A program made the translations under genes and the position numbers. 64,000 bases of DNA from Candidatus Heimdallarchaeum endolithica (GTDB lineage Archaea > Asgardarchaeota > Heimdallarchaeia > Heimdallarchaeales > Heimdallarchaeaceae), in contig CP084167.1 in NCBI GenBank assembly GCA_021513715.1, forward strand, positions 832,001-896,000. Direction: 5' to 3'. Below the pieces are notes generated by a model that made no database searches, had not been told where the DNA came from, and saw nothing but the letters and a program-made list of their open reading frames with translations. Below are positions 1 through 64,000 of this stretch, piece by piece (positions within the stretch are counted from its first letter, which is position 1; each line of letters opens with the position of its first letter).

Positions 1-2
1 CA

Positions 3-428
3 ATAATTAGCGGAGAAACAGGAGAAGAACTTACTACTGAAACTGACAAACGAACTGCGATCATTGCAGATGTTTTTACAGAACCAAACAGCGGACAAGT
101 ACTAGAAGTTGGAGTGGGTAACCCTTACTTAATTTATGTTGTTGTTCAAGATCATAAAGGAAAACTTTACCTTACCAGAGGAGTAACCTTTTCTTATTAT
201 GAGTTCAAACAACCCATGAACAACAGATTAACAGATGAAGAATGGCAAGAAATGTTAGAAACTTCTCCTCCTGAATTACCAGAATGGATAAGAGAAAATC
301 TGCCTTTAACAACAATCGAAGATAACGGAAACAATGTGAAAATGATACAAATGCAATGTGTTCCAAAAACTTTAGAACAAAGTAATGTAAAAAGAATAAA
401 AATAATCATTCTTTACAATAAAAAATAA
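3..428 (+). CDS. DUF3160-family protein, 3' fragment (gene starts before the window)
   Basis: The frame is open from position 3 (IISGETGEELTTETDKRTAIIADVFTEPNSGQVLEVGVGNP...). It is nearly identical to the C-terminus of 583..2850; the ORF-track start at 114 is an internal GTG. Confidence 0.85.
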   Translation: MISGETGEELTTETDKRTAIIADVFTEPNSGQVLEVGVGNPYLIYVVVQDHKGKLYLTRGVTFSYYEFKQPMNNRLTDEEWQEMLETSPPELPEWIRENLPLTTIEDNGNNVKMIQMQCVPKTLEQSNVKRIKIIILYNKK

Positions 429-440
429 CTACATAGATAT

Positions 441-493
441 TTCTTCTTTTTTCTTTTTGGTTTTTCTTTGATTTTTTTTTAACTTTTTTGTTT
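441..493 (+). terminator. T-rich archaeal terminator-like tract
   Basis: Several oligo-T runs directly after the stop at 428. Confidence 0.45.
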
Positions 494-582
494 GAAATAA
501 AAGTTTTGGAAACATTGTACTAGGCTTTGAACATTATCGTTCTCGTTCTAGTTTTATAAGTGTCAATGGGTAATATTATACG

Positions 583-2850
583 ATGAAAATGAATATAAAA
601 AAACCAATCATCTCATATGTAATTATCGGAATAGTAGTTAGTTCTAGCATAATTGGAGGGTTTTTTCTAATAAAAAACCTCACTCAAAATAACAACACTG
701 TAATTCAACAGCAGATACCATTATCTATTAACTCATCTTTTGCTACATTTAATCTACAAGGATTAAATTATACTCCTTCAATTGTACCAACAAATATCAA
801 GAAGGGTTTGAATAATGTAAATCTACAAGGATTAGATAAGGAGTTAACTCCTGAAATAATAGAAAAATTAGAAGAATATGGTTTCGCTCTTGTAGATAAA
901 GGAATTGAGGACATTTATAAACCTGTAGACTTTGATATGAATACTGAGACTCCTATGTATGTTACTACTGATCTATGTCTTCATACTCTTCATTCGTTAT
1001 TTGATATCTATCTACGAATATTGGAATATTATTACTTTAATGAGAATTTTACGACGATGATAAGTGCTTTAAGAGAACATCAAATTAGTATGTACAAATC
1101 CTCTTCATTAGATCAATCTCTCAAGCCTATTTTAGAGAAAAATATTGCTTATTTAACTGTGATCTTAAGGCTCCTTGACAACCAAACATCTATTCCTAAT
1201 TGTGTAAAAGACATAGTAGAAAGTGAATTAGGAAAAATTAACACTGGAATACCTGATTATTCTTCTATTTTCGGTTATTTAGAAGACTTTTCACAATACA
1301 AACCCAGAGGACATTATACTAGAAGTGAAAAATTAGCAAATTATTTCCAAGCGATGATGTATGCAGGAAGAATGAAATTCATCTTGGATGACAAAACAGA
1401 AGAGAATAACTTAGGAATTGAACAAACAAAGATGGCTTTACTATTAGTTTACACTTTTTCTGCAGAGATAGATGATCAAATAATCTGGGATTACTGGGAT
1501 AAAATAGTTAGGACAACTAATTTTCTTGTGGGTGTAAGTGATGACCTTACTCCAAAAGAATACTTTGAAGTATGGTTAAATCAGACAGAGGAACACATTG
1601 AACTATCTTCACTAACTGATGATGAACTTGTAAAGAATATTATTAATAAACTACAAGAACTGAAAGAACCAAAAATAAATTCGAGGTTTACAGCAACTTT
1701 TGAAGGAGAAGAGAACTCAGAAAAAGGAATGAGCTTATTTGGTCAAAGTTATACTCCAGATGCATATATTTTCCAAGAACTAGTTTATGACAATTTACCT
1801 TCTCGAATGTTTCCAAAGGGTTTAGACATCTTCTCTGTTTTTGGAAGTAAAAGAGCAGAATATCACCTAGCTTCTGAAAAAGAGTATGAAGGATATACAG
1901 AAAAAATAAATGAATTACGAGATGAATTCAGTAATTTATCTTTTAGCGACTGGACGCAGAATTTCTACTGGCAATGGCTTTTTACCTTACTTCCTTTACT
2001 TAAAGAGAAAGGAGAAGGATACCCTGGTTACATGCAAAGCGATGCTTGGACAGATAAGTCATTAATGACAGCTTTAGCTTCATGGGCTGAATTAAAACAT
2101 GATACTATTCTCTACTCTAAACAAGCATACGCAGTTATGGGTCTCACAAAAAGTATCTACCATTATTTAGAACCCTATCCTGAGGTTTACTCAAGAATAG
2201 CGGCGACTGTATCTATGCTTAAAGAAGGTTTAGAAAAAAGAGGGTTGCTATATTCTGATGAAAATAATAACTTTGAATCAAAGTTTAATGAATTTATATC
2301 TATCATGAATAACTTAACAGAGATAAGTATTAAAGAATTAGAAAATAAACCCTTAAACTCAGAAGACCTATCATTTATTCAAATGACAGGAAAAAGATTG
2401 CTATATACAACTATTATTTATGGTAAAGAAAACGAAGAAATAACTTCAGAAACAGATAAACGAACTGCAATTATTACAGATGTTTTTACAGAACCAAACA
2501 GTGAGCAAGTTCTAGAAGTAGGAGTGGGTAACCCTTTCATAATTTATGTTGTTGTTCAAGATCATAAAGGAAAGCTTTACCTTACCAGAGGAGTAACCTT
2601 TTCTTATTATGAGTTCAAACAACCTATGAATAACAGATTAACTGACGAGGAATGGCAAGAAATGTTAGAAACTTCTCCTCCAGATTTGCCTGAATGGATA
2701 CAACAAAATTTGCCTATTGTCCAAATCGAAAACAATGAAGTACAAGTTAAACAATTAGCTCTACAAACATCAGATATTCAAATAAAGATAAAAAAGGTTA
2801 GAAATTTAGGAGATAATTATTGGAATTATGCTATAGAAAGACACGACTGA
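583..2850 (+). CDS. DUF3160-family membrane-anchored/exported protein
   Basis: N-terminal TM helix; motifs EDFSQYKPRGHYT, YFQAMMY, LASWAELKHDTILYSKQ, G.TFSYYEF and RLTDEEWQ. Confidence 0.85.
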   Translation: MKMNIKKPIISYVIIGIVVSSSIIGGFFLIKNLTQNNNTVIQQQIPLSINSSFATFNLQGLNYTPSIVPTNIKKGLNNVNLQGLDKELTPEIIEKLEEYGFALVDKGIEDIYKPVDFDMNTETPMYVTTDLCLHTLHSLFDIYLRILEYYYFNENFTTMISALREHQISMYKSSSLDQSLKPILEKNIAYLTVILRLLDNQTSIPNCVKDIVESELGKINTGIPDYSSIFGYLEDFSQYKPRGHYTRSEKLANYFQAMMYAGRMKFILDDKTEENNLGIEQTKMALLLVYTFSAEIDDQIIWDYWDKIVRTTNFLVGVSDDLTPKEYFEVWLNQTEEHIELSSLTDDELVKNIINKLQELKEPKINSRFTATFEGEENSEKGMSLFGQSYTPDAYIFQELVYDNLPSRMFPKGLDIFSVFGSKRAEYHLASEKEYEGYTEKINELRDEFSNLSFSDWTQNFYWQWLFTLLPLLKEKGEGYPGYMQSDAWTDKSLMTALASWAELKHDTILYSKQAYAVMGLTKSIYHYLEPYPEVYSRIAATVSMLKEGLEKRGLLYSDENNNFESKFNEFISIMNNLTEISIKELENKPLNSEDLSFIQMTGKRLLYTTIIYGKENEEITSETDKRTAIITDVFTEPNSEQVLEVGVGNPFIIYVVVQDHKGKLYLTRGVTFSYYEFKQPMNNRLTDEEWQEMLETSPPDLPEWIQQNLPIVQIENNEVQVKQLALQTSDIQIKIKKVRNLGDNYWNYAIERHD

Positions 2851-3763
2851 ACTCACCTAAAGGATCAGTGATTCCTTCAGATTTTCTAACTACAATAACC
2901 ATTTTTCTTATTCCCATCTCCTCTACTTTTTCAATCTTAACTTTTATATCATCTAGAAAGCCTATAAATTGATTATCTAAAATTTCCTCTTTACTTTTTC
3001 TTTTTTCTTCAGGAACTCTTTTATTTATTTTTTCTATTAATTTATCAAGTGATTCTTGACTATTTACCAAGGTGACAGTATTAAATAGTGATATTTCAAA
3101 ATCATCAAGATTTCTGTTATAATGTTCTAATCTCTTATTTATATAATGTATTTTTTCTTCTAATTCAGTAAGAGGTACATAGGGGAGATTTATTCCATCT
3201 GCTTCTCTACACGCAATATCAATCATTCTTTTTCCTGAAGAGCCAAGAACAATTTGAGGATAAGGCTTTTGAATAGGCTTAGGAAAATTTCTATTACGCT
3301 CTAGTTTCCAGAATTTACCGCTAAAATCAGTAACATCTTCAGTAAACAATTTTTTATAAATTGTAAGTGATTCTTCTAACTGATCAACTCTCTCTTTTGG
3401 TGAGGGAAAGGGATAACCATAAGCTTTGTATTCTTCTTCATACCACCCTGCACCTAACCAAAGAAGAGCTCTTCCTTCACTTATATGATCAAGAGTAGAG
3501 ATACATTTAGCAAGATAAGCAGGATTTCTGAAAGAATTACAAATAACAGTATGACCTAATTTCAATTTTTTAGTTTCTACTGCTAAAGCAGTCATAAGCA
3601 TTATCGCTTCTAAATAAGGTTCTTTTTTATCCTGTTTTTCATCAAAACCAATTAAATGATCATTAACGTGGATAGAGTCATACCCTAACCCTTCTACACG
3701 AATTGCAAGATCTCTAATCTGAGGATAAAGAAGAGGTCCTCTAATATAATAACCAAATTTCAT
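2831..3763 (-). CDS. LLM-class (luciferase-like) flavin/F420-dependent oxidoreductase
   Basis: Motifs GYDSIHVNDH, FRNPAYLAK..STLDHISEGR and LGAGWYEEEY.AYG. Confidence 0.9.
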   Translation of the reverse strand: MKFGYYIRGPLLYPQIRDLAIRVEGLGYDSIHVNDHLIGFDEKQDKKEPYLEAIMLMTALAVETKKLKLGHTVICNSFRNPAYLAKCISTLDHISEGRALLWLGAGWYEEEYKAYGYPFPSPKERVDQLEESLTIYKKLFTEDVTDFSGKFWKLERNRNFPKPIQKPYPQIVLGSSGKRMIDIACREADGINLPYVPLTELEEKIHYINKRLEHYNRNLDDFEISLFNTVTLVNSQESLDKLIEKINKRVPEEKRKSKEEILDNQFIGFLDDIKVKIEKVEEMGIRKMVIVVRKSEGITDPLGEFSRVFL

Positions 3764-3857
3764 ATTGAAACATAGAAAAATGGATATTTAACAATTTACT
3801 TTCAGCCTTTTTTCTAAATCATAGTATTAAGGCTTAAAACGTTATTTCCTTTATAAT

Positions 3858-3904
3858 TTGAAAAAATAACATTTAAATAATTTCATTTGCTTAGTTATTA
3901 TATG
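3858..3904 (+). promoter_or_regulatory. BRE/TATA promoter of the first SBP gene, probably leaderless
   Basis: GAAAAAA, then TTTAAATA (3872-3879), then ATG at 3902. The same block with identical spacing precedes the paralog (5740-5786). Confidence 0.65.
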
Positions 3905-5679
3905 AATATAAAAAAAAACAAATAATAGAATTATTTATGTTTTTTAGCTTATTTTTATGTTCAAGTTCAATATCAGCTGATACACAACCTATTCTCTTCG
4001 ACATAACGATCATTTCTCCAAACTCTGGTTCAGCAAGAAGCCAATGGCCAAAATTATTAGATCAGACCTTACCCCAAATAGGAATAAACGTTACTCATAT
4101 CTATGAAGGTTGGAATTTTATCTCTGAAAGAACATGGAATTATCCAGTTGACGAAGAAGGATATGAAGATCACATACCATCCTATAAAGAAGGAGGGTAT
4201 GATATACTTACAATTGGATGGGGGTGGGATTTTGATTGGGATCCAACGGGAATATTAGATTCAACTTCAATTGTCCCAAATGGATATAACTTTTACCAGT
4301 ATAACAGCTCAGAGTTTGACAACATTCTAGAAGAATACTTATCTGAGTTTGAGATATCAAAAAGAATAGAAAAAGCAAAGGAGCTTCAATCAATATTATA
4401 TAATGACTTACCTGCGATTACTGTTTTTTACCCGAGGGAAAAAAGTTTCAATTTACCTGGAGTCTCCAATGTTGATTTTGAATTACTAGACCAAGGTATT
4501 CCTCGAACTGAATATTGGAAAAACAGTGAAAAAGACAATATAACATATATGACATATTATGATTTTTATTCTCCTAACTTGTTTCTAAAAGACACTCATA
4601 TTGAAGAAATGATGGGTAACATTATTTTTTATGGACTTTTTGAGAGAGCACAAAATACACATTTGTATGAACCAGTTATTGCTCAAAATTATTCTATATC
4701 AGAAGATAAGAAAACAATTATTGTGGACATAAACCCTGATGCTTATTTTAGTAATGGAGATCCTGTAACTGCTTATGATGTAGATTTTAGTTATGAATTG
4801 TTTATGACCCCTGGAGTGCGTGATTACCTTTATTCATATTACAATATTTATGATTTACTAACAACATACTTTGAAAACAATGATAGTATTCGAGCTATAG
4901 ATGAGGATACTGTTCAATTCGAATTCAAAGAACCTTACATTTTCTGGCCATATTTATTAAGCATTGATATTGTAAACAAGAAGTTATTTGAAGAATATAT
5001 TGAAGATAATGGTTACAACTTTGATACTAATAATCAAACATTGTTTATTGGAGCAGGTCCATTCACCCTAAATGTTACTGAAGACTATGATTTAGAAAAT
5101 CAGACAGTAACTTTTCATAAAAATGAATACTGGAAATTAACTGATAAAATCAATCTTGATTCTATTATCTTTCAATGTAAAATCTATAGTAACGATGCAA
5201 CAGATAAAATTGAAAATAAAGAAATAGATATCATTGATGATCTTTACAGATATTTAGATATACTAGTAAACAACACAGAGTGGGAAAGTACAGAAATTAG
5301 AACAACAGGATACGCAGAATTAACGATCAACATGTTTCATCCAATTTTAGGAACAGGAGAACTTACACCTCTTGGAACTGCAGAAGCAGCTAATAATGTC
5401 AGAAGAGCAATAAGCCATTCTATAAATAGAGAACAAATTATAGAAGAAGTGTTAGAAGGGCTAGGTAAACCAGGAGTTGTACCTTTCTCAGAATTGTGTA
5501 TAGGTTTTGATACAACTCTTACTCCTTACTCCTACAATATCACATTAGCTAAATCGCTAATGGAAGAAGCAGGATACAGTTTTGAACAAACAACACCAGA
5601 AGAAACAGCTTATTCTTTAGCCTTTATTCTTTCTTTACTTGGAGTTACAATTGCAATATCTAAAAAAACTAAAAAATAA
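3902..5679 (+). CDS. ABC transporter substrate-binding protein, family 5 (OppA/DppA-like), circularly permuted; 1-nt frameshift near the 5' end (intact ORF 3937..5679)
   Basis: Motifs FSNGDPVTAYDVDFS, GAGPF, VRRAISHSINRE and AKSLMEEAG; C-terminal TM plus basic tail. The ATG equivalent to the paralog's start is at 3902, one base out of frame. Confidence 0.85.
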
Positions 5680-5739
5680 TTTTTCTCTTTTCTTGCAAAA
5701 CAAACTTTAAAGACTTAAAACTTTATTTTTTTTGTGCTT

Positions 5740-5786
5740 TTGAAAAAATAACATTTAAATAATTTCGTTTACTTAGTTACTGTATG
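5740..5786 (+). promoter_or_regulatory. BRE/TATA promoter of the second SBP gene
   Basis: TTTAAATA at 5754-5761, beginning 30 nt before ATG 5784; duplicate of 3858-3904. Confidence 0.65.
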
Positions 5787-7559
5787 AAAATAAAAAAAAA
5801 CCATATAAAAGAACTAACAATATTTTTTAGTTTATTTTTGAGTTTAAGTTTAATATCAGCAGATACAGCGCCCATTTTTTTCGATATAACAATCATTTCT
5901 CCCAACACTTGTCCAGCACGAAACCAATGGGAACCTCTATTAGATCAGATCTTACCACAAATAGGAATAAATGTTACTCATGAATATGTACATTGGGGTT
6001 TTATCTCTGAAAGAACATGGAATTATCCAGTAGGTGAAGAAGGATATGAAGATCATATACCATCCTATGAAAAAGGAGGATATGACATACTTACAATTGG
6101 ATGGGGGTGGGATTTTGATTGGGATCCAACAGGACTATTCGATTCAGCTTCAATTGTCCCAAATGGAGATAACCTTTACCAGTATAACAGTTCAGAATTT
6201 GACAATACTCTAGAAGAATATTTATCAGAGTTTGAACTCTCAAAAAGAATAGAAAAAGCAAAGGAACTTCAATCTATATTATACAATGACTTACCTGCGA
6301 TTACTGTTTTTTACCCGAGGGAAAAAAGTTTCTATTTACCTGGAGTCTCTAACGTTGATTTTGAATTACTATACCAAAGTATTCCTAGAACTGAATATTG
6401 GAAAAACAGTGAAAAGAATAATATAACATATATGACATATTATGATTTTAATTCTCCTAACTTGTTTCTAAAAGACAATTATATTGAAGAAATAATGGGT
6501 AACATTATTTTCTATGGACTTTTTGAGAGAGCACAAAATACACATTTATACGAACCAGTTATTGCTCAGAATTATTCTATATCAGAAGATAAGAAAACAA
6601 TTATTGTGGACATAAACCCTGATGCTTATTTTAGTAATGGAGATCCTGTAACTGCTTATGATGTAGATTTTAGTTATGAATTATTTATGACACCTGGAGT
6701 ACGTGATGACCCTTATTCATATTACGATACTTATGATTTACTAACAACTTACTTTGAGAACAATGATAGTATTAAAGCGATTGACGATAATACTGTTCAA
6801 TTAGAATTTAAAAAGCCCTATGTTTTCTGGCAAGACTTGCTAAGTATTGATATTGTAAACAAGAAGTTATTTGAAGAATATATTGAAGATAATGGTTATA
6901 ACTTTGATACTAATAACCAATCATTGTTTATTGGAGCAGGACCATTCACCCTAAATGTTACTGAAGATTATGATTTAGAAAATCAGACAGTAACTTTCCA
7001 TAAAAATGAATATTGGAAATTAACTGAAACAGTTGAACTTGATTCTATAATCTTTTTATGTGAGATTGGCACTAACGATGCAACAGATAAAATTGAAAAC
7101 AAAGAAATAGATATTGCAGATACATTATTCAGATTTTTAGATATACTAGAGAACAACACAGAATGGGAAAGTACAGAAATTAGAACAGGAACACAAACAG
7201 AATTAACGATCAACATGCGTCATCCAATTTTAGGAACAGGAGAACTTACACCTCTCGGAACTGCAGAAGCAGCTAATAATATCAGAAGAGCAATAAGCCA
7301 TTCTATAAATAGAGAGCAACTAATTGAAGAAGTACTAGACGGAATAGGAAAACCGGGAGTTGTTCCTTACCCAGAATTGTGTATAGGCTTCGACACTAGC
7401 CTATCTCCTTACTCCTATAATATCACATTAGCTAAATCGCTAATGGAAGAAGCAGGATACAGTTTTGAACAAACAACACCAGAAGAAACAGCTTACCCAG
7501 TAGCATTTATTCTCTCTTTACTTGGAATCACAATAATTTTTTCTAAAAGGTCTAGATAA
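5784..7559 (+). CDS. ABC transporter substrate-binding protein, family 5, tandem paralog
   Basis: Signal peptide, the same motifs and high identity to 3937..5679. Confidence 0.9.
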   Translation: MKIKKNHIKELTIFFSLFLSLSLISADTAPIFFDITIISPNTCPARNQWEPLLDQILPQIGINVTHEYVHWGFISERTWNYPVGEEGYEDHIPSYEKGGYDILTIGWGWDFDWDPTGLFDSASIVPNGDNLYQYNSSEFDNTLEEYLSEFELSKRIEKAKELQSILYNDLPAITVFYPREKSFYLPGVSNVDFELLYQSIPRTEYWKNSEKNNITYMTYYDFNSPNLFLKDNYIEEIMGNIIFYGLFERAQNTHLYEPVIAQNYSISEDKKTIIVDINPDAYFSNGDPVTAYDVDFSYELFMTPGVRDDPYSYYDTYDLLTTYFENNDSIKAIDDNTVQLEFKKPYVFWQDLLSIDIVNKKLFEEYIEDNGYNFDTNNQSLFIGAGPFTLNVTEDYDLENQTVTFHKNEYWKLTETVELDSIIFLCEIGTNDATDKIENKEIDIADTLFRFLDILENNTEWESTEIRTGTQTELTINMRHPILGTGELTPLGTAEAANNIRRAISHSINREQLIEEVLDGIGKPGVVPYPELCIGFDTSLSPYSYNITLAKSLMEEAGYSFEQTTPEETAYPVAFILSLLGITIIFSKRSR

Positions 7560-7703
7560 CTTTTTTCTTTTTTAGATCAATTTTTGAGTTCTCACGTAGT
7601 CCTGTCCTTCGATAATCAAAGAATTGTAGTATAACCATTATTGATTAATTTAACAAGCTACCTACAATTACATTTTTATTTTTTATGCTTTTTAATCTTT
7701 AAT

Positions 7704-8300
7704 TTAATGCTTTGCTTTTTTCTTAATTATCACACCTATTATTGGCAAAGAAGCACCACATAACACACCAATGAGAACAGCAAGTACATAACCAAGGGTT
7801 GTTAAAAACTGGTTAGAAATTATGAAAATGGAACTTAACACAAGAAATGGTATCATTAAAAAAGCTGTAACTGCTCCAGGGTTATAGCCTTTGACCTTTT
7901 TCTGAAATACTAAAAGGTGCCCAACTATATTTACAACGTTAAAAATAATCATCGCAAAGCCAAGCCAAGGAGCAATAGAACTAATCAATGCAGCAAAAAC
8001 AAAAATAGCCCAAACACCCAAATTTATCACAACCACCACAACATCATTTATAGGTTCAAAACCAGAAGAATCTTCAACAGCAAAAACAGTTTTATAATTA
8101 ATAAATTGTTTAAAACCACCAGGAAAAACATACTCTTCAAATTCGTGAAGCATTAAAACTGCTAAATTCAGCCAATAAAGTAAAGAGAGCTTGTTGGTAA
8201 GACTGCTATTTTTCCAAAGAAAAATAACTATAAAAATAATAACGATTGCAAAAAATCCTCCCACCTTTGGCCAAATTGTGTTAAATTTTTTAAGTTTCAT
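7704..8300 (-). CDS. HXXEE-domain membrane protein
   Basis: LHEFEEYVFPGGF and YNPG motifs; about 6 TM helices. Confidence 0.85.
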   Translation of the reverse strand: MKLKKFNTIWPKVGGFFAIVIIFIVIFLWKNSSLTNKLSLLYWLNLAVLMLHEFEEYVFPGGFKQFINYKTVFAVEDSSGFEPINDVVVVVINLGVWAIFVFAALISSIAPWLGFAMIIFNVVNIVGHLLVFQKKVKGYNPGAVTAFLMIPFLVLSSIFIISNQFLTTLGYVLAVLIGVLCGASLPIIGVIIKKKAKH

Positions 8301-8532
8301 AAGGATTTTAATAAAAAAGGTTATTTAAAGATTCTTTATTGAAAAAATTTTGTAATTTGCAAAGCCGTAGTGCTTGAATCAACACTAATTAGGAGTTCAA
8401 AAAAACTATAAATGTTTTTCTAATAATCTCTACATATATGAGTCCGAGTTGAGAAATAGGAGAAAAACAGTTTATAAAATATTTTTTTTATTTAACAATT
8501 TAAAAAAAAGAAAAAAAAAGAAAAATAAGAAA

Positions 8533-10350
8533 TTATAATCTCCTCTTAAAGAAGTCTAAAAATAATTTTAGCGTTCTAATTCTCATATTTATGTCAGAGT
8601 AAGCTCCATGTCCTTCTTCTTCGAATTCTACATATTCAAAGGTTTTGTCTCCTTCTTTTCCTTCCTTCCATCCTAGTTCAATAAGTTTGTCTCTGAATTG
8701 TCTGCTCTCTTCAACAGGACATCTAGGATCGTTCACACCATGTATCATCTGTATAGGAGCTTTGATTTTTTCAATATGTGTTAAAGCTGATCTATCTTCC
8801 CATAATTCTTTATTTTCTTCATATGTTCCCATGTGTTGATTAAGGAAAAACTTGAAATGTGGTTGAGATTTATCATACATTGTTTTTAGATGTGATATAC
8901 CTATCCAAGCTGAACCTGCTTTCCATCCTGCGTCTGCATATTTTGTTAATTGCAAGAAAGTCATATATCCTCCATAAGATCCACCGAAAACACCTATTTT
9001 TTCAGGGTCGACGTATTCTAGCTTTTCTAGATATTTTTTGGCGTAAACAACATCTTGTGCATCTCCTCCACCCCAATCCATTAGATTCATTTCTTGAAAC
9101 TTCTTTCCATAACCTGTACTTCCTCTAATATTTGGACACAGAATTACAAATCCTTCATGTGCAAAAACTTGAGACATAATATCAAACATTCTATAATATT
9201 GCCCTGTAGGTCCTCCATGCACATGTACCAAAGCAGGATATTTCTTTCCTTTTTCCAACTTTGGTGTAGTAAGAGTAGCTGCAATTTCTATTCCATCAAA
9301 GGATGGATATTTGATATATTTCATATCATAGAAGTCTTCTTCTGTAAGATCAGTTTGAGGAGGAATAATTATCTTTTCTTCATCAGTTTCTAAATTATAT
9401 ATTGCTAGGCTTGTAGGCATTTTGGGTGCACTTCTGAGATAAATCAGATATTTATCGTTTAGAGCAAATTGAGTATAGTAAGCTATTCCTTCAAAGTTTA
9501 GTTCTTTTTTTTCTCCAGTCTCTAAATCGTAGATTATAGGTCTCATTTCTGCTTCTTTATTTTGAAGGACTACTAGTTTCTTTCCATCTTTTGAGAACTC
9601 TACTGCGAATTCTTCATATTTTCCATCACTTAACCATTTTACTTCTTTTGTTACTGTGTCAAATATTCCCGCTTGGCTTACTCCACTATTGTCACTTGTA
9701 ACAGCCAAATAGCGCCCATCTTCAGAAATATCAGAAAATTGATCATTAGAAGCATCAGAAACTCTAAATACTAAGTCTGTCTCGCTTCCATCTTCTTTAA
9801 TTGCCCAAACATCTGAATTTTTTATATTATAGGTGTCATTGAAATTATAGTAAACCCACCCATTTTTACTCCAACTAGCTTTTCCCCAAGTAGGTTTATC
9901 ATGAGCTGTCAACTGCTTAATTTCTTTACACTCTATATCCATGATAAACAAGTTAAGTTGACCATTCCTTGTTGAAGCAAAAAGAAGACTCTTTCCATCA
10001 GGACTTATTTCATGTGGATATTCTTGAGCTTCTGGGGTTTTTGTTAATTGAATGCTTTCTTTTGTTTCAATATTAAATAGGAAAATGTCGTGCATTTCAT
10101 TTCCATCTTTATCTCTTGTATAAGTGATATGTTTACTATCTTGTAACCATACATATCCTGCACGAATAGCTCGAGGAAGTTCTCCTTCTGTCACTTGCTT
10201 ATAATCTAACGATTCTAAATCTAAAATATAAAATTCATTTCTTTTTGTCTTATTCCAATAAAAACCAAGCAAATTCTTTTCTTTATTTGTTTTTAACATC
10301 ATCATGCTTGGTATTGAAGCTAACTTTTCTACAGTAATTTCTTTGGTCAT
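8533..10350 (-). CDS. S9-family serine peptidase (acylaminoacyl/dipeptidyl peptidase-like)
   Basis: N-terminal beta-propeller; HGGP, RGSTGYG, GGSYGG nucleophile, HG.ND.RC and EGHG. Confidence 0.95.
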   Translation of the reverse strand: MTKEITVEKLASIPSMMMLKTNKEKNLLGFYWNKTKRNEFYILDLESLDYKQVTEGELPRAIRAGYVWLQDSKHITYTRDKDGNEMHDIFLFNIETKESIQLTKTPEAQEYPHEISPDGKSLLFASTRNGQLNLFIMDIECKEIKQLTAHDKPTWGKASWSKNGWVYYNFNDTYNIKNSDVWAIKEDGSETDLVFRVSDASNDQFSDISEDGRYLAVTSDNSGVSQAGIFDTVTKEVKWLSDGKYEEFAVEFSKDGKKLVVLQNKEAEMRPIIYDLETGEKKELNFEGIAYYTQFALNDKYLIYLRSAPKMPTSLAIYNLETDEEKIIIPPQTDLTEEDFYDMKYIKYPSFDGIEIAATLTTPKLEKGKKYPALVHVHGGPTGQYYRMFDIMSQVFAHEGFVILCPNIRGSTGYGKKFQEMNLMDWGGGDAQDVVYAKKYLEKLEYVDPEKIGVFGGSYGGYMTFLQLTKYADAGWKAGSAWIGISHLKTMYDKSQPHFKFFLNQHMGTYEENKELWEDRSALTHIEKIKAPIQMIHGVNDPRCPVEESRQFRDKLIELGWKEGKEGDKTFEYVEFEEEGHGAYSDINMRIRTLKLFLDFFKRRL

Positions 10351-10430
10351 TTTATCACCTTGTTAAAATATTTTTTTTAACCTTAACTCTCTTTTAATAC
10401 TTATATATTTTAGCTTTTAACTATAAAATT

Positions 10431-10997
10431 TTGAAAAATAGGAATATTATTAAAAAAGAAAACAATTCTTCAATTATGAATTACGAAGAAATGATTCTTA
10501 AATCTAGAGAAGAAAAAGATAAATTCTTTAGAAATCACCCTTATTCGCCCCTAACAACTGAACAAAAAAGGAAATTCAAAGGATTAAATTATTTTGAACC
10601 AGATATTTCTTATAGATACGAAGTTAAAATCAACAAGTATGAAGATCAAAGGAAAGTTTCTATTAGAACATCTAAAGGGACAGCTCAAGAATATATTAGA
10701 TGGGGATATATTGAGTTTGAAAGAGATGGAAAAACAAATATTTTAAGCGTATTTAAGCAAGAAGGAGAAGATTACTTTTTTATTCCTTTTAAAGATAAAA
10801 CTACTGGAAAGGAGACCTATTCTGCAGGAAGATATATTGAAGTTGAGAATCTAGGTGATGACCTATATCTGTTAGATTTTAACTTTGCTTATAACCCCTA
10901 TTGCGCTTACAACGATAACTGGGTTTGCCCTCTAACACCTTTCGAAAATAACTTAGAAATAGCAGTAGAAGCAGGAGAAAAAAAATTTCACGATTAA
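10431..10997 (+). CDS. DUF1684-family protein (start possibly ATG 10476)
   Basis: Motifs PFKDKTTGKETYSAGRY and LDFNFAYNPYCAYNDNWVCP. Confidence 0.9.
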   Translation: MKNRNIIKKENNSSIMNYEEMILKSREEKDKFFRNHPYSPLTTEQKRKFKGLNYFEPDISYRYEVKINKYEDQRKVSIRTSKGTAQEYIRWGYIEFERDGKTNILSVFKQEGEDYFFIPFKDKTTGKETYSAGRYIEVENLGDDLYLLDFNFAYNPYCAYNDNWVCPLTPFENNLEIAVEAGEKKFHD

Positions 10998-11027
10998 AAA
11001 AAAGTTAGAAAATAAAAAAGAATTAGT

Positions 11028-11954
11028 TTATTTTAATTCTTTTAGTGCCTCTATTACTTTTTCAGCTACGTGAACACTTGCCCTATAATTGCCTTCAAGC
11101 GTTTGAGCGCCTATATGAGGTGTCATAATTACATTGGGGTGTTTTAGGAGTTTATTTTCTTCTTTAGGAGGTTCTTTTTCAAAAACATCAGTTGCATATA
11201 CAGCTAACTTTCCTTTTTCTAAAGCTCTATAAGCTGCATCTTCATCAACAACTCCTCCTCTAGCGCAGTTAATGAGAATTACATTTGTTTTCATTTTCTC
11301 AAATTCTTCATCAGATATCATATGCCTTGTTTCATCTGTTAATGGAAGATGAAGACTAATATAGTCTGCTTTCTCAAATACCTTATCAATTGAACTTTGG
11401 AGCTCAATAACTCCACTTTGTTTAATGTAGGCATCATAGCCTATAGTTTTCATTCCAAGAGCCTTAGCTTTTACTGCCAAACTTGAGCCTATTCTTCCGG
11501 TACCTATAATACCCAATGTTTTACCTTCTATTTCTACTGAAAATAATGCTTTTTTCAATTTTTTAAATTCAGAAGGGTTTTTTCTTAGCCTTTCTGTTCC
11601 TGTAACTACTCTTCTAGTAGCGGCTAAAATCATTGTTAATGCTAATTCTGCAACAGAGTTAGTTGTAGCATTTGGAGTATTAATCACTTTTATTCCTCTT
11701 TCTCTTGCAGATTGCAAATCAATGTTATCTAATCCTACACCAGCTCTTCCTATAACTTTCAGATTTTTGGCTACTTCTAATAGATGCCCCTTGACCTTAG
11801 TAGCAGACCTTACAATTATCGCATCATAGTCAGGTATAATGTGCTCTAATTCCTCTTTTGGTATATCCCAAGCTTTTTTTACTTCAAATCCTTCTTTTTC
11901 TAGCAATTCTACAGCTACATCATTTAATTTATCAGAAATTAGTACCTTAAACAT
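11028..11954 (-). CDS. serA: D-3-phosphoglycerate dehydrogenase / D-2-hydroxyacid dehydrogenase
   Basis: Motifs GRAGVGLDNID, GTGRIG, INCARGGVVDE, DVFEKEP and TPHIGAQT; adjacent to a class V aminotransferase. Confidence 0.8.
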   Translation of the reverse strand: MFKVLISDKLNDVAVELLEKEGFEVKKAWDIPKEELEHIIPDYDAIIVRSATKVKGHLLEVAKNLKVIGRAGVGLDNIDLQSARERGIKVINTPNATTNSVAELALTMILAATRRVVTGTERLRKNPSEFKKLKKALFSVEIEGKTLGIIGTGRIGSSLAVKAKALGMKTIGYDAYIKQSGVIELQSSIDKVFEKADYISLHLPLTDETRHMISDEEFEKMKTNVILINCARGGVVDEDAAYRALEKGKLAVYATDVFEKEPPKEENKLLKHPNVIMTPHIGAQTLEGNYRASVHVAEKVIEALKELK

Positions 11955-11964
11955 TTAATTCACC

Positions 11965-13044
11965 TCAATTAAGTTCCCAGATCTCATTAATGTTGTTAAG
12001 CAATTCTTGAATTGTTTCTAATGTATGATCTCCCATATGTCCAATTCTAAAGGTTTTATTTTTTAGATTACCATAACCATTAGCTAGTTCCATTCCTTTT
12101 TCAGCTAATGCAGCATTTAGTGCGCTTACATCTTTATTTAATGTGTTTTCTATTGTTGTAACAGTTACTGATTCATACCCTTTTTCTGCAAAGAGTTTAA
12201 ACCCTTTTTCTAAAGCCCATTTTCTTGTTAATTCAGCCATTGCTTTGTGTCTCTCATAGCGACCTTTTGCTGTTTCTTTAAGCATTTTTCCAAGTTGATA
12301 GTCAAGAGCATAAAGTAATGAGATTGCTGGAGTAGAAGGAGTTTGCTTCTTCTTTAAATAATAGTTGTGTACCTTTAGTAAATCAGTATAGGTACCTCTA
12401 TTCTTTACTTCTTCAGCTCGTTTAACAGCTTTTTCAGAGTAAATCATAATAGCTAATCCTGGAGGTAGAGCAAAAGCTTTTTGTGTTGAAGCAAAAATGA
12501 AATCAGTATGCATTTCGTCTGGTAGGATTAAATCTCCTCCCAAACTTGAAACAGTGTCAACAACAAGTAATGTTTCAGGATACTTGCTAATTACTTCACC
12601 TATTGCTTTAAGATCACTTTTAACTCCTGTACTTGTTTCATTTTGACAAACTGTGACAACATCATATTCTTTTTCTTTAAGTTTTTCTTCAATCATTTCA
12701 GGCTTGATAGCTTTACCCCATTCTACTTCTAAAACATCAACATTGTGCCCACAATTTTTTAATGTATCAGCCATTCTTTTAGAAAAAGCACCATTAACAC
12801 AACTTAAAGCAGCTTTTCCTTCTCTAATTAGATTTCTACCTGTGATATCCATACCAATTGTTCCTGAAGCTGCAAAGACAGCAATGTGTTGTTCAGTATT
12901 AAAATATTCGTGAAGTTGAGTTAAAACACTAGCATATAAAGCAGTAAAATCTTTATGACGATGACCTATCATTGGTCTTACTTGTGCTTGAAGCACATCT
13001 TCACTTACTTCTGTCGGTCCTGGAATATACAATCTTCTGTGCAT
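11965..13044 (-). CDS. Class V PLP aminotransferase (serine-pyruvate / archaeal phosphoserine aminotransferase type)
   Basis: Motifs IPGPTEV, NETSTG, VDTVSSLGG, STQKAFALPPGL (PLP lysine) and FRIGHMG. Confidence 0.9.
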   Translation of the reverse strand: MHRRLYIPGPTEVSEDVLQAQVRPMIGHRHKDFTALYASVLTQLHEYFNTEQHIAVFAASGTIGMDITGRNLIREGKAALSCVNGAFSKRMADTLKNCGHNVDVLEVEWGKAIKPEMIEEKLKEKEYDVVTVCQNETSTGVKSDLKAIGEVISKYPETLLVVDTVSSLGGDLILPDEMHTDFIFASTQKAFALPPGLAIMIYSEKAVKRAEEVKNRGTYTDLLKVHNYYLKKKQTPSTPAISLLYALDYQLGKMLKETAKGRYERHKAMAELTRKWALEKGFKLFAEKGYESVTVTTIENTLNKDVSALNAALAEKGMELANGYGNLKNKTFRIGHMGDHTLETIQELLNNINEIWELN

Positions 13045-13168
13045 TTAAATTCTCTCCTAGTTTTTATTAAATAGTAATAATTTACTAAATTTGAGAGATA
13101 CTTTTAACTAAAAAAATTTGTGCTATGAAGATAAAAAAAACTATTAAACTAATAGTAAGAGAACAATA

Positions 13169-15121
13169 TTAAAATTCAAGAAATGGTAGAAAAATAGAAA
13201 CTTTAGTTCCAACATGATGAGTACTATCAATAAATATTTGTCCTTCATGTAGTTCTACAAGATTTTTAGTAATATATAACCCCAATCCAGTTCCTTCATT
13301 TTTTTCAGCTTCAACAGTTCTAAAAAAGGGTTTGAAAACATATGGAAGCTCATGACTTGGAATACCTATTCCTTGATCTTGAATCTGAATAAGTAGTCCT
13401 TTCTTATTATCTGGATTATATTTGCCTTCATAGTTCTTAACTACTGAAAAGTCTATTTTTGAACTGCTTGGAGAATATTTGATTGCATTATCCAGTATAT
13501 TAGAAACTATTTGCTTAATCCTTTTTGGATCACCGAAATATTGAATGTCATTTGTTTCAAATTTCTTTATTAGCTTAATTTTCTTACTTTTTAGTTGCTC
13601 TTCAAAACTTTTTATTGTAGAATTTATGTTTTTAATAATATTAAATTTCTTTTTCTCTATCTTAAATCTGTTATTTTCTATTTTAGAAACTACTAACAAA
13701 TCTTCAATTAAAGTTGTTAATAGTTCTGCACTTTCTTCCATTACTTCCAAGGTTGAATGAATTTTTCTTTTAGGCAATCTTTCCCAGTGTTTTTTTAGAA
13801 ATTGAATACTCAAACATAAAGATGTAATGGGAGTTCTCAATTCATGGCTAACAGAAGAGATAAAGTTCTTTCTGAGCTTGTCTATAGTAAGAAAAGGAGT
13901 AATATCTTGAAATTCTACTAATGCCCCTATAATACTCCCAGAAGAAGTGATATTTACTCCAGAAACTTGAATAAAGAAATTTTCAGATAACTCAAACGTA
14001 TTAGAGACTTTTTCTCTTGCTACTATTAATTCTTTAACAAAAGAGAATAAAGGATCATCTTTAAACTTTTCAGAAAAGATGTTTAAAGCTAGTAAAGGTT
14101 CTTTGTCATCAGAATAAAGAATATTATAAAATTCTTCAAATTTCTTATTAAATAAACTGAAATTTCCCTCATCATCAATTAACAACAAACCTGTTGATGC
14201 TGTCTCAAAAATCGCTTCAAGTTTAAGTTTTTCTTCCAATAGTTCTTCATTTTTTCGTTCAACAATCATAGATAATTCTGAACTTGTCTCTCTTAGTTCT
14301 TTTTCTCGTTTTACATGCTTAGTAATATCAGTGGCAACACCTAAAGCAACTGTTTCTCCATTTGGTAATTTAATAGGGATTTTTCTTACTTCTATTGTTC
14401 TTTTTTCACCAAAAGCATCTGTAAAAGAACTTATTGTTTTTATTCTACTTTTCGTATCTATAACTTTCCTATCAGATTCTAGAAAATAGTCAGTATCACT
14501 CTTTACAGGCTGAATATCGTGCTGAATAGAACCTTCAATCTCATCAATTAAGAGATCAAAACTTTCTGCTAAAGCTTTATTAGCTAATAAAAATCTTCCT
14601 TCTTTATTCTTTACAAAAATCATCTGTGGAACTTGATCTATCACTTCTCTTAGAATATTTTTGTTAAATTCTAATTCCTTTATCTCCTCTTTGTTCAAAG
14701 AAACAGATGTAGCAATAGCAAAGTGACAATTACTAGAAGTATTAAAGATGAGTTTTAGTTTTACTGGTATTTTTTCTTCTTTTACACAAATAGATGATTC
14801 AATAGAAAAAGCACTCTTTTTTGAATCAGCTATTTTTAGGAAATAATCAATATTTTCTGTTTTGTTTATGTCCACAAAGTACTCATTCATCTTTTTTCCA
14901 AGAATTGTGGATTGTTTATTTCCAATAATTTCCTCTGCTTTTTGGTTTACATAAAGAATTGTCAAATCATTATTAAAAACAAAAACTGCTTCCTCTAAAT
15001 TATCAAAGCATGATAATATAACATCGACATTAAACTTTATTTCATTGTTTCTATTCAACTTATGTTCTGTTTTCCTTTTGTCCTTGTTTGATATTTCATC
15101 TTTGTGAAAAAGATTACTCAA
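13169..15121 (-). CDS. Soluble multi-PAS sensor histidine kinase
   Basis: Three PAS-like segments; H-box SHELRTP, N-box NILDNAIKY, DQGIGI and GTGLGL; no TM helix. Confidence 0.95.
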   Translation of the reverse strand: MSNLFHKDEISNKDKRKTEHKLNRNNEIKFNVDVILSCFDNLEEAVFVFNNDLTILYVNQKAEEIIGNKQSTILGKKMNEYFVDINKTENIDYFLKIADSKKSAFSIESSICVKEEKIPVKLKLIFNTSSNCHFAIATSVSLNKEEIKELEFNKNILREVIDQVPQMIFVKNKEGRFLLANKALAESFDLLIDEIEGSIQHDIQPVKSDTDYFLESDRKVIDTKSRIKTISSFTDAFGEKRTIEVRKIPIKLPNGETVALGVATDITKHVKREKELRETSSELSMIVERKNEELLEEKLKLEAIFETASTGLLLIDDEGNFSLFNKKFEEFYNILYSDDKEPLLALNIFSEKFKDDPLFSFVKELIVAREKVSNTFELSENFFIQVSGVNITSSGSIIGALVEFQDITPFLTIDKLRKNFISSVSHELRTPITSLCLSIQFLKKHWERLPKRKIHSTLEVMEESAELLTTLIEDLLVVSKIENNRFKIEKKKFNIIKNINSTIKSFEEQLKSKKIKLIKKFETNDIQYFGDPKRIKQIVSNILDNAIKYSPSSSKIDFSVVKNYEGKYNPDNKKGLLIQIQDQGIGIPSHELPYVFKPFFRTVEAEKNEGTGLGLYITKNLVELHEGQIFIDSTHHVGTKVSIFLPFLEF

Positions 15122-15123
15122 AA

Positions 15124-16029
15124 TTATTCACCTTGAATAGGTAAGATAGTCAATATTTCTTCCCATGCTTTTTTAATATCCCATTTTTCATCATTTTTAA
15201 TTTTATCTGAATATGGAGCTAGAATTTCTTCCATTCTTTTAGTTATTATGTAATCAATTCTTGGGGCAATTACTACAAGCATAAATGGAATTTGCTGAGA
15301 TAAACTTTCAAAGTCTTCATAAGCATCAATATAAATATAACAAGCCATACCAATATTTTCTAGAAATAAAGGTACTCCTTGAGGATTTGTTACTTTCAAT
15401 TCTCCATATACAGAAATAATTGTTTGAAAGATTTGAACTCCTAAACTGTCTAATTCAATTTGCTGTTCTATTTTTTTTGGAAAATAATCTACAGGTTGAG
15501 GACCTAACACATCGTGCCACTTAATTAGCAATAAAAAAACTGTATCCCTGGAATAACTAGATATAGCATCATGTGCCATCAAATTTTGGCTTAACTCTAG
15601 AGTTATTTTTTTCTTTAATTCTTCTCTGATCTGATGATTTAACTTTCTTTTAGCTAACTTTCCTTCAACTATTGCAATCAAATCTTCTTCTTTGAAAGGT
15701 TTAATAATATAGTCATCTATTCCTAAAGACTTACCATATCTTACTGACTCAGGATCACTTTTAGCAGTGAGAAATACAAATGGAATATCAAAAAATCTCT
15801 TATCTCTTGATATTTTTTCATATAAAGAATAGCCATCCATTCCTGGCATCATTATGTCACAAAGAATAAGATCAGGAGGATGTGTTAGATTTTCTAACAA
15901 GCTTAATGCTTCAGCTGCATTCTGAGCTAAGACTGGAAAATAGTCATACATCGATAAAATATTATCTAATAAATACAATATTTGCTTATTATCATCAATA
16001 ATTAAAATCGTTCCTTTCAAATTATCCAA
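15124..16029 (-). CDS. Response regulator: REC domain plus putative uDENN/longin-like output domain
   Basis: REC motifs IIDD, DIMMPGMDG, FLTAK and KPF. The C-terminal part starts FLLLIKWHDVLGPQPVDYFP. Confidence 0.9.
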   Translation of the reverse strand: MDNLKGTILIIDDNKQILYLLDNILSMYDYFPVLAQNAAEALSLLENLTHPPDLILCDIMMPGMDGYSLYEKISRDKRFFDIPFVFLTAKSDPESVRYGKSLGIDDYIIKPFKEEDLIAIVEGKLAKRKLNHQIREELKKKITLELSQNLMAHDAISSYSRDTVFLLLIKWHDVLGPQPVDYFPKKIEQQIELDSLGVQIFQTIISVYGELKVTNPQGVPLFLENIGMACYIYIDAYEDFESLSQQIPFMLVVIAPRIDYIITKRMEEILAPYSDKIKNDEKWDIKKAWEEILTILPIQGE

Positions 16030-16124
16030 TTTAGGTAATAGAACTATGTAAAATAAAATTTTTGCTTGTGCTAGTCATTTAAAATTTAATTTAAAAAATT
16101 TTAAAAGTACAATTGGAAAACAAC

Positions 16125-17528
16125 TCAAATATTCAAAACTACTAAAATTATTGAATATACTAAACTTATTACTCCCATTATAATAATCAAGGGAAAAATT
16201 TTCTTGAAATAATCTTTGAATGTGAACTCTATTCCTTCCCTCTTTAAAATATCTAGAGACATTAGAATAGTTACACTTCCTAATGGGGTAAGTGCTCCTC
16301 CAATGTTATCAGCCAAGATTAAACTTACCCATGTACCCCTGAGAATAGGAACAGGAACAGTATTAGATATTGAAATAAAAATGTAAGAGAAAATGAGAGC
16401 TGCACTTGTATTATTTAGAAATCCTGCTAAAGGGATTCCCATAATTATAAAAAATATTACAACTAAAATCTGTGATACTGTTGGTGAGAAATTCAGATTA
16501 AAGAAAATTAGAATTAATTTAGACAAAGGAACAAGAGCTCCTGAAGCAGCAAATATCCCCATAAGTGTGAAAAGCATTACAAAAAAGGTTATCATTTCCC
16601 ATTCTACTCCATGTTCTACATATTTTTTCAATGTTGAATTAAAAATAAAAACTCCAACTACAGCTACAATAAAAGCTATTGTTCCTACATCCAATCCCAA
16701 TACAGAGGATAATAAAAATCCACCAAAGAGAAGAATTAACAACCCAAAAGATTTCCAAACTTTAACCTTACTTTCTACACTAGACCAAGGGTTAATTCTT
16801 GCAATTTGACTTTTTTTATCTCTATCTATTTTTTTGTTTATTTCTTTTTTGAAAATATAGTAAAAGTATCCATAAGCTACAAAGAATAAAATTAATGAAA
16901 GTGGTAACATTAAAGCAGTGAAGCCTATAAAACTTATTCTATAGGGATAAAGACTAAAGAATATAATGTTAGGAATAGATGAAACAGGAGTAGGCATACC
17001 TCCAATAATTGTATTAATACCAACAAATAAAACGAATGGAAGGGGATTAACATCGAGCTGCTTGCAAATAACAATGGTTAAAGATCCCAACAAAATTATT
17101 GCAGAAAGATTATCAAAAAACATGCTAATGAAAAATGTTAACCCTCCAATAGAAAAGAAAAGCATTTTGGGATTTCCTTTTGTTAATTTTATTATGTAGA
17201 GTGAGATAAAGTCAAAAAAACCTGAATCTTTTATTAATTGAACGATAATACTTACTGAAAAGATAATCATTATTGCTTCTACATTCACCAAATCTGAAAT
17301 GGCTTCAATAAAATGAGGATGTTCATCTTCAATACTATATCCGAGATTTACTTCAAGGAGATTTTCCCAATCCATTAAGAAAAAAAACACCATAATCGAC
17401 AAAATTGTTCCTAAGGCTGTTACTTTCAAGGAATCAAAATTTTCGTTCATTAGTCCTGCAATTGTTCCTAGAACAATAATTGTAATAATTATTGAGCCTA
17501 ATAACGATAGTACTGCCACGATTATCAC
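16125..17528 (-). CDS. ArsB/NhaD (SLC13/CitMHS-like) permease
   Basis: About 12 TM helices; motifs SMFFDN, GGMPTPVSSIPN and NIGGALTPLGS. Confidence 0.85.
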   Translation of the reverse strand: MIIVAVLSLLGSIIITIIVLGTIAGLMNENFDSLKVTALGTILSIMVFFFLMDWENLLEVNLGYSIEDEHPHFIEAISDLVNVEAIMIIFSVSIIVQLIKDSGFFDFISLYIIKLTKGNPKMLFFSIGGLTFFISMFFDNLSAIILLGSLTIVICKQLDVNPLPFVLFVGINTIIGGMPTPVSSIPNIIFFSLYPYRISFIGFTALMLPLSLILFFVAYGYFYYIFKKEINKKIDRDKKSQIARINPWSSVESKVKVWKSFGLLILLFGGFLLSSVLGLDVGTIAFIVAVVGVFIFNSTLKKYVEHGVEWEMITFFVMLFTLMGIFAASGALVPLSKLILIFFNLNFSPTVSQILVVIFFIIMGIPLAGFLNNTSAALIFSYIFISISNTVPVPILRGTWVSLILADNIGGALTPLGSVTILMSLDILKREGIEFTFKDYFKKIFPLIIIMGVISLVYSIILVVLNI

Positions 17529-17757
17529 CTAAAGTGTTAATATTGTGTTGAATATTTTCATACATTTTTATCGCTTGAAAGTAAACTGATTTTATGCATT
17601 AAATTAAGTTTCCAATCCCTAAAATGTATTATTTTATATATTTTTTTTATTTTTTGATTAGCACAAAAAAGATACAATATGTTAATTTTTTATAGAATGC
17701 TTCTTTAAAAATATAGAAAAAGGAGTGTTATTATAGGATCTAAAGAATTTTTTAAGA

Positions 17758-19146
17758 TTAAGAACCTGATAATATGAGAATTATTGAATAACCAATACTG
17801 AGCAATGCAAATGTTAAAGTCAAAGGTAAGGTTTTCTTAACATAATCCATAAAAGTGATTTTATATCCTTCTCTATTTAATATCTCGAGAGCCATCAATA
17901 TAGTAATACTTCCTAATGGAGTTAAAGCTCCTCCGATATTTCCACCTAATACAAAAGCTATCCATGTCCCTTTACCTATAGTTGTTGAAACAGAAGCTAC
18001 CATAGTTGTGAAAATATATGAGAAAATTAAAGCTGCTGAAGAACCGTTAAGAAACCCAGTAATTGGAAGACCAATTAAACCTATAATTAGTGCAACTAGT
18101 ATCTGAGCTGATTTAGGTGATATATTTAGATTAAAAATAGAAATGAATAGATTAGCTATAGGTTGTAAAGCTCCTGAACCAGCAAGAACACCCATTAAAA
18201 CAAATAAAGCAACAAAGAATACTATCATTTCCCATTCTATTCCTGAATGAATAAATTTCTTTAACTGCTTATTAAATAGGAATAATCCAAAAACTGCTAC
18301 AATTAAAGCAATTGTTGCTACATCCAAACCTATAACTGAAGAAAGGAGGAATCCTGCGAAAAGAATAACTAAAAGTCCAATTGATTTATATACTTGACTT
18401 CTTTCGTCAATTCCTGACCAAGGATTAATTCTTGCGATTTGTTTTTGTTTTTCTTCTGGGATCTTAATGAATATATCTTTCTTAAATATGAGAAAGAAGT
18501 AGAGAGAAGATAAGAGGAAAAATAGCAAAGCAATTGGAAACATTAAGCCTGTAAATTTTATAAATGTCATATCTCCTTCATACAAGCTGTAAAATATTAT
18601 ATTTGGTAGAGATGAAACAGGAGTAGGTAATCCTCCAATTATAGTATTAATACCAACAAATAAAACAAATGGAATGGGATTTAAATCTAATTGCTCACAA
18701 ATAACCACTGTTAAAGAACCTAGTAGAATTATTGCAGAAAGATTATCAAAAAACATGCTTATGAAGAAAGTTAATCCTCCTAGAGCAATAATAAGTTTCT
18801 TTGGATCTCCTTTTGTTAATTTCACAATAGAGAGCGAGACAAAATCGAAGAATCCTGCTTCTTTTGTCAAAGAAACAATCACACTTACTGAAAAAATAAT
18901 TAATATTGCTTCTACATTTATCATTTCAGCAATAGCTTCTAAATAATTCTCAGGAACATATTCATGGCTAGTGTTTTCTAGTAACAATTTATGCCAATCA
19001 GTAAAAAAGAAAAACAGAACCATTACTATCGATGCGCCAGTTACTGTTATTTTTGTAGTGTCAACACCTTCTATCATTAAAGCAATTATAGTTGCAAGTA
19101 CAGTGACAGATATTAATATTATTCCTATTATTTCCACTACAGCCAT
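17758..19146 (-). CDS. ArsB/NhaD (SLC13/CitMHS-like) permease, tandem paralog
   Basis: Same motifs; clearly homologous to 16125..17528. Confidence 0.85.
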   Translation of the reverse strand: MAVVEIIGIILISVTVLATIIALMIEGVDTTKITVTGASIVMVLFFFFTDWHKLLLENTSHEYVPENYLEAIAEMINVEAILIIFSVSVIVSLTKEAGFFDFVSLSIVKLTKGDPKKLIIALGGLTFFISMFFDNLSAIILLGSLTVVICEQLDLNPIPFVLFVGINTIIGGLPTPVSSLPNIIFYSLYEGDMTFIKFTGLMFPIALLFFLLSSLYFFLIFKKDIFIKIPEEKQKQIARINPWSGIDERSQVYKSIGLLVILFAGFLLSSVIGLDVATIALIVAVFGLFLFNKQLKKFIHSGIEWEMIVFFVALFVLMGVLAGSGALQPIANLFISIFNLNISPKSAQILVALIIGLIGLPITGFLNGSSAALIFSYIFTTMVASVSTTIGKGTWIAFVLGGNIGGALTPLGSITILMALEILNREGYKITFMDYVKKTLPLTLTFALLSIGYSIILILSGS

Positions 19147-19167
19147 AAACTATTCCTTCTCAGCGAT

Positions 19168-20886
19168 TTATTCGAAATTATCAGTTTTTACTTCCTCTTC
19201 TTGTTCTTCTTCTATTTCTTTAGAATCTTTTGTCTTTTCTTTTTCTGATGACTTTGAAGTTTCAACTTTTTCTTTTTCTTCTTTTAATTCTGCTTCTTCT
19301 GAAAGTTCTGATATAATCTTTTCTTTGATTATTGTTTTTGGCTCTTTAAGTTCTCTTTTCAACTCGTATTTTATTTCTTCTTTAATCTCTTCCTTAATCT
19401 CTTCCTTAATCTCTTCCTTAAGTAAAGATAATTCGTCTTTAGAAAAGTCTTTCATTATTTCTTTCTTTAGCTCTTTCTTGGGGGCTTCTTTAATTTCTTT
19501 CTTTAGCTCTTCCTTAATCTCTTCCTTAATCTCTGCTTTTATTTCTTCTTTAATCTCTTCTTTCTCATCTACTTTATCCATAATTAACTCCTCTTGAATC
19601 TCTTCTTTTTCCTCTTTTTCCTCTTCTTCCTCTTTTTCCTCTTCTTCCTCTTCTTCCTCTTCTTTTTCTTTCTTTAGTTCACTTTTCTTCTTTCCTTCTT
19701 TTACTTGTTTTTTTTCTTCTTTAGTCTCTTTTTCTTCTTCTTTTTTTTCCAAATCTTTTTTCTCTTTTGTTTCCTCTATACCAAATAGTTCTCGCTTTAC
19801 TTCCTTTTTAATCTCTTCTTTTACTGTTTCTCCTATATCTATTTTCTTGGATGTAGTTTCTTCTTTAGGAACGACTTCACTAGAAACAACTTTTTCTTCT
19901 TTTTTCTTTATATCTTCTGTAATAATTAAAAGAGGAACAATAACATCAGGATCACTCAACAAATCGATAAAAAGACCATATAAATTAGCTAATTTAGATG
20001 GAAGATAAATGATTAGCAATCCTAAATCTTTACCAAAACTAATCATTTGATTTTTCAATTCTTCATGATCTGAAAGGGAAAGAATTTCGAAATCTACAAA
20101 TCGTTGTGAATCTTCAAAAACTACTTGATTTGCACGTTCAAATTTATTTAATTCTTCTTTTTGTTTTGCTATAAGTTCTACAAATTCTTCATCATTTAAA
20201 TCCTGGTACAAATATCTATTTAACAAAAACATACAATGAATGTTTGCATTTTTTATGCTAAATTGAATAGATTTCTCTATTAAATACGATAATCTGCTTA
20301 AACTCCCAGTCACAATACCGATATGTTTCCACAAATATTCAGTATTTAGCTCCTGACTTTCAACTATCAATACAGGAACATCGTTTTCTTCTAAAAGATA
20401 ATTAAAAACATCACCCATTACTTCTATTTTTGCTTCTTCTTTCTCTTCTTCTTGTTTCACCTTGATACTTTTTTTCATGCCAATAAAGGAAGAAGGAACA
20501 ACAATTAAATCATAAGTTGAAGCGTATATAATTGCTGAGATGATGTTTTTTAGACCATCAAGATCTTCAACTACATGACCTTTTATATTAAAGAGTTTGC
20601 TTGATAGATGCTCATATGCGAAAGATAGAGCTTCATCGTATTGTTCTTTATTTGTATCTTCTTTGGAATAAAAACAGATAACGTCTACTGTTGCTTGGAA
20701 AAACAATCTGAGTTCTTCTGCAAGTAAAACAACAGTACGAGATTTTTTGGAACCATCAATAAGAACTAATACACTTTTTATTGGTTTAGCAGAAGGATCA
20801 ACTGAAGGAAGAAGGTTTGCAAACTTCTTTTTCTGCTCTTCAATAGTCTCCTTTTGCACTTCTATTTTATCTTGATGATTGGACAT
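19168..20886 (-). CDS. Universal-stress-protein (USP)-like domain protein with a long Glu/Lys-rich tail
   Basis: IKSVLVLIDGSKKS...YDLIVV...MGDVFNYLL...VPVLIV, followed by a probable second degenerate USP domain. ATG 20886 is preceded by GAGAGGA; the ORF track extends to 20994. Confidence 0.7.
   Translation of the reverse strand: MSNHQDKIEVQKETIEEQKKKFANLLPSVDPSAKPIKSVLVLIDGSKKSRTVVLLAEELRLFFQATVDVICFYSKEDTNKEQYDEALSFAYEHLSSKLFNIKGHVVEDLDGLKNIISAIIYASTYDLIVVPSSFIGMKKSIKVKQEEEKEEAKIEVMGDVFNYLLEENDVPVLIVESQELNTEYLWKHIGIVTGSLSRLSYLIEKSIQFSIKNANIHCMFLLNRYLYQDLNDEEFVELIAKQKEELNKFERANQVVFEDSQRFVDFEILSLSDHEELKNQMISFGKDLGLLIIYLPSKLANLYGLFIDLLSDPDVIVPLLIITEDIKKKEEKVVSSEVVPKEETTSKKIDIGETVKEEIKKEVKRELFGIEETKEKKDLEKKEEEKETKEEKKQVKEGKKKSELKKEKEEEEEEEEEKEEEEEKEEKEEIQEELIMDKVDEKEEIKEEIKAEIKEEIKEELKKEIKEAPKKELKKEIMKDFSKDELSLLKEEIKEEIKEEIKEEIKYELKRELKEPKTIIKEKIISELSEEAELKEEKEKVETSKSSEKEKTKDSKEIEEEQEEEVKTDNFE
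19372..19760 (-). repeat. Low-complexity / 12-bp (KEEI) microrepeats and poly-Glu tract
   Basis: Tandem ttaatctcttcc units at about 19382-19420 and 19510-19560; ttcctc repeats at about 19600-19670. Confidence 0.8.
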
Positions 20887-21061
20887 ACGAATTCCTCTCT
20901 CTATGCTTTTTATTTTTTCTTTTTGATTTTTAAACATCTCGAAATCGGTTAGTATATTGGCGTCAATACATTTTTTCATAAAATAAGAAAACAAGAGGTT
21001 TAACTGAAAAAAATGGGAACATATAAATAATAAATTTTTTCTTCTTACTAAAAGAAATAAA

Positions 21062-22165
21062 TTAACTGAAGGCTGATTCTAGTTCTTCTTGTGTTGCAGG
21101 AGGAACTGTCGCTACTTTTAGATTCTCTTTAATATGTTCTTCTTCTTTCATACCAACCAAAGTTGAAACAATACGTGTGTGAGCAGAACGAGAATATTGT
21201 ATAGCTTGTTGAGCTTTTGTCATTAGAAGAGAAAATTTGGGTTGAACAGTTGATTTGAACACTTGTCCTTGAAGTAAGGAAACAGAAGAGAATAAATACA
21301 GGTCAAACTGTTTTGCAGCTTCAGCCAAAGAATATTTAGTATTTTCAATGTACTGGTTTTTTAAACTTACAGCTTGATGGTATATGAAATTCAATGGGAC
21401 TTGAATAAAACGAAAACCGTGATTGTCGCCACCAACTTTTTTAGCAATATTAACTACTTTTTCTAATTGCAAATAATGAGGATGTTTATCTTGAACTCTT
21501 AAACTGTCCCAAGTTGCTAAACCGTACCACCTAATTTTGTTGATATCTCTCATTCTTTCAAAGAAAGAGAAAGCAGCTTCAAGTTTATCATAAAATTCAC
21601 TTGGAGTTACATAATCTAGTTGTGACTCTGCTGCATTATGAAGATATAATAGATCTATAGTAGATACTCTTAGGTTTTTCAATGACTGTTCTAACTGAAA
21701 TTCAAGAAAAGAAGGTGACATTGAGTGTATTCCACCAACAATATCTTCTTTTCTGCAAACATAGCGGTGAATAAGCTCCTCAAATATATATTCATTTAAT
21801 TTTCCATAATATTTTTCTTCAGAAGGAGCTATATATCCATTTTTTGTAGAAATAAAAATTTGTTCTCTGGTTATTGCTTCCTCTGAAATTAACTCTTGCA
21901 GAGCATTACCTATCTCTCTTTCTGCTCTCTGGTTTCTGTAATTTATTGCTGTATCTATAACATTTATTGCTCCTGACTTAATGCAAGTTTTAACAGCGTT
22001 TCTTACTTTAATGTCATCCTCCTCTGTTGGTTGTCCAAGATAAGTTCCTAAACCAATAGAACTTAAGTGGAGGTTAAATACTTCTCTAAAATGCTGTGGA
22101 TGAATATTTTTGCCGGATATAGCTTGCTCTTTATACAAGTTTGTGCCTTCTTCTGTAGCAAACAT
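21062..22165 (-). CDS. Aldo/keto reductase
   Basis: Motifs SSIGLGTY, IDTAINY, ISTKNG and SLKNL...IDLLYLHN. Confidence 0.92.
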   Translation of the reverse strand: MFATEEGTNLYKEQAISGKNIHPQHFREVFNLHLSSIGLGTYLGQPTEEDDIKVRNAVKTCIKSGAINVIDTAINYRNQRAEREIGNALQELISEEAITREQIFISTKNGYIAPSEEKYYGKLNEYIFEELIHRYVCRKEDIVGGIHSMSPSFLEFQLEQSLKNLRVSTIDLLYLHNAAESQLDYVTPSEFYDKLEAAFSFFERMRDINKIRWYGLATWDSLRVQDKHPHYLQLEKVVNIAKKVGGDNHGFRFIQVPLNFIYHQAVSLKNQYIENTKYSLAEAAKQFDLYLFSSVSLLQGQVFKSTVQPKFSLLMTKAQQAIQYSRSAHTRIVSTLVGMKEEEHIKENLKVATVPPATQEELESAFS

Positions 22166-22323
22166 AAAACTACTTTTGTTTTTTTTCTATAAAAGTCTTG
22201 TTCAAAACAAAAAAAGCAAATTGCTAAAAAATTAAGTCAAAACAAAAGACTTATCAAATTTTTTCTCAAATTAAATAAAGAAAGCAATTAGAAGATTGAA
22301 ATTTCTATCAAAAGGTAAATTTA

Positions 22324-23091
22324 ATGAAGAAAAGCTACTTAGAAGTCAAAGCAAGGTTGATTGCAGAAAAAATTCTACAAGCAAAGCACTTTATTGTTTT
22401 AACGGGTGCAGGAATTAGTACAGAGTCAGGAATACCAGACTATAGGGGTGATAATGGAAGATACAAAATTAGAGCACAAGGTAAAGAAGTGAAAGTAAAA
22501 CCATTAGAGGAATTTAAGCCAAATCCTGCACACTATGCGCTAGTTAGATTGCAAGATTTAGGTTTGATAAAATTCATCATATCTCAAAATATAGATGGAT
22601 TACATATTAAATCTGGAATTAAGAAATCAATAATAGCAGAAATACACGGAAATTACTCAATACTTAAGTGTATAGAATGTGATTCAAGGTTTACCAAAAA
22701 AGAAATGAAGTGGGATAATAAAAAATATGGTTGGGGAGCAAGAAGCGCAGAACCTAGCCCTGAACAACCTAAATGTCCAATTTGTGGTGGAAGATTAATT
22801 TCTTCAATTGTTAACTTTAGAGAACCTATGCCTGAAAAAGAGATGAAGTTAGCTAAAGAACATTCCAAAAAATGTGACTTAATGCTTGTTATTGGAACTA
22901 GTTTAAGAGTTTCACCTGCTAACACTCTTCCACGTATTGCAGAGAAAAATGGTTCAGAAGTTTTTATTATTAACCTTAAACCAACAGGATTGGATAACAT
23001 ACTAAAAAATGAAAGAATAAAAGCTAAAGCAGGAGAAATCTTACCCCTAATTGTTGATTATGTAGAAGAGATGATAAAAAATAGCAGTTAA
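22324..23091 (+). CDS. cobB: Sir2-family NAD-dependent protein deacylase
   Basis: Motifs TGAGISTESGIPDYRG, SQNIDGLH, EIHGN, two CxxC Zn ligand pairs and GTSL.VSPA. Confidence 0.92.
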   Translation: MKKSYLEVKARLIAEKILQAKHFIVLTGAGISTESGIPDYRGDNGRYKIRAQGKEVKVKPLEEFKPNPAHYALVRLQDLGLIKFIISQNIDGLHIKSGIKKSIIAEIHGNYSILKCIECDSRFTKKEMKWDNKKYGWGARSAEPSPEQPKCPICGGRLISSIVNFREPMPEKEMKLAKEHSKKCDLMLVIGTSLRVSPANTLPRIAEKNGSEVFIINLKPTGLDNILKNERIKAKAGEILPLIVDYVEEMIKNSS

Positions 23092-23093
23092 AG

Positions 23094-24767
23094 TTAACTA
23101 TCTTGATAAACTATTTCAACATCAACCAATGATGAATAATTAACCTTACAACCCATAAAAGAACAAACTAAAATCAACCCATTTTTAAGTTCAGGAAAAT
23201 TATTCCCAAGCTCATTTAATGTAATCTTTTTTCGTATTTTAATGAACTCCTTTAATTTTTCATATTTTATTTGTGTAATTATTCCATATTTTGGAACAAA
23301 AACAAGATCATTTTCATCTATTTTTTCTTTGATTTGTTCATACTCCATGATTTTCTTGATATTATCAACAGAATAAAGACCAAGCTCATCAGCTATTTGA
23401 TTAATTTCCATTACTTCATTTTTAGAGGAGATTAATTTACATATTTCAGAAAATTTTGTTATTATTGTTTCTATTCTTTCATTTATATCAGAATATTTAG
23501 ATTCTAGCAGATTATGCAACGTTAAACTTGGAATTTTGTTCTTTTTATAGTAAATAATATCTACTTTTCCCTTCAGATCATTGAAATGAGACTCTAGTTT
23601 TTTATCTACAAGATAGACTATAGGAAGGTCAGTTTTTGCTATTTCTAGTATTTTTGTTCTCTTTTTATGAATGTATTTTTCTGTATAGAAACCTACAATC
23701 TCAAGATAAACTTTTTTTCCTCCTCTTTTGATTGTAAAATCTGGAACAAAGATTTTATCAGCTAAAAAAATAGTTTCTGGTTCTGCTGTAGCTGTCCATC
23801 CTTTATTATTTTGCCATTGAGATAAGAAAATTTTTTCAATTTCAGAGTCTACTTCAATTTGCTTTTCTTGCTCTCCTTCTACAATAATTGAGTCTGATTT
23901 TCCAAAAGGGAGAGGAGGAGGATTGAAAGAGTCTAATTGAAAAATTAAATTCCTTTTTCTTGGCCTTACTACACTCTCTAGCTTAAATTGAATGTTTTCT
24001 AAAAAGCAATATTTTATTATAAATAGAGCAACTGAAGTAATATTTTTACCCCATGTTGAAGCTCCTTCAAAAAATTCTGTTGGAGGTTCAATTTTCACAG
24101 AATAGGGAAAGTCAGTGTCATTTTTTTTCAATATTTCAGACCAAACATAATTAGCTTTAGAAAGAAAAATTATTCTTTTTGAAAAACCTCCAGGTAAGGA
24201 GGAAAGATTTATTGAAACATTTAAAGAAAAATTAAGCAAGGTTTCAATTAGGTCATAATTATATTCTTCCACCAGTTTTTTTGAATCAACTTCATTTTCT
24301 ACAACTTTAGTCAATATTTTCTCGTGTTCTTTGTCAGCATAAAGCAAATTAACTATATCTTGTTCAGAGATATTTTTTTCTTTCTTTATTTTTTGCAAAA
24401 AGCTTTTTCTTTTCTCTTTACTTACAAAACCCTCTTGGTAGAACCTATTTACAAAATCAAACACTATTTCTCTGAATTTTTCTATAGTTCCTATGTTCAA
24501 ATTTTCAATGTTTATTGGAGGTTTCTGAAAAGAAAAATATCTTCTTGAAGATATTAGTAGTGCATCAGAAATTTTTTCTGAAGGGAAGATTTCATTTAAA
24601 ACCTTAAAATTAATGTCTCTTCTTTTTTTACCTATATTTTTTTCTAAGAAATTTATTATAACTTGTACTTTATTTTCACTTGTATATGTGAGGTAATAAG
24701 GGATTATCTGAATTTTCTTGTTTGTTTTTCTAGTTTCATACTCAATTTTCGATAAAGCTAATCTCAC
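23094..24767 (-). CDS. bax1: DUF790-family (Bax1) endonuclease
   Basis: PD-(D/E)xK-like VPDF...YLEIVGFYT..Y..KK; immediately downstream of XPB. Confidence 0.85.
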   Translation of the reverse strand: MRLALSKIEYETRKTNKKIQIIPYYLTYTSENKVQVIINFLEKNIGKKRRDINFKVLNEIFPSEKISDALLISSRRYFSFQKPPINIENLNIGTIEKFREIVFDFVNRFYQEGFVSKEKRKSFLQKIKKEKNISEQDIVNLLYADKEHEKILTKVVENEVDSKKLVEEYNYDLIETLLNFSLNVSINLSSLPGGFSKRIIFLSKANYVWSEILKKNDTDFPYSVKIEPPTEFFEGASTWGKNITSVALFIIKYCFLENIQFKLESVVRPRKRNLIFQLDSFNPPPLPFGKSDSIIVEGEQEKQIEVDSEIEKIFLSQWQNNKGWTATAEPETIFLADKIFVPDFTIKRGGKKVYLEIVGFYTEKYIHKKRTKILEIAKTDLPIVYLVDKKLESHFNDLKGKVDIIYYKKNKIPSLTLHNLLESKYSDINERIETIITKFSEICKLISSKNEVMEINQIADELGLYSVDNIKKIMEYEQIKEKIDENDLVFVPKYGIITQIKYEKLKEFIKIRKKITLNELGNNFPELKNGLILVCSFMGCKVNYSSLVDVEIVYQDS

Positions 24768-24781
24768 TTTAACCCCTTCTC

Positions 24782-26188
24782 CTAAATAATTTCACTTTTC
24801 TTTCTCCTCTTTGCAGTTGATATTTCTAGACTACCTGAAGTTACAAGCTCATATAATTTCACTTTCTTCGTTTTTGGCCTTAAAAGTCTCCCTAAACGCT
24901 GGATAAACTGTCTTGACTGTCCAGAACCACTAACTATTATTCCAACATTAGCTTCTTTTACATCTAATCCTTCATCCAAAACTTTACCTGTAACAAGCTT
25001 TGAATACTTTCCTTCCTTGAATTTCTCGAGAATATTATTTCTTTCTGAGCTCTTTGTTTCATGAGTAATTGAAGGGATAACAAAATTTTTACTTATCATA
25101 TAAACCATATCGTTAAATTCGCTAAAAATGATTACCCGATCATTTTTATGCCTTTTAAGTAATTCTTCTATCACATCTAATTTAGACTGAGAAGAATAGA
25201 CAATTGAACGTGCTTTCCTATGGGCTTCTAAAGCCTTTTTTGCTTCAGGATCAACATTTACTCTAAAGACTAAATAACGTTCGTAATCCTTTGGTGATCT
25301 TATCTGAATTTTCCTTTTTCTTAAATACGAGCGGTAGATATTCATATACTTTTCATACTGCATCTGTTCTTCTTGAAGTAAATCAACTTCAATCGTTTCT
25401 AAATCAAATTTTGAAACAAAACCTTCATCCACTAAATCTGAAATAGTAGAAACAATTATTTGAGGGCCGATTAGGGAATAGAGTTCTTTTTCGCCGCTAT
25501 CAGCTCTATCAGGTGTAGCTGTCAATCCTAATCTGTAAGGGGCTGGGAATCCCTCTGCTATCTTAATTGTTTTTTCTGCAGGAAGATGATGAACTTCATC
25601 AAAAATAATAAACGAGAAATGTTTTCTTAAAGAATTAATATTTTGCCTTGCACTTGCATAAGTTGTTACTGTAATGTCTCTAATTTCCTTAATGTTGTCA
25701 CCAAACTGACCAACCATATCTCTTGTCAGTGAAGTGTATTCTAAAATCGCTTTTATCCACTGCTCTAAAAGATTAATAACTGGAACAACAATCAAAGTTT
25801 TTTGTTTTATTCTTTCTAAAGCTGAAAGTCCCACAATTGTTTTTCCTGCAGCTGTGGGTAAAATAACCACTCCTCTATTTTTATTTAGAACAAATTTCGT
25901 CAAAGCTTCTTTTTGATAATCTCTAAGCTGAACTTTAAGTTTAAGAGCTTGTTTGTAATCATCTGATAAATTAATATCTTCCAATATTGTAGAATAAACA
26001 GCAAACCCTTCTCTTTTTAGTTTTTCAACTATTTTAGGATATAGAAAAGGAAGGGCTCGATATTCATTTTCAACTTTCTTACTTGGTTTAAGTATTTTTG
26101 ACCATTTTTTTAATTCTAAAGGTTGTGATGTTTGAATAATTAAATCAAAAGCAAGTCCTAGTTTTACTTCAGCTTCTTTTTTATTCAT
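24782..26188 (-). CDS. xpb: XPB/Rad25 DNA repair helicase (SF2)
   Basis: Motifs LRDYQ, LPTAAGKT, DEVHH, LGLTATP, LDEGLD and QRLGRLLR. Confidence 0.9.
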   Translation of the reverse strand: MNKKEAEVKLGLAFDLIIQTSQPLELKKWSKILKPSKKVENEYRALPFLYPKIVEKLKREGFAVYSTILEDINLSDDYKQALKLKVQLRDYQKEALTKFVLNKNRGVVILPTAAGKTIVGLSALERIKQKTLIVVPVINLLEQWIKAILEYTSLTRDMVGQFGDNIKEIRDITVTTYASARQNINSLRKHFSFIIFDEVHHLPAEKTIKIAEGFPAPYRLGLTATPDRADSGEKELYSLIGPQIIVSTISDLVDEGFVSKFDLETIEVDLLQEEQMQYEKYMNIYRSYLRKRKIQIRSPKDYERYLVFRVNVDPEAKKALEAHRKARSIVYSSQSKLDVIEELLKRHKNDRVIIFSEFNDMVYMISKNFVIPSITHETKSSERNNILEKFKEGKYSKLVTGKVLDEGLDVKEANVGIIVSGSGQSRQFIQRLGRLLRPKTKKVKLYELVTSGSLEISTAKRRKKSEII

Positions 26189-26339
26189 AATTTATCTCTC
26201 TACACCTAATTCAAGTAAAAATAACTATAAAAATATGACTAGAATTACTTTTTCTTTTTAATTGAAATTAATATGACTTTTCAAAAGAATAGCTTTATTA
26301 AAGCCTTGTTTCAATGAATTTCAAGAAGAGGAAGTCAAA

Positions 26340-27185
26340 ATGGTAACTGATGATAATATATCTTATTCAGATTACTCTATAGATGAAAAGTACACAGTTA
26401 AAGCAACTAATCTTGTAAAAAGATTTGGTAATTTAATTGCAGTGAATAATCTTACTTTTAAAGTGAGAAAAGGAGAAATTTTTGGTCTTTTAGGTCCAAA
26501 TGGTGCAGGAAAAACAACTACAGTAAAAATGATTCTAGGATTGTTAGAACCAGATGAGGGAGAAATTAAAGTGTTTGACCTTCATCCAGAAAAAGATGAA
26601 ATTGAGGTTAAAAAAAGAGTAGGATATGTTTCAGAAGAGCCTTTGATTTATCGTTCAATGACCGCTAGACAATTATTTAATTTCGTAGGTTCTCTAAGAA
26701 ATTTAGATCCAGAAGAAACAAGCCAAAAACTTTATTCTTTATTGGAAAGCTTTGAAGCTTTGCCTTATTATGATAAACTAATTGCTACTCTTTCAAGAGG
26801 AAATAAGCAAAAAATGCAAGTTATTGCTTCTTTAATTCATGATCCAGACTTACTTATCATGGATGAACCTCTTACTGGATTAGATGCTAAATCTGCTAAA
26901 GTGTTAAAAGAAATCTTAGAAATGCATAAAGAAAAAGGAGGATCAGTTATCCTTTCTACTCATATTTTGGAAATTGCTGAAGAGCTTTGTGATAGAATAG
27001 CAATAATTGATCATGGGAGATTAATAGCTTTAGGAACAGTAGAAGAATTGTCACATTTAGCCAACAAAGTAGGAGCAGATCTAGAAGATATCTTTCTTAG
27101 ATTAACAAATCAAGATGAATCAGTAGATAAAATAGTTGAAAAATTGAGAAAATCCATGAAAAATGGTAAAATTGTTAAAAAGTAA
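26340..27185 (+). CDS. ABC transporter ATP-binding subunit (ABC-2 exporter type)
   Basis: Walker A GPNGAGKTT, signature LSRG, MDEP and STH. Confidence 0.95.
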   Translation: MVTDDNISYSDYSIDEKYTVKATNLVKRFGNLIAVNNLTFKVRKGEIFGLLGPNGAGKTTTVKMILGLLEPDEGEIKVFDLHPEKDEIEVKKRVGYVSEEPLIYRSMTARQLFNFVGSLRNLDPEETSQKLYSLLESFEALPYYDKLIATLSRGNKQKMQVIASLIHDPDLLIMDEPLTGLDAKSAKVLKEILEMHKEKGGSVILSTHILEIAEELCDRIAIIDHGRLIALGTVEELSHLANKVGADLEDIFLRLTNQDESVDKIVEKLRKSMKNGKIVKK

Positions 27186-28935
27186 AGGGATGAAGATGTC
27201 TAATCTATTGTCATTGTACAAGTTATCTAAAAGCGTTTATCGTGAATCAATTTTATATTCACAATTAGAATCATCGGGAAGTAACTATACGAAGTTATTG
27301 GAAAGAATAGGGAAAAATCCAAAAATAATTTCTTCTCAACCAAAGGTAATGAAATTTTTGACTTCCTTTTACATTATTTTTTTAACTATAATTCCTGTAA
27401 GAGCTATAACATCAATCAACAGTATACTGCACAACAATTTTCCTTCTCACACTCAAATACCACAACAATGGATAGTTCTTATTGGAAGCATTTTAAATAG
27501 TTCTTTTTTACTGTTAGAACTCTTTGTTTTGATTATTTTTTCGATTATGATGACATGGGGATTATTTTCTCCACAGATATATTCTTGGCCACAAACACTC
27601 CCACTCAGGAAAAAGGACATTGAAAAATTGAGTCTTCTGACTTTTATTAGAGGAATCAATGTTCAATTACTATTTATGATACTTGTATTACCTTTAGGAA
27701 TAGCTATTGGTATTTTCATTAACATTACACTTTATTCTCCAAAAACAACTTTCTTGCTAATTTTTGTCTCTCTTATTATATCGATAATAACTTCTTTTTT
27801 TAATTTAGGTGTTGTTGTTTTTATATCAAAAAAGATGTCTATTTTGATGGAGGAAAAAGAAGATAATTCAAAAAGATCCTCAATAATAAAAGCTATAATC
27901 ACTCTTCTTTATTTGATTTCCTCAATGACATTAATGTATTTCATTCAAATTGCTATTGATAAGATTCCAAATTTTTTCACTAAAGTTCTTCTATCTAGTG
28001 AACAATCGTTATTATTTAACAATATTCTAAGTTTTATTCCCTTTCCCTTCTCTGGAGGATACTTAATAACCATTTTAGCTACAAACCATTCATTATATTT
28101 TTCTCCTATTACAATCTTGGGTTCTATAATTGGATTGTTTCTATTTACAATCCTTACTTATATTCTATTAAAATACTCTGTAAGCATACTTTTGAAAACT
28201 TCTAGAACAAAATCATCCTTTAAAAAAGAAAAAGAAAAAGAAAACTTACAAGAAACATCTGTTCAAGTAAATGTTACTTCTCCTCTTAAAGCTTTTATAA
28301 AGCGTGATCTGTCAATAATTTCAAGAGATTTGCAATTGATAATGGTATTTGTTATGCCAATAATAATTCCTATTTTCGCTATTATAACTGATATAGAAGA
28401 CAATGTTCTATTAAACGAATATGGACTTACAGCTTCTTTTATCTCGATCATATTTTATGTTGCTCTAACAACATATATGATTATTACAGGTATAACAAAT
28501 ATTGAATCAGGAGGAGAAACAATCACGTCATCAATACCAATAAAAACAAGAGATCAAATCAAAAGTAAATTGCCTTATTTCTTTAGTACAATATTGTTAG
28601 CTTACCTAATCTGGAATTTGTTTTTCATTAATAGCGAGCTTTTTCCCAAAATGATTACCTTTAGCCTTATTTATCTTCCCGCAATACCTTTAGCTGGAAT
28701 AAGTGGGTTTTTCTTCAAGATATTCCTCTTTGGAAAGCTAAAATACAAGTACGTGGTAGAAGAAATAAAAACCGAGCATCGTTTAGCTAAGCATTTTGTT
28801 TCATTTCTTTTCGTTTTAATAGTTCTTTTACTTTACATTGGTCTTTCTTTTCTGGGTTATTGGGCTTTAGGAATAGGAGAAATAGTTTATTCTATTCTTT
28901 TGATTTTTGTATTCAATTATATGTTTCCAAAGTAG
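27163..28935 (+). CDS. ABC exporter permease (multi-TM)
   Basis: About 12-14 TM helices; overlaps the ATPase gene. Confidence 0.75.
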   Translation: MVKLLKSKGMKMSNLLSLYKLSKSVYRESILYSQLESSGSNYTKLLERIGKNPKIISSQPKVMKFLTSFYIIFLTIIPVRAITSINSILHNNFPSHTQIPQQWIVLIGSILNSSFLLLELFVLIIFSIMMTWGLFSPQIYSWPQTLPLRKKDIEKLSLLTFIRGINVQLLFMILVLPLGIAIGIFINITLYSPKTTFLLIFVSLIISIITSFFNLGVVVFISKKMSILMEEKEDNSKRSSIIKAIITLLYLISSMTLMYFIQIAIDKIPNFFTKVLLSSEQSLLFNNILSFIPFPFSGGYLITILATNHSLYFSPITILGSIIGLFLFTILTYILLKYSVSILLKTSRTKSSFKKEKEKENLQETSVQVNVTSPLKAFIKRDLSIISRDLQLIMVFVMPIIIPIFAIITDIEDNVLLNEYGLTASFISIIFYVALTTYMIITGITNIESGGETITSSIPIKTRDQIKSKLPYFFSTILLAYLIWNLFFINSELFPKMITFSLIYLPAIPLAGISGFFFKIFLFGKLKYKYVVEEIKTEHRLAKHFVSFLFVLIVLLLYIGLSFLGYWALGIGEIVYSILLIFVFNYMFPK

Positions 28936-29007
28936 AATACTCTATTTTTAATTTTTTATTTTAGTTTATTAGAAACCAATAAAAACTTACATTAGATTAG
29001 TTTATTA

Positions 29008-30192
29008 ATGACTAAGATAGAGAAATTTTATGGTACTGCTTGGTGCAAAGATTGTAAACAAGCAAAAGCATTTTTAGCTAAACATAGAATAGAATATGAC
29101 TACATAGATATAGATTATGATGAAGAATCTTCTGAAATAGTGAAAAAACTAAATAAAGGTAAACGTAAAGTCCCCACTATAACTTTTGATGATGGCTCAT
29201 TTTTAGTTGAACCTTCAGATGCAGAACTAGCAGAGAAGCTTGGTTTAATTCCAAAAATAGAGAAAGAAGGATATGATTTAATAATAATTGGTGGTGGCCC
29301 TGCAGCTCTTACTTGTGCGATATATACCTCACGTGAAGGAATGTCAACACTTGTTCTTGAAAAGGGTTCTTTTGGAGGGCAAATGGGTTTCACAAATAAA
29401 ATCGACAACTATCCCGGTTTTCCTGAAGGGATAACTGGTAAAGAACTGGCTGAGAAATTTTTTCTCCATGCTAAAAGATTTGGTGCAGAACTTGTTAATG
29501 CTATTGAAGTTCAAAATGTTACCAAACTTGAAGATGGTTTTTTTGAAACAACTACTTCAACAGGTTTTAAGATTAAATCAAAAGCTGTTGTAATCGCAAC
29601 AGGAACAACTTATCGGTCTTTAGGTGTTCCAGGAGAAGAGATACTTTTAGGTTATAAAATCCATTTTTGTGCTACTTGTGATGGCCCTTTCTATAAAGGA
29701 AAACATATTCTGGTAATTGGCGGAGGTAACAGTGCTTTTGAAGAATCTATGTTTTTAGCAAAATTTGCAGAGAAGGTTACGATTATTGAGATTATGGATC
29801 ATTTTAATGCTTCAAAAATAATTCAAGATAAAGCTTTGTCAAATCCTAAAATAGAAGCTTTTACTAGTTATGAAACCAAAGAATTTGTTGTAGGAGAGAG
29901 GAAAACACTCGAGTCTGTTGTCTGTTTTGATAGAGCGAACAATAAAGAAGTGATTCTTAAACCTGATGCAGTTTTTGAATATGTTGGACTAAAACCAAAC
30001 ATTGAACCAGTAAAAGATATTGTAGAGTTAGATAAAAATGGCTTCATTAAAACAGATGAGCACTTTATGACTTCAGTTAAAGGTCTATTCGCTACAGGAG
30101 ATTGTAGAGGAGGATCAATCCAACAAGTAACTGCTGCTACAGGAGAGGGTACTGCAGTAGCACTTCATATAAGAGAATTTCTAAATTTATAG
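29008..30192 (+). CDS. trxB: Thioredoxin reductase with N-terminal glutaredoxin (NrdH/mycoredoxin-like) domain
   Basis: WCKDC...VPT Grx domain; GGGPA, CATCDG, GGGNSA and ATGD. Confidence 0.88.
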   Translation: MTKIEKFYGTAWCKDCKQAKAFLAKHRIEYDYIDIDYDEESSEIVKKLNKGKRKVPTITFDDGSFLVEPSDAELAEKLGLIPKIEKEGYDLIIIGGGPAALTCAIYTSREGMSTLVLEKGSFGGQMGFTNKIDNYPGFPEGITGKELAEKFFLHAKRFGAELVNAIEVQNVTKLEDGFFETTTSTGFKIKSKAVVIATGTTYRSLGVPGEEILLGYKIHFCATCDGPFYKGKHILVIGGGNSAFEESMFLAKFAEKVTIIEIMDHFNASKIIQDKALSNPKIEAFTSYETKEFVVGERKTLESVVCFDRANNKEVILKPDAVFEYVGLKPNIEPVKDIVELDKNGFIKTDEHFMTSVKGLFATGDCRGGSIQQVTAATGEGTAVALHIREFLNL

Positions 30193-30253
30193 AAGAAAAA
30201 AGTGTAATTAAGTCTTAAAAAACTTTTAATATTTTTTTATTATCTTTATTACT

Positions 30254-31105
30254 ATGGCTAAAGGCAAAGACATTGAACAAATTTTAGAATCAGTGGTTAA
30301 AATTGCAGACACCCTATCAGAACTGAAATCAAGTATTGAAGTCCAATTGGATGTACAGAAGAAGGATAACACAAAAAAAATAACAGATCTTAAAGAAGAT
30401 TTAAAGCAATATATCAACGATACTGAAAAGAATTTTAACAATAAAATAATGGATATTTCAGAATTAATTATTTCCAGATCAAATTTACAAGATAAAAAAA
30501 TTGAGGAATTAAAAAATGAAATTTCTAATTCTAGTTCTCATTTAGAAGAAATGAATAAAATGATAGAAAAAAAAGAAGAGGAAATAAAAAGATTAAACAC
30601 TCTTTTAGATGAAAAAGAAGCTCTAATTTCTCAATTAAAAGAAAAACAAGTAATGATTGAAAAAGATCTTGAAGCAAAGATGAGAGAATTTAACAACTTA
30701 AAATTAGAAACTGAGCAACTTAACGTTGAAAATACTGACTTATCTTCTAAAGTAATAGATTTAGAAAGACAACTAAAAGATAAAAAAGAGGAACTAGAAA
30801 AGATTAAACAAGAAAAAGAACAATTAAAAGAAGAGAAAGAAAAAAGTATTGCACAGGAGAAAGAGTTCCAAGAAACAAAAAGAGAGGAGCAATCTTCACT
30901 TTTAAGGATATTATTAAATTCTACAGACCATGGAAGAGTGTTTCTAGCTTTACAAGACTCTAAATCAAATAGTCTTACTCTAGACGAGTTAACAGCAATT
31001 TTGAATTCATCTGCAGTCGAAGTAAAAAGAGCAGTAAGTTTCATGCATGAGATTGGTGTCGTAATATACAAACCAGAATCAAGAAGAGTAATACTAGCTT
31101 CTTAA
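30254..31105 (+). CDS. Coiled-coil protein with C-terminal winged-HTH-like domain
   Basis: Heptad-rich E/K/L region; C-terminal LTLDELTAILNSSAVEVKRAVSFMHEIGVV. Confidence 0.6.
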   Translation: MAKGKDIEQILESVVKIADTLSELKSSIEVQLDVQKKDNTKKITDLKEDLKQYINDTEKNFNNKIMDISELIISRSNLQDKKIEELKNEISNSSSHLEEMNKMIEKKEEEIKRLNTLLDEKEALISQLKEKQVMIEKDLEAKMREFNNLKLETEQLNVENTDLSSKVIDLERQLKDKKEELEKIKQEKEQLKEEKEKSIAQEKEFQETKREEQSSLLRILLNSTDHGRVFLALQDSKSNSLTLDELTAILNSSAVEVKRAVSFMHEIGVVIYKPESRRVILAS

Positions 31106-31161
31106 ATCAAAAAAACTGAAAAATTGAATAATAAAAAAATAAAATTTGAGTAAGAAAATAG

Positions 31162-32283
31162 CTAATTCAGCTCTAACCATTTTCTGTATTTTTTGTGAGT
31201 CCAATCTCTTTTCTCTTCTAAAGGAGGTAGTTTTCCTTTTAATAATTCCTCTTGATTTAACCAATTCATAGATTTATGTTCAGTATTATAAATCACTTTT
31301 AATGCCTGAGGAATAATCTCTGTTATCATATGCGTACCCACAGAAGATTGGGGATATTTTGGTGGAATATAGACTTCTCCATCAAATTGAAAGGCAATGG
31401 GTTTCTCTGTTTTTATTTCCACTTTTTTAGCATACGTAAATAATGTTCCTTTCATTGTTTTATGCTTTCCATCTTTTATCCTTCCTATTCCAATTAATGT
31501 TTGAAGTTTGTTAACTGATTTAGTTATAAAAACATTAAATCTATCATGTTGAGGATGAGCGTCTACACAACAGAACATCCCACCTCCATTACACTTCCCT
31601 GTTCCAATAGTTACCATCATTAGCTTAATAGGCAAAAATTCTTTTTCATCTAGTCTAATATTGGCTTTAATCTGCTTTACCATTAATAACTTCTTTAGAG
31701 CTAAATAGGTATATTTTCTTGGACCTTTAACAAAAGATCCTTCTCCTAAATTTGCAGCATGTCCAACAATACTAGAGATTCCCACATCTAGAACATTAAT
31801 AAAATACTTTTCCAATCCTGTATCTACTACTTTCATCTTTCCAATAGAAACAGGACTAGTTGCTGATTTCTCCATCAAATGCACAATTGCATTTTTTGGG
31901 TTCCATGGAAATCCAAGAACAGTGTTGTAATCATTACCAGTTCCAAAAGGCAATACTCCTAATGAAACTGTTTTCCTTTTTTCTTCAGGAACCTTCATTA
32001 AACCATTTGTTATTTCATTCAGAACCCCGTCTCCACTAACAGAGATAATTTTATTGAATCCCTCATTAACAGCTTTGATTACAAGATCTTCAGCTTGAAA
32101 AGGTCCTGAAGTAAAGTCAACAGCATAGTCGATAGAGTATTCATTAATTATTTTTTCAGCAATTTCCCACTTATTAATGCACTTTCCTAAACCTGCATTA
32201 GGATTTACAATAAATTTGTACTTGTCACCCATTATTGAAAAAGAAACAGACTTAATTATAAGTTTAATGGCACTATTAAACAT
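31162..32283 (-). CDS. Diacylglycerol-kinase-family (YegS/BmrU) lipid kinase
   Basis: Motifs IVNPNAG, SGDGVLNE, LPFGTGNDY and QFDGE; true start probably at MGDKYK. Confidence 0.92.
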   Translation of the reverse strand: MFNSAIKLIIKSVSFSIMGDKYKFIVNPNAGLGKCINKWEIAEKIINEYSIDYAVDFTSGPFQAEDLVIKAVNEGFNKIISVSGDGVLNEITNGLMKVPEEKRKTVSLGVLPFGTGNDYNTVLGFPWNPKNAIVHLMEKSATSPVSIGKMKVVDTGLEKYFINVLDVGISSIVGHAANLGEGSFVKGPRKYTYLALKKLLMVKQIKANIRLDEKEFLPIKLMMVTIGTGKCNGGGMFCCVDAHPQHDRFNVFITKSVNKLQTLIGIGRIKDGKHKTMKGTLFTYAKKVEIKTEKPIAFQFDGEVYIPPKYPQSSVGTHMITEIIPQALKVIYNTEHKSMNWLNQEELLKGKLPPLEEKRDWTHKKYRKWLELN

Positions 32284-32345
32284 ATAACTGTTTTTTTTTG
32301 TTAATTTATTCTAAAAGATACTATACTTGTTTTTTTCTTTAATAA

Positions 32346-33347
32346 AGCATGTCCAAAAATTCTTTTTCACCAACTAAACGGTCCGAAGGAGTAAAAGGTA
32401 GTTGTAACAGAGAAGAGAACTGTACAAGGTAGAGAGGATGGTGGAGGGTAAACGATCAAGGATTGGGGGAAGAGAGAGTTTAAGGAGACCAAAGACGTGT
32501 TCAATACTACTACGATACTCGGGATGATGATTACGACGATACAGACCAGGGTAGAGACGATGAGCTTGAACTATTGGTCCGAGGGGAGGAGGAGAGGGAT
32601 AACGAGCATTACTTTTTGGGGGAATAACAGGGAAAAAGGAATGTTGGCTAAGAAGTCCAACGATATTTTCTGTCCAGTAGGCACAGTCTCCATAAAATCG
32701 CAAGAAAGGTCTCAAGAGTGCAGAAGGAAGTTTCTGCCAGAGTAAACCGAAGACTTTACTATCGTGAGTGTTACTAGCAGAATGAGCGAGAGAGACTATA
32801 GCTCGAGAGGGTAAACCAACTATAAGGTGTATCTTCCAGAAAAGTTTAGAGGTTTTCTTTAGTGTCCCTCTTGACCATTTGAGAAAACGCCAAACAGAAG
32901 CTTGACGGATTTTAAACCCTGAACTATCCACTGCCATAGCTTTCAAGCCTTTTTTCCTCACTATTTCCCTACCTAAATCTATTATCCACTGCTCTAAGAT
33001 TTTACTTTCTGTCGCTCTCCACACTGCATGAAAAGTAGATTTAGAAGGAATCTTCTTCATCCACCCCTCTTCTATCAAAAAATCGCATAAAGACAACTTT
33101 TCCTCTAACTTCCTCCAAGCTATCCCTTCTATTCTAGCAATGATTGCTAAAGCCAGTATCACCCATCTTTCTGCTATTCTCTTTCTCCCTCTCTTGCTTT
33201 CTCTCGGTTCCTCTTTCACCAGTTTCTTAAGGAAAGGTTCATTAATGATTATGAATTCTCTTGCTTTGTGGGGGTCTATGATCTGAAAGAAATTCATACT
33301 TCCGACATAAACCCCCACATTAATAAAAATTAATTTTTGGACATGCT
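32346..33347 (-). mobile_element. IS5-like (DDE_Tnp_1) insertion sequence, copy 1, 1002 bp
   Basis: Terminal inverted repeats AGCATGTCCAAAAATT / AATTTTTGGACATGCT; near-identical to 49673..50674. Flanks tttaataa / ttgaatat are not a perfect duplication. Confidence 0.92.
32374..33318 (-). CDS. DDE transposase (IS5-like)
   Basis: Motifs AVDSSG (D1), WKIHL, HDS, GDCAY (D2) and Y.RSSIEHVFGLLK (E). Confidence 0.92.
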   Translation of the reverse strand: MGVYVGSMNFFQIIDPHKAREFIIINEPFLKKLVKEEPRESKRGRKRIAERWVILALAIIARIEGIAWRKLEEKLSLCDFLIEEGWMKKIPSKSTFHAVWRATESKILEQWIIDLGREIVRKKGLKAMAVDSSGFKIRQASVWRFLKWSRGTLKKTSKLFWKIHLIVGLPSRAIVSLAHSASNTHDSKVFGLLWQKLPSALLRPFLRFYGDCAYWTENIVGLLSQHSFFPVIPPKSNARYPSPPPLGPIVQAHRLYPGLYRRNHHPEYRSSIEHVFGLLKLSLPPILDRLPSTILSTLYSSLLCYNYLLLLRTV

Positions 33348-33371
33348 TTGAATATAAAGAAATTCAAGATT

Positions 33372-33893
33372 TTATTTAACAGTACCTTTTTCTAGAAGGG
33401 TTTCAAAATCCTCTTTATTCTTCTTTTTCTCTTCTAACTCTTCAACATATTTTTTTCCAACTTTCGAGGGCTTCTTATCTTCTTTTACATTTTTTATGAA
33501 AACAAAAACTGAAGCTAATTGAAATAGAATAGTTACTCCTACAACTATCCATTTTAATAAATCTCTATATTGATCACTCAATTCGGTAAAGAATAAGATG
33601 TAAATCGCAATTGGAAGATAAAAAACTGAAACTACTAAAATAGGAACTCCAAAAATTGAATACACAAGTTCATTCCAAATATAAGCGAAAGTTGATCCTT
33701 TTCCAGTTGAAGTTATGAAATTAATTAGTTTATAAGTAAGAACCATAAAAGAAATTATTCCTATAACTGCTACTAAAACAATTCTTATTGTGTTCCCTCC
33801 TGCTATAAAGAGTGTGAATGAAACAACAAGAGCAAGTATTAAAAGAATTAATTTATCTCTTTTTCTTTTTTTAGCAGAATTATAACTTATCAT
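33372..33893 (-). CDS. Hypothetical membrane protein (4 TM)
   Basis: Hydrophobic helices and host-like composition. Confidence 0.7.
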   Translation of the reverse strand: MISYNSAKKRKRDKLILLILALVVSFTLFIAGGNTIRIVLVAVIGIISFMVLTYKLINFITSTGKGSTFAYIWNELVYSIFGVPILVVSVFYLPIAIYILFFTELSDQYRDLLKWIVVGVTILFQLASVFVFIKNVKEDKKPSKVGKKYVEELEEKKKNKEDFETLLEKGTVK

Positions 33894-33984
33894 TGCAACA
33901 AATCAAATGCTTTTTTTTTTAATTTAAACTTATCTTTTCAAAGTTGATTCTTTTCAACAGTTTAAGATTAATAATAAACATACA

Positions 33985-34071
33985 TTTTTTTCCGACAATA
34001 ATATTGACGTATTACAATTACTTTAAAAACTAATTTCTAGAATATATTTTTAGCCGACAAAAATGCTGTCA
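33985..34071 (+). promoter_or_regulatory. Pair of imperfect direct repeats (CCGACAAWAATRYTGWC) upstream of the ParB cassette
   Basis: Copies start at 33992 and 34054; the second contains the dyad GACA-N7-TGTC. Confidence 0.4.
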
Positions 34072-34095
34072 ATAAAATACAGGTGACATTTAAAA

Positions 34096-34317
34096 ATGAA
34101 GTTAGAAAATGGTTTATTCTTTGTATTGGATGCTGGTGAAGATAAATACATCTTTACTAAGCGAAAGGAAGCTATCGCCAAAATAAAAGAAGTAGTAAAA
34201 AATGGTGGTGGGCAAGAAACTAAGTTATTAGCAATAGATTGTCAAAATGATAAGTGGGCAATCACACAGGTTCCTTGGCAGGAAATAGCCTTTGAACTAA
34301 TTAAAGAAGAGAAATAA
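34096..34317 (+). CDS. Small hypothetical protein upstream of ParB
   Basis: AGGTGA Shine-Dalgarno at 34081; plausible globular 73-aa protein. Confidence 0.7.
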   Translation: MKLENGLFFVLDAGEDKYIFTKRKEAIAKIKEVVKNGGGQETKLLAIDCQNDKWAITQVPWQEIAFELIKEEK

Positions 34318-34364
34318 AAGAGATAGCATATTTTGTCATGTGTTCCAACAGGAGATGACAAAAA

Positions 34365-35447
34365 TTGGAAATTGCAGAAATAGAAATAAAGAAAATTACT
34401 CCTAGTCCATTCCAACCTCGAGAAACTTTTGATAAAGAGGCTTTAGAAGAACTTGCAGAATCAATAAATGAATTTGACTTGTTAAATCCCATTTTAGTTA
34501 GGAAAACAGGAGAAGATTCTTATCAAATAATAGCAGGAGAACGTAGATGGAGAGCGGCTCAATTTGCGGGTTTAAAAAAGATCTCTGCGATTATAAAAGA
34601 TATAGACGAGGATAGACAAAAAATCGAATCACTCATTGAAAACGTTCACCGTCGAGATTTATTAATGATTGAAAAAGGGAGAGGAGTTTTAGAGATTTTT
34701 AGAGCTTATGGTTTTCACTTATCACCAAAAAATCTTGCTAACTTAATTAATAGTATAGAGCGAAAGAAATCTAAAAACATTGCCTTGATTCCCACTGAAG
34801 AACAGATAGAAAACATTATCAAGAAGATACATGTGAAACCTAATACTATTAGATTGTGGTTAGAAGCTGCTTCTGTCAATCCTGAAATCATAGAAGAAGA
34901 ATTAAAGAAGCCTGACGATGAGAGGATTCCAGAAAGAATTTTATCAAGATTAAGCACTATTCAAGATGATGAACTTCAAAAGAAAGCTTATTCTAAAATA
35001 ATTGACCTGAATTTGAATAAAGATGAAGCTTCTAAATTCGTTTCTACTATCAAAAAACTTCCAAAAGAAGAACAAGAAGCTGTTTTAACTAAGGGAGTCC
35101 CAGTTGAAATAATAGGAAACAAAGAGACAGGATTCTCAATTGAAGTTCCAAAAGAAAAAATTGAGGAAGTAAAGAAAACAATTGAAGTAAAGAAGAGTGC
35201 AGAAGTTTTACTTTCTCCTATAAAAGAGGAAAGACAAAGACATAGAAAGAATGTTGTTGCCCACCAGAAACTTCTTGAGCTTTTAGACGACTTATTCTGC
35301 CCCTTTACTGGTCAAAAAGCTTCCACTCACCTAAGATGGATTTCAGACCCAAAAAAAACCTTAGAAGAAGCTTTAGAACAAGCTAAAAAGAATCTTGAAG
35401 ATGCAGAAAAGAGAGAAAAAGCTGACCCTAGATTCATCGAAGACTAA
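34365..35447 (+). CDS. parB: ParB/RepB/Spo0J-family protein
   Basis: Motifs PFQPRETF, LAESI...LLNPILVR, IIAGERRWRAA and IENVHR.DL; TTG start preceded by GGAGATGA. Confidence 0.9.
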   Translation: MEIAEIEIKKITPSPFQPRETFDKEALEELAESINEFDLLNPILVRKTGEDSYQIIAGERRWRAAQFAGLKKISAIIKDIDEDRQKIESLIENVHRRDLLMIEKGRGVLEIFRAYGFHLSPKNLANLINSIERKKSKNIALIPTEEQIENIIKKIHVKPNTIRLWLEAASVNPEIIEEELKKPDDERIPERILSRLSTIQDDELQKKAYSKIIDLNLNKDEASKFVSTIKKLPKEEQEAVLTKGVPVEIIGNKETGFSIEVPKEKIEEVKKTIEVKKSAEVLLSPIKEERQRHRKNVVAHQKLLELLDDLFCPFTGQKASTHLRWISDPKKTLEEALEQAKKNLEDAEKREKADPRFIED

Positions 35448-35460
35448 TCTTTCTCTTTTT

Positions 35461-36558
35461 TTAAGGAATGATTTCAGTCGTATTATTGTATTTAGGATAA
35501 TTCAAATCCTCTTTTCTTATGATTCCATTTTCTATTAATTTTTCCACATCTGGTTTTATTTTTTTCAATTCAAAGATAAGATGCTTTACTGTTCCACAGA
35601 CTTTAGCAAAACCTTCCTCTCCCCATAATTTTGTTTTGTTTGCAAAAAGACACCTTCCTCCACATAAATCATAAACTTCACAAGTTAAACATGGATCTTC
35701 AATTAATACAGAGTTGAAAACATCAGTTGGTTTATTATCTTTTATATTCCCTACAACTGAAAATTCATATTCTGGAGGAAGGGGACAAACAGTTATCACT
35801 CCATCGGTTCTTATGGCAAAACTTGTTAATCCAGCTTGACAAGGTAGAGTAGTTTTTTTATTGTTTAAAATGTTCCAAAAAACACCTAAAAAAGGAACTA
35901 TTCCTAGTATTTTTCCTTTTTGCATCTCTTCTAACCAATAGTTAACCAACTTTGTTATTCCATTATTGTAATTTATTATCCAATCATCTAAATTTTGCCA
36001 CCGAGTATGATCTATATCATCCCATAATACATCAAGTTGCCAATGGACATGATCAAACCCTAGTTCTCTGTCATTTAATAAGAAATACACATCACGAAAA
36101 ATATCTGCTGATTCAGAAACAGCCATTCTAGCGATTAAATCGCCTTTAAACCCTTTTTCTTTGATAATCCCTATATTTTCCTTTATCTTATCAAAAACAC
36201 CCTTTCCTCTATTTGCATCGGTAATATCTTTATCGCCATCTATTGATATTAAAATGGTTGAAAATCTCACTAAATATTCTGTTGGTAATTTATCTAAAAA
36301 CCAGCCATTGGTTTGTATAGTGTAATGTTCTGCGTCTATTTCATTCATTACTTCTTTTATCAGTTTTAAGTTAAGTAATGGTTCCCCACCATAAAAAGCA
36401 ATTGTAGGATTAGGATCTTGAGAAAGAAATTCCTTTAACTGCTTGAGATCCCAATTAGCATTAACAGGTAAATCAGGGTGAGGTTCATTTTGACAATACT
36501 GACAGTAGAAATTACACCTATTTGTAGTGACTAAAAACCAGTTCATTCTTACTTTCAC
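35461..36558 (-). CDS. Radical SAM/SPASM protein (AF0577 / TIGR04084-like)
   Basis: CNFYCQYC, FYGGEP and SIDG; SPASM cysteines CLTC..YDLCGGRC; C-terminus NTTEIIP. Confidence 0.85.
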   Translation of the reverse strand: MKVRMNWFLVTTNRCNFYCQYCQNEPHPDLPVNANWDLKQLKEFLSQDPNPTIAFYGGEPLLNLKLIKEVMNEIDAEHYTIQTNGWFLDKLPTEYLVRFSTILISIDGDKDITDANRGKGVFDKIKENIGIIKEKGFKGDLIARMAVSESADIFRDVYFLLNDRELGFDHVHWQLDVLWDDIDHTRWQNLDDWIINYNNGITKLVNYWLEEMQKGKILGIVPFLGVFWNILNNKKTTLPCQAGLTSFAIRTDGVITVCPLPPEYEFSVVGNIKDNKPTDVFNSVLIEDPCLTCEVYDLCGGRCLFANKTKLWGEEGFAKVCGTVKHLIFELKKIKPDVEKLIENGIIRKEDLNYPKYNNTTEIIP

Positions 36559-36713
36559 TTGAAAAAATTTCTAGATATTTAAAAGTGCTTTTAATAGGTC
36601 ACTCCTACATATTACCCACATATTATCATAGATTAAGTTATCAAAGAAAATAAATTGATTTAGGATTTGAACCTTCAAAATTAGAGGTTGATCTAAACTT
36701 AAAAGGATAATAT

Positions 36714-37694
36714 GTGATGCGTTTGAAAATAATCATTACAACAGAAACTGGTGAACTACTTTTTTCATACGATTCTTTTACTGAAAATAGAAAGTATGAT
36801 AATGTGCTAATTACAGGATTAATTTCTGCTATTGTAGTTTTATCTAATGAAGTAGTTAGTTCATTTCCCCGCGAAATCGAATTTGAAGGGAAAATCCTCT
36901 ATTTTTACAGAGAAAATGAATTTATTGCAGCTTTACTTGCAGATATAGAATCTCCGTTTAATGGAAGCATTCTACCTATTATCCTAGGTGTATTTAAGGA
37001 AGTTCAAGAAAAATATAGTTTTCCAACTCACAAAGCAATGAGATATGACAGAGAGATTGCACATGCAGTAAAAGATTGCTTAGCCATGTATTTAGCAAAC
37101 ATGCAAAAGAAAATGGTTAAATTACTGGATGACACAGATGTAGCTGACTATAATTCAATTATTAAGGTAAAAGCTGTAGCTAAAGACTTTTTGAAAGATT
37201 CTTCCCAATTTTTACCTATTGATCTAATTTGCAGGATGATTCCTGATGGAATGGAAAAAATTCTTTATGGTTTAGTTGTAGGTATTCCTATTGTAATTTC
37301 AGGTAATAAAGATATTGTGGAGCAACTAATAAACAGCTTAAGAATGCTCTGCCCTACAAGAATATTGAAAATAAAATATTGGTCTGATAAATATGTTTCA
37401 GGATACGACATTATTGGTACAAATGATGCTAGATTGTTAAAACCCTCTCTTTATCAACTATACATAAATGTTAATGATGGAATAGTTTTAGGTGGAAAAT
37501 CTACACAATACTTTAAAGATATAGAATGCCAAATTTGTAATCTTAATACAATAGAAGCTTTTAATTTTATAAGAAGTGAACTAAATTGGATCTTCAAAGC
37601 ATTTGAAGAGCTAAAAATAGATGTTTTTTCCAAAAAATCACTACCGTTAGAAAAACAATTGATTTTGTTTGAACTTTTAAAGAGATTACATTAA
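36714..37694 (+). CDS. Longin-like N-terminus plus folliculin/DENN-like C-terminal domain protein (eukaryotic signature protein)
   Basis: N-terminus IIITTETGELLFS...LITGLISAI has the longin pattern. ILYGLVVGIPIVISGNKDIVEQLINSLRMLCP...IKYWSDKY..GYDIIG resembles the cDENN core of folliculin. Confidence 0.65.
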   Translation: MMRLKIIITTETGELLFSYDSFTENRKYDNVLITGLISAIVVLSNEVVSSFPREIEFEGKILYFYRENEFIAALLADIESPFNGSILPIILGVFKEVQEKYSFPTHKAMRYDREIAHAVKDCLAMYLANMQKKMVKLLDDTDVADYNSIIKVKAVAKDFLKDSSQFLPIDLICRMIPDGMEKILYGLVVGIPIVISGNKDIVEQLINSLRMLCPTRILKIKYWSDKYVSGYDIIGTNDARLLKPSLYQLYINVNDGIVLGGKSTQYFKDIECQICNLNTIEAFNFIRSELNWIFKAFEELKIDVFSKKSLPLEKQLILFELLKRLH

Positions 37695-37754
37695 AAATAG
37701 GATTGACGAAAAAACTATTAATAACCATTTTTAATTTAGACTAAACGTTAAATT

Positions 37755-38063
37755 GTGATGATTGTGGAGAGAAAGTCCAAAGAGACAATAAAAAAATGGA
37801 TCTCAAGTTTAGATATAAGGAAGTTTAGCTTTAGAGGTAAACTGATAATAATCATCTCATTTCTACTAATTAGTTTTGCAATCATAATTAACTACATCAA
37901 TAATTTTCAAGGAAAGATCGTAAAATATTCTATATGGATTCTATTTGGATGGTTTTTTTTGATAATAATTTTCTATATTTCGATTAAACTGCTTTCTTTC
38001 ACAGTTTTAAGGAATAAACAACAAAAATTAAAAGAAGAAATAGAAAGTGATAATCTTGATTAG
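37755..38063 (+). CDS. Small 2-TM membrane protein
   Basis: Two hydrophobic helices; overlaps the next ORF. Confidence 0.6.
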   Translation: MMIVERKSKETIKKWISSLDIRKFSFRGKLIIIISFLLISFAIIINYINNFQGKIVKYSIWILFGWFFLIIIFYISIKLLSFTVLRNKQQKLKEEIESDNLD

Positions 38064-38376
38064 AGTAAAAATCAAACCAAAAATTGCTCATGTTATTTTT
38101 GAAATTTTAGCCTTACTTATTACAATTGGAGGGTCACTTTATATTGCTTCTATTGCTAACAAAGTTGTCTTATGGATTTTTGAGACACTAATCGTCATTG
38201 TTCTACTTTATTTTGGAGGAAAAAGTATTTACAGTAAAATGAAACCATTCTACGTTTCAGCTCCTTTAAGAGAAGATATGATAAAAAATCAAGAAGATAA
38301 AAAAGGAATTATATCAGAGCCTACAAAAAGAGGGTTAAAGAATGAAGACAAAGAAATTCAAAAACATGACGAATAA
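38047..38376 (+). CDS. Small 2-TM membrane protein
   Basis: Two hydrophobic helices and a charged tail. Confidence 0.6.
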   Translation: MIILIRVKIKPKIAHVIFEILALLITIGGSLYIASIANKVVLWIFETLIVIVLLYFGGKSIYSKMKPFYVSAPLREDMIKNQEDKKGIISEPTKRGLKNEDKEIQKHDE

Positions 38377-38596
38377 AGAATTTTCAAGAGTTTATGCTAC
38401 AATTTTTCTTATCATAATCTGCTTTCCTGTTGTTTTTATATCACAAAAATTCATTGTTCCTCTTTTAGGAAATTACGAAACCATATATTGGATAGGTTTG
38501 TTTTTAGTATTATCTTTTACTTTTCCTCTATTAATTCTGATATTTTCTAAAGCTTTGCCTAATAAAAAAGGAGAATTAAGTAATTCCCGACAATAA
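38342..38596 (+). CDS. Small 2-TM membrane protein (start probably ATG 38366)
   Basis: Two hydrophobic helices. Confidence 0.6.
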   Translation: MKTKKFKNMTNKEFSRVYATIFLIIICFPVVFISQKFIVPLLGNYETIYWIGLFLVLSFTFPLLILIFSKALPNKKGELSNSRQ

Positions 38597-38659
38597 CTCC
38601 AGAACAATGATTGGTGTAAGACACACGTTTATATACCATAATAAAGATACATTCAAAAG

Positions 38660-38878
38660 ATGACTGAAAGAATTATTCCTTTAATTTCTCTTTGTAAACA
38701 AGAAAAGATATCTATTTCACTACTTCTTTCTTCTTTAAGACTAATAGAAAAAGGTTTGATTAGAAAACAGTCTGAACTTAATGAATATCTGAAAAGAAGA
38801 GCAAAATATGAACCTCAAATCTTAAAGGATATTGAAAAAGTAGAAAGGTTAATTGTTGAAAACAACATAATAAAATAA
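38660..38878 (+). CDS. Small hypothetical helical protein
   Basis: ATG preceded by TTTATATA about 30 nt upstream; fills the intergenic space. Confidence 0.6.
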   Translation: MTERIIPLISLCKQEKISISLLLSSLRLIEKGLIRKQSELNEYLKRRAKYEPQILKDIEKVERLIVENNIIK

Positions 38879-38884
38879 TTTACA

Positions 38885-40261
38885 CTATTTTATTATTTTC
38901 TTTCTTTTGGCATATTGTATTAACATTTTTATGGCATAAGCTGCTTCTCTAGGGTTCAAAAATATAGGACTACTCTCTTTTTTAGCTATTTTCTTTGGTT
39001 CATTTAGCAAATTACCACTCATGAAGATAGGGATTATAGGTTTCTTTCTTCCTGTTTCATTCCACGCTTTAATAACTCCTTCATAATGTTCAGATGTTGT
39101 CATTCCCAAAAATGTGGGTATTACTGCTATAGGAACAACAATGTCAATATCTGGATCTTCAAGCATAGCTTTTGTTACCTCATAATACTCTTTTCCTGAT
39201 GCTCCTGCTATCATATCTAGAGGGTTTACTTTTTTAACTAATGGAATCAAAAAAGGATTAATTTTCTCTTTAAATTCTTCAGTAAATGGAGCAAGTTTTA
39301 AGCCAAAATCATCAGCAAAGTCACTGAACATCACTGCACTTCCTCCACTATTTGTAAGTACTCCTATTTTTTCTCCTTTAGGCAAGGGAAGAAATGAAAA
39401 AGCTTTAATTGCAGCGATATAATCTGAGATGCTTTCACACATTATTGCGCCTGCTTGTTTAACTGCTGTTTTTAGAGAACTATAGTCTGTTGCCATAGAA
39501 CCAGTATGACTTGAAGCAGCACCCATTCCTGTAGCAGTTCTTCCTCCTTTAAGGACTACAACAGGTTTGTCCTTTGCTACCTCATGTAATTCTTCATAAA
39601 ATACTCTCCCATCTACAACATTTTCAAGATATATAGTAACAACTTTTGTATTTTCATCTTCTTTATAGAACCTTAATACATCTGTTAGATTTATATCAGC
39701 CATATTTCCTAAATTAGCAAATTTAGAAAAACCTAGTCCTTGCCAAACCATTTCGTACAAAACTATTGCTCCCACTGAACCAGACTGTGTAATCATACTT
39801 ACATTTCCTTTTGGAGGAGTCTGAATGAAAGAAGCATTCATTCCGATATCAACATTCTGTATTCCAACACAGTTAGGGCCAATTAACCTTATTCCTTTCT
39901 CTTTCAATTTTTGTGACAACTGCTCTTGCACTTTTCTTCCTTCTTCATTAATTTCAGCAAAGCCAGCAGTTACTATTATTATCCGCTTAACCTTCTTTTC
40001 TATACATTCATCAACAACAGAAGGAACAATCTTTGCAGGAACTAGTAAAATTGCTAGATCTATCTCATCAGGTATTTCTAGCACTGATTTATAAGCTTTT
40101 AAACCACCTATAGTTTCAGCTTTAGGATGGACAGGATATAATTTTGCAGCTAGATCTTTATTGTCCATTAAGTTAGCTGTTACAGCATGCCCAAACTTTT
40201 TTTCATTATCTGTCGCACCAATAATTGCAATAGAATCTGGATAGAAGAACTTCCTAGTCAT
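38885..40261 (-). CDS. acdA: ADP-forming acetate/acyl-CoA ligase, alpha subunit
   Basis: Motifs SIAIIGAT, IGPNCVG, TQSG, LGNMAD, SSHTGSMA (phospho-His), TNSGG and NPLDM. Confidence 0.9.
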   Translation of the reverse strand: MTRKFFYPDSIAIIGATDNEKKFGHAVTANLMDNKDLAAKLYPVHPKAETIGGLKAYKSVLEIPDEIDLAILLVPAKIVPSVVDECIEKKVKRIIIVTAGFAEINEEGRKVQEQLSQKLKEKGIRLIGPNCVGIQNVDIGMNASFIQTPPKGNVSMITQSGSVGAIVLYEMVWQGLGFSKFANLGNMADINLTDVLRFYKEDENTKVVTIYLENVVDGRVFYEELHEVAKDKPVVVLKGGRTATGMGAASSHTGSMATDYSSLKTAVKQAGAIMCESISDYIAAIKAFSFLPLPKGEKIGVLTNSGGSAVMFSDFADDFGLKLAPFTEEFKEKINPFLIPLVKKVNPLDMIAGASGKEYYEVTKAMLEDPDIDIVVPIAVIPTFLGMTTSEHYEGVIKAWNETGRKKPIIPIFMSGNLLNEPKKIAKKESSPIFLNPREAAYAIKMLIQYAKRKKIIK

Positions 40262-40355
40262 TGCTCTTTTTAGAAATTGTGTCCTTTTAATTTTTTCTTA
40301 ATCAACAAAAAAGATAATCAGTAAGTATTATTTTTAATCAGTACTTATCTATTTT

Positions 40356-41318
40356 CTATTTATTTCTATATCCATACTCAATTACGCATTTTTCAGGGTC
40401 TAAGTTTAAAACACTTAAAGTAAATTTTTCAATTACATCATAATTTGAATCATCTTTATCTGTAAGATCAGTAATAATATCCAATACTCTTCTTGCTTCT
40501 TCATGACTTTCGTCAGCCTTTATAACCAATCCTAAAATATGAGATCTTGAAGAACGAAGAATAAACTTATGTTTTTTTGACATTATAAATTGAATAGTAT
40601 TGCTTTCATTGAAAGTTTTTTTGGCAAAACTTTGTATTGCTGAAAGAAAACCTGAATAAAGAGATATCCTATCTGAAAGTTTCTTCTTCGAGATACTTAA
40701 AATAGGCAATCCATCCCTGTCTGCAAGTAGAAAAGACTCAGGAGTTACTTTTCTTTTTTGGACAAGTTTAGACAACTGATTTTGTAACCAATATAGGACA
40801 GAGTCAAAATTTTCTCCTGTTTGCATACTAGTTTTAAAAAATTGAAAAGATGCATTAGGAATTGTAGCGAGGTTGTATATTTCTACTATGTTAATTATTT
40901 CCTCCAGATTCATACTATTTTCTAAATCTGCCTTATTACACAAAAATAGAATTAAAAATTCATCTCCTTTATCTTTTAACTTAATTGATTTCCAAAATTC
41001 TTTTTTTGCTTCAAGCAGTGATTGTCTATCTGATGAATCAATAATAAAAATTATCCCATAAGCCAACTTAATATAATTTTCCCAGATAGTTTTCCTAAAA
41101 ACTTCTTGCCCTCCTAAATCAAAAATATTTACTTTTAGATCAAATAGTTTGTATTGTTCTAATTGAACTCCCATAGTGGGTTTAGGACTTGTAAATTTCC
41201 CAGTGAGAACTCTGTTAACGAAGGTTGTTTTTCCAGCATTAGGTAAACCTAAAATTACTAGAGGAATGCCTTTTTTCTCAAAAGAAAGTAGTTTTTCAGA
41301 TATTTTCTTCTTATTCAA
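40356..41318 (-). CDS. Arf-like small GTPase fused to a C-terminal longin/roadblock-like domain
   Basis: G1 GLPNAGKT, G2 PT, G3 DLGGQ, G4 NKAD, G5 TSM; C-terminus FLLADRDGLPILS...LYSGFLSAIQSFAK. Confidence 0.9.
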   Translation of the reverse strand: MNKKKISEKLLSFEKKGIPLVILGLPNAGKTTFVNRVLTGKFTSPKPTMGVQLEQYKLFDLKVNIFDLGGQEVFRKTIWENYIKLAYGIIFIIDSSDRQSLLEAKKEFWKSIKLKDKGDEFLILFLCNKADLENSMNLEEIINIVEIYNLATIPNASFQFFKTSMQTGENFDSVLYWLQNQLSKLVQKRKVTPESFLLADRDGLPILSISKKKLSDRISLYSGFLSAIQSFAKKTFNESNTIQFIMSKKHKFILRSSRSHILGLVIKADESHEEARRVLDIITDLTDKDDSNYDVIEKFTLSVLNLDPEKCVIEYGYRNK

Positions 41319-41500
41319 TTTCGTTTAAACATGTTAGAATTAATTAATAAATATATTGATATTAATAATGATATAAGATAATTCTAAACAAAAAGACGGA
41401 ACATAACAAAAAATTTAGGATTGTGTTTACAAGAAACTAATGATTACAGCATATCTTTTTTATATTCAAAGAATATTTTGAAGCTAGGTAGGTGAAATAA

Positions 41501-42445
41501 TTGACAAAAAGGATTTTAGTAACGGGTAGTTATGGACAAATAGGTCAAGTTCTTGTCCCTGCTCTAATGGACAGATATGGAAAAGAAAATATTATTGCTA
41601 CAGGAAGAAAAAAGATTCCTTCAGTTTTTAAAGAAAAAGACGTTCATTATCATCGATTAGACGTCAGAGACTTAACACAAATGCAAACTCTTCTAGTCGA
41701 ACATGATATCGATATTTTAATTCATAATGCATCTGTTCTTTCTGCCACTGGAGAAAAAAATCCTCAACTTGCACATTCAATTAATTTTGAAGGCTTTTAT
41801 AACGCTTTAGAAGCCACAAGAATGTTAAATTTAGAACAACTATTTGCTCCAAGTTCTATTGCAGCATTTGGTCCATCTACACCTAGAGAAAACACACCCA
41901 ATGATGTTATCACTCGACCAACAACAATATATGGAATAAGTAAAGTCTATATTGAGCTAATGGGAGAGTATTATCATCAAAAATATGGATTAGATTTTAG
42001 ATCTCTTCGTTACCCTGGAGTAATTTCTCCTGAAGAACCTGGAGGTGGAACAACAGATTGGGCAATTTGGATTTTCTGGGAGGCTTTACGCAATAAGAAA
42101 TACACTTGCTTCTTGAAAGAAGATACATCTCTTCCAATGATGTATATGCCAGACTGTATTAAATCAACAATTGATCTTATAGAAGCAGATAATTCGAAAC
42201 TGGAACACCGTTCATTTAATGTTACAGCATTTAGTTTAGCGCCTAAAGATTTAGTTGGGCCTATAAAAGAAGCTATTCCAGAGTTTGAGATTGCTTATGA
42301 GCCTGATTTCAGACAACAAATTGCAGAATCTTGGCCAGCTTCAATTGATGATAGTGTAGCTAGAAAAGAGTGGGGATGGAAACCAGACTACGATATTCCT
42401 GCAATGACAAAAGATATGTTAGAAAAAATTTCTAAAATGATTTAA
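41501..42445 (+). CDS. tdh: L-threonine 3-dehydrogenase (extended SDR / epimerase family)
   Basis: Motifs TGSYGQIG, LSATGE.NP, PSSIAAFG, YGISK, PGGGTTD and LPMMYMPD. Confidence 0.85.
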   Translation: MTKRILVTGSYGQIGQVLVPALMDRYGKENIIATGRKKIPSVFKEKDVHYHRLDVRDLTQMQTLLVEHDIDILIHNASVLSATGEKNPQLAHSINFEGFYNALEATRMLNLEQLFAPSSIAAFGPSTPRENTPNDVITRPTTIYGISKVYIELMGEYYHQKYGLDFRSLRYPGVISPEEPGGGTTDWAIWIFWEALRNKKYTCFLKEDTSLPMMYMPDCIKSTIDLIEADNSKLEHRSFNVTAFSLAPKDLVGPIKEAIPEFEIAYEPDFRQQIAESWPASIDDSVARKEWGWKPDYDIPAMTKDMLEKISKMI

Positions 42446-42585
42446 TTTTTTGCAATAACATGTAAAACTCCACATTAAATTTTTTTCCATTTTTTATAGT
42501 TTAGGACTTTTTTCACCAACTATTTACTTGAAAAATCTCTTCTTTAAGAAAAATTAAAAAGGAGAAAACAAATGAACGGAATGGA

Positions 42586-44022
42586 ATGAAAATAATGAAA
42601 GAAGGATTAACTTTTGATGATGTTCTTCTTATTCCTAAACGCTCTTCTGTCCGTTCTAGACGAGAAATAGATACATCAACACAATTGTCTAGGAATATCA
42701 AGTTGAATATCCCAATAGTTAGTGCAAATATGGATACAGTTACAGAGAGTGCAATGGCTATTGTAATGGCACAACAAGGAGGAATAGGAATTATTCATAG
42801 GTTCATGCCTATTGTTGAACAAGTAAATGAAGTTAACAAAGTCAAACGAGCTGAAATGATAAGAATAGACAATCCTTATTGTTTAAAACCTGAAACCTCA
42901 TTACAAGAAGCAAAGGAGTTCATGAAGGAAAAAGGTATTTCAGGGTTGCTTATTACAGATAATAATAACATTTTACAGGGAATTCTTACTTCTCGAGATA
43001 TTAAATTTACTGAAAATGAAAATGTTTTAGTTAAAGAACTAATGTCTAAAGATCTAATTACAGCTAAACCAGATATTTCAATAGAAGAAGCAAAAAACAT
43101 TCTAAAGAAGAATAGAATTGAAAAGCTTCCTCTTGTTGATGAAAAAGGAGTAGTAAGAGGTTTAATAACAGCTACAGATATCATTAAAGCTAAAATATTA
43201 CCAAAAGCAAGCAAAGACTCTAAAGGAAGATTAAGAGTAGGTGCAGCTATAGGAGTGGTAGGTGATTACTTAGAAAGAGCAGAAGCTCTTTACAATGCTG
43301 GAGCTGATGTTCTGGTTTTAGATATTGCACATGGTCACTCTGATTTAGCAATAAATGCAATCAAAAAAATTAGGAAAAATCTTGGAGATATAGAACTAAT
43401 CGCGGGAAATGTTGCTACAGCAGAAGGAGCGAAGGACCTAATTGAAGCAGGGAGTGATGGAATTAAAACTGGAGTTGGTCCTGGTTCAATCTGTATCACA
43501 AGAGTAGTTGCTGGAGCTGGTGTCCCACAACTTACTGCTATTATGGAAACATCTAAAGTTGCTAAAGAGTTTGGTGTACCTGTTATTGCAGATGGGGGGA
43601 TAAGAACTTCAGGAGATATAACTAAAGCTATAGCAGCAGGGGCACAAACAGTTATGATTGGAAGCTTACTTGCAGGAACAGAAGAGAGTCCAGGAGCTGC
43701 TATTCTAAGACAAGGTAGGCGATACAAAGTAGTTAGGGGTATGGCATCTCTTGGAGCTACTTTAGGGAGAGAAGCAAAAGAGAAGAAAGGAAGTTTTGAT
43801 GAATTTGATTTAGGTTCTGTTGTCCCTGAAGGAGTAGAAGCAATGGTCCCATATCGTGGCTCAGCTGTAGATGTGTTGAATCAATTAGTTGGTGGATTTA
43901 GAAGTGGAGTAAGTTATTGTGGAGCTACCTCAATTCAGGAAATGCAAGAGAAAGCTGAATTCATAAAAATAACTTCTGCAGGAAGAAAAGAATCAACATC
44001 TCATGATGTAGAATTAATATAA
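42586..44022 (+). CDS. guaB: IMP dehydrogenase (with CBS pair)
   Basis: Motifs [40 protein letters not shown] and VPEGVE. Confidence 0.95.
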
Positions 44023-44103
44023 AATTGAAATTTTTTAAACACTGTTTTAATATTTTTTTTAAAAAAATATTTATAAAGATTTATTTTACGATAGTCTTAA
44101 CTA

Positions 44104-45543
44104 ATGAATAGTGTTGATGGGGTAAGTCTGGTAATTGGTGATATTTGTAAAAAGAATATTCGTTTTTTATTAGAAAAAAGGAATAATTCTCTTTTACCTT
44201 ATAGCCCACATTGCTTCTCAACAATTCTAGCTGACTTTACAGACAAAGATAAGCAATTATTTGAAAAAGTAAAGAAAAGATATGGGTTAATTACTATCGA
44301 TATGTTGTATCGATTAGTAGGATTAAGGATTCTGATTGAAAAAAGGCTCATTAGCATCCATAGGAAAGGAGAAGAAGAAATAGATGATACTTATAAAAGG
44401 ATACAAAAAATAGATCAATTCCAATTATGTTTATTTCTTCATTCAATGCATGAGTGTGGAGAATATTCATTTTTTTCTGAAAAAAGAAATAAAAGAACAA
44501 TAATTAAACAATATTTCTTTACTCCTCCTTATTCTGTAAAAATAAGAAAAAGAAACACTAGATGGTTTAATTTTAGTAAAATAGCTAAAAAGATAGAAAA
44601 TCCAAAAATTTGTTTTAACCCCCTTTCAAACCTTTTTCTTGAAACTTTCTTCAACAGAAAAAAAAATTTATTTGAAACTATCAAGTGTTTGGAAAATAAA
44701 GAAGAAAATGCAAAAATTAATTCAGATTTATGGCTTTTTAAGCATAAATCACCCATCATTCCTCCAGGCAACTATATTAACACTTTTGTGATTGGTAATC
44801 AACATAAGTACATTATTGATCCTGCTGCAGATAGCAAAAAAGAAATGATTAAATCTGGTTTTCTAGATTTTCTAGAAAAAAACATTAACGAAATAGATGG
44901 TATATTACTTACACATTCACATATAGATCATTGTAACCAGATAGACTTTATTAACCAAAGATATAGCATTCCTGTTTTTAGTTCAATGAAAACAGCCATT
45001 AAATTATCAGAGAATACAAACTTTAAAATTGATGGTTATTTAGAAGATGATCAACTTATCTATTTAGGAGATTTTCCTTTTTCAGAAAAAAAATGGAAAC
45101 TAAAAGTTATCAATCTTAATGGGCATACAAAAGGGTCTATCGGCTTTTTAGACACCAATCGCAGATATTTATTTAGTGGAGATTTTATTTTTGAGGATAG
45201 ACAAACTCTAGTAGATCCTTACTATGGTTCTTTAGAAGATTTAAGAAAAAACATCAAAAAATTACTTAAACTGAATATCACTTTTATTCATCCTGCACAT
45301 GGAGATATATTTAAGTTTAACAAATTATGGGCTAAAAAAAATCTTTTACTCCTGGATAATCAAGAAGAGAAAATAAAAGAAGGTTTGAGAAATGGTTATT
45401 CCTCAATTGCTGAAATAACAAAATATGTTTTTTCTGATAATTTCGATCATGCTGGAAAATTACTCACTCTTGCACATATTCAATATCTTGAAGAAAAAAA
45501 CATTGTTAATAAAAGAGGAGAAGACTATTTTTTAAATAAGTAA
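44104..45543 (+). CDS. Metallo-beta-lactamase-fold hydrolase (LACTB2-like) with long N-terminal extension
   Basis: Motifs THSHIDH, GHT, FSGD and PAHG; C-terminal wHTH-like segment LAHIQYLEE. Confidence 0.8.
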   Translation: MNSVDGVSLVIGDICKKNIRFLLEKRNNSLLPYSPHCFSTILADFTDKDKQLFEKVKKRYGLITIDMLYRLVGLRILIEKRLISIHRKGEEEIDDTYKRIQKIDQFQLCLFLHSMHECGEYSFFSEKRNKRTIIKQYFFTPPYSVKIRKRNTRWFNFSKIAKKIENPKICFNPLSNLFLETFFNRKKNLFETIKCLENKEENAKINSDLWLFKHKSPIIPPGNYINTFVIGNQHKYIIDPAADSKKEMIKSGFLDFLEKNINEIDGILLTHSHIDHCNQIDFINQRYSIPVFSSMKTAIKLSENTNFKIDGYLEDDQLIYLGDFPFSEKKWKLKVINLNGHTKGSIGFLDTNRRYLFSGDFIFEDRQTLVDPYYGSLEDLRKNIKKLLKLNITFIHPAHGDIFKFNKLWAKKNLLLLDNQEEKIKEGLRNGYSSIAEITKYVFSDNFDHAGKLLTLAHIQYLEEKNIVNKRGEDYFLNK

Positions 45544-45599
45544 TTTTATTCATATATTTTAAGGATTAAGTTTTTAAAATATTTTTTTAACGTAAAAAT

Positions 45600-47042
45600 A
45601 TGACTGTTAATGTTCTCACAGATAAATGTGAAATTTCCAAATGTAATACTGAGTGTATAGAAGTTTGTCCTCAGAACAAAAAAGACATTACAGCTATTAA
45701 GATTGAACAGAATAAAGCTAGGATAATTCACAAAAATTGTATTGAATGTCTGTTATGTATTCAATATTGTCCTCTTAAAGCAATAGAAATTCAGAAAACT
45801 AAAGAAAAAGAAGTAAAAAATAAAAGAAGAAAAAAAAACAAAGAGAAGTCAAAATATTCTCTTTTCGAAATTGATGAAAAGATATTTCAACCTATGAGTG
45901 AAAAAAGAACTATTTTTGCTAGAGTTATGTGGGATGATACTTTTGAAGGTTATCAGAAGGGTATATTTGAAGGTGCAAAAAACAAAATACCTCTAAATTT
46001 AGATGGATATTCTGAGATCGAACATGCTGCTATTTCTGGTGCATGGGCAGTTGATGGTATAATTGGAATGTTTGAAAGAGAGCAATTAGCAAAAATGAAC
46101 GAAGAACCAAAGAACGTTGGTGACAGTAGAGGAGTTGAAAAAAAGAAAGATTTACTTAATCCTGAACAAAGTGCTAAAACAAAACGAACTTTAGAAAATA
46201 ACCCTTCAGAGTTAACTTCTTGGGTAAAAAAAGTAGCCATGTTTTATGGAGCAGATCTAGTAGGAATCACACCAATCGATCTCAAATGGATTTACACTGA
46301 AGATAGACAAGGAAATCCTTTGAACCTTCCTGAAGGATTAACAAATGTAATTGTTTTTGCTGTAGAAATGGATATTGATGCAATTAACACAGCTCCGAAA
46401 TATCCTAGCGGAATTGCCACTGGTCTAGGCTATTCTAAAATGGCTTTTATTCGCACTTTACTTACATTTTTTATTAGAAGAATGGGTTATAAAGCTATTC
46501 CTGCTGGGAATAATATTGCTCTTTCAGTCCCACTTGCTGTAGAAGCTGGACTTGGAGGATATGGAAGGCATGGATTACTTATTACAAAAAAATTTGGTCC
46601 AAGAGTAAGAATAGCAAAAGTATTAACTGATATGCCTTTAATTCCAGACAAACCAGATTATAAATTTGTAAAAGCAGTTGAACGTTTTTGTAAAACATGT
46701 AAAACTTGCGCTAAAAAATGTCCAAGTAACTCAATTCCTTTTGATAAAGAACCAAGTTTTGACATTCAAAGTAAAGTAAGTAACAATCCAGGAATTAAAA
46801 AGTGGTATGTAAATGTTGAAACTTGCTATATGTTTTGGACAGAAAATGGATGTGATTGCAGCAGATGTATATCTGATTGTGAATATAATCATGTATATAC
46901 TCTTCCCCATAAAATTGTTAATTGGATTGTAATGAATCTTCCCTTTCTCAATCCTATTTGGCCATTAATGGGAAAACTACTTGGCTATGGAGGAAACAAA
47001 TCAGCAAAGAAGTTCTGGAAGAAAATAAAAGTTTCACCCTAA
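45600..47042 (+). CDS. rdhA: Reductive dehalogenase-like (RdhA/QueG superfamily) protein with extra N-terminal Fe-S domain
   Basis: Motifs VKKVAMFYGADLVGI, AVEAGLG.YGRHGLLIT..FGPRVR and VLTDMPL.PDKP; Fe-S motifs FCKTCKTCAKKCP and C...W....CSRCISDC. Confidence 0.8.
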   Translation: MTVNVLTDKCEISKCNTECIEVCPQNKKDITAIKIEQNKARIIHKNCIECLLCIQYCPLKAIEIQKTKEKEVKNKRRKKNKEKSKYSLFEIDEKIFQPMSEKRTIFARVMWDDTFEGYQKGIFEGAKNKIPLNLDGYSEIEHAAISGAWAVDGIIGMFEREQLAKMNEEPKNVGDSRGVEKKKDLLNPEQSAKTKRTLENNPSELTSWVKKVAMFYGADLVGITPIDLKWIYTEDRQGNPLNLPEGLTNVIVFAVEMDIDAINTAPKYPSGIATGLGYSKMAFIRTLLTFFIRRMGYKAIPAGNNIALSVPLAVEAGLGGYGRHGLLITKKFGPRVRIAKVLTDMPLIPDKPDYKFVKAVERFCKTCKTCAKKCPSNSIPFDKEPSFDIQSKVSNNPGIKKWYVNVETCYMFWTENGCDCSRCISDCEYNHVYTLPHKIVNWIVMNLPFLNPIWPLMGKLLGYGGNKSAKKFWKKIKVSP

Positions 47043-47108
47043 TTTCATCATCTTTTATCCTTTTTTTCTCTATATTGCTTCATCTTTCCTTATCTATTTT
47101 TTTATTTC

Positions 47109-47975
47109 CTATTTTTCAATGAAAGAATCAAGACTTATTTGTCCTTCATATTTATCTCTTAAAGGTTTGATTGGTGAAAAACCTTTTTTTTCAAATTCTT
47201 TAGTTAATTTTTTAGCTGTTGGTGGAGCAAATCCTGTCAAGTGATTATTTACATAAATAAAACATATATCCTTATCTTTATCTTTTGAAAAATAGTAAGA
47301 AACAAGTTCTGCTATATCTTTAAGGAAGTTAGATCTATCTAGGATCACTTTACCTTCCTCAATATTAACGTCCCAAGAACCTATTAGTCTCAAATAGAAG
47401 TAATTTACTTCAACTTGATCAATTATTTTAAACTTAATATAAGGAAGAAAAGAACTTACAATTCCTACTTTAAAACTATTCAACAATTCAAAGATATCGT
47501 TTGAAAACCAATTTTCATCTCTAAATTCAATTGTTAATTTAAACTGTTTCAATGGAAAGTTCTCTAGAAAGGTTTCCAAATTTTTTACTGTTTTTTTATC
47601 TTTCTTAAAACTAGGTGAGAACTGTAGAACTAGAGGACCTAAATTTTTCTCTAAAGGTTTTATTGCTTCAAGAAATTGATTAAGTTCTTCTTGAGTTTGA
47701 GAAACATTTTCTGCTTGGGAAATCGTTTTCGGTAATTTAGCAGTAATAATAAATCCTTCAGGCAAACTTTTAGCCCATCTTTGTACTGTTTCTTTACTAG
47801 GAATAGAATAATAAGTTGAATTAATTTCTACTGTAGGAAATTGTGTAACATAATATGAAAGAAGTTTATCTTGGGAAATTGAAGGAGGATAAAAACCACC
47901 TTTCTTAGACATCCAACTATTGTAGTTAAAACCTGTACATCCTACATAAATTTTCTTTGTTTCCATTATTTTCAA
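47109..47975 (-). CDS. DUF72-family protein
   Basis: Motifs YVGCTGFNY..W...FYP, TVEINSTYY, LQFSPSF, IEFR...W, YLRL.G and YVNNH. Confidence 0.92.
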   Translation of the reverse strand: MKIMETKKIYVGCTGFNYNSWMSKKGGFYPPSISQDKLLSYYVTQFPTVEINSTYYSIPSKETVQRWAKSLPEGFIITAKLPKTISQAENVSQTQEELNQFLEAIKPLEKNLGPLVLQFSPSFKKDKKTVKNLETFLENFPLKQFKLTIEFRDENWFSNDIFELLNSFKVGIVSSFLPYIKFKIIDQVEVNYFYLRLIGSWDVNIEEGKVILDRSNFLKDIAELVSYYFSKDKDKDICFIYVNNHLTGFAPPTAKKLTKEFEKKGFSPIKPLRDKYEGQISLDSFIEK

Positions 47976-48142
47976 TAGTAATTTAGACTTTTTTATTAAA
48001 ATACCTTTGTGAAGATTTTTATGTCAAAGGGTTTTTGAAAAATCGATGAACCTTTACTAGACTTTTTCTAATTAACCTCTACATTGTATTGCGGATGAAA
48101 CTACCAATATTGATTTAAAAAAGGACACTTATTGTAAATTGC

Positions 48143-48200
48143 CCTAGTACCCCAAGTAAAAACTAGGAAATAGGGGGTTTATGGTTTTCTCCCCCTATTT
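48143..48200. other. Two adjacent GC-rich hairpins in the divergent intergenic region
   Basis: CCTAGT/ACTAGG (48143-48167) and AAATAGGGGG/CCCCCTATTT (48168-48200). Confidence 0.6.
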
Positions 48201-48331
48201 ATCTTCTTCTTCAGAAATTAATTTATTATTGATTACCTATTTTTTTTGTCGAATATAAGTTTTCAGAGTATATACAAAAAAATTGATATAGAAAAGACCA
48301 TATCTTTGGTAGAATATTAGGAGGAATAGGT

Positions 48332-49645
48332 TTGACAGCATTAGATATTTTAAAAAAGCACATGCTTGTAGATGGTTATCCTATTGTGTTAGATTTACAA
48401 AAAAGCGAAGGTTGCCACATTTATGACAAAATTTCAGGAAAAAGATATCTTGATTTCTTTTCTTTCTTTGCATCTGCACCTTTAGGAATGAATCATCCTA
48501 AACTTACTACTAAGGAATTTAAAGATAAATTAGCTTATGTAGCAGTAAATAAACCGAGTAATAGCGATTTTTATACAGATGAACTTGCAGAGTTTGTAGA
48601 CACTTTGGAGAAAATAGGTATGCCAGACTTTTTACCAAATTTGTTTTTAATTAGTGGAGGAGCTCTCGCAGTTGAAAATGCACTTAAAGCAGCATTTGAT
48701 TGGAAGGTTAGGAAAAATTTCTCTAAAGGTATTAAAGAAGAAAAAGGACATCAAATTATTCATTTTAAAGAAGCTTTTCATGGAAGAACAGGATATACTC
48801 TATCATTGACTAATACTTTTGATCCTAGGAAATATATTTATTTTCCAAGATTCAATTGGCCTAGAGTTTTAAATCCTAAAATCACTTTTCCATTAGAAAA
48901 GAACATTGATGAAGTTAAACATGCAGAAGAACAGAGCCTTAGTGAAATAAGAGAAGCGATTTCTTCAAACAAGGATGATATTGCAGGAATTATAATTGAA
49001 CCTATACAAGGTGAAGGAGGAGATAATCATTTTAGACCAGAATTTTTCCATGAACTACGAAAAATTGCAGATGAAGAAGAAATTATTTTGATTTATGATG
49101 AAGTCCAAACAGGTGTAGGATTAACAGGAAAATTCTGGGCTTTTGAGCATTTTGGAGAAAAAGGAAAACCTGACATTATTAGTTTTGGTAAGAAAATGCA
49201 AGTCTGCGGAATAATGGCTTCTGACAGGATAAAAGAAGTAGAAAATAATGTTTTCGAAGAGTCAAGCCGCATCAATAGCACATGGGGTGGAAACTTAATA
49301 GATATTGTTAGAGCAACAAAGTACTTAGAAGTGATAAAAGAAGAAAATCTTGTTGAAAATGCTTCTAAACAAGGAGAATACATATTGAAATTACTAACAG
49401 AGATTCAAGAAAAATATCCTGATAAAATAAATAATGTTAGAGGAAAAGGTCTTATGATAGCTTTTGATTTACCAAATAGTGAAATTAGAGACAAACTTAA
49501 GAACATTGCATTTGATAAAGAATTAATAATCCTTCCATCTGGATCTAAATCTATTCGTTTCAGACCCCCACTTATCATTAACCAAGAGATTATTGATGAA
49601 GTATTTTCTATTCTAGAAGAATCAATAAAAGAAGTACAAATTTAA
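48332..49645 (+). CDS. lat: L-lysine 6-transaminase (class III aminotransferase)
   Basis: Motifs HMLVDG, YLDFFSFFASAPLGMNHP, NKPSNSDFY, GALAVENALK.AFDWK, FGKK and RINSTWGG. Confidence 0.92.
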   Translation: MTALDILKKHMLVDGYPIVLDLQKSEGCHIYDKISGKRYLDFFSFFASAPLGMNHPKLTTKEFKDKLAYVAVNKPSNSDFYTDELAEFVDTLEKIGMPDFLPNLFLISGGALAVENALKAAFDWKVRKNFSKGIKEEKGHQIIHFKEAFHGRTGYTLSLTNTFDPRKYIYFPRFNWPRVLNPKITFPLEKNIDEVKHAEEQSLSEIREAISSNKDDIAGIIIEPIQGEGGDNHFRPEFFHELRKIADEEEIILIYDEVQTGVGLTGKFWAFEHFGEKGKPDIISFGKKMQVCGIMASDRIKEVENNVFEESSRINSTWGGNLIDIVRATKYLEVIKEENLVENASKQGEYILKLLTEIQEKYPDKINNVRGKGLMIAFDLPNSEIRDKLKNIAFDKELIILPSGSKSIRFRPPLIINQEIIDEVFSILEESIKEVQI

Positions 49646-49672
49646 TTATTTCTTCTATTTTTTTTAGTCTAA

Positions 49673-50674
49673 AGCATGTCCAAAAATTCTTTTTCACCTA
49701 CTAAACGGTCCGAAGGAGTAAAAGGTAGTTGTAACAGAGAAGAGAACTGTACAAGGTAGAGAGGATGGTGGAGGGTAAACGATCAAGGATTGGGGGAAGA
49801 GAGAGTTTAAGGAGACCAAAGACGTGTTCAATACTACTACGATACTCGGGATGATGATTACGACGATACAGACCAGGGTAGAGACGATGAGCTTGAACTA
49901 TTGGTCCGAGGGGAGGAGGAGAGGGATAACGAGCATTACTTTTTGGGGGAATAACAGGAAAAAAGGAATGTTGGCTAAGAAGTCCCACGATATTTTCTGT
50001 CCAGTAGGCACAGTCTCCATAAAATCGCAAGAAAGGTCTCAAGAGTGCAGAAGGAAGTTTCTGCCAGAGTAAACCGAAGACTTTACTATCATGAGTGTTA
50101 CTAGCAGAATGAGCGAGAGAGACTATAGCTCGAGAGGGTAAACCAACTATAAGGTGTATCTTCCAGAAAAGTTTAGAGGTTTTCTTTAGTGTCCCTCTTG
50201 ACCATTTGAGAAAACGCCAAACAGAAGCTTGACGGATTTTAAACCCTGAACTATCCACTGCCATAGCTTTCAAGCCTTTTTTCCTCACTATTTCCCTACC
50301 TAAATCTATTATCCACTGCTCTAAGATTTTACTTTCTGTCGCTCTCCACACTGCATGAAAAGTAGATTTAGAAGGAATCTTCTTCATCCACCCCTCTTCT
50401 ATCAAAAAATCGCATAAAGACAACTTTTCCTCTAACTTCCTCCAAGCTATCCCTTCTATTCTAGCAATGATTGCTAAAGCCAGTATCACCCATCTTTCTG
50501 CTATTCTCTTTCTCCCTCTCTTGCTTTCTCTCGGTTCCTCTTTCACCAGTTTCTTAAGGAAAGGTTCATTAATGATTATGAATTCTCTTGCTTTGTGGGG
50601 GTCTATGATCTGAAAGAAATTCATACTTCCGACATAAACCCCCACATTAATAAAAATTAATTTTTGGACATGCT
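49673..50674 (-). mobile_element. IS5-like insertion sequence, copy 2, 1002 bp, with 8-bp target-site duplication TAGTCTAA
   Basis: Same TIRs as copy 1; TAGTCTAA at 49665-49672 and 50675-50682. Confidence 0.95.
49701..50645 (-). CDS. DDE transposase (IS5-like); protein identical to 32374..33318
   Basis: Identical translation in the ORF track. Confidence 0.92.
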   Translation of the reverse strand: MGVYVGSMNFFQIIDPHKAREFIIINEPFLKKLVKEEPRESKRGRKRIAERWVILALAIIARIEGIAWRKLEEKLSLCDFLIEEGWMKKIPSKSTFHAVWRATESKILEQWIIDLGREIVRKKGLKAMAVDSSGFKIRQASVWRFLKWSRGTLKKTSKLFWKIHLIVGLPSRAIVSLAHSASNTHDSKVFGLLWQKLPSALLRPFLRFYGDCAYWTENIVGLLSQHSFFPVIPPKSNARYPSPPPLGPIVQAHRLYPGLYRRNHHPEYRSSIEHVFGLLKLSLPPILDRLPSTILSTLYSSLLCYNYLLLLRTV

Positions 50675-50871
50675 TAGTCTAATTAATAATTAACTTCTTA
50701 AAATTAGTCATTTAAATAGTATTAATTACGTTTCTTTGATGTTTTTTGGTAAGATAGGTTCTTGTTATATAATAAAAGTATTATATTGGTCAACTGTTTT
50801 ACTAAGTATTTTGCGGTATTGTTAAAAAGGGTGAGAGGAAAACAGCTTATCAAAAAAAAAAGGTAAAAAAA

Positions 50872-51768
50872 ATGCCATTAGTAGAATGTGTTCCTAATTT
50901 TTCAGAAGGAAGAAGAAAGGAAGTTGTAGACAAAATTGTCGAAGAAATACTAAAAAGTGGAAAAATCACTTTACTTGATTCAAGAATGGATCCAGACCAT
51001 AATCGTGCAGTAGTAACTTTTATCGGAGAACCTCAAGAATGTTTCAAAGCGGCTTTTGCAGGTTGTAAAAAAGCTTCAGAGCTTATTGATATGGACCAAC
51101 ATGCAGGAGAACACAACCGCTTTGGTGCTACAGATGTGATTCCCTTTATCCCTATCAGTGACATTACTATTGAAGAGTGTGCTGAACTTGCTGATAAACT
51201 TGCCAAGAAAATTGGAGAGGAATTAAATATTCCTACTTATCTTTATGGTGCAGCAGCAAAAAGACCAGAACGTGAGGTTCTTCAGAAGTATAGAACAAAA
51301 TCATTTCAATATGAACAACTTAAAGAAGAAATAGCAACAAATCCTCTGTATGAACCTGATTATGGTCCTAAAGAAGTTCCAAAGGCTGGAGCAACTAATG
51401 TAGGCGCAAGAGAGTTTTTAATAGCTTATAATGTTTATCTTGATACTAATGACAAAGAAATTGCAGCAAAGATTTCAAGAGCAATCCGTTTTAGTGGAGG
51501 AGGATTAAGGTATATCCAAGCAGGTCCCATGGAGATTAAAGAGAGAAATTGTGTCCAAGTAAGTATGAATATAACAAATTACAAAGGAACGCCTATTCAT
51601 TGTGTTTTGGATATGATTAGAAGAGAAGCAGCTCAATATGGAGTAAGTGTTACTGAAACTGAGGTTTATGGTATGATTCCATTGGATGCTTTGCTTGATG
51701 CTGCAATATATTATCTTCAACTGCACAACTTTGATAAACAACAAATAATAGAAAAAAGAATAGAATAA
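50872..51768 (+). CDS. ftcD: Glutamate formimidoyltransferase (FTCD N-terminal part)
   Basis: Motifs VECVPNFSEGR, D.DHNRAV.T, H.GEH.RFGA.DVIPF.P, GAR..LIAYN and QVSMN. Confidence 0.95.
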   Translation: MPLVECVPNFSEGRRKEVVDKIVEEILKSGKITLLDSRMDPDHNRAVVTFIGEPQECFKAAFAGCKKASELIDMDQHAGEHNRFGATDVIPFIPISDITIEECAELADKLAKKIGEELNIPTYLYGAAAKRPEREVLQKYRTKSFQYEQLKEEIATNPLYEPDYGPKEVPKAGATNVGAREFLIAYNVYLDTNDKEIAAKISRAIRFSGGGLRYIQAGPMEIKERNCVQVSMNITNYKGTPIHCVLDMIRREAAQYGVSVTETEVYGMIPLDALLDAAIYYLQLHNFDKQQIIEKRIE

Positions 51769-51771
51769 AAG

Positions 51772-52422
51772 GTGAAAAGAATGGTAGAAGAATTGCTAAT
51801 TAACAAAAAAATAGTAGATTTTTTGGATGAACTTGCTTCAGATAGCCCTGCTCCTGGAGGAGGTTCAGCAGCTTGTATTGCTGGAGCAATGGGTGCGTCC
51901 CTAGGATCAATGGTTGCAAGACTAACCATTGGTAAGAAGGGATATGAAGAAGTAGAAGATTTTTTCAAAGAGAAACTAAAAAAAACAGAAGAACTAAGAA
52001 AAGACTTGACTAATCTAGTAGATAAAGATGCTAATGCTTTCACTGGAGTAATAGAAGCTTTCAAGATGCCAAAAGAAACAGAAGAACAAAAAGCTGCTCG
52101 TTCTGCAAAAATTCTTGAAGAATATAAAAAAGCAGCTGAAGTCCCAATGTTAACTTGTAAAAAATGTAGAGAAGTCATCGACTTACTAGTAGAGATGGGT
52201 ACTAAAGGAAATAAAAATGCTCTTTCTGATATTGCTGTAGGAGCTCTCTGTGCACTAACTGGTCTTCGTTCTGCAGCACACAATGTAGAAATTAATCTCG
52301 GTTACATAAAAACAAAAGATGCAGAATATGCAGATAAGATGTACAAGGAGCTAGAAGAGCTCTTAGAAGGAATAGAAGAAAAAGTTAACAAACTTGATGA
52401 TGACGTAAGAGCTACTTTCTAG
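51772..52422 (+). CDS. Formiminotetrahydrofolate cyclodeaminase / cyclohydrolase (FTCD C-terminal family)
   Basis: Motifs LASDSPAPGGGSAA, GNKNALSD and NVEINL. Confidence 0.92.
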   Translation: MKRMVEELLINKKIVDFLDELASDSPAPGGGSAACIAGAMGASLGSMVARLTIGKKGYEEVEDFFKEKLKKTEELRKDLTNLVDKDANAFTGVIEAFKMPKETEEQKAARSAKILEEYKKAAEVPMLTCKKCREVIDLLVEMGTKGNKNALSDIAVGALCALTGLRSAAHNVEINLGYIKTKDAEYADKMYKELEELLEGIEEKVNKLDDDVRATF

Positions 52423-52463
52423 TTTTCTTTTTTTTTAGAAGATAGTTTTAATTAAGAAAAAAT

Positions 52464-53054
52464 ATGTTTTTAAGTACATCTTTATCCTTTTTTTTGATGA
52501 GAAAATCTCTTAATTATGAACTAATCAAGTCTGAACTAATTCCTTTAGATGCACCTATTGAAGAAATTCCAGGACTTAAACTTGGTACTGTTCTTATTCC
52601 TATTTTCCCAAACAGCAACCAAATAATGTTTACAAAAAGATCAAACAAAATGAAAAATCATCCTGGACAGATATCTTTTCCTGGAGGAGCTGTTGAAGAG
52701 GGAGAAACAATTATAGAAGCTTGTCTTAGAGAAACAAATGAAGAAGTAGGAATCATTAATAAAAAAATTAAACTTTTGGGTAGATTACCCCCACTCAAAA
52801 CAAGTAGTAATTTTTTTGTTTACCCAATTGTTGGTTTAGTTGAAAGTGACGTAAAAATAAAAATCAATCCTGATGAAGTAGAAAAAGTATTTTTTGTACA
52901 AATAGAAGAGTTGCTTGACGATAATAACAAAATTGTTGAAACAGAATTAAATATTAGCAAAACCTACTACTTAGCAGGAAATTATACAATTTGGGGAGTA
53001 ACAGCACAGATACTTGAAGAGCTATTTTCAAAAATAAATGAATTAGAGAACTAA
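52464..53054 (+). CDS. Nudix hydrolase, CoA pyrophosphatase type
   Basis: Motifs HPGQISFPGG, LRETNEEVG, NPDEV and IWGVTA. Confidence 0.92.
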   Translation: MFLSTSLSFFLMRKSLNYELIKSELIPLDAPIEEIPGLKLGTVLIPIFPNSNQIMFTKRSNKMKNHPGQISFPGGAVEEGETIIEACLRETNEEVGIINKKIKLLGRLPPLKTSSNFFVYPIVGLVESDVKIKINPDEVEKVFFVQIEELLDDNNKIVETELNISKTYYLAGNYTIWGVTAQILEELFSKINELEN

Positions 53055-53064
53055 TTGGTTAGTT

Positions 53065-54213
53065 CTATATTTTTAGTTCTCTAACTGTAGTCTTAAATCT
53101 AACATTTCTCTTTTCTAGTTCAGTCATTAAAATCTTGAATATATCATGATTTTCGCCTATTAGTTCTGGAGGAACAAGTGTTTTTGGGGAATATTTTCCT
53201 TTAACTACTAAGTTAGCAATAATGGAACAAGTAAAACCAGTAGTTCTTGCCATAGAAATAATTTTTTCTTTTTTATCATATCTATCCAATAAATAATATC
53301 TATATTGGATTATCTTGTTTTCATTTTTTCCTTCAACTTCTATTTCCATGATAGTGTAATCTTCTTCTCCTGGTCTTAGTTTCCATTCCTTAAAAAGCAG
53401 TTTACTTGTTAAATCTATAGGTTTTATATCTACTCCATCAACATTTATTTTTTCCTTACTGAAAAATCCAGTTTCACGTAGAATCCTTATTTTCTCAATA
53501 TGACCAGGGTATCTCAAAGTTTTTTCTTTTAAGTTCGGAATGTGATTCATCGTCTTTAGAAGAGTTCGTAAACCATCAGTGTTAAAAGCTTCTAGTGTCC
53601 CCATTCCTTCAAATTCTAACAATTCTGCATCTGATAAAGCAGGTTTTACAACTAATTTTCCATTTTCAACAAACCTAGCTGGACGAGTGTATTCCTCAAT
53701 AACATCTATAGGTGAAAAAGGAGCTTTATATTCATAAGGCCAAGTTCTAATTACAGGAAGTCCTCCAACATAACAAAGAAAAGAGTTAACATTTTCCATT
53801 ATACTATTAATATAACCCAAAATTATGTTACTTAACCCAGGAGCAACTCCACAGTCAACTACAGCTGTCACTCCTTTCTCTTTTGCTAATTCTGATAAAG
53901 AAAATGGATCTTCATCAAAGAACGATATATCGACAATATCTTTTCCTTCTTCTATTACAGTTTTTAGTGTTTGATAACCCATAAAACCAGGAACAGCTCC
54001 AACAACCAAGTCAAAATCAGAAATTATTTTTCTCAAATTATCAGTGTTGGATAAATCAGCTCTAATTACTTGAATATTGAAATTGTTTTGAAGAAAATTT
54101 AAAGCTTCTTGATTAATATCTAAAACAGTAACTTCAATTTCAGGATCTTTTACTAAATCTCTCGCAATAACATTTCCTACTAATCCTGCGCCTAATACAA
54201 TTACTTTCTTCAT
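53065..54213 (-). CDS. Saccharopine dehydrogenase family / lysine 6-dehydrogenase
   Basis: Motifs LGAGLVG, DCGVAPGLSN, YVGGLP, EEYTRP, EAFNTDGL, KTLRYPGH and MARTTGF. Confidence 0.88.
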   Translation of the reverse strand: MKKVIVLGAGLVGNVIARDLVKDPEIEVTVLDINQEALNFLQNNFNIQVIRADLSNTDNLRKIISDFDLVVGAVPGFMGYQTLKTVIEEGKDIVDISFFDEDPFSLSELAKEKGVTAVVDCGVAPGLSNIILGYINSIMENVNSFLCYVGGLPVIRTWPYEYKAPFSPIDVIEEYTRPARFVENGKLVVKPALSDAELLEFEGMGTLEAFNTDGLRTLLKTMNHIPNLKEKTLRYPGHIEKIRILRETGFFSKEKINVDGVDIKPIDLTSKLLFKEWKLRPGEEDYTIMEIEVEGKNENKIIQYRYYLLDRYDKKEKIISMARTTGFTCSIIANLVVKGKYSPKTLVPPELIGENHDIFKILMTELEKRNVRFKTTVRELKI

Positions 54214-54352
54214 TAGTCACACCTATTTGAAATTATATAGCTCTCTTTTTAACTTTTAACCTTAAAATTTAAACTAGATCCCTAAAAAAATCGTATAAAA
54301 AGTATAAAAAGAAAGAAAAATGAGGAAAAGAAAGGAACAAAATAGATATCAA

Positions 54353-55834
54353 CTAAGTTTTATCTGATTTAGTGTCTTCTTGAACTTTATCTGATTTAGT
54401 GTCTTCTTGAACTTTATCTGATTTAGTGTCTTCTTGAACTTTATCTGATTTAGTGTCTTCTTGAACTTTATCTGATTTAGTGTCTTCTTGAACTTTATCT
54501 GATTTAGTGTCTTCTTGAACTTTATCTGATTTAGTGTCTTCTTGAACTTTATCTGATTTAGTGTCTTCTTGAACTTTATCTGATTTAGTGTCTTCACCGT
54601 CTTCTTCTTTACTTTCTTTTTCTTTAAATACTAGTTGTAACATCAGCGGTGTCAGGAGAACTGTAACAAATACAAGCAATATAACTACTGTAAATATGTT
54701 TTCATCAAAGATCTCATTTTCTAGTCCTATTCCAGCTATGACCAATAGTATTTCAGCTCGAGGAGTTATCCCAGTTGCAATACGTAGTGCTGATTTTGAA
54801 GAAAATCCTGTTAATTTTGAACCTAGAAAAGCTCCTATTCCCTTCGATAAGATTGCAAAAGGAATTACTAACCATATTCCCCAAGGGAATACATAATTAG
54901 CGCTTCCTAGTTGAGTGAGATCTATTTGGAAATTGGAACCTACTGAGAAGAAGAATAATGGAATAAACACTCCTTCTCCAAATTTTGTAATTGTTCCTTT
55001 AACTTCACCCACTATTATCCTATCTTGCTGAATTGCTATTCCCAGAAGAAAGGCCATTACTGCCCCTGAAAAGTGAAGTTGTTCAGCAAAATAAGCTAAT
55101 AAAGAAATCAGACCAAATACAATCCCTAGTGTAAAGTTGTTTGTTCGAGAGCGGGTGAAAATGTTAAAACGATATTCCATCCAGTTTAAGAACTTGGGTA
55201 AAAGAACTACCACTACCAAAATGAATATTGCTAAAAAACCTAAATCTTTTAGAATAATTAATGCAATATTTCCTTCTTCTGTATTAAATAAAGCACTTGC
55301 CAAAATTAATACAAGTATTAATGCTAGAAAATCATCTAAAACTGCTATAGAAAGTAATGTCTGACCCTCTTCAGAACCAAGTTTCTTCAAATCAGATAGA
55401 GATCTAACTGTAACACCTATTGAAGTTGCAGTGAATAAAGTACCAAAAAATATTGCAAACCGTACATCTCTTTCTAGAAAGATAAATGCAGTAAGAAAAC
55501 CACCTATTAAAGCCAAAGAAACTTCAGTAATTGATATAGTAATACTTCTTTTTCCAGTTTTTAATAATGACTTTACATTTATTTCCATCCCAACAATAAA
55601 CAGCAACAAAATTATACCGATTTGACTAAAAGAACGTAGTGATGCCCTATCCATAAATAGATCATTGATATTGGATAAACCTAAAATTGAAAATAAAGGA
55701 CCTCCAAACATAATTCCAGCGAATAACTCGCCAAGTATAGCTGAGAGTTTTAGTCGCTCGAAAATTTCTCCGAAAATCCTTGCAGCAAGAATTGCTACAC
55801 CAATATATAAAAGCAAAGATATGGCTTCATTCAT
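54353..55834 (-). CDS. Cation:proton antiporter (CPA2/NapA-like) with repetitive C-terminal tail
   Basis: Motifs LGELFAG, LLFIVGME, ATSIGVT, AVLDD, FIPLFF and PRAE. Confidence 0.92.
   Translation of the reverse strand: MNEAISLLLYIGVAILAARIFGEIFERLKLSAILGELFAGIMFGGPLFSILGLSNINDLFMDRASLRSFSQIGIILLLFIVGMEINVKSLLKTGKRSITISITEVSLALIGGFLTAFIFLERDVRFAIFFGTLFTATSIGVTVRSLSDLKKLGSEEGQTLLSIAVLDDFLALILVLILASALFNTEEGNIALIILKDLGFLAIFILVVVVLLPKFLNWMEYRFNIFTRSRTNNFTLGIVFGLISLLAYFAEQLHFSGAVMAFLLGIAIQQDRIIVGEVKGTITKFGEGVFIPLFFFSVGSNFQIDLTQLGSANYVFPWGIWLVIPFAILSKGIGAFLGSKLTGFSSKSALRIATGITPRAEILLVIAGIGLENEIFDENIFTVVILLVFVTVLLTPLMLQLVFKEKESKEEDGEDTKSDKVQEDTKSDKVQEDTKSDKVQEDTKSDKVQEDTKSDKVQEDTKSDKVQEDTKSDKVQEDTKSDKVQEDTKSDKT
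54359..54595. repeat. Perfect 27-bp tandem repeat, 8 full copies plus 21 bp (encodes EDTKSDKVQ)
   Basis: Unit TTTATCTGATTTAGTGTCTTCTTGAAC repeated with no spacers or mismatches. Confidence 0.97.
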
Positions 55835-56363
55835 TTAAAATATCACCTTCACAAGACAAACTTCCATCATTTTGTTCCTTGTATTCTAACCATTTATCTT
55901 TAACAAAGTTTAGAATGTCAATGAAAAGAATTACACCTTTAACTTCACTTTTTTTATCTTTAGCTCTTGGAAGGACGTTTGTAGAGTATTTTAGCATTAA
56001 TTCAGCTACATCTTCTAATTTTAGATCATCATAAACTATAGGTAATTTTTTATCTACAATTTCATCTGCAGTTGCATTTTCAAAATACAGTGCTTGAAAA
56101 AAGGGATCACGCAAATCTGAATGGACAGGATTAAACAACTTTAGGAAATTTTTTGGGGTTAACAAACCAAGAAATTTGCCTTTTTCATCTTTTATAATAA
56201 TAACTGGGCTATCATAATCAAAGAAGCAACTAAATAGTTTGTCACAAGAGATTGATGAAGATAATTCAGGTACTTTCTTCTTTGGTATCTCTAAAACACT
56301 GATACTTCTCATATTTGTTAAAAAATCTTCTAATGAACCAGTCATGCAAAGGTTTGTTAACAA
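55827..56363 (-). CDS. CBS-domain protein
   Basis: CBS-like segments IIKDEKGKFLGLLT and LEDVAELML...LP...VKGVI; overlaps the antiporter start. Confidence 0.75.
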   Translation of the reverse strand: MLTNLCMTGSLEDFLTNMRSISVLEIPKKKVPELSSSISCDKLFSCFFDYDSPVIIIKDEKGKFLGLLTPKNFLKLFNPVHSDLRDPFFQALYFENATADEIVDKKLPIVYDDLKLEDVAELMLKYSTNVLPRAKDKKSEVKGVILFIDILNFVKDKWLEYKEQNDGSLSCEGDILNE

Positions 56364-56411
56364 ACCAATAATTAAACTTTATTCTTTGTAAAAAAATAAA
56401 AGAATGATTTT

Positions 56412-57233
56412 TTAAAATAGAAAAGGTATTAGCGCTTTCCTATTTTTAGGATACTCATTGAATTTTTCTTTATACCATTCATGATGAGCACGGGCTCTAG
56501 GTGCTAAGTTGAAAAAAGTCCACAAAGCAAAAACTAATCCTGGAACAGACCAAGTTAATATTGCCCATCCTATCCATTCCATTATTTCTCCCAAGTAGTT
56601 TGGCGAAGAGACAAACTTAAACATCCCACCATAAGGTATTTTATATCCATCTTTTGCTCCTTTTTCTCTTAAGTTACGTAAAATGTAATCAGATTGCTTG
56701 TTAATAAAAAATCCTGCAATAAAAATTATAGTCCCAACAATAAATTGTGGAGAACTAAACCATGAAAATGTATAAAGATTCTCTGATACAAGATAAAAAA
56801 GCCATATTCCTTGAATATATGTATTAAAAAGATTAAATGTTACCCCAAAGAGCATGATTAACATAGGCATCTTTTTCCTTCCTCTCAATGTCCAGGGATA
56901 AATAAGAGCTCTATGAATATAGTGTATTTCAAATAGAGCAATAAAAGCGATGAAGACAGGGTCACTTATTCTATCACTTCCAAAAAAGTAAATAGCCATC
57001 AGTAATGCAGAAGGGAATTCCATCAGAAACCATGCTAGTCTATCATCTAAAGTTGGCCCCCAACCTTTTCTTCTATGACGTCCATAGGGCGCAGTAATGA
57101 AAAACAATAGGATAAAGATTGAAACACCCAACCCTAAAAAGACATACATAACAGCTTTGAAATAGATTGGGTTACCAAACACAGAAAGAATAGATTCCAT
57201 AATTGAAGATAGTAATGACATTAAACTTTTCAA
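56412..57233 (-). CDS. 3-oxo-5-alpha-steroid 4-dehydrogenase (SRD5A/DET2 family)
   Basis: Motifs APYGRH, AWFLMEFP, HYIHR, YKIPYGGMF..VS.PNYLGE..EW, NLAPRA..HH.WY and RKALIPF. Confidence 0.9.
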   Translation of the reverse strand: MKSLMSLLSSIMESILSVFGNPIYFKAVMYVFLGLGVSIFILLFFITAPYGRHRRKGWGPTLDDRLAWFLMEFPSALLMAIYFFGSDRISDPVFIAFIALFEIHYIHRALIYPWTLRGRKKMPMLIMLFGVTFNLFNTYIQGIWLFYLVSENLYTFSWFSSPQFIVGTIIFIAGFFINKQSDYILRNLREKGAKDGYKIPYGGMFKFVSSPNYLGEIMEWIGWAILTWSVPGLVFALWTFFNLAPRARAHHEWYKEKFNEYPKNRKALIPFLF

Positions 57234-57283
57234 AAAGTAGCTTCTATTTAAATTTTATTTAAAAGAAGAAAGAAATAAAAAGA

Positions 57284-58771
57284 TTAGGACAATTTGTTCA
57301 TATTTTCTGCAATACTTCGTATAACACCCCATATAACATTTACACTTTCGATTTCTACTTTTTCATCTGGAGAGTGAGGAGAGATAATTGTTGGTCCAAT
57401 GGAAGTTACTTGCAAATTAGGGTCTAAAGCTAAAAATAGGCTACATTCTAATCCTGCATGGATAGCTTCAAGTTTTACCTTTTTCTTATACACTTGTTCA
57501 TAAAGCTCTTTTACAAGCTTCAAGAATGGAGAGTTAAGGTCAGGCTCCCAGCCAGGATAAGCTTTTTCTTGAGTAATATTAGCTTTTACTTTTTCACCTA
57601 TTTTCCTTAGTTTAAGTCTTACTTCTTCTAGTTCTTTCATCACTGAACTTCTTGTAGAAATATAAATTTTAACTTGCTTTTCTCCTGTTTTTACAACTGC
57701 GAGATTACTAGAAGTTTGAACTAAATCATTTATTTCTTTATTATATGAAATAACTCCATGTTGGACCTCATCTAAAACATAAATCACATTATTAGTTGAT
57801 TCTTCAGTAAATATTTTTTCCGCTTTGTCTTTTTCAAACATCTCAAACTTGAAGTTAGGTTCATATTCTCTAATTTCATGAGAATTTTTTCTTAACCACT
57901 CTTTCAAAGCTTTCTTCGCTTCTTTTTCATTTTCCTTAAGAATTGCCAAACGAACTGTGCAGTCTCTAGGAATTGCATTATGAGCTGTTCCCCCTTCAAT
58001 ACTTACAAGATGAAATGGTTTTATTTCAAGTTCACTAAATTTATCCCTTAAGAAGTTTAAGGCAGAAATAGCAACTTTAATTGCATTAGCCCTAGGTAAA
58101 TGAATATCTACTCCTGAATGTCCACCTTGAAGACCAGAAATAGCAAAACGAATCTCTATCCAATCTTCAAGATTAGCTATATTTTCAAGTTCTATTGGAA
58201 CATCTATTTGCGTTCCTCCTCCCCCAGCACTACTTATTGTTATTTTACCTAAATCTTCAGAATCAACATTAAGTAAATATTTTCCAGTGAAAAAACCTCT
58301 CTTTACATTAAAAGCTCCTGTCAATCCTGTTTCCTCATCAACAGTAATGAGTAATTCGAGTTTGCCATGTTTTATGTTTTCATCTAAAAAAAGAGCTAAA
58401 CCCATTGCTAAACCTATACCATTGTCAGCACCTAGAGAGGTTCCTTGTGAATAAACATATGTTTCATTGAAGGTTACAGGAATCGGATCTTCTTCACAAT
58501 TGAAATTTGGATCATTTGCTTGACATACCATGTCCATATGAGCCTGAATTACAAGAGTAGGGTAGTTTTCACATCCTTCACTTGCTTCTTTTGTCAACAG
58601 AATATTTCCTGTTTCATCTTCCTTAAATTGAACATTATTCTTTTTAGCCCAATTTTTAATCCATTCTCTAATTTTCTCTTCTTTTTTTGAAGGTCGAGGG
58701 ACTTGAGTTATTTCATAAAAAATTTTCCATACTTGCTCGGGTTGTAATTCAGATAATTTATTTGAAGTCAT
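57284..58771 (-). CDS. pepD: Aminoacyl-histidine dipeptidase (M20C)
   Basis: Motifs QAHMDMV, LGADNGIG, TVDEETG, GGHSG.DIH, IHAGLEC and HSPDE. Confidence 0.93.
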   Translation of the reverse strand: MTSNKLSELQPEQVWKIFYEITQVPRPSKKEEKIREWIKNWAKKNNVQFKEDETGNILLTKEASEGCENYPTLVIQAHMDMVCQANDPNFNCEEDPIPVTFNETYVYSQGTSLGADNGIGLAMGLALFLDENIKHGKLELLITVDEETGLTGAFNVKRGFFTGKYLLNVDSEDLGKITISSAGGGGTQIDVPIELENIANLEDWIEIRFAISGLQGGHSGVDIHLPRANAIKVAISALNFLRDKFSELEIKPFHLVSIEGGTAHNAIPRDCTVRLAILKENEKEAKKALKEWLRKNSHEIREYEPNFKFEMFEKDKAEKIFTEESTNNVIYVLDEVQHGVISYNKEINDLVQTSSNLAVVKTGEKQVKIYISTRSSVMKELEEVRLKLRKIGEKVKANITQEKAYPGWEPDLNSPFLKLVKELYEQVYKKKVKLEAIHAGLECSLFLALDPNLQVTSIGPTIISPHSPDEKVEIESVNVIWGVIRSIAENMNKLS

Positions 58772-58848
58772 TTATGGTCTTTTAAACATTCTTAAGATAA
58801 TGATAAAAATGTTTTTGAAAAACAATATTTATTATTTTCAAAATCTTA

Positions 58849-59508
58849 CTAAAAAGAATAATTAATCATATTTTTCAAGAAATTTTCTAACACTATGCGA
58901 CTTACAATCCGATAAGAGGGGTCATAATTCATCCTAAAAAGAGGTGAGTGTGATATAAGAGGAAGATCTAAGCACTCCTCATATTTCTTGAATTGAAAGG
59001 AAAGATCTGATAATGCCTTTTTTAGTGCTCTTTTTTCATTCTTTTTTGTTGTTAATATTCCTTCATCATAGAGTTTACAAATTAGGTTCCAACTTGAGAA
59101 AAAAATAGAGAGATTTGCAGGAGTATTCTTTAAACTTTCTTCCATTAATTTCCACAAATGAGAAGAAGATAAACCAATTTCTTCTTTCCAAACTCGCAAG
59201 TTCAATCTCCCAAACATAGTTTTTTCATTCAATAGTTCAAACAGTTCTTCATCTTCTCTTTTTTTAGTACAAACGTCCAATTCTTGTTCTAGATAGATTT
59301 TTACTCCCTCTAGACCTGAAATTTTCTTTAAGTGTACCCACCCACAACTTCCTTGATAGATAAATTTGTACAAATCTCCCCAAGTTTGTACTGAATATTT
59401 TTTTAGATAGGTTAAAAGAGAAAAAGGAATCTTTTCAGTTAATATTCGCCCAAAATCTGTGAAAAGGCGGAAATAATGCAATTTTTGATAAGAATTTTCC
59501 TCATTCAT
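58849..59508 (-). CDS. Conserved hypothetical protein
   Basis: Motif-like segments DLYKFIYQG..G..H, GRLNL and SHS..FR..Y.PSYRIV. ATG 59508 chosen to avoid overlap; the ORF track extends to 59535. Confidence 0.65.
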   Translation of the reverse strand: MNEENSYQKLHYFRLFTDFGRILTEKIPFSLLTYLKKYSVQTWGDLYKFIYQGSCGWVHLKKISGLEGVKIYLEQELDVCTKKREDEELFELLNEKTMFGRLNLRVWKEEIGLSSSHLWKLMEESLKNTPANLSIFFSSWNLICKLYDEGILTTKKNEKRALKKALSDLSFQFKKYEECLDLPLISHSPLFRMNYDPSYRIVSRIVLENFLKNMINYSF

Positions 59509-59513
59509 TTTCC

Positions 59514-59849
59514 TCAGAATGTTAGTTGATGCCACCCTTCTTTAAGCATTTCAGTAACTAATGTACCAACATTCTTTACTTCCACGCCTAATTTTTCTAA
59601 TTTTTCGCTTACACCAAAATCATCACTACAAGCTTTACAAGCAATTACTTCTACACCCGCATTCAACAAACTTATTACATATTCTTGAAAATTTTTATCT
59701 TCAGCAGCTTTTTTTTCTGTAGGGCCCCAAAGTATAACACGAACTTCTTCCATCCATTTATGCTTTTTTGCATTAATGGCATAAGGAAAACTGGCTTCTT
59801 GGTGAATTATAACATCTCCACTTGTCAGAATTAAAAAAACTTTATTCAT
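59514..59849 (-). CDS. DsrE-family protein
   Basis: Motifs VRVILWGP and GVEVIACKACSD.FGV. Confidence 0.85.
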   Translation of the reverse strand: MNKVFLILTSGDVIIHQEASFPYAINAKKHKWMEEVRVILWGPTEKKAAEDKNFQEYVISLLNAGVEVIACKACSDDFGVSEKLEKLGVEVKNVGTLVTEMLKEGWHQLTF

Positions 59850-59926
59850 ACAAAAATCTTTGAACCTAACTTTTATTCTTTTTCAAAGATACAAATACAT
59901 TAGTTCTAGTTTTTGTTTGCATTTCT

Positions 59927-61018
59927 CTATTCTTTAACGCTTTCTAATATTATTTTAGTCAATTCTTCAGCTCTTAAACTTTCTATTTTATTTTCTTCAA
60001 TTTTGTAAAAACTTTCTATCTTTTGCTTTACTAATGTGTGTGATAATTCAGTTCCGACGAGAGCTTCTTCTAATTCTGAAAGATTAAAAGGGTTCTTAGT
60101 AAAGAAGTCTCCTGTTATTGCTATATCAACTATTTTATTATTTTCAATTTGAAAATAGAGAGATAAAAGTCCTCCTTTAGTTTTTACTTCTTTAAAGAAA
60201 CATCTTACTCCTGACTTTATCTTAAGAGAGATTAAATCTTTATGTCTTCTTTCTACATAATTCATCCATTCTCCAGTCTGACAATATTGATTTAACTTTT
60301 GCATCTCATTTTTTTCTAACTCTGTTAATGGACCTATTTCAAGGTTTATTCCTAGAATATCCTCAAACTCTTTCTTAAAATTGTAAATCATATCTAGTTT
60401 ATCAGGAATATAACCTAGAAAATACTTTATACTTCCTATTCTTTCTTCTAATGTCTTAGCTATTTTATCTCTAAATTTCTCATCAGGTACTTCTAGTATT
60501 CTAGACATTTCTTTTACAGGAAAATCAAGAATAAAGTTTCCTACTAAGACTGTTGAACTTTCTATTGCACTCGCTCCATTTCCACTAATCTTTTTATTTA
60601 GAGCAACTATATCATTTAATGGTTGGTATTTTGCTGGAATACCTAAATATCTATAGGTAGAAACAACTGGTTGTAAAAAATGCTCGAACAACTCTTTAAC
60701 AGAAAAAGGATAACTATTCTTATCAAAAACTAGTTGATAGAATAGTTGATTTTGATCTAAATATACTGCTCCTCCTCCTGTTATTCTTCTGATTAAAGGA
60801 ATGCTCATTTCTGTAATTTTATCTATATCAACTACTAGATCTCTAACTTGATGTATACCTATAGAAACATATGGTTTTTTTGGCCAAGTGAGTATAAGAG
60901 TATTAGGAGAGTTAAGTTTAGACTTAACCTTAGCTATTGCATGGTAAATTGTTTGGGTATCAAGAGGGGGGAGATCTGGTAAAACAATTAATCTCCAATT
61001 GTCTTTCATTTTAATCAA
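59927..61018 (-). CDS. lplA: Lipoate-protein ligase (LplA catalytic domain plus C-terminal accessory domain)
   Basis: Motifs RRITGGGAVYLD and NDI....KKISGNG; C-terminal KTKGGL...ITGDFF. Confidence 0.88.
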   Translation of the reverse strand: MIKMKDNWRLIVLPDLPPLDTQTIYHAIAKVKSKLNSPNTLILTWPKKPYVSIGIHQVRDLVVDIDKITEMSIPLIRRITGGGAVYLDQNQLFYQLVFDKNSYPFSVKELFEHFLQPVVSTYRYLGIPAKYQPLNDIVALNKKISGNGASAIESSTVLVGNFILDFPVKEMSRILEVPDEKFRDKIAKTLEERIGSIKYFLGYIPDKLDMIYNFKKEFEDILGINLEIGPLTELEKNEMQKLNQYCQTGEWMNYVERRHKDLISLKIKSGVRCFFKEVKTKGGLLSLYFQIENNKIVDIAITGDFFTKNPFNLSELEEALVGTELSHTLVKQKIESFYKIEENKIESLRAEELTKIILESVKE

Positions 61019-61021
61019 TGT

Positions 61022-61717
61022 TTAGCTTACTTTTACAAGTGACCATGATATTTCATTGGATAGGAATAAGATGGGAAACTCATTTACATCGATTAAAATC
61101 ACTCTCCCGAAACTAATTTTATAGTTTCCATCTGTTTTTTCTATGTTTGCATTAAAATTCACTGTGATTATATATTTTAATTGTACTCCTCTACTGTCTA
61201 TTTCGCCCATAATGTTATTGATAGACGGATATTGACCTGTAGCAAAAGTAGAATATGCATCTGTTTCAATATCTAACTTAACAAACATAAAAGTGCTTGA
61301 ACCGTTTAATGTAGCATTATATTCTGAATAAAAGGTGTCTGTATTGTTATCCCACAAACTGATTCTCATTGTTAAATTAAAGATGTGAATATTCTTTTTG
61401 AATCCTCCATAATTTTGAGTATCTACTGTTGCGAGGAAGTTTTCTTCTTCTTTAATAAGATCTGTGAGATTATTTATGTAACTTAGTTCAGGAAGAGCAC
61501 CAAGAGAAGACCAATAGCTTGAACTTCCATTTATCTTAGCAGTATCATTTAATATTATTGCACTTCTTCCGTCTTGAACTGCATCTATAATATTTATTTC
61601 AGAATAAAATTGCTCAGGAGTGGGAGGAACAGTGCTATAATGTATCAATATAATTGGTAAACCTAGTAGGAGAAAACCCAAAACAATTATGAAAAAGTTG
61701 AAACTTGAGTTACTCAT
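61022..61717 (-). CDS. Hypothetical membrane-anchored extracellular protein
   Basis: N-terminal TM helix; several N-x-S/T sequons. Confidence 0.65.
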   Translation of the reverse strand: MSNSSFNFFIIVLGFLLLGLPIILIHYSTVPPTPEQFYSEINIIDAVQDGRSAIILNDTAKINGSSSYWSSLGALPELSYINNLTDLIKEEENFLATVDTQNYGGFKKNIHIFNLTMRISLWDNNTDTFYSEYNATLNGSSTFMFVKLDIETDAYSTFATGQYPSINNIMGEIDSRGVQLKYIITVNFNANIEKTDGNYKISFGRVILIDVNEFPILFLSNEISWSLVKVS

Positions 61718-61794
61718 AAATAGTATAAGAATCTTATAGTTAAAAAATCTTATCTTTCAAAAAACTATAAAAAATTATGAAAAGAGAGAGTAGT

Positions 61795-63066
61795 TTAGTT
61801 TACTCTCTTTCTTACCTTTGACATAATAAGATTAACAGTAAAAACAACAACAAACAAAGCGAGAGTCCCCATAAAATAATAAACTGAGGGGTTTTTAATG
61901 AAAGTATAGATACCAAAATATGCATTTGTCCACCTAAAACCATCTTTAGAAAAGTAGAAAGCTATTTCTCGTGTTTGTTTATTAGACTCTACACTTGGTC
62001 CTTGTTCTGCTGCAACCACTACATTATCTCTAAATGTTGTAACTGAAGGAACTCGTTCATAATATCCATCGTGATAAGGTGATGATATGTTATGAAATTC
62101 GAGAGTTTCTTGTTTTGATAAATCTTCTATCCAAAATCCCCATAGAAACATCTCATAGCGATGAGCCTTATTAATAGTTGTATTGCTAATATCTTGAGCA
62201 ACAACATAGAAACCATCATTCCATCTTGTTATTGATGGATATAGATAACCCACATTCTGAGCTACAACTTCAGTCAAGTTTGCATCAGTCAAGTCTAATT
62301 GAAAAGGTGCTCCTACAGATATACCTGAACTAAAAGAACTGCCATCTACTGTTGTTGTTATTTTAACAAGATTATTTTCAGTATAAGCAACATATAAGAG
62401 ATTATTATATGCATATAAATTAAAGTCACTTCCCAAACTAATAGAAAGTGAGGTTACATCTGTACTATTTTCGAAAGTTTGTAAATTATAACGAACCATT
62501 TTTGTGAAAATTCTAGTTTGTACTATTACTTTTACCTCATAACTAAAGAATAACACTAACTCGTCATTGAGAACAGCAGAATCAAACCATACAAAATCCT
62601 TACTAAAAGCTGTAGAATTACCTAATACAACATAATTGCTCCAAGTTTTTCCATCGTCATCAGAATACTGCAAGAAGAAATATGTAAAATCAGTATCATT
62701 TCGTTCTATTGCAAAAACAAGCATAGTTCGTCCATTATAGTAGAAAGCATCAATTTTTTGGACCTTAAAGAGAGTTTTATTGATCACAAATTTCGTTGGA
62801 GTAATTAATACTTCCTCTGTATCATGAGTCTTAAATTCTGTTACAGTTAAATAACAAGGCCTTGCGTAAATTTCTGAGCTCACGTCTCTCCCTGAATCTT
62901 CCCCTATTTTATTATAAATTAACAAATATTGTTCAGGGGAAGTTTCAATAAAATGAGGACTTTTTTCGTGATAAAGGATTTTTGCTTTGGCTACATAAGG
63001 ATTAAATGCGTTAAGAAGTATAACGAATATTGAAAATAAAACAATTTTTTTCACTGCTCTTCTCAT
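61795..63066 (-). CDS. Secreted BNR/Asp-box (sialidase-like propeller) protein with C-terminal anchor
   Basis: Signal peptide; Asp-boxes YSDDDGKTW, TTVDGSSF and FSKDGFRW; C-terminal TM followed by KVRKR. Confidence 0.75.
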   Translation of the reverse strand: MRRAVKKIVLFSIFVILLNAFNPYVAKAKILYHEKSPHFIETSPEQYLLIYNKIGEDSGRDVSSEIYARPCYLTVTEFKTHDTEEVLITPTKFVINKTLFKVQKIDAFYYNGRTMLVFAIERNDTDFTYFFLQYSDDDGKTWSNYVVLGNSTAFSKDFVWFDSAVLNDELVLFFSYEVKVIVQTRIFTKMVRYNLQTFENSTDVTSLSISLGSDFNLYAYNNLLYVAYTENNLVKITTTVDGSSFSSGISVGAPFQLDLTDANLTEVVAQNVGYLYPSITRWNDGFYVVAQDISNTTINKAHRYEMFLWGFWIEDLSKQETLEFHNISSPYHDGYYERVPSVTTFRDNVVVAAEQGPSVESNKQTREIAFYFSKDGFRWTNAYFGIYTFIKNPSVYYFMGTLALFVVVFTVNLIMSKVRKRVN

Positions 63067-63386
63067 TTACTAAACACCACTAAACTTACAACCTAATTCA
63101 AATTGAAATATATATAAGTTTTGTCAAAGAATTTTATTATAAATCTAAAGAGAAATTTACTCTCTATTTTTGATAATTAGGTGGTTATACTTACTTTATT
63201 AAGTACTACATATTTTGTTTTCATTTAGTTACAGTAGAAGAGTGATCAACATTCTCATTCTATTAAGTTAAGTTTTCTCTTCTTAAAAAACAGATAATAA
63301 ACAAATTTAGAACAGTTTAAAATAGACAAAATAACAAAAATAGTAGAATCAAATAGAATTTAATTTTATATATAAAACAAAATCTT

Positions 63387-63620
63387 CTATGAGATAATAC
63401 GAATATAAGCTTTAAACCCTAGATAGTTTAAAGAGCGGACAACTTTATTTCTATTAATTATTGTTGGATTTAGTTTAACTTTTACATTTTTTGCTTGAAA
63501 ATCTACCGTGCTGTCTGTAATTCCTTCTAAATATTTCAAAGTTGTTGCAATTGTCTTTGCACAATTTTTACAGTGGATATCTGGAACAGCTATCGTTAAT
63601 TCTTCTTCAAATTCAGTCAT
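63387..63620 (-). CDS. Heavy-metal-associated (HMA, CopZ-like) protein
   Basis: DIHCKNC metal-binding motif with a ferredoxin-like pattern. Confidence 0.88.
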   Translation of the reverse strand: MTEFEEELTIAVPDIHCKNCAKTIATTLKYLEGITDSTVDFQAKNVKVKLNPTIINRNKVVRSLNYLGFKAYIRIIS

Positions 63621-63815
63621 TTAATCATCTCAAGATAACATATTTTTAAACCCTTTTTAAAGTTGGGATGGTACTATATTGTAAAAGGAAAGATATAAAA
63701 TCTGACTGTTATTTTATACATTTGTAATCTACTTTAATTAACCACAAGGGTGAATTAGACTAAACGTTTAACAATTAAGAAACATTTTTCACTTAGAAAG
63801 TGGAGAGCTGTAAAA

Positions 63816-64000
63816 TTGCAATATTATATTCCTGAATGGGATGATCTAGTTAGTTCGAAGTATGACTACTGGAATGATGTTGAGTTACCTAACTCAAAAA
63901 AGGTTTACGCACATGAGATATACCCTAAACCAAATTATGATGGAATTTTAGTATCAAGAATGAAAATAGAAGAGAGTAAATCAAAAATTGAAAAGATAAA
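63816..64000 (+). CDS. dpdA: DpdA-like tRNA-guanine transglycosylase homolog, 5' fragment (runs off the window)
   Basis: TTG start after GGAGAG; open to the window end: (M)QYYIPEWDDLVSSKYDYWNDVELPNSKKVYAHEIYPKPNYDGILVSRMKIEESKSKIEKI. This matches my recollection of the DpdA N-terminal pattern FP(D/E)..D....YD...D...YAHE....YDG.LVS. Confidence 0.65.
   Translation, partial: MQYYIPEWDDLVSSKYDYWNDVELPNSKKVYAHEIYPKPNYDGILVSRMKIEESKSKIEKI

Follow-up and report, generated by a model that had tools for sequence, protein, structure and literature searches.

Two genes in the genome of Candidatus Heimdallarchaeum endolithica, one for a longin-DENN protein and one for a GTPase-longin protein, are convergent with 2,661 bp between them. 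Are they an ancestral Rag-folliculin switch, as the preliminary description of the window (the whole 64,000-nucleotide stretch of DNA that was analyzed) proposed? Both kinds of protein are already known in Asgard archaea, where folliculin-like and GTPase-longin proteins have been reported (Liu 2020/21; Tran 2024; Traffic 2025), and another study included a structural search for Arf GEF/GAP homologues (PMC11914678). Our literature search turned up no Asgard DENN protein with an experimentally matched client GTPase. If such a pair were proven, it would place DENN-type control of Arf GTPases before the origin of eukaryotes.

The features of the locus are as follows.

35461..36558, minus strand: radical SAM/SPASM protein (TIGR04084), divergent from the DENN gene, in the same inherited block; internal control
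36714..37694, plus strand: longin-DENN gene, 326 aa (longin about 1-130; cDENN/dDENN about 160-326), plain Asgard longin type
37755..38063, plus strand: small two-helix membrane protein 1, kept directly 3' of the DENN gene, inverted in genus g4
38047..38376, plus strand: small two-helix membrane protein 2, overlapping its neighbors in this genus, kept in genera g1, g2, and g5
38342..38596, plus strand: small two-helix membrane protein 3, kept in genera g1, g2, and g5
38660..38878, plus strand: 72-aa soluble helical protein of no known family, final gene of the DENN unit
38885..40261, minus strand: acdA, acetate-CoA ligase (ADP-forming) alpha-like subunit (TIGR02717)
40356..41318, minus strand: ArfR-like small GTPase (residues 9-188) with C-terminal longin (about 193-305), 320 aa
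41501..42445, plus strand: SDR-type L-threonine 3-dehydrogenase, divergent from the GTPase gene, in the same inherited block

Both reading frames are present at the coordinates and on the opposite, convergent strands first assigned to them; that of the DENN gene has a GTG start and an in-frame ATG at 36717. The catabolic neighbors named earlier, acdA and tdh, are also confirmed, the former as an alpha-like match to TIGR02717 (442 bits, under the cut-off of 567) and the latter as an SDR-type threonine dehydrogenase (E 1e-107). No second GTPase gene adjoins 40356..41318 at the locus, and an Rfam search of the window gave zero matches. The four small conserved ORFs between the DENN and GTPase genes are absent from the preliminary description. 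The three membrane ORFs have only weak Pfam matches, below cut-off, and an atlas search with the 72-aa ORF gave zero matches. We considered whether the membrane ORFs might be a single frameshifted gene and rejected this, as they are separate and mostly non-overlapping in genera g2 and g5.

Domain assignment of the two proteins

The GTPase carries the complete set of motifs, G1 GLPNAGKT (residues 24-31), G2 T48, G3 DLGGQ (67-71), G4 NKAD (128-131), and G5 TSM (163-165). The core residues are invariant across 55 homologues, with GLPNAGKT, T48, DLGGQ/H, W79, NKxD, and TSM conserved; the third motif is DLGGH in 51 of the 55 and DLGGQ in this genus. Thus, the description of an Arf-type GTPase with intact G1-G5 was correct. 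Residues 9-181 match the Pfam Arf family (E 5.7e-36, 124 bits), and the best PDB matches by sequence are HodArfR1 (E 3.5e-38), GerdArfR1 (3e-33), and Arf1 (1e-30). The AlphaFold2 model (pLDDT 84, pTM 0.86) has its best fold match in HodArfR1 (Z 20.7, rmsd 2.3, 170 aligned), tied with Arf1 and Arl1 at about 20, while the Rag folds score lower (LokiRagO, Z 17.1; RagD, Z 15.3); these searches with the whole model are dominated by the G domain and are uninformative on the C-terminal domain. The model also predicts an N-terminal helix at residues 3-10, a region that is variable across the family.

Is this GTPase a Rag? The Gtr1_RagA profile does not match it and gives weak matches in only 2 of the 55 family members. 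Across the genome, the same profile gives 22 matches, with two genes at 79 and 74 bits, and the GTPase at 40356 is not among them. As a positive control, one of these two Rag-like genes was searched against the PDB, and its best matches were LokiRagO, LokiRagM, and RagA, with LokiRagO (E 3e-35) and RagA (2e-11) ahead of Arf1 (8e-8). We found no paper on LokiRagM or LokiRagO. In a tree built without eukaryotic rows, in which the deep ArfR-like versus Rag-like nodes have no resolution, the GTPase clusters with two paralogues from its own genome (99/94) and is placed apart from the Rab/Ras-like clade (96/82). Its two closest paralogues are at G000:C1:1368027 and G000:C1:2045244 of this genome.

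The C-terminal domain had been described as longin/roadblock-like. In the AlphaFold2 model of the whole protein, the order after the G domain is strand-strand-helix-three strands-two helices, with no leading helix and two trailing ones, which is a longin and not a roadblock topology. Residues 196-282 match Fuz_longin_1 (E 2.6e-4), so that the longin half of that assignment stands and the roadblock half falls on the topology. Across the family, Pfam finds Fuz_longin_1 in 18 of the 55 members and Robl_LC7 in 6, and a PDB sequence search with the domain returned nothing meaningful. This longin has an invariant E274-x-R276-R277 patch. Taken together, the motifs, the sequence matches, and the model identify 40356-41318 as an intact small GTPase with a G domain predicted to be of the Arf/ArfR type rather than the Rag type, and a predicted C-terminal longin.

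For the longin-DENN protein, the AlphaFold2 model (pLDDT 79) gave FLCN as the top Foldseek match (6ulg_L, E 2.2e-6), followed by C9orf72 and DENND10; SMCR8 is likewise among the top structural matches. In VIA-align, residues 159-326 align with DENND10 (Z 14.1, rmsd 2.9, 161 aligned) and with the C-terminal domain of FLCN (Z 13.1 to 13.2, rmsd 3.4, 163 aligned), and residues 1-130 align with longins at Z 10-11.8, in agreement with the N-terminal longin-like and C-terminal DENN-like domains of the original annotation. The protein is homologous to many Asgard DENN proteins. Pfam Folliculin_C gives weak matches, below cut-off, in 21 of 30 family members, and the longin part of Pfam Folliculin (PF11704) has no match anywhere in the genome. 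A PDB search with the family profile gave nothing meaningful, and a wider DENN profile reached SMCR8 at only E 0.018.

The arginine finger of FLCN and NPRL2 is located in an extended beta4-beta5 loop beside the GP motif. This motif marks the catalytic subunits of longin GAPs, and Asgard longins bearing it have been described (Traffic 2025, PMC12290439). In the protein studied here, the GP motif before the second longin strand is absent, being replaced by G13-E14 in 28 of the 30 members and by G-Q in the other 2. The arginine-finger loop is absent as well: only a two-residue turn separates strands 60-67 and 70-77, and Arg occurs at position 66 in 1 of 30. The only conserved Arg of this longin is R53, before strand 3. 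An invariant patch, F51-P52-x-E54, is also present. Other Asgard longin-DENN proteins aligned alongside have FD..xGP and a long Arg-bearing loop. The idea of a folliculin-type GAP is not supported by these features.

Gene order within Heimdallarchaeaceae

The DENN and GTPase genes lie 2.4-3.2 kb apart in all 21 testable genomes, which represent four genera. The synteny proposed as a check is thus conserved, but only inside Heimdallarchaeaceae: among the 301 genomes of the phylum, longin-DENN orthologues (E below 1e-80) were found only in this family. Because of this confinement, nothing shows that the pair is ancient, and its description as ancestral is not supported. In two other families, the nearest GTPase and DENN relatives that were examined are not within 8 kb of each other.

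The flanking genes behave similarly. In these four genera, 13 loci retain the radical SAM gene together with acdA. The latter gene also follows that of the GTPase on the same strand, 23-138 bp downstream, in all of 20 loci, which cover the five genera. In this genus, the stop codon of the 72-aa ORF is 5-6 bp from that of acdA, and in the other three genera the two genes overlap tail-to-tail by 10-16 bp, an overlap seen in 22 loci. In the fifth genus, g3 (G004), GTPase-acdA is kept but inverted, and the two regions that once flanked the DENN unit are present in the assembly without the unit. Searches for the DENN orthologue and for the small soluble ORF found neither, which falls short of proof of loss, as this assembly is fragmented (91% complete, 710 contigs).

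As a background, 49% (G023), 26% (G002), and 17% (G005) of orthologue pairs spaced 2-4 kb apart are retained, and of pairs less than 500 bp apart, 72%. Since the background is only 17-49%, the block containing the pair is more stable than average; insertions are frequent outside the pair and rare inside it. The genome has about 38 small GTPases, about 8 of them Arf-type with C-terminal extensions, and 3 longin-DENN genes. When gene order was shuffled, any of the 3 DENN genes fell within 2.7 kb of any of the 8 Arf genes with a C-terminal domain in 5% of trials, and within 2.7 kb of any of the 38 small GTPases in 22%. The same retention is common to unrelated metabolic genes, and the 3' overlap offers a mechanical explanation for the linkage.

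Are the two proteins partners?

The most likely reading is that both proteins are ordinary representatives of signaling families expanded in Asgard archaea, encoded in two separate convergent transcription units, and that they probably do not form a dedicated pair. Unit 1 would comprise the longin-DENN gene, the three small membrane proteins, and the small soluble protein; unit 2 would comprise the GTPase-longin gene and acdA. With its motifs intact, the GTPase is most likely an Arf-type GDP/GTP switch, and by analogy with other longin systems its longin is most likely a platform for dimerization with another longin or a roadblock domain. For the longin-DENN protein, the most likely role is that of a noncatalytic scaffold that binds GTPases or of an exchange factor of the DENND type, and not that of an arginine-finger GAP; DENND1, for instance, is the exchange factor of Rab35. 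The small membrane proteins encoded after it may hold it at the membrane, and its client could be any of the approximately 38 small GTPases. The units would stay adjacent because the block is inherited by the family and because the tail-to-tail overlap between acdA and the final gene of unit 1 makes a junction that is hard to break. Inheritance of gene order within a single family is thus the best explanation for the closeness of the two genes.

Could the two proteins nevertheless be cognate? A family-specific module can be envisaged, modeled on the Mon1-Ccz1 or TRAPP longin dimers, in which a longin heterodimer brings the DENN domain or the longin platform to the G domain of the Arf-type GTPase, to serve as exchange factor or scaffold, with the membrane proteins as anchor. 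Against the favored reading, both longins are of the plain type (profile match weak, E 0.0056, probability 6.5%) and could heterodimerize, and linkage in 21 of 21 genomes exceeds the background. The conserved surface patches on both longins also fit a module. However, the genes are on opposite strands in separate units, retention is equally seen for unrelated genes, the 3' overlap accounts for the lock, and the GTPase gene persists in G004 with no DENN unit beside it. Furthermore, in the Asgard archaeon MK-D1, small GTPase genes are generally not in operons with longin genes (Tran et al. 2024, PMC10933270), so that partners are poorly predicted by genome layout. A complex prediction with both full-length proteins and alignments scored 0.07 (mark 0.32) and was weighed neither for nor against pairing. 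We consider such a module unlikely. A more specific claim is slightly more doubtful still, namely that through a longin-longin heterodimer the longin-DENN protein is the specific regulator of the neighboring GTPase, anchored at the membrane and acting as exchange factor or scaffold but not as an arginine-finger GAP. If this is true, archaea would have a matched DENN/Arf pair whose anchor consists of three small membrane proteins.

It is quite improbable that the meaningful link of the GTPase is instead to acdA, with co-transcription making the switch follow acetate- and ATP-producing catabolism. The two genes are closely spaced on one strand in every locus, including the genus with no DENN unit there. 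However, most close pairs of the background are retained as well, acdA is not near the closest relatives of the GTPase that were examined in two other families, and we know of no mechanism.

The Rag-folliculin precursor, in which a Rag-like GTPase would be turned off by an arginine-finger GAP upon amino acids, appears largely refuted by the sequences and is scarcely credible, for against FLCN as top whole-protein fold match, the sub-threshold Folliculin_C matches, and the catabolic neighbors stand an Arf-type GTPase with Rag-like genes at other loci, the missing GP motif and finger, the tie of DENND10 with FLCN on the DENN part, the restriction of the DENN orthologue to one family, and the presence of GP-class longins elsewhere in the genome. 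A tie to amino-acid sensing has gene neighborhood as its only argument. A better Rag/FLCN-like candidate is a three-gene operon 0.5 Mb away in the same genome (G000:C1:1386217-1389021), in which a GTPase, a degenerate GTPase, and a GP-motif longin are co-oriented and conserved across families.

As a matched DENN-GTPase pair, the 36714/40356 locus is a weak candidate, because the pair is family-restricted, convergent, and without a catalytic signature. In practice, the locus is useful as a negative comparator and for directing attention to that cross-family operon.

Comparison with known systems

The Asgard ArfR proteins (HodArfR1, 8OUK/8OUL; GerdArfR1, 8OUM/8OUN; bioRxiv 10.1101/2024.02.28.582541) have in common with our GTPase the PTMG switch I, DxGG, Trp79, and the lack of Gly2. 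In contrast to them, it adds the C-terminal longin, and its N-terminal helix is short and poorly conserved. The 'Rag-like' GTPase-longin and GTPase-roadblock fusions of Asgard archaea (Liu et al. bioRxiv 10.1101/2020.10.19.343400; Tran et al. PMC10933270) have the same two-domain build, but this GTPase is on the Arf side by sequence, and the RagA/LokiRag-like genes are at other loci.

The 36714 protein has the overall fold of FLCN-FNIP, SMCR8-C9orf72, NPRL2-NPRL3, and the Asgard GP-motif longins (PMC12290439). It differs from FLCN, SMCR8, and NPRL2 in lacking the GP motif and the arginine finger, and in this respect resembles FNIP, NPRL3, and the DENND proteins. DENND10, the best match of the DENN part in a tie with FLCN, also has no GP motif, although identity to DENND10 and DENND1 is only 6-12%. 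The Asgard DENN-domain proteins of Liu et al. combine longin and DENN in one compact chain, as here. Those authors also described a roadblock-Rab-like GTPase-DENN operon; the 36714 gene is not in such an operon and is followed instead by three small membrane proteins.

The GTPase and its nearest relatives

Both open reading frames exist as the preliminary description had them, and its observation is confirmed, while its interpretation is partly supported.

Genes compared (G000:C1, genome holding the window)
Window 40356-41318, reverse strand: GTPase, 320 aa
Window 36714-37694, forward strand: longin-DENN protein, 326 aa
G000:C1:1418605-1419765 (L088:2605-3765): Rag-like GTPase
G000:C1:1528097-1529341: Rag-like GTPase
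G000:C1:1386217-1389021 (L075:6217-9021), outside the window: three-gene operon, one strand, gaps of 3 and 12 bp

The GTPase has the complete G1-G5 motifs claimed for it, and these are conserved in 55 homologues. Residues 9-181 are Arf by Pfam and residues 196-282 match Fuz_longin_1 weakly, and the predicted structure (pTM 0.86) shows a G domain followed by a longin; of the proposed "longin/roadblock-like" C-terminal domain, the longin thus stands. The G3 motif reads DLGGQ in this genus, with Q at residue 71, versus the Sar1-like DLGGH in 51/55 homologues, and an invariant E-x-R-R lies at residues 274-277, in the second helix of the longin. The sister genome, Ca. Heimdallarchaeum aukensis (3,081,793 bp), encodes a GTPase 89% identical to this one.

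The assignment to the Rag type did not hold. PDB sequence search and fold comparison both give HodArfR1, GerdArfR1 and Arf1 as the closest solved relatives, and the GTPase is not among the 22 Gtr1_RagA profile matches in the genome, where the two Rag-like genes score 79 and 74 bits. For a Rag-like gene tested as a control, LokiRagO, LokiRagM and RagA rank ahead of every Arf, so the test separates the two groups. The Rag-like GTPase at 1418605-1419765, whose best PDB matches are these three, has an N-terminal extension of ~85 residues. The GTPase of the window is not a Rag. It clusters with two paralogues from the same genome, in which some eight genes are built in this way; that the protein formally belongs to ArfR is likely, not proven, because the tree leaves the deep nodes open.

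Conservation of the gene neighborhood

Other features of the window, which spans positions 832,001-896,000 of a single 3,326,783-bp contig, and a related locus
19322-19821: degenerate 12-bp tandem repeats within ORF 19168-20994, encoding a charged low-complexity stretch
32374-33318 and 49701-50645: two IS5-like transposase copies (protein identical; DNA 98% identical over 300 bp compared)
34365-35447: lone ParB-domain protein
35461-36558, reverse strand: radical SAM gene
37755-38878: three two-helix membrane ORFs and a 72-aa soluble ORF, no known family
38885-40261, reverse strand: acdA
41501-42445, forward strand: tdh
45600-47042: reductive dehalogenase-family protein (TIGR02486 above cut-off), N-terminal ferredoxin-like domain
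48332-49645: L-lysine 6-transaminase (TIGR03251 above cut-off)
54305-54655: tandem array of a 27-bp unit, 3' end of ORF 54353-55834
L039:5116-7875 (genus g5): 920-aa ORF without Pfam match, between GTPase and tdh in many genomes of the genus; equivalents in L034, L037, L038, L040, L046, L047 and L049

The GTPase and DENN orthologues are convergent and 2.4-3.2 kb apart in all 21 Heimdallarchaeaceae genomes with long enough contigs; seven further genomes, whose contigs end too early, stand outside this count. This linkage is real and goes beyond what the preliminary description had to go on. The synteny that was to be checked across Heimdallarchaeia was found within the family, but no DENN orthologue was found outside it among 301 genomes of the phylum, and in two other families the closest relatives of the two genes that were examined show no linkage. 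In three other genera, 49%, 26% and 17% of orthologue pairs separated by 2-4 kb are retained, and the stability of the block is above average, not exceptional. In 13 loci from the four genera that have the linked pair, the radical SAM gene and acdA, with no evident shared role, also remain together. Three small membrane ORFs, followed by a soluble ORF of 72-82 aa, form a conserved series headed by the DENN gene and kept 3' of it in nearly all family genomes. In 22 loci the soluble ORF and acdA overlap tail-to-tail by 10-16 bp, and in this genus a gap of 5-6 bp separates them; the two units are therefore mechanically locked. Genus g3 retains the GTPase-acdA unit, but inverted; its assembly contains both regions that formerly flanked the DENN unit, without the unit itself, which was not found in this genome (91% complete, 710 contigs). 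The family restriction, the background retention, the radical SAM-acdA pair, the 3' overlap and genus g3 limit what the linkage can mean. Moreover, proximity would first arise by chance at 5% for an Arf-longin gene and 22% for any small GTPase, and so requires no selection. Tran et al. (PMC10933270) also caution that genome layout predicts partners poorly. Despite the conserved linkage, we consider it rather unlikely that the two proteins are specific partners. The GTPase would probably be co-transcribed with acdA, and a functional tie between these two strikes us as improbable.

The longin-DENN protein and its proposed role

The longin-plus-DENN build proposed for the 326-aa protein is borne out by its predicted fold. 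FLCN is the best Foldseek match (E 2.2e-6), and for the DENN part alone DENND10 and FLCN are tied (Z 13-14). Catalytic FLCN, SMCR8 and NPRL2 have in common a GP motif that precedes the second strand of the longin, with an arginine finger next to it, and some Asgard longins carry both (PMC12290439). In contrast, the family of the window's protein (30 sequences) has G-E or G-Q at the motif site, strands 4 and 5 of the longin are joined by a two-residue turn, and Arg occurs at this turn in 1/30. Alignment with other Asgard longin-DENN proteins places it in a plain-longin class, apart from the class with FD..xGP and a long Arg-bearing loop. To judge from these motifs, the protein is probably not the folliculin-type GAP that had been suggested, although R53, kept in 29/30 sequences, may be a non-canonical arginine finger. 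Given these motifs and the Arf-like G domain, we attach almost no credence to the pair as a Rag/folliculin ancestor.

From the folds, motifs and gene order we infer, as the probable reading, that the GTPase would be an Arf-type switch with its longin as a dimerization platform, and that the longin-DENN protein would be a non-catalytic scaffold or a DENND-type exchange factor, which the membrane proteins encoded behind its gene may anchor.

Comparison with known GTPase-longin systems

Both proteins belong to kinds already known: Heimdall proteins with the FLCN domain organization and GTPase-longin fusions (Liu et al., bioRxiv 10.1101/2020.10.19.343400), fusions of this sort, near to Rag as well as Arf (Tran et al.), and Asgard Arfs bearing additional domains, for example a longin at the N-terminus (Zhu et al., PMC11914678). 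A second longin-DENN protein in the genome (G000:C1:2878882-2879985; L071:10882-11985) is of the GP-like class, with FDDTVGS and a KSKRSP loop; another Arf-type GTPase, likewise extended at its C-terminus, is encoded 6.8 kb away. In family f7 (L076:6031-9822, L077:4155-7897), a plain longin-DENN gene is followed 1.9 kb downstream, on the same strand, by the gene for a GerdArfR1-like GTPase, with two unannotated 250-aa genes between them; this GTPase closely resembles solved GerdArfR1, so the pair is directly testable.

The operon at 1386217-1389021 encodes, in order, an Arf-longin GTPase, a degenerate GTPase with a C-terminal domain and without recognizable G2/G3 motifs, and a longin-like protein of 255 aa that carries both a GP motif (FKDYGP) and an Arg-bearing loop (DERIAEAGYR). 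The third gene has homologues in 80/83 genomes of the class, and the three-gene order recurs in three f7 genomes (L117, L118, L124). Upstream of the operon is a divergent MglA-like gene. This operon is a much better candidate for a Rag-heterodimer/FLCN-like system than the GTPase-DENN pair, which does not fit the conserved-module pattern that the operon shows in this genome.

Follow-up and report, generated by a model that had tools for sequence, protein, structure and literature searches.

A DpdA-family gene and its DUF6884 partner in a Heimdall archaeon: a candidate clamp-tethered, DpdB-independent module for 7-deazaguanine DNA modification

Both viruses and the dpd islands of bacteria are known to modify DNA with 7-deazaguanine bases. 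The window that we analysed is a stretch of 64,000 nucleotides from Candidatus Heimdallarchaeum endolithica (genome G000, contig C1, positions 832001-896000), and it ends inside a reading frame that a first-pass annotation, made from the sequence alone, had taken for the start of a DpdA gene and of a dpd-type defence island. This raises the question of whether an Asgard archaeon carries such an island or whether the gene belongs to a different kind of system. The features that bear on this question are listed below. Positions within the window are given as such; beyond its end they are given for locus L002, whose coordinates are the window position minus 63000.

63387-63620, minus strand: HMA-domain-like ORF, the other flank of the intergenic region that precedes dpdA
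63621-63815, plus strand: AT-rich intergenic stretch of 195 bp that precedes dpdA; a GGAG is found 10-14 nt ahead of the TTG
63816-64000, plus strand: first 61 codons of dpdA, the in-window part only; the full gene encodes 433 aa and runs to genome position 897117
Genome 895816-897117 (L002:816-2117), plus strand: whole dpdA, 433 aa
L002:2073-2096, plus strand: codons of a PIP box, residues 420-427 (QTKIENFF), on the disordered tail 406-433, beyond the window end
L002:2114-2941: alpha/beta-hydrolase gene, overlapping the dpdA stop codon by 4 nt; genus-specific, of doubtful membership in the module
L002:4890-6074, minus strand: DUF6884/DpdC-like partner gene, 394 aa, beyond the window end

The frame that opens at TTG 63816 is still open at 64000, after 61 codons, and its continuation in the genome brings the protein to 433 aa. 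That it crosses the window edge would account for its absence from the ORF list of the first-pass annotation. The TTG is the first start codon past an in-frame stop, and residue 1 of the protein falls on the first position of the DpdA profile. The four motifs by which DpdA had been recognised (YIPEWDD, YDYWND, VYAHEIY and NYDGILVS) are all present in the ORF. They correspond to columns that are invariant or nearly so in 30 Asgard DpdAs (I5, P6, W8, D9, D10, H33, D42, G43, L45 and S47), and they align with the N-terminus of Salmonella DpdA in the solved structure 7UI4, which the protein matches over residues 1-383 with approximately 40% identity (E = 2.8e-68). The NCBIfam equivalog model for DpdA, NF041059, gave 394.5 bits against a cut-off of 200 (E = 4.9e-118) over profile positions 1-405 of 406, and the PADLOC DpdA model gave 358 bits. 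By comparison, the models for tRNA TGTs scored far below their cut-offs (aTGT, 42.7 bits vs 350; bTGT, 31.3 vs 307). Thus, the comparison of DpdA with aTGT and bTGT models that the first-pass annotation had proposed favours DpdA clearly, and neither of the outcomes that it had named as fatal, a frame closing shortly after 64000 or a full-length protein belonging to the tRNA TGTs or an unrelated family, was found.

The active site is that of a DpdA. Residues D79, D114 and D233 align to Asp95, Asp130 and Asp256 of 7UI4, and the structural zinc site CxCxxC...H is intact (C343, C345, C348 and H370); none of these aspartates and zinc ligands varies among the 28 Asgard and 25 fused sequences aligned. 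Asp256 and Asp95 are the catalytic nucleophile and general acid/base, and Asp130 is a base-binding residue. Both Asp95 and Asp256 have been shown to be essential in Salmonella DpdA (PMC10164549). In Salmonella numbering, the Heimdall DpdA has a Gln at the position of His181 and a Phe at that of Leu236. The Gln was considered as a sign of another specificity and dropped, as it is the majority state of the family, viral DpdAs included, and His is the enterobacterial exception. The AF2 model of the protein has a mean pLDDT of 90.5. Judged by its sequence, the ORF is a genuine and complete DpdA, and we infer that it replaces guanine in DNA with a 7-deazaguanine base.

Does a dpd island begin with this gene? 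The first-pass annotation had supposed so, but no dpd set was found in the 20 kb downstream, and an island continuing past the window edge can be ruled out on the same grounds. This region encodes an alpha/beta hydrolase, a TPR protein, a rubredoxin-like ORF, the DUF6884 protein, a phosphoesterase, an ORF without a family match, a small GTPase and others; the DUF6884 gene, which is DpdC-like, is the only one with a likeness to a dpd component. The nine neighbours scanned, all within approximately 9.5 kb, had no Pfam helicase or nuclease domains, and PADLOC recognised no dpd component and no other named defence system among the scanned neighbours, although the phosphoesterase matches its candidate family PDC-S10. 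Searches of L002 by phmmer with DpdD, DpdF, DpdG, DpdH, DpdJ and DpdK of E. cloacae gave no matches. The expectation of dpdB and helicases nearby was likewise not borne out: the DpdB model (NF041060) had no match in G000, G001, G005, G040 or G043, whereas the E. cloacae plasmid control scored 477 bits; the broader Pfam DndB model found nothing in the four Heimdall genomes searched; and phmmer found no DpdB in the archaeal dpdA loci. The que genes that were also expected close by form a cluster approximately 970 kb away.

The surroundings of dpdA are instead those of a resident gene. Housekeeping genes flank it in three genera, the region is syntenic with G001, a sister genome named Ca. Heimdallarchaeum aukensis, and its GC and GC3 are native (z ~ -0.1). 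A recent horizontal acquisition or prophage origin is ruled out by this composition, by the synteny and by the fact that a single GenBank phage record matches the Heimdall DpdA, weakly (32% identity). We read the locus as a unit for modification alone that is embedded in housekeeping genes, and not as the border of a dpd restriction island.

The second component of this unit is the DUF6884 gene, the only one in G000, which lies 2.8 kb from dpdA. Its product scores 31.4 bits with DUF6884 (PF21818; gathering score 30) and keeps the two motifs described for this family (PMC11701544), CxxxK (C14-K18) and [LI]SAxxG (I80-SAGFG). Among 32 homologues of the partner, S12, C13 and K17 are nearly invariant and S81-G85 are invariant. 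A sequence search against PDB chains returned no match and Foldseek only a marginal one to YaaA, but in a wide structural search residues 5-227 matched the YaaA 'cantaloupe' fold (Z 9.7), the sole hit with Z >= 8. The helical C-terminal domain of 170 residues had no convincing match in the structural search. The first-pass annotation had pointed to dpdC as a gene to look for. A DpdC-like gene is near, but it is no DpdC equivalog, and the PADLOC DpdC models match it over residues 7-113 only, the N-terminal third (E = 5.9e-9). Conversely, canonical DpdC scores 34.8 bits on the DUF6884 profile that we built. The literature places DpdC in DUF328/YaaA, and the similarities show that the partner and DpdC are homologous at the superfamily level. 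To our knowledge, no activity has been assigned to any DUF6884 protein.

The arrangement of the two genes varies while their association persists. In G000 and G001 they are convergent with three unrelated genes between them, and co-transcription has therefore been lost, which counts against the proposed module. In G005, G040 and G043 a homologue of the partner shares the strand of dpdA and overlaps or adjoins it (in G043 it is assembled for its C-terminal part only, and the DUF6884 domain has no score). At four loci of the Thor/Loki clade, two of them named Thorarchaeota and Promethearchaeota, the partner is divergent at 36-123 bp or overlaps the dpdA start by 18 bp. DUF6884 is moreover fused to the N-terminus of DpdA in 60-odd bacterial proteins, and to its C-terminus in a Haloferax plasmid protein. 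What is conserved is thus the pairing of DpdA with a DUF6884 protein of YaaA fold and DpdC-like character. In the literature that we searched, nothing was found on Asgard DpdA or on DUF6884-DpdA fusions.

The tail of DpdA provides a hint as to how such a unit could find its substrate. It is disordered in the AF2 model (pLDDT < 50), and the C-terminus conforms to the pattern Qxx[ILM]xx[FY][FY], which in PIP-box clients lies on a disordered and usually C-terminal segment. The string Qxx[ILM]xx[FY][FYLW] occurs within the last 20 residues of 15 of the 2,576 ORFs of G000, DpdA among them. Eight of the 14 others are classic PCNA clients (XPD, NreA, RNase HII, a Y-family polymerase, RFC-L, UDG, FEN1 and Hel308), and the remaining six are not recognised as such; PIP-like strings can arise by chance, which counts against reading the tail as a PCNA-docking peptide. 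Among unfused homologues, 21 of 49 have the strict PIP motif within their final 15 residues (shuffle mean 1.15, maximum 5). The shorter form [ILMV]xx[FYW] is found in the last 14 residues of 42 of the 47 Asgard-clade DpdAs, and the remaining five carry Qxx-L-xx-[LI], so that a motif of PIP type closes all 47. Approximately 17 Heimdall-clade sequences lack the Gln (one such tail ends in ...NLLDFL), and five of the 47 tails, of the Thor/Loki type, lack an aromatic residue. The Asgard-clade tails are 26 to 77 residues long and show no conservation outside the C-terminal motif. The 68 bacterial fusions contained no PIP motif, but 16 of them, all within one clade (support 100), carry the beta-clamp motif QLxLF (shuffle mean 0.32, maximum 3). 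A PCNA gene is present in G000, near 1.972 Mb. Docking of the DpdA tail on PCNA is thus a prediction from these patterns, and the motif suggests that marking of the DNA may be coupled to replication.

The host appears equipped to feed such an enzyme. G000 has a preQ0 cluster of MptA/FolE2 (270 bits), QueD, a QueE-like radical-SAM enzyme and QueC. Its canonical aTGT (TgtA) is a separate gene at 2137569-2139299 (454 bits vs a cut-off of 350), and an ArcS-like gene is also present. The first-pass annotation had called a dpd-type locus notable in an Asgard archaeon, and the assignment of the host is sound: the sister genome is Ca. H. aukensis and homologues are named Heimdallarchaeaceae. Since PGAP already labels homologues in related MAGs 'DpdA', finding one in an Asgard archaeon is by itself no novelty. 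The G000 protein belongs to an Asgard-specific clade that spans Heimdall, Thor and Loki genomes, and 18 of 301 Asgard genomes have a DpdA. Such patchiness is as expected of an accessory or defence-type gene and counts against the module that we propose.

Based on these results, we consider it probable that the locus encodes a DpdB-independent, clamp-tethered module for 7-deazaguanine DNA modification that is fed by the host preQ0 genes. We propose that the double-stranded DNA of the archaeon itself is the substrate, in which DpdA would replace guanine with preQ0 supplied by the MptA/FolE2-QueD-QueE-QueC cluster. The DUF6884 partner may turn dPreQ0 into dADG, as DpdC does, or it may present or flip the target base. 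The flexible C-terminal tail with its PIP box would dock DpdA on PCNA, and modification would be delivered where the clamp is loaded, at replication forks and repair patches. This tether may stand in for the DpdB ATPase in engaging DNA. DpdA requires both DpdB and ATP in the one cellular system that has been reconstituted (PMC10164549), and activity without DpdB is therefore an assumption for cellular enzymes, even though phage DpdAs do without it. A bolder form of the model, which we offer tentatively as possible but rather doubtful, is that the module places a restriction-independent 7-deazaguanine mark on the Asgard chromosome: a PCNA-tethered DpdA would write behind the fork, the YaaA-fold partner would process the mark, and the clamp would replace the DpdB ATPase. 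Such a system would be a prokaryotic counterpart of maintenance methylation by DNMT1 with PCNA, and the bacterial beta-clamp solution would have arisen independently.

In a modified form of the first-pass view, DpdA and the DUF6884 protein would mark the host DNA as self for a dpd-type restriction-modification defence, with the restriction genes unlinked to them. G000 has a region that could play this part:

G000 2.7437-2.7554 Mb: candidate unlinked restriction locus, with a UvrD-like helicase, a PD-(D/E)XK nuclease, TGT2 (the second TGT paralogue of G000), an N6/N4 DNA methylase and a 1,588-aa DpdJ-like helicase

In G000, the UvrD-like gene (E = 4.7e-55) and the PD-(D/E)XK gene (E = 6.2e-18) are the only matches to their counterparts in the Picosynechococcus island, and DpdJ finds its best match in the 1,588-aa helicase. 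TGT2-type genes of at least 211 bits occur in four of five DpdA-positive relatives compared with three of 56 DpdA-negative ones, all of them kin and not independent genomes. Among the bacterial loci that encode a related DpdA, mostly a fusion, 50 of 71 have helicase, nuclease, small-TGT or DpdD/F/H/J/K-like neighbours, and the patchy occurrence of DpdA across the phylum would also fit. However, searches of the other four genomes with a DpdA, one of them the closed chromosome of the sister species, did not find the UvrD-like and PD-(D/E)XK pair; being unique to G000 among the five, the pair weakens the candidacy of the TGT2 locus. TGT2 is present in DpdA-less genomes too, its G001 homologue is 41% identical and lies in another context, and nine Asgard DpdA loci had no restriction-type neighbours save one DpdF-like match. 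We therefore regard an unlinked restriction half as unlikely.

The variability of the tail invites a different objection, namely that the pair modifies DNA but that the C-terminal motif is another linear motif or a structural cap, with DNA found by DpdA alone or via the DUF6884 protein. The many Heimdall-clade tails without the canonical Gln, the five Thor/Loki-type tails without an aromatic residue and the six G000 motif bearers that are not known PCNA clients would agree with this. Yet the motif is kept at the extreme C-terminus in two deep Asgard clades while the linker drifts in length and sequence, the bacterial clamp motif takes the same place in one bacterial clade, and a disordered tail carries a motif class in which the replication and repair proteins of G000 are strongly over-represented; we find a motif of another kind quite unlikely. 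If PCNA docking is accepted, the enzyme could still serve repair or surveillance instead of writing preQ0: with a YaaA/YfjM-like partner that binds lesions, it would exchange or excise an aberrant purine, or it would use some base in place of preQ0. Most G000 proteins with a C-terminal PIP are repair enzymes, and no que gene is linked to the module. Additionally, YfjM (DUF6884) came up among the proteins that interact with abasic and RNA-base lesions, and YaaA is a stress protein that binds DNA (PMC11701544). Such a role seems very unlikely, as the residues for catalysis and base contact match those of DpdAs that insert preQ0 (most of the family has Gln in place of His181), the DpdA score is at equivalog level and the host makes preQ0. 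We know of no base-exchange repair by a TGT. Finally, the protein is a member of the TGT superfamily (Pfam TGT, 45.8 bits) and the PGAP GO label of DpdA reads 'tRNA modification', so that it might be an RNA-directed transglycosylase, exchanging guanine in tRNA or rRNA and misnamed DpdA. This is highly improbable: its tRNA TGT scores are far under the cut-offs, the canonical aTGT and an ArcS-like gene are elsewhere in G000, a Pfam scan found no C1, C2 or PUA RNA-binding domains in it, the partner has a DNA-binding fold, the clamp motif is present, and a phage DpdA fails to complement tgt (PMC6884629).

The locus points to a second, simpler architecture for 7-deazaguanine DNA modification, in which DpdA would act with a DpdC-like protein and without DpdB or linked restriction genes, and which is conserved in a distinct Asgard clade of Heimdall, Thor and Loki genomes. 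The clamp motif (PIP in archaea, QLxLF in one bacterial clade) is a testable answer to how DpdA reaches double-stranded DNA. The literature that we searched held no link between DpdA and PCNA or other clamps, and none between a sliding clamp and any base-exchange (transglycosylase) enzyme or prokaryotic DNA-modification writer. If the proposed module is correct, DpdA would be the first sliding-clamp-coupled base-exchange enzyme, and it would be the first hint that hypermodification of genomic DNA accompanies replication in the archaea closest to eukaryotes. This would matter for nanopore and PacBio data from Asgard archaea, for the cloning and restriction of Asgard DNA, and for thinking about the origin of replication-coupled epigenetic marking.

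Compared with the canonical Dpd system (dpdA-K of Salmonella Montevideo and Enterobacter), the Heimdall module shares the DpdA family with its Asp95, Asp130, Asp256 and zinc ligands, a YaaA-superfamily gene that in the canonical system lies directly upstream of dpdA (L049 15067-15918), as in most archaeal loci, and preQ0 made by host que genes. It differs in that it lacks DpdB (a ParB/DndB-like ATPase, essential in vitro), DpdD-K and the island. The Heimdall partner has only the N-terminal third in common with canonical DpdC and adds the helical C-terminal domain, and the Heimdall DpdA has a disordered tail of 50 residues with a PIP box, whereas the canonical enzyme stops approximately 20 residues past the RRRGFHN motif.

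The nearest relatives outside the archaea are the DUF6884-DpdA fusions of cyanobacteria, Chloroflexota, Bacillota and Myxococcota (43-47% identity), such as WP_062436786 on a plasmid of Picosynechococcus PCC 73109 and the protein of Microcoleus/Allocoleopsis PCC 7113, whose locus has been drawn as a dpd cluster (PMC5699537). They have the domain order of the Heimdall operon and the same Gln and Phe active-site variants, and they too are without DpdB. Unlike the Heimdall pair, which is unfused and outside any island, they are single polypeptides, usually in helicase/nuclease/small-TGT islands and often plasmid-borne, and they are without PIP, one clade having QLxLF instead. DpdAs of phages and archaeal viruses (9g, CAjan, HVTV-1 and others) put 7-deazaguanines into DNA without DpdB (PMC6884629). 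None of these viral enzymes lies within the Asgard clade; their genes are linked to que genes of the virus, and they have an anti-restriction role. Among IMG/VR matches we saw neither a DUF6884 partner nor a clamp motif, except on one contig of the bacterial QLxLF clade.

Other resemblances are more distant. The aTGT (TgtA), with ArcS, has the TIM-barrel superfamily, the preQ0 substrate and the zinc motif in common with DpdA, but it has C-terminal RNA-binding domains and is a separate gene in G000. E. coli YaaA (DUF328, PDB 5CAJ), B. subtilis YfjM (DUF6884) and DpdC belong with the partner to the YaaA superfamily, from which the partner stands apart by its extra C-terminal domain and its weak similarity to DpdC. 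The genus-specific alpha/beta hydrolase was not counted as a member of the module. Clamp-tethered enzymes include eukaryotic DNMT1 and archaeal UDG, FEN1 and RNase HII, all with PCNA, and in general a C-terminal or flexible PIP peptide brings DNA-acting enzymes to newly synthesised DNA. The UDG, FEN1 and RNase HII of G000 carry the same motif class as DpdA, a likeness that is one of analogy and not of homology.

The window covers G000:C1:832001-896000, and the open reading frame that begins with TTG at its position 63816 is a dpdA gene. The first-pass annotation had it crossing the window edge; in the genome, a single contig of 3.33 Mb, it is indeed open at 64000 and, rather than closing shortly afterwards, extends to 433 codons. 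This TTG is the earliest start codon to follow an in-frame stop, GGAG lies 10-14 nt 5' of it, and residue 1 of the protein pairs with position 1 of the DpdA profile.

Genes at the dpdA locus (L002 is the stretch around the window end)
Genome 895816-897117 (L002:816-2117), forward strand: dpdA
L002:2114-2941: alpha/beta hydrolase, overlapping the dpdA stop by 4 nt (ATGA)
Downstream: TPR protein
Downstream: rubredoxin-like ORF
Downstream, L002:4890-6074, reverse strand: DUF6884 protein
Downstream: two coiled-coil ORFs
Downstream: calcineurin-type phosphoesterase
Downstream: ORF with no family match
Downstream: one further ORF, outside the family scan
Downstream: small GTPase

The motifs by which the gene had been recognized are all there, and in an alignment of 30 Asgard homologues their columns are invariant or nearly so. 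HMM searches confirmed that the protein is DpdA and not an archaeal or bacterial TGT. It scored 394.5 bits on the NCBIfam DpdA equivalog NF041059 (curated cut-off 200; profile positions 1-405 of 406), compared with 42.7 bits on the archaeosine TGT model TIGR00432 (curated cut-off 350) and 31.3 bits on the bacterial TGT model TIGR00430 (curated cut-off 307). The PADLOC DpdA model, which has no curated cut-off, gave 358 bits. Salmonella DpdA (7UI4) aligned with residues 1-383 (E = 2.8e-68). In the Salmonella enzyme Asp95 and Asp256 are essential and Asp130 binds the base (PMC10164549); their counterparts here are D79, D233 and D114. These residues and the zinc ligands (C343, C345, C348 and H370) are invariant throughout the Asgard clade and bacterial relatives. 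The protein has Gln at the His181 position and Phe at the Leu236 position, as does most of the family, viral DpdAs included; His/Leu is the enterobacterial exception. The AF2 model was confident (mean pLDDT 90.5, pTM 0.87) save for residues 406-433. Assigning such proteins to DpdA is not new, as PGAP labels already exist; near homologues carry the name Heimdallarchaeaceae.

Of 61 close relatives, 5 have a DpdA that passes the cut-off, as do 18 of 301 sampled genomes of the phylum, across 12 of 70 genera; the genomes compared are kin, so counts across them are not independent. DpdA is thus patchy in the phylum, yet forms its own Asgard clade.

Related variants were also seen. Small TGT-like proteins (303-344 aa, Pfam TGT only) are encoded divergently beside dpdA in the Heimdall genome G005 (L030:6911-7876). 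Such proteins are also found inside cyanobacterial and haloarchaeal DpdA islands (L033:6159-7082; L034:14975-16009), and many Heimdall genomes that lack DpdA, many of them of genus g4, have them on their own. A divergent DpdA-like gene in another genus of the order (G041:C1, L032:7677-9071; 170 bits, below cut-off) is 27% identical to the protein studied here and has another gene context. Hadarchaeota and Aenigmatarchaeota MAGs (L114 and L126) encode DpdAs of 568 and 577 aa with a C-terminal extension of ~160 residues and just faint DUF6884 signals; the latter, from DPANN, carries QPTLERF close to its C-terminal end, and its gene lies near two small TGT genes.

The host can supply the precursor preQ0. 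MptA/FolE2 (270 bits), QueD, a QueE-like radical-SAM enzyme and QueC are clustered at 1.8686-1.8745 Mb. Because a canonical aTGT (454 bits, cut-off 350) and an ArcS-like gene are also present, tRNA archaeosine is already covered and DpdA is an extra paralogue. There is one PCNA gene. A second QueC copy (G000:C1:2722140-2722970) scored 171 bits on Pfam QueC, has ~35 extra residues at its N-terminus and stands alone amid membrane-protein genes; the sister genome, Candidatus Heimdallarchaeum aukensis PM71 (G001), showed one strong QueC match only.

The proposal that a dpd-type defence/modification locus starts here held in part only: no dpd island begins at this point. Among the PADLOC-scanned neighbours there was no dpd component except the DpdC-like DUF6884 match, and no other named defence system was matched; the sole defence-type exception was the phosphoesterase, of candidate family PDC-S10. 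Both flanks are syntenic with the sister genome, and GC and GC3 are genome-typical (z about -0.1). In G005 and G040, two other DpdA-positive Heimdall genomes, dpdA sits among genes for ABC transporters, ProRS, an M20 peptidase and PolD DP2. The anticipated dpdB was not found by profile search in the five DpdA-positive Heimdall genomes, although the same search gave 477 bits on an Enterobacter dpd plasmid, and a broader DndB model was negative in the four of these genomes searched. The ATGA overlap of the alpha/beta hydrolase, a gene seen only in the two Heimdallarchaeum genomes, suggests translational coupling with dpdA.

As for dpdC, the search turned up a relative rather than an equivalog: the genome's single DUF6884 gene.

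Arrangement of dpdA and DUF6884
Heimdallarchaeum (G000, under study, and G001): convergent at a distance of 2.8 kb, separated by three unrelated genes
Other Heimdall genera (G005, G040, G043): partner directly upstream of dpdA, same strand, overlapping or abutting (in G043 the assembly holds no more of the upstream gene than its C-terminal part, and no DUF6884 domain scored)
Thor/Loki clade (four loci, of which two carry the names Thorarchaeota and Promethearchaeota and two come from 'archaeon' MAGs): divergent partner in a short form of 238-276 aa, lying 36-123 bp from dpdA or sharing 18 bp with its start
Cyanobacteria, Chloroflexota, Bacillota, Myxococcota and others: fusion with N-terminal DUF6884, 670-720 aa
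Haloferax plasmid: fusion with C-terminal DUF6884, 964 aa

The two fusion orders, and an adjacency kept across domains, argue strongly that DpdA and the DUF6884 protein are functionally linked. The partner retains the DUF6884 signature motifs CxxxK and [LI]SAxxG and carries an extra helical C-terminal domain. Its structure model (mean pLDDT 90.5) had a sole match at Z >= 8, E. coli YaaA (5CAJ; Z 9.7, 182 residues, rmsd 4.8), and the literature places DpdC in the YaaA/DUF328 family. Since PADLOC DpdC models also match the N-terminal third of the partner, and canonical DpdC scored 34.8 bits on the DUF6884 profile built here, the partner is a DpdC relative at superfamily level.

The Haloferax alexandrinus fusion (plasmid pBNX82-4, L034:12001-14895) has insertions in DpdA and a PIP-like C-terminal QAALEQY; genes for a small TGT, a BREX-type ATPase and a QueD-like protein come after it. 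The locus is a haloarchaeal plasmid variant of the system.

The tail of DpdA contains QTKIENFF (residues 420-427), followed by six residues, and by sequence it reads as a canonical PIP box. The motif is specific, conserved and disordered. The pattern Qxx[ILM]xx[FY][FYLW] occurs within the last 20 residues of 15 of 2,576 ORFs in the genome, against an internal-window rate of 0.13%. Ten of the other 14 are annotated, and eight are XPD, NreA, RNase HII, a Y-family polymerase, the RFC large subunit, UDG, FEN1 and Hel308; thus, this motif class marks PCNA clients in this genome. Of 49 unfused homologues, most of them of Asgard type, 21 have a strict PIP in the last 15 residues; shuffling gave a mean of 1.15 and a maximum of 5. 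In the Asgard clade, with tail consensus KK[Q/G][T/K]xL[E/D][D/E]F[L/F]-COOH, [ILMV]xx[FYW] falls within the last 14 residues of 42 of 47 DpdAs, and the remaining five retain Qxx-L-xx-[LI]. The linker ahead of it ranges in length between 26 and 77 residues and shows no conservation; a varying linker with a kept end motif is what selection on a short linear motif leaves behind. In a tree built with a 'quick' method, the Thor/Loki (support 99) and Heimdall (100) clades join at 91, apart from all bacterial and viral sequences. As the PIP motif is present in both clades, it is probably ancestral to them.

None of the 68 bacterial fusions has a PIP. Instead, 16 of them, all within one clade (support 100), carry the beta-clamp-binding motif QLxLF (shuffle mean 0.32, max 3). 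Canonical DpdB-dependent DpdA lacks such a C-terminal tail. We found no paper on a DpdA-clamp link, and as far as the literature was searched both the domain-matched clamp-binding motifs and the DpdB-less two-gene architecture in Asgard archaea are new.

The QLxLF clade includes Myxococcota, Competibacter, Thiohalocapsa, others and one IMG/VR contig (P0050, P0051, P0053, P0060, P0067, P0086, P0089, P0091, P0092, P0097, P0102, P0110, P0111, P0119; loci L095, L097, L098, L130, L132), and the motif lies in a 40-47-residue tail ending in a conserved acidic ...DAL/DAV. Elsewhere in the Heimdallarchaeum genome, a 343-aa metallo-beta-lactamase-fold protein with C-terminal QKTLDFYL (G000:C1:1542309-1543340) and two small ORFs with C-terminal PIP-type motifs (1482623-1483186 and 146216-146623) are possible unrecognised PCNA clients.

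This genome holds an intact DpdA, a linked YaaA-fold partner, a preQ0 supply, a separate aTGT and PCNA; no DpdB was found, and no restriction genes are linked to dpdA. We propose that DpdA docks on PCNA and would swap G for preQ0 in DNA that has just been replicated or repaired, clamp tethering taking the place of DpdB. The partner may turn the nitrile into an amide (dADG), or may help base presentation. Such a mark might label the cell's own DNA for an unlinked nuclease, protect it against something else, or have an epigenetic role.

A restriction half might instead be encoded elsewhere, the candidate being a locus at G000:C1:2743659-2755415 (L050:3659-15412) that holds TGT2, a second paralogue of TGT, which is 387 aa long and reaches 99 bits on the aTGT model, short of the cut-off. 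TGT2 is flanked on one side by a UvrD-like helicase and a PD-(D/E)XK nuclease, the genome's only matches to the corresponding Picosynechococcus DpdA-island genes, and on the other by an N6/N4 DNA methylase, a 383-aa gene and a 1,588-aa DpdJ-like helicase (DEAD+MZB). TGT2-type genes occur in 4 of 5 DpdA-positive and 3 of 56 DpdA-negative relatives. We nevertheless consider this unlikely, because none of the other four DpdA-positive genomes, the closed sister chromosome included, yielded the helicase/nuclease pair, and TGT2 varies in context and is also present without DpdA.

The TGT2 locus resembles a defence island, with a TGT that may act on DNA at its core; the second QueC copy lies ~21-25 kb off. 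The TGT2-methylase pairing was found again in G005 and in a further relative, G056. The G005 homologues (L150:9689-12103) end in PIP-like QSKILQYL and QTKLISYV, and that of G056 (L152:9659-10804) in ...KINDYR; the G000 copy of TGT2 ends at QTTLIG, without the aromatic residues. This second TGT family may also be clamp-tethered.
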